A stretch of DNA of 20,893 nt, taken from the NCBI GenBank assembly GCA_029762535.1, contig JARVGK010000045.1, positions 1 to 20,893 on the forward strand. Reading direction: 5' to 3'. Source of the stretch: Thermoplasmatota archaeon. GTDB taxonomy: Archaea > Thermoplasmatota > Penumbrarchaeia > Penumbrarchaeales > Penumbrarchaeaceae. Positions 1 through 20,893 of the stretch are shown piece after piece; position 1 is the stretch's first letter; each line of letters starts with the position of its first letter. The notes under the pieces were generated by a model that worked only from the letters and a program-made list of their open reading frames with translations, searched no databases and was not told where the DNA came from. Position numbers and translations under genes: made by a program.

Positions 1-2
1 AT

Positions 3-410
3 CATAATCAGTTATTCACAGAAACGGCCCTGGTAAGAGTTCTATCACATCCCAGACTGTCAGTTATCGATCTGTTTATGGGAGATGATGATGTTCTGAG
101 TTTGATCGCATACGATCAGTATGGGATCGATATAACTGATGATTGCGAGATCTCCTGGTATGGGGATCACGTGATGATCGATGCCAATTCCGTCGTTCCC
201 GTATCCGGTGTGATACGGGTCCTTGTTGTATATGATGGTATAGAGCTTGAGGGCGAATATGATGCGGGTATTGACCCGGATTTTGTGGGAGTGAACGACC
301 CAATCACTTTGAAATTAATTATCGTGGGATCGATCCTTGTCCTTCTGATCGCAGGGATCCTCCTCATAGCGAGGAGGAGGGGATCCAGATCCGGGCTCTC
401 TGAAGAGTGA
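3..410 (+). CDS. 3' part of a membrane-anchored surface protein (5' end outside window)
   Basis: The frame is open from position 3 (HNQLFTETALVRVL...), so the ATG at 78 is probably internal. An acidic, beta-rich segment is followed by a C-terminal TM helix (LIIVGSILVLLIAGILLIA) and a basic tail (RRRGSRS). Confidence 0.8.
   Translation, partial: HNQLFTETALVRVLSHPRLSVIDLFMGDDDVLSLIAYDQYGIDITDDCEISWYGDHVMIDANSVVPVSGVIRVLVVYDGIELEGEYDAGIDPDFVGVNDPITLKLIIVGSILVLLIAGILLIARRRGSRSGLSEE
351..392 (+). repeat. 42-bp dispersed repeat, copy 1 (anchor-coding; copy 2 at 19188-19229)
   Basis: GCAGGGATCCTCCTCATAGCGAGGAGGAGGGGATCCAGATCC matches copy 2 at 40 of 42 positions. Confidence 0.9.
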
Positions 411-433
411 ACGTTTCTTCTCTTAAGGAATTG

Positions 434-481
434 ATCCCCCAGGAGAGGCTGTGCACCTACTGCTGGACCGGAAGGGATTGA
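434..481 (+). pseudogene. purF: Orphan 3'-terminal fragment resembling amidophosphoribosyltransferase (PurF)
   Basis: Reads IPQERLCTYCWTGRD-stop. This matches the PurF C-terminal G-[IL]-P-x-x-x-L-C-x-x-C-[WF]-x-G motif (Fe-S cysteines). The in-frame upstream sequence does not resemble PurF. Confidence 0.55.
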
Positions 482-580
482 GGTCCGTATGTTCTATGGG
501 GCTACGAAGGCGCAATAGGGACCTGAAGTGTAATGGGCATCCATTATAGGTCTGATATGTCATAGACCCTTTCGATAGGT

Positions 581-976
581 ATGGCCAAGAAGATCGAGAA
601 GACGAAGGAACAGTGGAAGAAGGATCTGACCCCCGAACAATACCATGTACTAAGGGAGAAGGGCACGGAGAGTCCTTTCACCGGGGAGTACTATCACAAC
701 AAGGAGACGGGGACCTACCTCTGCGCCGGATGCGGATCGGAGCTGTTCTCCTCCGAGCACAAGTATGACTCCGGATCCGGATGGCCGAGCTTCTTCCTGC
801 CTCTGAGGAAGGAGAACATAGAGGAGAAGGAGGATCCCTCCTTCTTCATGACCAGGACCGAGATCCGATGCGCTGGGTGCGGAGGCCACCTGGGGCACGT
901 CTTCGATGACGGGCCGGATCCCACGGGCCTGAGGTACTGCGTGAACTCCGCTTCCTTGAAGTTCAGGAAAGAATGA
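581..976 (+). CDS. msrB: Peptide-methionine (R)-S-oxide reductase MsrB
   Basis: [15 protein letters not shown], two CxxC zinc motifs (CAGC twice), [18 protein letters not shown] and catalytic LRYCVNS. Confidence 0.97.
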
Positions 977-984
977 AGCGGTCC

Positions 985-1926
985 TCAAGGACCCTTGCCC
1001 AGATTCCAACTCTCGACCTGCGATTGCGCGATCTTAACATCAGCGTGCTTCGCCGCCTCTTTCAGGACTATCCGGTATATGTTGTTGGAATGGAAGCGCC
1101 TTTTCCTAGCCTCCGTGACGAACCTTATCCCGATCCGTATGAACCTATCATCGAAACTGACATATATCATCGGCTCGACGTCCCTTTTGGGCAGATAATA
1201 TTTCTCACCGAGCGCCTCGATCTCCCTGAGCGCTTGAGGCGTTAGATCCGCACAGTAATCCTTGACATATTTTAACAGGGGCCCTATCAACGCCTCCCAG
1301 TTGCTGTCGAACGTAACCGGGACCACGATCTCCTCCCAGATGAAGTTGTGATCCTTGGTGTAGTTCTTCACCGCGTTCGACAGCACTGATGCGTTCGGCA
1401 CCAGGACGATACGCCCTGTGGCCTGATCCCCTTGCACCCATCCTCTCGTTTCCATCAGGGTCGTATACAGGATCCCTATGTCCATGACATCCCCGAACGT
1501 TTCGCCTATCTGTATCCGATCCCCAACTCTGTACAGATTGTTGAGCAGGATCAATATGCCGCCGGTGAAACCCTTGAATAGATCCTGCAGAGCTATCGCG
1601 ATGCCGGCGGCGAGAAGTCCGTATGCGACAAGGATCGCCTGAGTGTTCTCGATCCAGATCGCTATCAGGATAATGGCGATCAGGATGAGGAATACCAACG
1701 AGTTGGTCTTGCGGAAAGCATACCTTCTTTTGTAATCCCTCAGTCTATTATGGACAGAACCTTCGAGAACCACCTTGAAAAAAAAGAAGATGACATTGAT
1801 GGCCGCAAGGGATAATACGATCTTTTCGAGGTCGATGTCAGGGACCCAGAAGTTGATCGAAATAGAGGCGATCAAGCCGATGATGAGGCATGTTTGGATG
1901 AGGACGCTCTTTGCGAAGTTATTCAT
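985..1926 (-). CDS. mscS: Small-conductance mechanosensitive channel (MscS family)
   Basis: N-terminal TM helices, then GLLAAGIAIALQD, YRVGDRIQIG...GDVMDIGILYT and VLVPNASV...VKNYT signatures. Confidence 0.92.
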   Translation of the reverse strand: MNNFAKSVLIQTCLIIGLIASISINFWVPDIDLEKIVLSLAAINVIFFFFKVVLEGSVHNRLRDYKRRYAFRKTNSLVFLILIAIILIAIWIENTQAILVAYGLLAAGIAIALQDLFKGFTGGILILLNNLYRVGDRIQIGETFGDVMDIGILYTTLMETRGWVQGDQATGRIVLVPNASVLSNAVKNYTKDHNFIWEEIVVPVTFDSNWEALIGPLLKYVKDYCADLTPQALREIEALGEKYYLPKRDVEPMIYVSFDDRFIRIGIRFVTEARKRRFHSNNIYRIVLKEAAKHADVKIAQSQVESWNLGKGP

Positions 1927-1956
1927 GACCTGAGCGATATAAGCATATGGTCGTAT

Positions 1957-3738
1957 CTATTTTTTGATGGTGCGGGAGGCGGCATCCATTAATTTGATGG
2001 GGGAATGCATCCCTTCGAAAAGGCCTTTGAAGAAATGGCGGGCATTGCTTCCCAAGGATCTCGTCCTGTATCCTCCCTCCTGCACGACAAGGGTCGGGAC
2101 CCTCAAGGAACCGATCATCCTGCCGTTTCTCTGGAGGTCTGTACCGGTCAGGTCCCATGAACCGGTGGGATCCCCCTTTGTTGTGTCAAGTCCTAGCGCT
2201 ACGACCATATAGTCGGGGGAGAATCTCCGGATCGATCTCAAAGAAGCCCTCAAGGTCTCGGTGTATCTTGAGGTTTCGAGATGCTCGGGGAGGGGATGAT
2301 TGATGTTTAGTCCGATCCCCTTACCCTCACCTGTCTCTTCCTTGAATCCTGTGAAGTAGGGGTAAGCGAATCTAGGGTGGCAGTGGATGGAGATGGTGAG
2401 CACATCATCGCGGTCGTAGAAGATGTCCTGAGTTCCGTTCCCATGATGGTAGTCTATGTCGAGTATCGCCACTCGTCCTTCCTTTGATAACCTGTTTGCG
2501 GATATGGCCGCAGAATTGAAGTAGCAGAAACCTCCAAAATAGTTTTTGCCGGCATGATGCCCCGGAGGCCGTACCAGAGCATACGATAACATGTCCCCTT
2601 TCAGGAGCCGGTCCGCCCCCGTCAGGGCGCAATCCACAGCCCTCCATGCGGCCTGATACGCGTTCGCGTTGAGAGGGGTGAACGTGTCGATGCAGTAATA
2701 GCCAGCCCGGACCAGGAGATCCTTGGGTGCCCTGGCCTGGTTCCTTATCGGGAAGACGTAGGGATAAACGGATTTCCCCTCTGGCAGCTTCCCACAGATG
2801 GTCCTGAGGTAATTGACGAAGTTCCTATCATGGACGGAGGTTATCTCCCTCTCCGGGTGTTTTAGAACCCGGATTTTTTCGAAGAGGCCGCTCTGGTCCA
2901 GCCCTTTTATGATGGAGCGTATCCTCACCGGAGATTCGACGTAACCCCTGTCGTGGACATGGTGTATGTCGTGCTTGTCGTTTATTATCAGGGGGATCCG
3001 GAGGTCCTTGGGAGGACCAGGATCCGGCATGACTGGTTCGTCCGATCTCGTATGTTTGAGCTCCCGGATCCTTACGGGATCGTCTTGAAACGATGACACA
3101 ACGCTCTCAACGTATTCGCGGGGGCAGAGTCCCCGGTATTTCCTCTCCAGAATTGCACGGACTATTTCTCTGGCGTCGCTCTTCCTCAATCGTAACCCCT
3201 TTCCAAGGTCGTCGAACAACAGGTAAGGCGGATTCCTGTCCTGTGGAGTGAGAGGGGTCTCGTATCTCGTGTTGATTATCGGTCTTGCCCCATACCTTTC
3301 GTAGAAACGCAATCTGGAAACGTTATCGATCCTGATATCGGCCTCAGGTTCCGCCTCTGAAGTTTCCTGAAGTGCCTCCAAGAACAGGCCCTTGCACTGG
3401 AGGGAATTCGCCTCTGTTCGGACCCTTTCGTAGAGCGCGCTTCCCGTACCTCGTCCCGCGCGTCCCTTTTTCGTGGCTATGTAATCCAGGTAGCAGAATC
3501 CGAGGTCGGGGAAGTGTAGAAGGATCGCTGCTCCAAGGAGCGACCCAACCTTTCCCTCGGCAACAAAGATGACGGAGCGATATCTCCTGTATAGAGGATC
3601 GCCCAGGACCCGCGGGATCTTAAGGATATTCTCCTCCCTCTCGTCCACGAATCTGTCCCTTACAAGGTCCTGGACCTGTTGCACTGATACCCTGTTGGCC
3701 TGGGTCGTCCTGTCGTGTATCCTTCTTATCCGGAACAT
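1957..3738 (-). CDS. GNAT-type N-acetyltransferase fused to a histone-deacetylase-family (acetylpolyamine amidohydrolase-like) domain
   Basis: N-terminal GNAT: YLDYIAT..GRAGRGTGSALY (acetyl-CoA motif A) and RLRFYERYG. C-terminal HDAC: ESPVR, RPPGHHA, GGFCYFN, LDIDYHHGNGTQDIFY, ALGLDTTKGDP and QEGGY. Confidence 0.9.
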   Translation of the reverse strand: MFRIRRIHDRTTQANRVSVQQVQDLVRDRFVDEREENILKIPRVLGDPLYRRYRSVIFVAEGKVGSLLGAAILLHFPDLGFCYLDYIATKKGRAGRGTGSALYERVRTEANSLQCKGLFLEALQETSEAEPEADIRIDNVSRLRFYERYGARPIINTRYETPLTPQDRNPPYLLFDDLGKGLRLRKSDAREIVRAILERKYRGLCPREYVESVVSSFQDDPVRIRELKHTRSDEPVMPDPGPPKDLRIPLIINDKHDIHHVHDRGYVESPVRIRSIIKGLDQSGLFEKIRVLKHPEREITSVHDRNFVNYLRTICGKLPEGKSVYPYVFPIRNQARAPKDLLVRAGYYCIDTFTPLNANAYQAAWRAVDCALTGADRLLKGDMLSYALVRPPGHHAGKNYFGGFCYFNSAAISANRLSKEGRVAILDIDYHHGNGTQDIFYDRDDVLTISIHCHPRFAYPYFTGFKEETGEGKGIGLNINHPLPEHLETSRYTETLRASLRSIRRFSPDYMVVALGLDTTKGDPTGSWDLTGTDLQRNGRMIGSLRVPTLVVQEGGYRTRSLGSNARHFFKGLFEGMHSPIKLMDAASRTIKK

Positions 3739-3866
3739 GTAATATCATGAACTTACGATGATATAGATTTACTTGAGGCCATGCCATCCCTTGACCGTAC
3801 GACAACATCATGTTCGTCCAACAATTATTTTTACTGGACGGGTTTTATTCCACTTATGGTGATACG

Positions 3867-4439
3867 ATGAAGGTCCTGGCGATATGTGGCAGTGCGAGAA
3901 AGGATGGGAATACGGCGACCCTAGTACGCCATCTCTTCGAGGAGCTGGAGAGGGAGGGGATCAAGACCGAGATGATACAGCTCGCCGGAGAGAGAATAGG
4001 CGGCTGCAAAGCATGCTACGAGTGCGTGAAGAGAAAGGACCGCAGATGCGCCGTCGAAGGGGATATACTGAACGAGATCATCGGGAAGATGGATGCATCC
4101 GACGGGATCGTCCTCGCCTCACCCGTTTATTTCTCCGACGTCTCGTCGGAGTTGAAGGCGGTCATCGACAGGGCAGGAGTGGTGGCCCGTGCGAACGATT
4201 ACATGTTCAAGAGAAAGGTAGGCGCGGCCGTGGTGGCGGTGAGGAGGGGGGGGGCGATCCACACCTTCGATACGATAAACCATTTCTTCTTCCTCGAGCA
4301 GATGATAGTGCCGGGATCGATATACTGGAACTTCGCCTTCGGAAGGGATAAGGGCGAGGTCGAAAATGACGAGGAGGGGATCCGGACCATAAGAGAGCTT
4401 GGCAGGAACATGGCATATCTTTTAAAGAAGTTGGAATGA
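3867..4439 (+). CDS. Iron-sulfur flavoprotein (Isf / flavodoxin-like, FMN_red family)
   Basis: MKVLAICGSARKDGNT FMN loop, CKACYECVKRKDRRC (Cx2Cx2Cx7C), ASPVYF, LKAVIDR and RRGGA. Start moved from 3810 to the ATG at 3867, which follows a GGTGAT Shine-Dalgarno site. Confidence 0.92.
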   Translation: MKVLAICGSARKDGNTATLVRHLFEELEREGIKTEMIQLAGERIGGCKACYECVKRKDRRCAVEGDILNEIIGKMDASDGIVLASPVYFSDVSSELKAVIDRAGVVARANDYMFKRKVGAAVVAVRRGGAIHTFDTINHFFFLEQMIVPGSIYWNFAFGRDKGEVENDEEGIRTIRELGRNMAYLLKKLE

Positions 4440-4446
4440 TAGATAT

Positions 4447-4833
4447 CTATTTCAAATACCTTTTTACCCATTCAATGAAGATGACGGCCGATCGAAGGGC
4501 TTTTTCAGCGTTTGCCCTCGATATGGCGTCACCCATGTAACCCGCATTGTTCCTTATGGAGAGACATTGCTTCAACCGCTCCCTCTGGGAACCGTCATTG
4601 ATCTTGCGCGTGACATCCAGGTGAAGGTCGAGGGCCTCTCCATGATCGGCGGACCCTCTTCTCTCCAGGTAATAGATAGTGAGAGCGTCGTTGGCATTTA
4701 TCATAGCCTGGATCGCATTGAATGCCGATACATTGAACCTTGAGAGCGCCATATTTTCCCTGGAGGATTCGAGGAATTCCTCTGCCTGATCGAGGTATTT
4801 GATCGCTTTCGATTTGCTCACCGCTTTAACCAT
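4447..4833 (-). CDS. HEPN domain protein (toxin-type partner of MNT)
   Basis: 128 aa, helical. YLDQAEEFLESS, AIQAMINANDAL, DH and the RNNAGY motif. Overlaps the upstream MNT gene. Confidence 0.85.
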   Translation of the reverse strand: MVKAVSKSKAIKYLDQAEEFLESSRENMALSRFNVSAFNAIQAMINANDALTIYYLERRGSADHGEALDLHLDVTRKINDGSQRERLKQCLSIRNNAGYMGDAISRANAEKALRSAVIFIEWVKRYLK

Positions 4834-5402
4834 CCGGGATCACCATAGAGTATTTTGCCTTCATCAAGAGCATTGATTATGAAAGTATCGAATCTGGATA
4901 GGCGATCCAAAACATCATCCATAGAGACACGGATGGTGTTGAGGTGAACTTCATATCTGTGTTCGATCCTGGAAATGGCCTCAAACTCAAATGAGGGGTC
5001 ATAATCTGGTCGGACGATGATAAGTAAATCAATATCTCCGGGCTTTAGAGTGTCCCCTCTGGCCACAGATCCGAAAAGGATGATATTTTCAATATTGTCC
5101 TTACGGACGATCCTAACGAATTCATTTGCCGTATCCCGATACGCGTTAAGCTCTCGAGCGAAGAGTTCCATCATCTCTTTGAACAAAAGGTGATTTCTAT
5201 TCAATTTATATACTCTCGACCTTCCCACTTTCATGCCGAGTAAAATCCGGATATTTTCGAGGCTCTTGATTGCAGGGTGCGCGGACCCCAGGGAGAGACC
5301 GAGATTATCCACGATCTCCTGAAGTGTGTATTCTCTGTCATTGTGTGCGAATAGCCGCAATATCCTGATCTTGACCTTAGAACCAAGGATATTTTCGAGC
5401 AT
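4818..5402 (-). CDS. Winged-HTH + minimal nucleotidyltransferase (MNT) antitoxin
   Basis: N-terminal wHTH (GSKVKIRILRLF...LQEIVDNLGLSLGSAHPAIKSL...VGRSRVYKLN). MNT signature LFGSVARGDTLKPGDIDLL (GS-X10-DxD). Confidence 0.9.
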   Translation of the reverse strand: MLENILGSKVKIRILRLFAHNDREYTLQEIVDNLGLSLGSAHPAIKSLENIRILLGMKVGRSRVYKLNRNHLLFKEMMELFARELNAYRDTANEFVRIVRKDNIENIILFGSVARGDTLKPGDIDLLIIVRPDYDPSFEFEAISRIEHRYEVHLNTIRVSMDDVLDRLSRFDTFIINALDEGKILYGDPGWLKR

Positions 5403-5425
5403 GTTATAGACAATACAATTGATCT

Positions 5426-5438
5426 AATTAATATTTCG
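5426..5438 (-). promoter_or_regulatory. Putative BRE + TATA box for the MNT-HEPN operon
   Basis: Minus strand reads CGAAATATTAATT about 25 nt upstream of the ATG at 5402. Confidence 0.5.
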
Positions 5439-5579
5439 TTTTTTCGATGCCGAGATCTTTATTTAGAAATCTACATCTCTCATCATCAATTGGATCGATC
5501 CTAAAAGACCGAATTTTACAGCGAGGATCCTCGATCTTCAGGAGCAATGTATATATCACATTCCAATGTTCGTTCGGAC

Positions 5580-5771
5580 ATGGACAGAACTCTAAAGCAG
5601 GTGATCATCATCGTGATCACCCTTGTGGTCTTCATCGCGGTGTTCTGGTTCGCCCTGCCCATGCTGGGGCTGAGGGAGATGCTGGGGGGGGCCTACATCG
5701 TTGTGGCGATAGTGGGAGGGATAATATTGAGCCTCATAATTAGCAGGGTCCTCAACAAGGTCATCAAGTGA
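5580..5771 (+). CDS. Small two-TM membrane protein (63 aa)
   Basis: Two hydrophobic helices with basic termini and GC-rich host-like codons. TATATA lies about 25 nt upstream of the ATG at 5580. Confidence 0.7.
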   Translation: MDRTLKQVIIIVITLVVFIAVFWFALPMLGLREMLGGAYIVVAIVGGIILSLIISRVLNKVIK

Positions 5772-8043
5772 TGCTTGATCCTTGTATAACACCCCGGATC
5801 TCCCGCGCCTTCCCTTTTCCGATCCCTTCGACGGATTGGAGTTCCTCCTCGGAGGCTTTGAATACCCCCTCCAGGCTGCCGAACCTCTCAAGCAGTCTCC
5901 CGGCCAGCACCGAGGAGATCCCCGGCATCGCCGATAGTATGCGGATCCTAGCGTCCGTGGATCCCTCTGCCTTGGGTGAGGGGCTGACCCTTGGCCCTTT
6001 ACCCCTTGAAGCCTCCCTGCGCGCCGTGGCGATTATGAACTCGGCTGTCATAGCCGGATCCCTCGTGAAGAAGATGGGGATCCCGAAATCCAGATTAATG
6101 GAGGAGAGGGCGCCCATCATGGCCTCCCTTGAGATGTTCCTCCTGGTGAAAGGATCGTCGCCCTCGACGACGAGGATAGGCCTATCATACCTCTCCCTCG
6201 ATCTCGATATCTGGTCGAAGAGCCTTCCATCAACGAGTGAATCGGCGAGGTCCTGTGCGGTCTTCCTCTCGATGACGGCACGGTCGGAAACTATGTAATC
6301 GCCCTCTCCCGCTTTCACGGGCCTTGCCCTGGCCCCTTTTCTCACTAGCTCCTCCACGACGGATGAGACCATCTCCCTCTGATCGACGGCGATCTCGAGG
6401 CCATTCTCAACCTTCATCTCCAGGGCCGGAGCGAACGATTCCAGGGTAGCAGGGGAGGGCATCTCCTGCGGACTCCTCTTTTTCAAAGGCTGCCTCGCGA
6501 TCATCTTCCTCAGCGTGATGAGCTGCCTCTCCATCCTCTGCTCCTTGTCCCTGGCCGAGTAGGAGTAGGCGATGTCCCTGGTCTCCTTGGACATCAGGAC
6601 GATGACCTTGCCGGATGCATGCCTTCCCGTCCTTCCCCTGCGCTGTATGGTCCTGATCTCCGAGGGGATCGGCTCGAAGAATATGACGAGGTCCGCGCCC
6701 GGGATGTCGAGCCCCTCCTCGGCGACGGATGTGGCGATCAGGACGTTGAATCTCCCCGACCTGAATTCATCGAGCAGCCCTTTTTGCATCTTCTGGCTCA
6801 GTCCCGAATCCTCGCCCCGGGATGCCTGTCCCACGAACCGTACGGGCTTCAGCCCCTGGTCCTCGAACTGCTTCAATCTCTCCAGGACCGTGCTTGCGGT
6901 GTCCCTGAAATGAGTGAAAACGATGATCCTGGAGGACGGGTCCTCCCTCAGCCCCTGTCTGACATACCGCACCACCGCCTCGACCTTGGGATGCTCCTCG
7001 CCCCTTATCGCCTCGGCCCTGTTGAGGGCGGCGGAGAAGAGAGGGTCCGAGACCACCGCCTTCGTCGCCCTAGAACTGTCGGTGCTGCTCGTCTCCTTGA
7101 TAAGCCTCTCCATGTACTGATAGAGAGAATCCGGACCCTGGGTCTCTGCCAGCTCCATGGCGTGGGACACCTTCATGGCCTGGGCCTGGATAGACATCGC
7201 CTGGTAGTACGCCCCTCCTCTTTCCCCCCGGCGTATGAACTCCTGTATCCTCCCTGCGGCCGAGATGAGCTCCTTGACGGAGGTGTTCTTCCCGGACCGC
7301 AGCACCCCCATCCTCTGCAGCCTCTGTATCCGTTCCAGGTACATCCTCTCGAGCAGCTCGATTATCGCGCGGGTTCCAGGCGACACCTCAACTTTGATCC
7401 ACTGGACGTCTATCTCCTGGATGTAGGGCTTGACGTCCGGGTCGGAATCGATCCTGACCTCGATGTTCTCTATCCCGAGGTTCTGGCATACCTCGTAGAT
7501 CCTCGAGGCGTCATGTCCGGGGGACGCAGTGAGGCCCAGGAGCAGCCCGTCAGGATGCTTCGAGTAGAACTGGTCCGATATGAAAGTGTAGGGATAATCC
7601 CCCGATGCCCTGTGCGCTTCGTCCACAACGAGCGTCCTGAACATGGAGAGGTTCAGATCCCCGGATATGATGTCGTTCTTGATCACCTGGGGTGTGGCGA
7701 CCAGCACCTCCGAACGCTCATAGACGTCCCTGCGTTTTCTGGGCAGGGTCTCCCCCGTCAACATGGTTACGTCGATCCCATTGAGGTTCTCGGTCAGGAA
7801 GGCCCTGTGCTGTTCGACCAATGGTTTGGTGGGGGCGAGCATCAGAATGCCCTTGTTGCCGCGGTGCAGCCTTTCGGCGATGAGGATCAAGGCCACCACG
7901 GTCTTTCCCAATCCCGTGGGCAGCACGACCAGGGTCGGGACCGTCATGGCCTTTACGGCGATCCTGGTCTGATAGTCCCTCCTCCTGAGCTTGCCCTCGG
8001 CTATGAGCGGATGCTCAAGAAAGACCTCGGAAATATCGCTCAC
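5764..8043 (-). CDS. hef: Hef: DEAH helicase + ERCC4/XPF nuclease + HhH (archaeal FANCM homologue)
   Basis: LPTGLGKT, DEAH, LGLTASPG, ATSVAEEGLDIP and QRRGRTGR helicase motifs; VDQRE, GDYIV and ERKTAQD nuclease motifs; VEGIGKGKA HhH. Probable start is the GTG at 8043 (VSDISEVFLEHPLI), not 8304. Confidence 0.93.
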   Translation of the reverse strand: MSDISEVFLEHPLIAEGKLRRRDYQTRIAVKAMTVPTLVVLPTGLGKTVVALILIAERLHRGNKGILMLAPTKPLVEQHRAFLTENLNGIDVTMLTGETLPRKRRDVYERSEVLVATPQVIKNDIISGDLNLSMFRTLVVDEAHRASGDYPYTFISDQFYSKHPDGLLLGLTASPGHDASRIYEVCQNLGIENIEVRIDSDPDVKPYIQEIDVQWIKVEVSPGTRAIIELLERMYLERIQRLQRMGVLRSGKNTSVKELISAAGRIQEFIRRGERGGAYYQAMSIQAQAMKVSHAMELAETQGPDSLYQYMERLIKETSSTDSSRATKAVVSDPLFSAALNRAEAIRGEEHPKVEAVVRYVRQGLREDPSSRIIVFTHFRDTASTVLERLKQFEDQGLKPVRFVGQASRGEDSGLSQKMQKGLLDEFRSGRFNVLIATSVAEEGLDIPGADLVIFFEPIPSEIRTIQRRGRTGRHASGKVIVLMSKETRDIAYSYSARDKEQRMERQLITLRKMIARQPLKKRSPQEMPSPATLESFAPALEMKVENGLEIAVDQREMVSSVVEELVRKGARARPVKAGEGDYIVSDRAVIERKTAQDLADSLVDGRLFDQISRSRERYDRPILVVEGDDPFTRRNISREAMMGALSSINLDFGIPIFFTRDPAMTAEFIIATARREASRGKGPRVSPSPKAEGSTDARIRILSAMPGISSVLAGRLLERFGSLEGVFKASEEELQSVEGIGKGKAREIRGVIQGSSIT

Positions 8044-8065
8044 GGAGGGAGACCGCAACAACCAG

Positions 8066-8072
8066 TATAAAA
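8066..8072. promoter_or_regulatory. TATA element between divergent hef and zinc-ribbon genes
   Basis: TATAAAA on + (TTTTATA on -), the best TATA-like element in a 49-bp gap, about 20-23 nt from both start codons. Confidence 0.55.
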
Positions 8073-8092
8073 CCGTTTTCCGGGAGGGGGAC

Positions 8093-8572
8093 ATGAAAGT
8101 GCCTAACATATCAGCGATAGAGGACATATCCTTGCAGGCCACATCCATTCCCTTAGGTGAAATAATGACCTCGATCGACTGTCTCACCAGGATCTGCGAA
8201 TCCCCCGACGTATCCTGCCCCACATGCAGCAGGAATATGTCGATGTGGGTGTGGAAGGAGAACATCATATACCGCTGCGACGAGTGCAACGCGATCGGTT
8301 TCAAGGTCAGTGATGAGCAGATGAAGGGTTTGGTCGAGAATACAAATCCTTACAGGGGGCGAACCTCGATCGACTGCTCCGAGTGCGGCAAGAGGATGGA
8401 GTTCTCCGTTCTGGACGAATGGATCGTTGCCCGCTGTTCCGACTGCAGGAACATATTCGCTGTTTTCGATGAGAGAAATGAACCCCCGGAGATGGAGGAT
8501 GTGGAAGGCTCCAGGGTCATCTCGGTCCTCAACTGGATAGGCGGAGTTTACGACAGGATGACATCCTTGTGA
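8093..8572 (+). CDS. Double zinc-ribbon protein (159 aa), function unknown
   Basis: Four CxxC motifs (CPTC, CDEC, CSEC, CSDC) in two similar pairs. GGAGGGGG Shine-Dalgarno before the ATG at 8093. Confidence 0.8.
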   Translation: MKVPNISAIEDISLQATSIPLGEIMTSIDCLTRICESPDVSCPTCSRNMSMWVWKENIIYRCDECNAIGFKVSDEQMKGLVENTNPYRGRTSIDCSECGKRMEFSVLDEWIVARCSDCRNIFAVFDERNEPPEMEDVEGSRVISVLNWIGGVYDRMTSL

Positions 8573-8626
8573 TGATCGCTGAAGGTCCTGATTGATTATA
8601 TTACAGGAATAATATTGCCAGAAGGG

Positions 8627-8634
8627 TTATTATA
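8627..8634 (+). promoter_or_regulatory. Putative TATA box of the 8657-14165 operon
   Basis: TTATTATA about 23 nt upstream of the ATG at 8657. No Shine-Dalgarno site, consistent with a leaderless first gene. Confidence 0.5.
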
Positions 8635-8656
8635 GGGTCATAGGTTTTTTTCCACA

Positions 8657-9103
8657 ATGAGAGCATGTGATGCGGGATCCATATCTCCTGTCGGAGACCT
8701 TTTCGCCTTCGGCATATGCATCGTCATGGTCTTGTCCCTGTCCAGCCTGGTGCCCCTCCTGGCCGGAGATGGCCCGGGAGATGAAGGACTTCCACCCAGG
8801 ACCCTCTCGGCGTTACTCGCGTGGAGGGGCTGGGACCGCAACGGCGACGGCGTCCTGGAATCGGAGAGCCTCAGGGAGATAGTCCATTTGGATGGATACA
8901 GCTCCCCTTTCGAGGACGATCTCGCAGTTTTCGTAACCTACGCCCAGGAGAGATACGGATTCCAATTCCATGAGGGCTATTGTCGTCCGTTAGAAGGCCA
9001 GGAGGTTTACGGCATCCTCCATTCCCTCTGCGTTTTGGTCGAGGAAAATGGCGAATACCATCCCGGTACGATGACCGTCGGAAGAGGCGGTGGTCCTCGA
9101 TGA
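8657..9103 (+). CDS. Small exported/membrane protein, possibly pilin-like (148 aa)
   Basis: Short leader (MRACDAG) followed by a hydrophobic helix (LFAFGICIVMVLSLSSLVPLL). Contains a DRNGDGVLESE loop. Stop overlaps the next start (ATGA). Confidence 0.7.
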   Translation: MRACDAGSISPVGDLFAFGICIVMVLSLSSLVPLLAGDGPGDEGLPPRTLSALLAWRGWDRNGDGVLESESLREIVHLDGYSSPFEDDLAVFVTYAQERYGFQFHEGYCRPLEGQEVYGILHSLCVLVEENGEYHPGTMTVGRGGGPR

Positions 9104-9588
9104 GGCCCCTTCTCCGGTGCAGGAAGGGCATGGAGACGCCCGTGTCGATGATCTTGTTGATAACTGCCTCGATATTGGCGGCCTCGGTACTCGCACATCA
9201 CATGCCGGAGGAGAAAGGCGAGGACATATACGGCATAAGGCAGGTCCAGGCCAGGTCCGTTGCCCAGACCATACTCCACTACAGGGATCCGGACGGTATG
9301 ATGTTCAAGGACATGATCGAGGAAGACCTTCATCTGATATCCGTGGATGGTAGGGTCGTCTTTCTCGAAGGGACATCGGACGGCAGAACGGACGTCCTGG
9401 CCGCGATCATCGCATCCACTCCCGATGATATGATCGTGTCCGTCCGAATATCATCTGAGGAGAACCCTGCCCCGGGCCTGAGCGGGGAAAGGGTCGCATA
9501 CTCCGCAGCGCTTTCGGAGAAGCTGCATCTCACGGTCACGATCTCCATGCACAGGGGATCGATGTCGTATGGAGGCGAAGACGCATGA
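9100..9588 (+). CDS. Putative type IV pilin-like protein with class III signal peptide (162 aa)
   Basis: The ATG at 9100 overlaps the upstream TGA. Basic leader MRPLLRCRKG followed by hydrophobic METPVSMILLITASILAASVLA. C-terminal beta strand LTVTI. Confidence 0.65.
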   Translation: MRPLLRCRKGMETPVSMILLITASILAASVLAHHMPEEKGEDIYGIRQVQARSVAQTILHYRDPDGMMFKDMIEEDLHLISVDGRVVFLEGTSDGRTDVLAAIIASTPDDMIVSVRISSEENPAPGLSGERVAYSAALSEKLHLTVTISMHRGSMSYGGEDA

Positions 9589-12500
9589 GGCGGCATGGGA
9601 TCGCATATGATACTCGGGGCAAGGAGGCCTTCGCCTATCTTGCGGTGATACTTCTACTTCTCACAACGGCCTCTTTTGTATACTTCCAGCATCTGAACAG
9701 GAGCGTCGATAGCGACCTTAAGAGCGTTCAGGACGTACTTGCCCTATCGGCGAGAGCTGACGACATCTGCCTCGACATCAGGTCCCTGATACTCTCCGAG
9801 CACGATGTTCTGGTCGATTCCGCATCATCATATCTTAAGCCGGGGGACAGGCTCGACGCCGCGGTCGAATCGGCCCTTTACGAGCGGCTCAACTCGACTA
9901 TCAGGGAAAGATCCACCGTCCTCGGGCCCAAAGGATCGGAGTGGGAGTTGGCCCAAATTCAAGTGGAGTGCGTTCCGATCTTTGCCGGGGTCCCGGGGCC
10001 GGTACCTCAGGTCTCCGAGGAGAGCCCGAACGGGACCGGATCCACCTCGATGGCCGACAGATGTGAGGTGATGGGGGTCGACTCCAACATCGAGGCCCTA
10101 CTTCGTTTCTCCTCGATGGACAATTCGGCATCCCTGGAGAGAAAGGTCATAGTGGAGACCTCCCGCCGCTCCCTTGCAAACATGGCCGTTGCGAGAACGG
10201 ACAGGCTTCGTTCGGAGATCGAGGGGGGCGAGATGGACCGCCTGGTGTCCTACATGATAACCACCTATGCCCAGCAGAAGGCCATGCTTGGCTACGGACG
10301 CCCTCCCGAGGACATGGGTGCCGATCACAGAGGTCCGCTTCTGAGAGAGGAGGAGATCGGGCTGATAATGGACCTCGCCGCGGGGATGATATCCGGTACC
10401 CAGCTCCTCGGATACGATGAGGCCTTCATGGACGGCATATCTTCTGAGATCGATGTACTGGAGCTCTCCGACGGCAGGGGGGCGAGCCTCAATGAGACAC
10501 TCTCGGGCGGGGACGACGCGTTCGATCCCTCGACGGTTTTGATGCTCACCACCGGTTTCATGAGCGAAGGGGACCTCCCCAGCGCCGATGAGCTCTTGAG
10601 GCCGATAATAGAGGGCCTCATGGAGCGCCTGGTCGAGAGGCTGCTGTCGTATACGGGGTTAGAGGACATGTACATCGATGGGCTGGGATCGTACTTCCAG
10701 GTGATGGACCTGGCCAACGAGGCCGTATCCTCCGGCCTGGAAACATTGTTGGGATCGAGGCTGGTCGAAGAGGGGTCCCTCACGGCATACGAGATCTTCC
10801 TTCTAATGCTGGAGGAGGGGGGATACGATGTCACAGAGGGGTTCTCGCTGATGAGGAGGTCCCATCCGGCCATCAACGGCGGTAAAGTGGAAGGATACCC
10901 ACTAATCGACATGCCCGACATCGAAGGGACGTTCGAGGTATACGTCAGCGTGGACGATCCGGACCACATCTATTATCTGGATGGCGAGGGTAATTTGCAT
11001 CTCGGGTCCGAGTACAGGACGCCTGAGGACGTTTACGCGGGGCATCTATGCAAGATATACGAGGTGGACGCATCCTTCAGCAGGGCGCCCGCGGAATGCC
11101 CACTGGAGGAGGTCTTTCCCTGGGACGATGATGCTTTCAGGTTCGAGCTTATGCAGGTGCTGTCGGGAGAGATGGACCCCTCCGTCGTATCCGCTTTGAA
11201 CGAGGTCAAGGCCATGGGCCGCCAGGCCCTCATGGCCGCCATGAACAGGACTCTGCAGTTCCTCTCGAGCGAGGAGGATGTATGGGAGGGGATGATAAAA
11301 GGTTGGAACGTTTCGAACCCTCCTTCGATATCCGACGATAGGCCCCCAATCCTCCAGCTGATGAGCATGAACATGGAGGCCATGGAGGGTTTCATGGACC
11401 TTCTGGGGGTCGAACTGGTGTCCCTTTTAAAGGAGATCGGTTACGAACACGGTCTTGGTTCGCTGCAGTATGAACAGGGCAGGGCGCTGGCGGGATGGCT
11501 CAACGAGAGCTATCTTCGCTGGGTCGGGTCCAACGAGCAGATGTCAAGGGCGTTTCATACCAGCATACAGGACTTCCGCGACCTGTGCATGGTCGATGTC
11601 TTCGACATACGTGAGGCAGGCTCCGGGGTCGAGAAGGACAGGAAGATACTCTTCCCGTATGACGGCATAGATGACATCGACGGCATCGCCTCCAACTGGG
11701 CGGGCCTTGCCTACTGGGGTCTGAAGGACTGGGACGAGGATTGGCTGCCGGACAGGGTGGGTGCGGACCTCTCGGTCCGGATCAGGGATGCTGTCGAGGA
11801 GTGCAGGCGCAGGGAGGTGTATCCCGGAGGCGCCGTTTCGAACGCGTTGATCTCCTCCGGGACGAGAGGCGGCCTGCACATCGATCTCACGAAGGTCCCA
11901 TCCCGGCTGCTAGATTGCACATTGGACAGCCTGCTCTCCATGTTCGATGACGTTAGCGCCCCTTATCATCTGACCGGAATGAGGTCCATGCTGCCAAGCG
12001 TCGATCTTTTCAATGGAACGATCCAGCCGTCCGTATGGGAAGGAGAGGGATCGGCGATGCCTCCCTTTGCGCCGCGGACGAAGCTTAAGGTATTCGGCCC
12101 GACGAGCATCGTCATCGGGGGCCGCACCGGCATAAAGGACACGGACGTCAATTCCAACGGGACACCGTACAGGACGTTCTACGAGATATCCCTGGACCGT
12201 TCATATGGTATAACTTATGACCTCAATGGTGATCTCTATCCAAATAACGCCTCCGCCCGGACCATGGCCGCCGTATCGCTGAACATGATCCTGGAGATCG
12301 ACACGGCATGGCCCATGCACGGATGCGAATACGATCCTACAAGGACGCTGAAGGACGATATGATCGACCAATCCGAGGCTGCGTCGAGGGACATACTGTC
12401 GCTTTTGATGGACTCCTCGTCCGGATTGATGGGGGATTCCCTATCCTCCCTGTCGGAGATCCCCCCTCTGGTAATGGACCTGATGAACGGAAAGGACCTG

Positions 12501-14165
12501 GACCTGGGCGAGATCGCCAGGGTGATGACCAACGTCACGCTGGATATCACATCCACCGTAAGGGAGGGGGTCAAGTCCCTTGTGAAGGAATTCGTGGAAG
12601 GAGGGCTCAGCGCCGCCATATTCGCGCTGCTCGATCTTCTGGGCATCGATGCGCTGCATCTGACGCTGCCCGTGGGACCGGCGATCTTCAAGCTCAGCTC
12701 CGAAACGAAGGCTCTCAAGGGCGGGAACGGAAGCATACTGATAGCGAAGGCGGACATACCAGGGATCGGGCTCTCGGCGGTGATGGGGCTCAAGAGGGCG
12801 GGGAACGCGAGCGTGGTGTTCAACGCCACCGTGGAGATCGATAACGGCCCTCTCTATCTGAGGATAGAGCTGGACCCGTTCATGGAGCATCGCTCGAGCA
12901 TATTCACGCTGGAGGGCATCTTCAGGGCTGCGGGTGAGGACATACGCATATCTCTCAAGGCCCCGGAGCTCGTTCAGTACAGGAGCGCGGAGGTTTCGCT
13001 CAAGTCCACGCTGGGGATCGAGCCTTCGGTGTTCATACCTCCGATAGGTGTGTCCGTTTTCTTCAATGCGGGCTTCAGGATCAATTACCTGCAGCCCGAT
13101 GAGCTCGGGCCGAAGATAAACGAGGTCGGGTTTACGGGTGATAACATATCGGACCTGGAACTCTACAATCCTCAAAGGGTCGCCGTGGGCGGATACACTC
13201 TCGAGGTGGGGAACGATCTCGGGATCGCTTTCAGCCACAGGCTCACCTCATCCTCTGAAGCGTTGATACACTTCAGGCTGGGACCGGACACACTCAATTC
13301 CCACCTGTTATCTCTGGATGCCGAAAGCGATTATGTGATCCGGCTCCGGGACGCATCGGGCGAGGTGCTGGATGCCGTCGAGTTGACGGGGGTGAGGAGG
13401 GGATGGTACTCGAGGGACGCGGACGGCTACGGCGTTTTCAGGTGGGGGAATGGCACCCCGGGGGAGACGAACTCGGAGATGGTATTCACCTCCTTCTCCA
13501 TGCTGTTGTTGTCCATCGTAATGGCATCGATAAAGGAGGCGTGGTCCGAGGCCTATGCATTGTATGGGATAAGCTTCGACACGCTGGTGTATTTCATACA
13601 GAGGGCGCTGGACCTCTTCGTGGAGAGGATATGCGGGGCGATCGCCGAGCTCGTCCTTGATGTGAGGATGTTCCTGAGCATGAAGATCGCTCTGGGCGCA
13701 GGGGTTTCCGCAGGGATCGGGTTGGAACTGTCATTCTTAGCGGAAGGGGAGGCCGTGGCGCGTTTCCTCATGTGGGTATACGAGAACATCAAGGTCCTGA
13801 TAGGGAATATATTCCATCCCGAGGGTGCGGGCGATTACGTGGCGTTCCCCATGGAGATCCTGACCATGTGCCACGTGGAGCTGAGGATCTATACCGAGGT
13901 GGATACGCCTCCGGCCCTTTCGAAGATGGCATCTCCCGGCGTCGAGATCCCCTCCACCCTGACCCTGGCCGTCGCCGGGCGTTTCAACATCGCGCTCCCG
14001 ATGAAGCTTTTGGGTAAAGATATCGGGAGCTGGAAAGTGTCTTTGGGCATCTACGTCATGGAGGCTCCGTCCGCTATCGTGTCGATGCTCTACGACGTGA
14101 CATCCCTGGATTGCAAGTATGACCTGTGGCTTCTGAGAGCTTCCGTATGGAGCGAGCCTAAGTGA
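9585..14165 (+). CDS. Very large (1526 aa) pilin-like exported protein containing a lamin-tail domain
   Basis: ATGA-coupled start. Leader MRRHGIAYDTRG followed by hydrophobic AFAYLAVILLLTTASFVYF. LTD-like motifs KINEV...DLELYNP...VGGYTL...IRLRDASGEVLDAV...GTPGETN at about 13110-13475. Confidence 0.8.
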   Translation: MRRHGIAYDTRGKEAFAYLAVILLLLTTASFVYFQHLNRSVDSDLKSVQDVLALSARADDICLDIRSLILSEHDVLVDSASSYLKPGDRLDAAVESALYERLNSTIRERSTVLGPKGSEWELAQIQVECVPIFAGVPGPVPQVSEESPNGTGSTSMADRCEVMGVDSNIEALLRFSSMDNSASLERKVIVETSRRSLANMAVARTDRLRSEIEGGEMDRLVSYMITTYAQQKAMLGYGRPPEDMGADHRGPLLREEEIGLIMDLAAGMISGTQLLGYDEAFMDGISSEIDVLELSDGRGASLNETLSGGDDAFDPSTVLMLTTGFMSEGDLPSADELLRPIIEGLMERLVERLLSYTGLEDMYIDGLGSYFQVMDLANEAVSSGLETLLGSRLVEEGSLTAYEIFLLMLEEGGYDVTEGFSLMRRSHPAINGGKVEGYPLIDMPDIEGTFEVYVSVDDPDHIYYLDGEGNLHLGSEYRTPEDVYAGHLCKIYEVDASFSRAPAECPLEEVFPWDDDAFRFELMQVLSGEMDPSVVSALNEVKAMGRQALMAAMNRTLQFLSSEEDVWEGMIKGWNVSNPPSISDDRPPILQLMSMNMEAMEGFMDLLGVELVSLLKEIGYEHGLGSLQYEQGRALAGWLNESYLRWVGSNEQMSRAFHTSIQDFRDLCMVDVFDIREAGSGVEKDRKILFPYDGIDDIDGIASNWAGLAYWGLKDWDEDWLPDRVGADLSVRIRDAVEECRRREVYPGGAVSNALISSGTRGGLHIDLTKVPSRLLDCTLDSLLSMFDDVSAPYHLTGMRSMLPSVDLFNGTIQPSVWEGEGSAMPPFAPRTKLKVFGPTSIVIGGRTGIKDTDVNSNGTPYRTFYEISLDRSYGITYDLNGDLYPNNASARTMAAVSLNMILEIDTAWPMHGCEYDPTRTLKDDMIDQSEAASRDILSLLMDSSSGLMGDSLSSLSEIPPLVMDLMNGKDLDLGEIARVMTNVTLDITSTVREGVKSLVKEFVEGGLSAAIFALLDLLGIDALHLTLPVGPAIFKLSSETKALKGGNGSILIAKADIPGIGLSAVMGLKRAGNASVVFNATVEIDNGPLYLRIELDPFMEHRSSIFTLEGIFRAAGEDIRISLKAPELVQYRSAEVSLKSTLGIEPSVFIPPIGVSVFFNAGFRINYLQPDELGPKINEVGFTGDNISDLELYNPQRVAVGGYTLEVGNDLGIAFSHRLTSSSEALIHFRLGPDTLNSHLLSLDAESDYVIRLRDASGEVLDAVELTGVRRGWYSRDADGYGVFRWGNGTPGETNSEMVFTSFSMLLLSIVMASIKEAWSEAYALYGISFDTLVYFIQRALDLFVERICGAIAELVLDVRMFLSMKIALGAGVSAGIGLELSFLAEGEAVARFLMWVYENIKVLIGNIFHPEGAGDYVAFPMEILTMCHVELRIYTEVDTPPALSKMASPGVEIPSTLTLAVAGRFNIALPMKLLGKDIGSWKVSLGIYVMEAPSAIVSMLYDVTSLDCKYDLWLLRASVWSEPK

Positions 14166-14940
14166 TGGTCTTTGAAAGGACCATATCCTCTCCTTGAATG
14201 CAGGCTCTCCTCGTGAGCTTGAGGGACCCTCCATTGGGGATCGGTCCCGGATCCCTTCGAATTTCCCACGACGGCGGGAGGGCCACTATCGATCCGCACG
14301 ATCCGGAGAGCGTATTGAAGTCCCAATTGACGAGGACCATCCGCTGGCCCAGGGACCCTCCGTTTTCCATTGTGAATGTGAAGGTCTCATCGAAACCGAT
14401 AGGGGGCAGTCCTCCGTCCGAGATGAACGCTTCGAGCTGTCCTGTGTCCGGGGCGGGACCTTCGGGATGAACGAACGATAATACGCTGGCGTTGACCTCG
14501 ATCCCCTCGACGACGAGCCTCGATGGCGTCCGTATTGAGAAGCCATTTACCATGCCCTTCAGTTCGGCAAGGGATCCCTCCTCCATCGCGGAAGCGGGAG
14601 GGAAAGCGGGTATGATGTCGTTCCTCTTCGTGACGATCTCCCTGCCCCCTTTCCAGTCGATGTAGATGAGGGAGGGGAGGACGTGGATCGTGTAATGCTC
14701 CCCGCCCAGGGTCGGGGAGAATGACAGTGCGCCGTCGGGATCCTCTCCGAAGGAGAGGACGATTCTGGAATTGGATGTCGAGGCAGAGGCGAGAATAGAG
14801 GATAGGTGGGAGGCGAGATCCCGCGCGCTTTTTTCCTCCCGGACCCCTCTCATCGCTAGAAGAGCCCCTGCAAAGACCCCTCCGAGTATCAGCACGCCAA
14901 TTATGAGCCCGATCCTGAATTGGATGTTTCCGATCTCCAT
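14158..14940 (-). CDS. N-terminally anchored membrane protein, possibly pilin-associated (260 aa)
   Basis: TM helix (IGLIIGVLILGGVFAGALL), an amphipathic helix, then SPTLGGEHYTIHV, similar to the P-x-x-[IL]-x-G-x-x-Y-x-I pattern I recall from archaeal pilin-like proteins. Convergent, 8-nt overlap with the 1526-aa gene. Confidence 0.7.
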   Translation of the reverse strand: MEIGNIQFRIGLIIGVLILGGVFAGALLAMRGVREEKSARDLASHLSSILASASTSNSRIVLSFGEDPDGALSFSPTLGGEHYTIHVLPSLIYIDWKGGREIVTKRNDIIPAFPPASAMEEGSLAELKGMVNGFSIRTPSRLVVEGIEVNASVLSFVHPEGPAPDTGQLEAFISDGGLPPIGFDETFTFTMENGGSLGQRMVLVNWDFNTLSGSCGSIVALPPSWEIRRDPGPIPNGGSLKLTRRACIQGEDMVLSKTIT

Positions 14941-15197
14941 CTCCGGAAGGAGGGATCCCCTTGGTTGATAACTTTTTCCTCGTTCTTATTGAAGTAAAAG
15001 AGTAACGGGGGCGCTTTTACACATGTTTACAATATTCTTATATAATCGCAAGAGGCCTGTACTTTCCAATGGGTATGGCAGAGGAGTCCGAAATAGCCCT
15101 ATTATGCGCTTTGATCGGGATATTATTCTCAATGACCCGCATAAGAGAGCTATAGGATATCCTTGGCCAATGATAGAGGGAAAGGAGCTTAGTTAGC

Positions 15198-18100
15198 ATG
15201 GGACGTATGAAAGCCATATCGATCTATATTGCCTCAATTATCTTGTTCTGCCCCCTTGTAGTTATGAACGTGAGCGAATCCGAGGCATGGGGATATAGCT
15301 TCGGGGGCGGATCCGGGACGAAGGGGGATCCCTACATCATCGAAGATGTGTGGGATCTTCAGAACATGAGCAGGGATCTAAGCGCCCACTATGTTCTCGG
15401 GAACGATATCAACGCTTCCGATACGATCAATTGGAACTCCGGGGCGGGATTCGATCCCATTGGGAAGGCAAACTCACCTTTCATTGGAAGCCTTGATGGG
15501 AAGAACCATACCATATCTGGATTATTCATAGATTCTCCAAATACTGACTATTATGGCCTGTTTGGATACACTGGTTCCGGGGCTTCGGTAAAATGCATAA
15601 GTATTGTCGATCAGGTTATTAAAGGGAGCAAATATGTGGGGGCGATTGTTGGATGGAATGAAAAAGGCCTCATATCAGACTGCTTTGTTACTAGAACTAA
15701 GATGGATAAATTTTCTTATCTTGGAGGAATAGTTGGATACAACCTCGAAGGCATAATTTTAAATTGCACTTATCAGGGAATTGTTAAGGGGTATGCATAT
15801 TCCATGGAATCTCATGTTGGTGGTATAGTAGGTAATAATGTCAATGGTATGATCTCAAACTGCAATATGATTGGAAATGTAACCGGAAGTTATTATGTAG
15901 GCGGTATCTTAGGATACAATGATGGTTTTGTCTCAAACTGTAATATGAATGGAAGTGTGAAGGGTAGCCAGTTTGTGGGCGGAATAATTGGAGCCGATGT
16001 TGGTACAATTGAGAATTGCCATTCCTCAGCTATTGTTATAGGATTTAGGAACGTCGGTGGTCTTATCGGATGGAAAAAGGGCACTATGTCCAATTGTTAT
16101 TCGACGGGAAATCTTAATGTAAGCGATAGTTGTGTAGGCGGTCTGATAGGAACTTTAAATCAAGGTATTGTTTCGAACTGTTGGGCAACAGGGAAAGTGT
16201 TCTCTCGCGGATATTATATTGGAGGTTTGGTCGGAAGCAATTATGGTAGACTATCAAACTGTCATTCTTCTTGTAATATTAGCGGATCCAAGGAGGTCGG
16301 CGGATTGGTAGGACGAAACGGAGGAAGGATATCCGACTGCTATTTGATGGGTAGTGTGACCGGAAGCACATCAGTTGGCGGGCTCGTAGGATACAATTAT
16401 GGTAAGTTATCCAACTCGCATTACAACATTGAATCGATATCGATTAACAACGGGATAATCCTCACGATAGGTGGCCTTTTCGAAGATCAATACAAGGATT
16501 GGCTATCCAACGACCTTACTTTAGATATAAACGATTACGAATCTTCGCTGGCATTGTACGATGGATATTATCATATCGATAACATTCAAGGTATCAGAGA
16601 TATGTTGGGATTCTCTGACGTCGAAGGTTATCGGTTCCGTTTCTCTCAAGATATAGATCTATCAAGCGAACCGGGTTTATACCTTCCATATTTTGGAGCA
16701 TCGGAATTGGATGGCAACAATCATACTATAACCAACTTAAGCCTTGATCTTTCATTTGTTTCGAATATTGGTATGGTCGGCTATAATAATCATGGCATAA
16801 TAAAGAACCTCCGAATAATCAATAACAATGTCTCGGGATATGAGAATGTCGGTGGATTGTTAGGATATAACAACAACGGTGATGTATTTAACTGCTATGC
16901 ATCTGGAACCGTTAATAGTATATTTGAGAATACAGGCGGTCTGGTGGGATTAAGCAGTGGTATGATATCTGATTGTTTCACTAATGTAAATATCAGTGGA
17001 ACAGATATTAATATCGGTGGTCTTGCGGGAAAAAACAATGGAAAGATATTCAACTGTCAAATAAAAGCAGACGTTAATGGGACTTTCTCGGTCGGTGGGC
17101 TATTAGGATTAAACGAAGGAATTGTTTCAAATTGCATATTTACAGGTAATGTAAGTGGAACTTCATCAACCATCGGTGGATTGGTGGGTGGTAATCAAGG
17201 GAAAATATCCAACAGCTACGCTAAGGGAAATATTAGTGGAAGATACTCTATAGGAGGACTTGTAGGTTATAATAACATTGAAAATGGAGAAATATCTAAT
17301 TGCAACTCTATGGGGAATGCAGTTGGTGTTATGGCAGTTGGTGGTCTTGTCGGTACCAATGAGGGTTCAGTAGTAATGAGTGTAGCTAAGGGAAATATTA
17401 GCGGAAAAGAGTATGTTGGTGGTTTCGTTGGGAGTCAAGCGGGATCAATATTCAATTGTTATTCAACAGGGAGTGTGACCAGGGTTTCTGGTAATTATAC
17501 CAGCTTTGGAGGATTTGCTGGAATAAATATTAGAAAGATAATAAATTGTTATTCGAGCGGAAGAGTGATTTATGATAATGAAGAGGATCCAAGGGATAAG
17601 GGTTTTGTCGGAAGCGTTAATACAAAAAAAGAATACGAGATGAGAGGGAATTTCTGGGATAATGAGACCAGTCATCAAACGACCACATCCGGTGAAGCTA
17701 TCGGAATGAACACGACCATGATGAAGACGAGGAAAATGTTCACCGATGCGGGTTGGGATCTCAGAAATGTCTGGTGTATGATAGAAAAGGAAACCTATCC
17801 CTTTCTTCGCTGGCAGGATACGAAGACCCCCATCGCAAATGCCGGTCCTGATCTGATCGTTGATGAAGGCACCTTTGTAGTATTTGATGGTAGCGGGAGT
17901 TATGACGATATGGGTATAGCGGATTATTTATGGAGTTTTATCGATAACAAACCTGTTACTTTGTATGGAGTCAAACCTGCGTATCAGTTCAACAATCCTG
18001 GGTTTTTCATAATCACATTAAATGTTCAGGATGCAGTGGATACTTGGGGATCTGATACGATGAGAGTTACTGTTTTGGACATATCCCCGCCATCAGCGAA

Positions 18101-20893: not shown

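Follow-up and report, generated by a model that had tools for sequence, protein, structure and literature searches.

Modular type IV pilins of bacteria, such as PilB and PilC of Streptococcus sanguinis, CofB/TcpB and ComZ, with GspK as one example, are thought to be located at the filament tip (PMC8179133). In archaea, the loci of type IV filaments encode large proteins that have been proposed to be adhesins or minor pilins (PMC4858521; PMC13705601). Giant proteins with a lamin-tail domain (LTD) and proteins of the Pfam family DUF7286 (PF23957) are mentioned in neither of these two papers. Clusters of DUF7286 and DUF7284 are found in Haloferax, Methanosarcina, Methanoperedens and many Thermoplasmatota.

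The locus described here, from an uncultured Thermoplasmatota archaeon, encodes a giant protein that appears pilin-like by sequence and by model, and for which a role in a pilus is plausible. The window (the whole stretch of DNA analysed, 20,893 nucleotides) is an entire 20.9-kb contig. Its open reading frames show that the four genes of the cluster are real, and their coordinates bear out the arrangement of the original prediction, i.e., three ATGA-coupled genes and a convergent, overlapping gene of 260 aa. The genes g1 (8657..9103, 148 aa), g2 (9100..9588, 162 aa counted from the ATG) and the giant g3 (9585..14165, 1526 aa) lie on the forward strand, and g4 (14158..14940, 260 aa) on the reverse strand. 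Stop and start codons overlap in ATGA at 9100-9103 (g1/g2) and 9585-9588 (g2/g3), by which the three genes are translationally coupled, and the convergent overlap of g3 and g4 spans 8 bp (14158-14165). A TATA-like box (TTATTATA, 8627..8634, forward strand), read from the sequence 26 nt 5' of the g1 start, is probably, judging from archaeal promoter geometry, the promoter from which g1-g2-g3 would be transcribed with a short leader or none. On the reverse strand lies hef (5764-8304; DEAD, Helicase_C, ERCC4 and HhH domains), and the GC content of the g1-g4 cluster is that of hef and the core genes. AT-rich, foreign-looking DNA begins at about 15000, just downstream of the cluster. The window contains no ATPase, TadC or prepilin peptidase, as had been noted at the outset.

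The g3 protein belongs to a widespread and uncharacterised family, large and found in Thermoplasmatota (524 representative clusters), among whose members the best database name is "lamin tail domain-containing protein". The giant gene is present in 22 of the 23 genomes of the host's own taxonomic family, within which g1-g2-g3 are syntenic, so that the conservation of the cluster is far above chance. Homologue searches place the orthologues of g1 and g2 in this family only. The fourth gene is a conserved, phylum-wide partner of the giant in at least eight taxonomic families: its homologues were found with the A8 profile in 34 of the 151 genomes of the phylum, are immediate neighbours of the giant in 13 other genomes, and adjoin distant giants (L028_7, with an hhalign probability of 91.8%, L053_3 and L027_6). 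In one genome (G029), the neighbour of the g4 homologue is a second giant, whose N-terminus is DUF7286-like. The genes of the cluster do therefore co-occur in other genomes, g1-g2-g3 within the family and g3-g4 across at least eight families. The 1330-aa giants of the Methanomethylophilaceae type are solitary and lack the small partners.

The giant comprises an N-terminal anchor/pilin-like module, a helical domain, a variable middle and a conserved C-terminal region of about 700 aa that includes the LTD. Its leader is cytoplasmic, positively charged and ends in a conserved Gly; the sole membrane segment is the first part of a 73-residue helix, and the remaining ~1200 residues are extracellular and rich in sequons. 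There are 16 N-x-S/T sequons, against 5.5 +/- 2.2 in shuffled sequences, an enrichment that fits g3 being an extracellular glycoprotein. The relatives of g3 carry adhesin-type inserts (PKD, Big_5, C39 peptidase and transglutaminase-elicitor domains).

Residues 1-290 of g3 (9585..10454, forward strand), delimited with hhalign and AF2, form the module shared with DUF7286. It contains the leader ending in D-T-R-G, a helix at 10-82, a second helix at 90-110, three strands of about 24 residues each (118-195), and the start of the helical domain. Alignment of the profiles of 119 g3 relatives and 35 DUF7286 N-termini gave an hhalign probability of 99.3% (E 6e-21, 269 columns). On this profile comparison, the first ~280 residues of g3 are homologous to the N-terminal module of DUF7286, and distant giants match the DUF7286 profile at positions 2-29 and 2-60. 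The DUF7286 model itself finds no match in g3 or in the rest of the genome, even at E <= 10. Past residue ~300 there is no similarity between the two, and the conserved C-terminal region of DUF7286 (profile positions 894-998) is absent from g3. The original prediction pointed to haloarchaeal clusters of small pilin-like genes with a large one beginning RG-RVPFA. This family exists and is DUF7286, present in Haloferax volcanii and Methanosarcina. The small genes of the DUF7286 clusters examined, DUF7284 included, are unrelated to g1, g2 and g4. In other Thermoplasmatota, the DUF7286 clusters include several small genes of FlaFind type, with R-G-[IVA]-[SLT].

The three small partners start in the same way as g3. 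In the g1 protein, a 7-residue leader and a conserved Gly precede a single hydrophobic helix, which is followed by an extracellular domain. The protein falls in no Pfam or NCBIfam family; its residues 60-65 form an invariant DxDxDG loop resembling an EF-hand, and the profile of its family matches the EF-hand loops of calmodulin (E 0.002). The g2 protein, which has no match in Pfam, NCBIfam or the sequences of the PDB, has a leader up to an invariant G10, with E12, T13 and S16 also invariant; a hydrophobic helix comes next, and then a domain of about 120 aa with an invariant T-P-D. The g4 protein starts with an R-x-G-L-I motif and a hydrophobic helix.

The AF2 model of g3 residues 1-420 (pLDDT 86) packs the 73-residue helix (10-82) on a three-stranded beta-sheet. 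VIA-align placed GspK (Z 6.3), PilA5 (5.8), PilX (5.7) and EpsI (5.5) among the top 30 of 48,161 chains, all of them scores inside the stated noise range of the program, and Foldseek found no match for the same model. The modelled module appears pilin-like in shape, with weak structural matches (Z 5.5-6.3). Highest in the VIA-align search ranked a phage tail sheath (Z 8.1), together with a gp25-like lysozyme (Z 7.6). With the AT-rich DNA just downstream, this could suggest an origin in a virus or mobile element, of which the cluster would be a remnant or module, e.g., a tail-like or fusion-like protein. We regard this as highly improbable, because the GC content of the cluster matches that of hef and the core genes, its synteny with hef, msrB and an FMN reductase is kept across genera in a locus found in 22 of 23 family genomes, no viral fold was matched (TM <= 0.12 in BFVD), and the window has no integrase or capsid gene.

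The original prediction saw short leaders ending in Gly just ahead of a hydrophobic helix, and this holds for all four proteins and their orthologues. Each has a short charged leader with a conserved Gly/Ala end, followed by about 20 or more hydrophobic residues. In g1, g2 and g3 the last four leader residues are CDAG, CRKG and DTRG, respectively, with the hydrophobic stretch next in each. Sister-genus orthologues of g1, g2, g3 and g4 keep this Gly and the residues that follow it: D-V-G-[AS]-x-S-P in g1, an invariant G-[MI]-E-T-x-x-S in g2, G-[KR]-E-A-F-A-Y-L in g3, and R-x-G-L-[IL] in g4. The further claim that these are class III signal peptides holds for this layout but less well for the motif. 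We applied the FlaFind 1.2 motif, [KRDE][GA][ALIFQMVED][ILMVTAS] (PMC4307647), as a regular expression placed directly before the hydrophobic stretch. It matched neither g1, g2 and g4 nor their orthologues, and g3 and six of its orthologues pass only at an atypical site, E-A|F-A. The residue after the Gly of g3 is K or R, which the motif disallows (PMC4307647). Only one of the four canonical xG|VSPV pilins of the genome, judged by eye from their sequences, passes the expression, and the rule is therefore a poor discriminator in this organism. In a set of 108 full-length g3 relatives, [KR]-[GA] is conserved immediately before the hydrophobic helix. Of those that bear a leader, 26 match the FlaFind motif exactly (e.g., K-G-Q-M-P-F-A); 23 relatives are called from M-P-F-A itself, without a leader.

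The genome has an A24 prepilin peptidase (Peptidase_A24, C14), which passes the cut-off at 28.6 bits. It also encodes four canonical xG|VSPV pilins and five T2SSE ATPases, and a multi-pass membrane partner lies beside at least four of these ATPases. No type IV ATPase or TadC was found in the flanks of any g3 locus examined, and they occur within 9 kb of only 2 of the 68 DUF7286 loci. A T2SSE ATPase was not detected in one 99%-complete genome of the Methanomethylophilaceae type that has a giant; a PibD homologue is kept in all five genomes of this type that were tested.

These observations bear on the main rival, an assembly on the cell surface that is anchored in the membrane and is at no stage part of a filament. 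Its N-terminal helices would be uncleaved signal anchors (type II orientation). The giant would stand on the cell membrane as a spike of the envelope or as an adhesin, with g1, g2 and g4 as small anchored accessory subunits, and the conserved Gly motif would serve helix packing or insertion rather than cleavage. The failure of g1, g2 and g4 under strict FlaFind and the K/R at +1 of the giant are in line with this, as are the missing linkage of any locus to an ATPase or TadC, the solitary 1330-aa relatives with one such genome lacking a T2SSE match, the many relatives called leaderless, the weak match to the pilin fold, and a length of 1526 aa, about twice that of the largest modular pilin noted (860 aa; PMC8179133). 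Several features speak against it: the superfamily-wide [KR]-[GA] before the helix, part of which fits FlaFind exactly, the FlaFind-type small genes of DUF7286 clusters, the PibD homologue in all five Methanomethylophilaceae-type genomes tested, and a helix-on-sheet module resembling pilins. We consider the anchored complex a serious possibility, somewhat less likely than the reading preferred below.

The C-terminal region of g3 (residues ~830-1526; 12072..14162, forward strand), delimited by conservation and AF2 as a candidate effector region, comprises a beta-sheet, four long helices, beta-sandwiches, the LTD and a terminal alpha/beta domain. It is the best-conserved part of the protein (~41% identity within the taxonomic family) and is common to the relatives of 1300-1400 aa. 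Its AF2 model has a pLDDT of 83, above 90 over most of the region, and no fold outside the LTD was matched in the PDB or BFVD. The LTD, an Ig-like domain of diverged sequence (residues 1174-1290; 13104..13454, forward strand), was part of the original prediction and is real. PF00932 does not hit the g3 of the window at E <= 1 (Pfam gathering score 34.3 bits), and the call rests on the scores of homologues and the predicted fold. At the aligned position, full-length homologues score above the cut-off (P0050, 46.8 bits; P0064, 44.9; P0094, 57.3), and 3 of 10 closer homologues have scores below it. The pattern I-N-E ... E-L-Y-N-P ... R-x-x-D-G ... T-P-G-x-x-N is conserved, and the top structural match of the modelled domain is the Ig-like domain of lamin B1 (7dtg_A; Z 8.1, rmsd 2.5 A, 92 residues).

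The LTD and the nearby hef had suggested DNA uptake. In this reading a DNA-uptake or DNA-binding apparatus would be functionally linked to hef, the LTD would bind extracellular DNA and the pilin-like subunits would form a competence pseudopilus. LTDs are indeed known from extracellular nuclease and ComA-like proteins of archaea (PMC5118699), and hef lies next to the cluster, in divergent orientation, both here and in four sister genomes. This adjacency is, however, limited to close relatives within one taxonomic family; one genus of that family and all distant homologues lack it, which leaves the idea without support here. Moreover, no nuclease, ComEC or DprA domain lies within the window, the role proposed for the LTD is membrane association and not DNA binding (PMC5118699), and the inserts of the relatives resemble adhesins or peptidases, not nucleic-acid domains. 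We thus consider DNA uptake very unlikely.

Our tentative preference, at somewhat less than even confidence, is to see g3 as a giant adhesin of modular, pilin-like build and its small neighbours as pilin-like partners. The four leaders would be cut by the PibD-like prepilin peptidase of the genome, and the hydrophobic N-terminal helices of g1, g2, g3 and g4 would bundle together. The four proteins would thereby make up a complex of low abundance that primes a type IV filament or forms its tip. One of the five ATPase/TadC pairs found elsewhere in the genome would assemble that filament, and the complex would display the LTD-containing C-terminal region of the giant as an adhesive or ligand-binding head. 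For this reading speak the conserved Gly and [KR]-[GA], the helix-on-sheet model, the four pilin or pseudopilin chains among its top 30 matches, the homology with DUF7286 and the FlaFind-type small genes of DUF7286 clusters, the ATGA coupling, the g3-g4 adjacency, the A24, T2SSE and pilin genes of the genome, the sequons and the adhesin-type inserts of relatives; against it speak the FlaFind failures, Z scores in the noise range (below those of the phage sheath and gp25-like folds), the lack of a linked ATPase, the genome with a giant in which no T2SSE ATPase was detected, the solitary 1330-aa subfamily and the leaderless relatives. The minor-pilin or tip complex with a very large subunit that was originally proposed is supported in part: the N-terminal layout and the helix-on-sheet model agree with it, and the likeness to pilins of known structure is weak (Z only 5.5-6.3).

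Among known systems, DUF7286 proteins resemble g3 in having an N-terminal motif ([KR]-G-x-[VM]-P-F-A) ahead of a hydrophobic helix, a large extracellular protein with small N-terminal-helix genes ahead, and usually no linkage to an ATPase. They differ in length (~900-1200 aa), in lacking an LTD, and in their neighbours, which are DUF7284, a ~160-aa S-E-E-F-T gene and a ~205-aa signal-peptide gene instead of g1, g2 and g4. Prokaryotic PF00932 proteins, e.g., haloarchaeal Hvo_1477 and ComA-like proteins, are likewise extracellular and membrane-tethered and carry an LTD. These relatives in domain content are lipoproteins and bear nuclease or metallo-beta-lactamase domains (PMC5118699), whereas g3 has none of these and its LTD is one domain inside a non-enzymatic architecture of 1526 aa. 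Archaeal type IV filament loci also encode large proteins, proposed as adhesins or minor pilins, with a signal-peptide or class III-like start and small pilin-like genes alongside; these loci include an ATPase and a platform protein (PMC4858521; PMC13705601), unlike the g1-g4 cluster and its relatives. Analogues of the proposed complex would be GspK-GspI-GspJ or, among bacterial modular pilins, PilB and CofB. With the GspK-GspI-GspJ tip complex of T2SS pseudopili (PDB 3ci0) the proposed complex shares one large subunit, a helical domain and small co-encoded partners, and GspK is the best pilin-class match to g3 (rmsd 2.9 A over 95 residues, at a noise-range Z of 6.3). There is no sequence relationship with it and no secretion ATPase at the g1-g4 locus, and the alpha-domain is inserted in GspK, a large tip pseudopilin, whereas the helical domain of g3 follows the sheet. 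Compared with modular type IV pilins, g3 is archaeal, its family is longer (1300-2000 aa vs up to 860), its class III motif is atypical, its pilin fold is weakly supported, and its incorporation into a filament is putative. Its extra modules are clear (the LTD of g3, and the PKD, C39 and TGase inserts of its relatives) and its N-terminal pilin match is weak. In modular pilins, large functional modules are grafted behind a small N-terminal pilin-type carrier (PMC8179133); g3 likewise has large modules behind a small, putatively pilin-like N-terminal one, and the relatives of g3 swap adhesin-type inserts.

The four reading frames of the cluster agree with the original prediction in coordinates, lengths, and strands: g1 (8657-9103, +, 148 aa), g2 (9100-9588, +, 162 aa), g3, the giant (9585-14165, +, 1526 aa), and g4 (14158-14940, -, 260 aa). 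ATGA overlaps join g1 to g2 and g2 to g3, whereas g3 and g4 are convergent, with an 8-bp overlap. A TATA-like TTATTATA lies 26 nt upstream of the g1 start. The genome (2.96 Mb, 93% complete, Thermoplasmatota) contributes the window as an entire contig, C42. Ahead of g1, hef (5764-8304) is divergently oriented and was recognised by its domain matches (DEAD, Helicase_C, ERCC4, HhH). Both hef and the cluster have a GC content of 56-59%, which is only 40-43% downstream of ~15000. This low-GC stretch (15000-20893) carries the genes of a GLUG/PKD/CarboxypepD_reg surface protein of 1355 aa (15198-19265) and of a 420-aa protein that has a helix at its N-terminus and belongs to no known family. Elsewhere in the window, a HEPN protein (4447-4833, -) overlaps a protein with HTH and nucleotidyltransferase domains (4818-5402, -), and the pair looks like a HEPN/MNT toxin-antitoxin system. 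One 593-aa protein (1957-3738, -) combines GNAT acetyltransferase and histone-deacetylase-family domains, and the gene of an MscS-type channel (985-1926) follows directly downstream of it. Between hef and g1 lies an 83-aa zinc-ribbon ORF (CxxC...CxxC; 8321-8572, +), a place in which two sister loci hold small Cys-rich ORFs. We rejected it as a fifth member of the cluster because tblastn found no relative in the fetched loci or the rest of the genome.

The cluster is a conserved operon whose products are extracellular proteins anchored by their N-termini. The g1-g2-g3 order is kept in nine fetched loci of sister genera (tblastn), and the N-termini are the best-conserved portion of the small proteins. 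The orthologues share M-R-x-x-D-V-G-[AS]-x-S-P-x-G-D-L-L-A-F in g1, an invariant G-[MI]-E-T-x-x-S in g2, G-[KR]-E-A-F-A-Y-L in g3, and R-x-G-L-[IL] in g4. No relatives of g1 or g2 were detectable outside the taxonomic family of the window genome. The g4 profile is present in 34 of the 151 genomes of the phylum, and its homologues adjoin distant giants (hhalign 91.8%, 70.8%, and 62.6%). They lie directly beside a giant in 13 further genomes and away from it in others; in one genome (G029), the neighbour of the g4 homologue is a second giant, whose N-terminus is DUF7286-like. With this case included, the adjacency extends over at least eight taxonomic families, and g4 is a conserved partner of the giant. 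The neighbourhood of hef, from which a role in DNA uptake had been suggested, is restricted to the window and four sister genomes; within the taxonomic family, one genus already lacks hef beside the cluster, as does every distant locus. We consider a DNA-uptake role tied to hef very unlikely.

The small proteins themselves gave few matches. None of the four cluster proteins matched a Pfam or NCBIfam family, g2 and g4 matched no PDB sequence profile, and g4 had no usable match in the ESM Atlas. Comparisons of g1, g2, and g4 by hhalign with DUF7284 (a small gene of DUF7286 clusters), with the ~160-aa and ~205-aa genes of these clusters, and with the genome's own pilins returned nothing significant. 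A resemblance of V-S-P-V in g1 to the pilin G-V-S-P-V, spotted by eye, was rejected (E 0.065 over 8 residues). Residues 60-65 of g1 (8834-8851) form a D-x-D-x-D-G loop, invariant across g1 and all its orthologues, and a calcium site is likely here because a search with the family profile picks up EF-hand loops of calmodulin (E 0.002).

Full-length relatives of g3 occur in 22 of 23 genomes from the window genome's own taxonomic family, with 32-36% identity overall and ~41% across the last 680 residues, and weaker relatives (1400-2050 aa) are found within the same order, class, and phylum. With residues 400-1526 as the query, an exhaustive HMM search identified 524 representative clusters (E <= 1e-3), 196 of them at E <= 1e-30; by comparison, the word-index homologue search, which found just 3 relatives, badly understates the family. 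Most of these are 1300-1400-aa proteins that have the last ~700 residues in common. Counting with one alignment (A5) gave 118 of 151 genomes, a figure inflated by matches to the lamin-tail domain (LTD) only and discarded as a family count. The named members are all Thermoplasmatota, Methanomethylophilaceae among them, and are called "lamin tail domain-containing protein", "Ig-like domain-containing protein", or "hypothetical" in databases. The family is not described in the two archaeal type IV pilus surveys, and g3 had no usable match in the ESM Atlas. N-x-S/T sequons are enriched in g3 (16 vs 5.5 +/- 2.2 in shuffles), and its relatives carry variable adhesin-like inserts. Domains inserted or appended in relatives (L031:9342-15290 (-), P0108, and P0131) include Peptidase_C39_2, PKD and Big_5 repeats, and a transglutaminase-elicitor. 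The 1330-aa giant of Methanomethylophilaceae type is solitary, without small partners. The window genome (G000) also has a second LTD-bearing giant frame of 2078 aa (C91:95012-95362), similar to g3 in the LTD only, with counterparts of 2034-2108 aa in sister genera.

Pfam does not detect DUF7286 (PF23957) in the window genome, and the domain scores above cut-off in the control genomes of Haloferax volcanii and Methanosarcina acetivorans. Distant giants show weak matches to its first 30-60 positions. The relationship was settled by a profile-profile comparison of 119 N-termini of the g3 superfamily with 35 of DUF7286 (99.3% probability, E 6e-21, 269 columns), which at the level of sequence identifies the N-terminal module of g3 as a homologue of the DUF7286 N-terminus. 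No similarity was found beyond this 269-column region. A scan of genome contigs for DUF7286 returned loci in Thermoplasmatota and Methanoperedens, none of those returned being haloarchaeal, and a DUF7286 protein had no tblastn match in plasmids. Within the library searched, DUF7284-DUF7289 are mentioned in no paper. In 108 full-length g3 relatives, [KR]-[GA]-x-[MV]-[PS]-F-[AS] precedes the helix, with a nearly universal G/A. Twenty-three of them (P0043, P0044, P0050, and 20 others) are annotated as starting exactly at M-P-F-A, with no leader; the start may have been miscalled, or these proteins may truly lack one.

The AF2 model of g3 residues 1-420 (pLDDT 86) has a continuous helix (10-82) followed by another helix, three strands of ~24 residues, and a helical domain. 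Foldseek found no match for it in the PDB. The top 30 matches of VIA-align include GspK of GspK-I-J (Z 6.3), PilA5 (5.8), PilX (5.7), and EpsI (5.5), all in the range of Z that the method rates unreliable. Folds of the phage sheath and gp25-like kinds outscore them (Z 7.6-8.1). A pilin-like fold of the module is therefore a candidate, compatible with the model. The phage folds might point to a viral origin of the cluster; set beside the operon's conservation across sister genera, this is close to negligible.

The LTD (PF00932) of the original prediction was recovered in the relatives of g3 and in its fold, and Pfam was silent on the window's own protein. At the aligned position, the domain reaches 44.9-57.3 bits in three full-length relatives (cut-off 34.3), gives sub-threshold matches in 3 of 10 closer homologues, and leaves its signature in the family alignment. 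For the AF2 model covering residues 780-1526 (pLDDT 83, pTM 0.73), the Ig-like domain of lamin B1 is the top match among 48,161 PDB representatives, over 92 residues at 1174-1269 (Z 8.1, rmsd 2.5 A). The remainder comprises a long-stranded sheet, four long helices, beta-sandwiches, and a terminal alpha/beta domain. Outside the LTD, neither the structure search nor Foldseek on the PDB and BFVD gave a credible match, with the caveat that single domains within a large model can escape detection. Hydrophobic stretches at ~1003, 1298, and 1368 were rejected as extra membrane segments, since the model places them inside globular domains, as buried helices and strands. The giant joins a DUF7286-type N-terminal module to a C-terminal LTD-bearing region, and very probably represents an uncharacterised family of LTD giants that shares this module with DUF7286.

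Class III signal peptides had been proposed for the cluster. The FlaFind 1.2 motif (PMC4307647) is not fitted by g1, g2, or g4, and g3 fits it at E-A|F-A only. This failure weighs less because the genome's own canonical pilins (four genes, xG|VSPVIAVILMV) mostly fail the regular expression too, 26 g3 relatives match it exactly, and the canonical DUF7286 clusters of other Thermoplasmatota have several small genes of R-G-[IVA]-[SLT] type. A Tat signal was rejected, as the twin arginine is not consistent. Domain searches agree with the original prediction that the window has no pilus ATPase, platform protein (TadC), or prepilin peptidase. The genome encodes a protein that scores above the Pfam cut-off for Peptidase_A24 and has a C-terminal extension of archaeal type, as well as five T2SSE ATPases with multi-pass partners. 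One ATPase/TadC pair adjoins a gene (L004:3079-3720, contig C80) whose product joins a PBP_like_2 solute-binding domain to a canonical N-terminus of pilin type (..K-A-G-V-S-P-V-I..), a bindosome-type arrangement as described in PMC13705601. The flanks fetched for the g3 loci contain no type IV ATPase, and one lies within 9 kb of DUF7286 loci in 2 of 68 cases. A PibD homologue is present in each of five Methanomethylophilaceae-type genomes; the T2SSE ATPase is undetectable in one.

Our tentative reading, somewhat short of probable, is that the cluster proteins would be prepilin-like substrates forming a complex that primes a filament assembled in trans or sits at its tip. The motif failures of g1, g2, and g4 would suit a surface complex that stays uncleaved and membrane-anchored, which the exact motif matches among g3 relatives would not; we regard it as possible but doubtful. 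Many lineages of Thermoplasmatota lack a cell wall, and such a complex would still be a conserved, unstudied part of the envelope, of interest in this phylum. A wider and rather unlikely proposal is that the LTD giants (1300-2000 aa) and the DUF7286 proteins make up a so far overlooked superfamily of archaeal 'giant modular pilins', with one common N-terminal carrier module and encoded apart from any assembly ATPase. These would cap type IV filaments or work on their own as a surface machine that makes contact between cells or with a host, human-gut Methanomethylophilaceae included.

Should the prepilin-like reading be true, it would give a first functional handle on DUF7286 and on the giant family of most sampled Thermoplasmatota lineages, including the gut methanogens Methanomethylophilaceae, where surface adhesins count for colonisation. 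It would also reveal that accessory subunits of archaeal filaments can be encoded far from the machinery, and locus-based censuses would therefore miss them. The principle of modular pilins, in which a small pilin carrier displays grafted effector domains, would reach the archaea, and at extreme size. The nearest analogies to the cluster are these modular pilins and GspK-I-J (PMC8179133).
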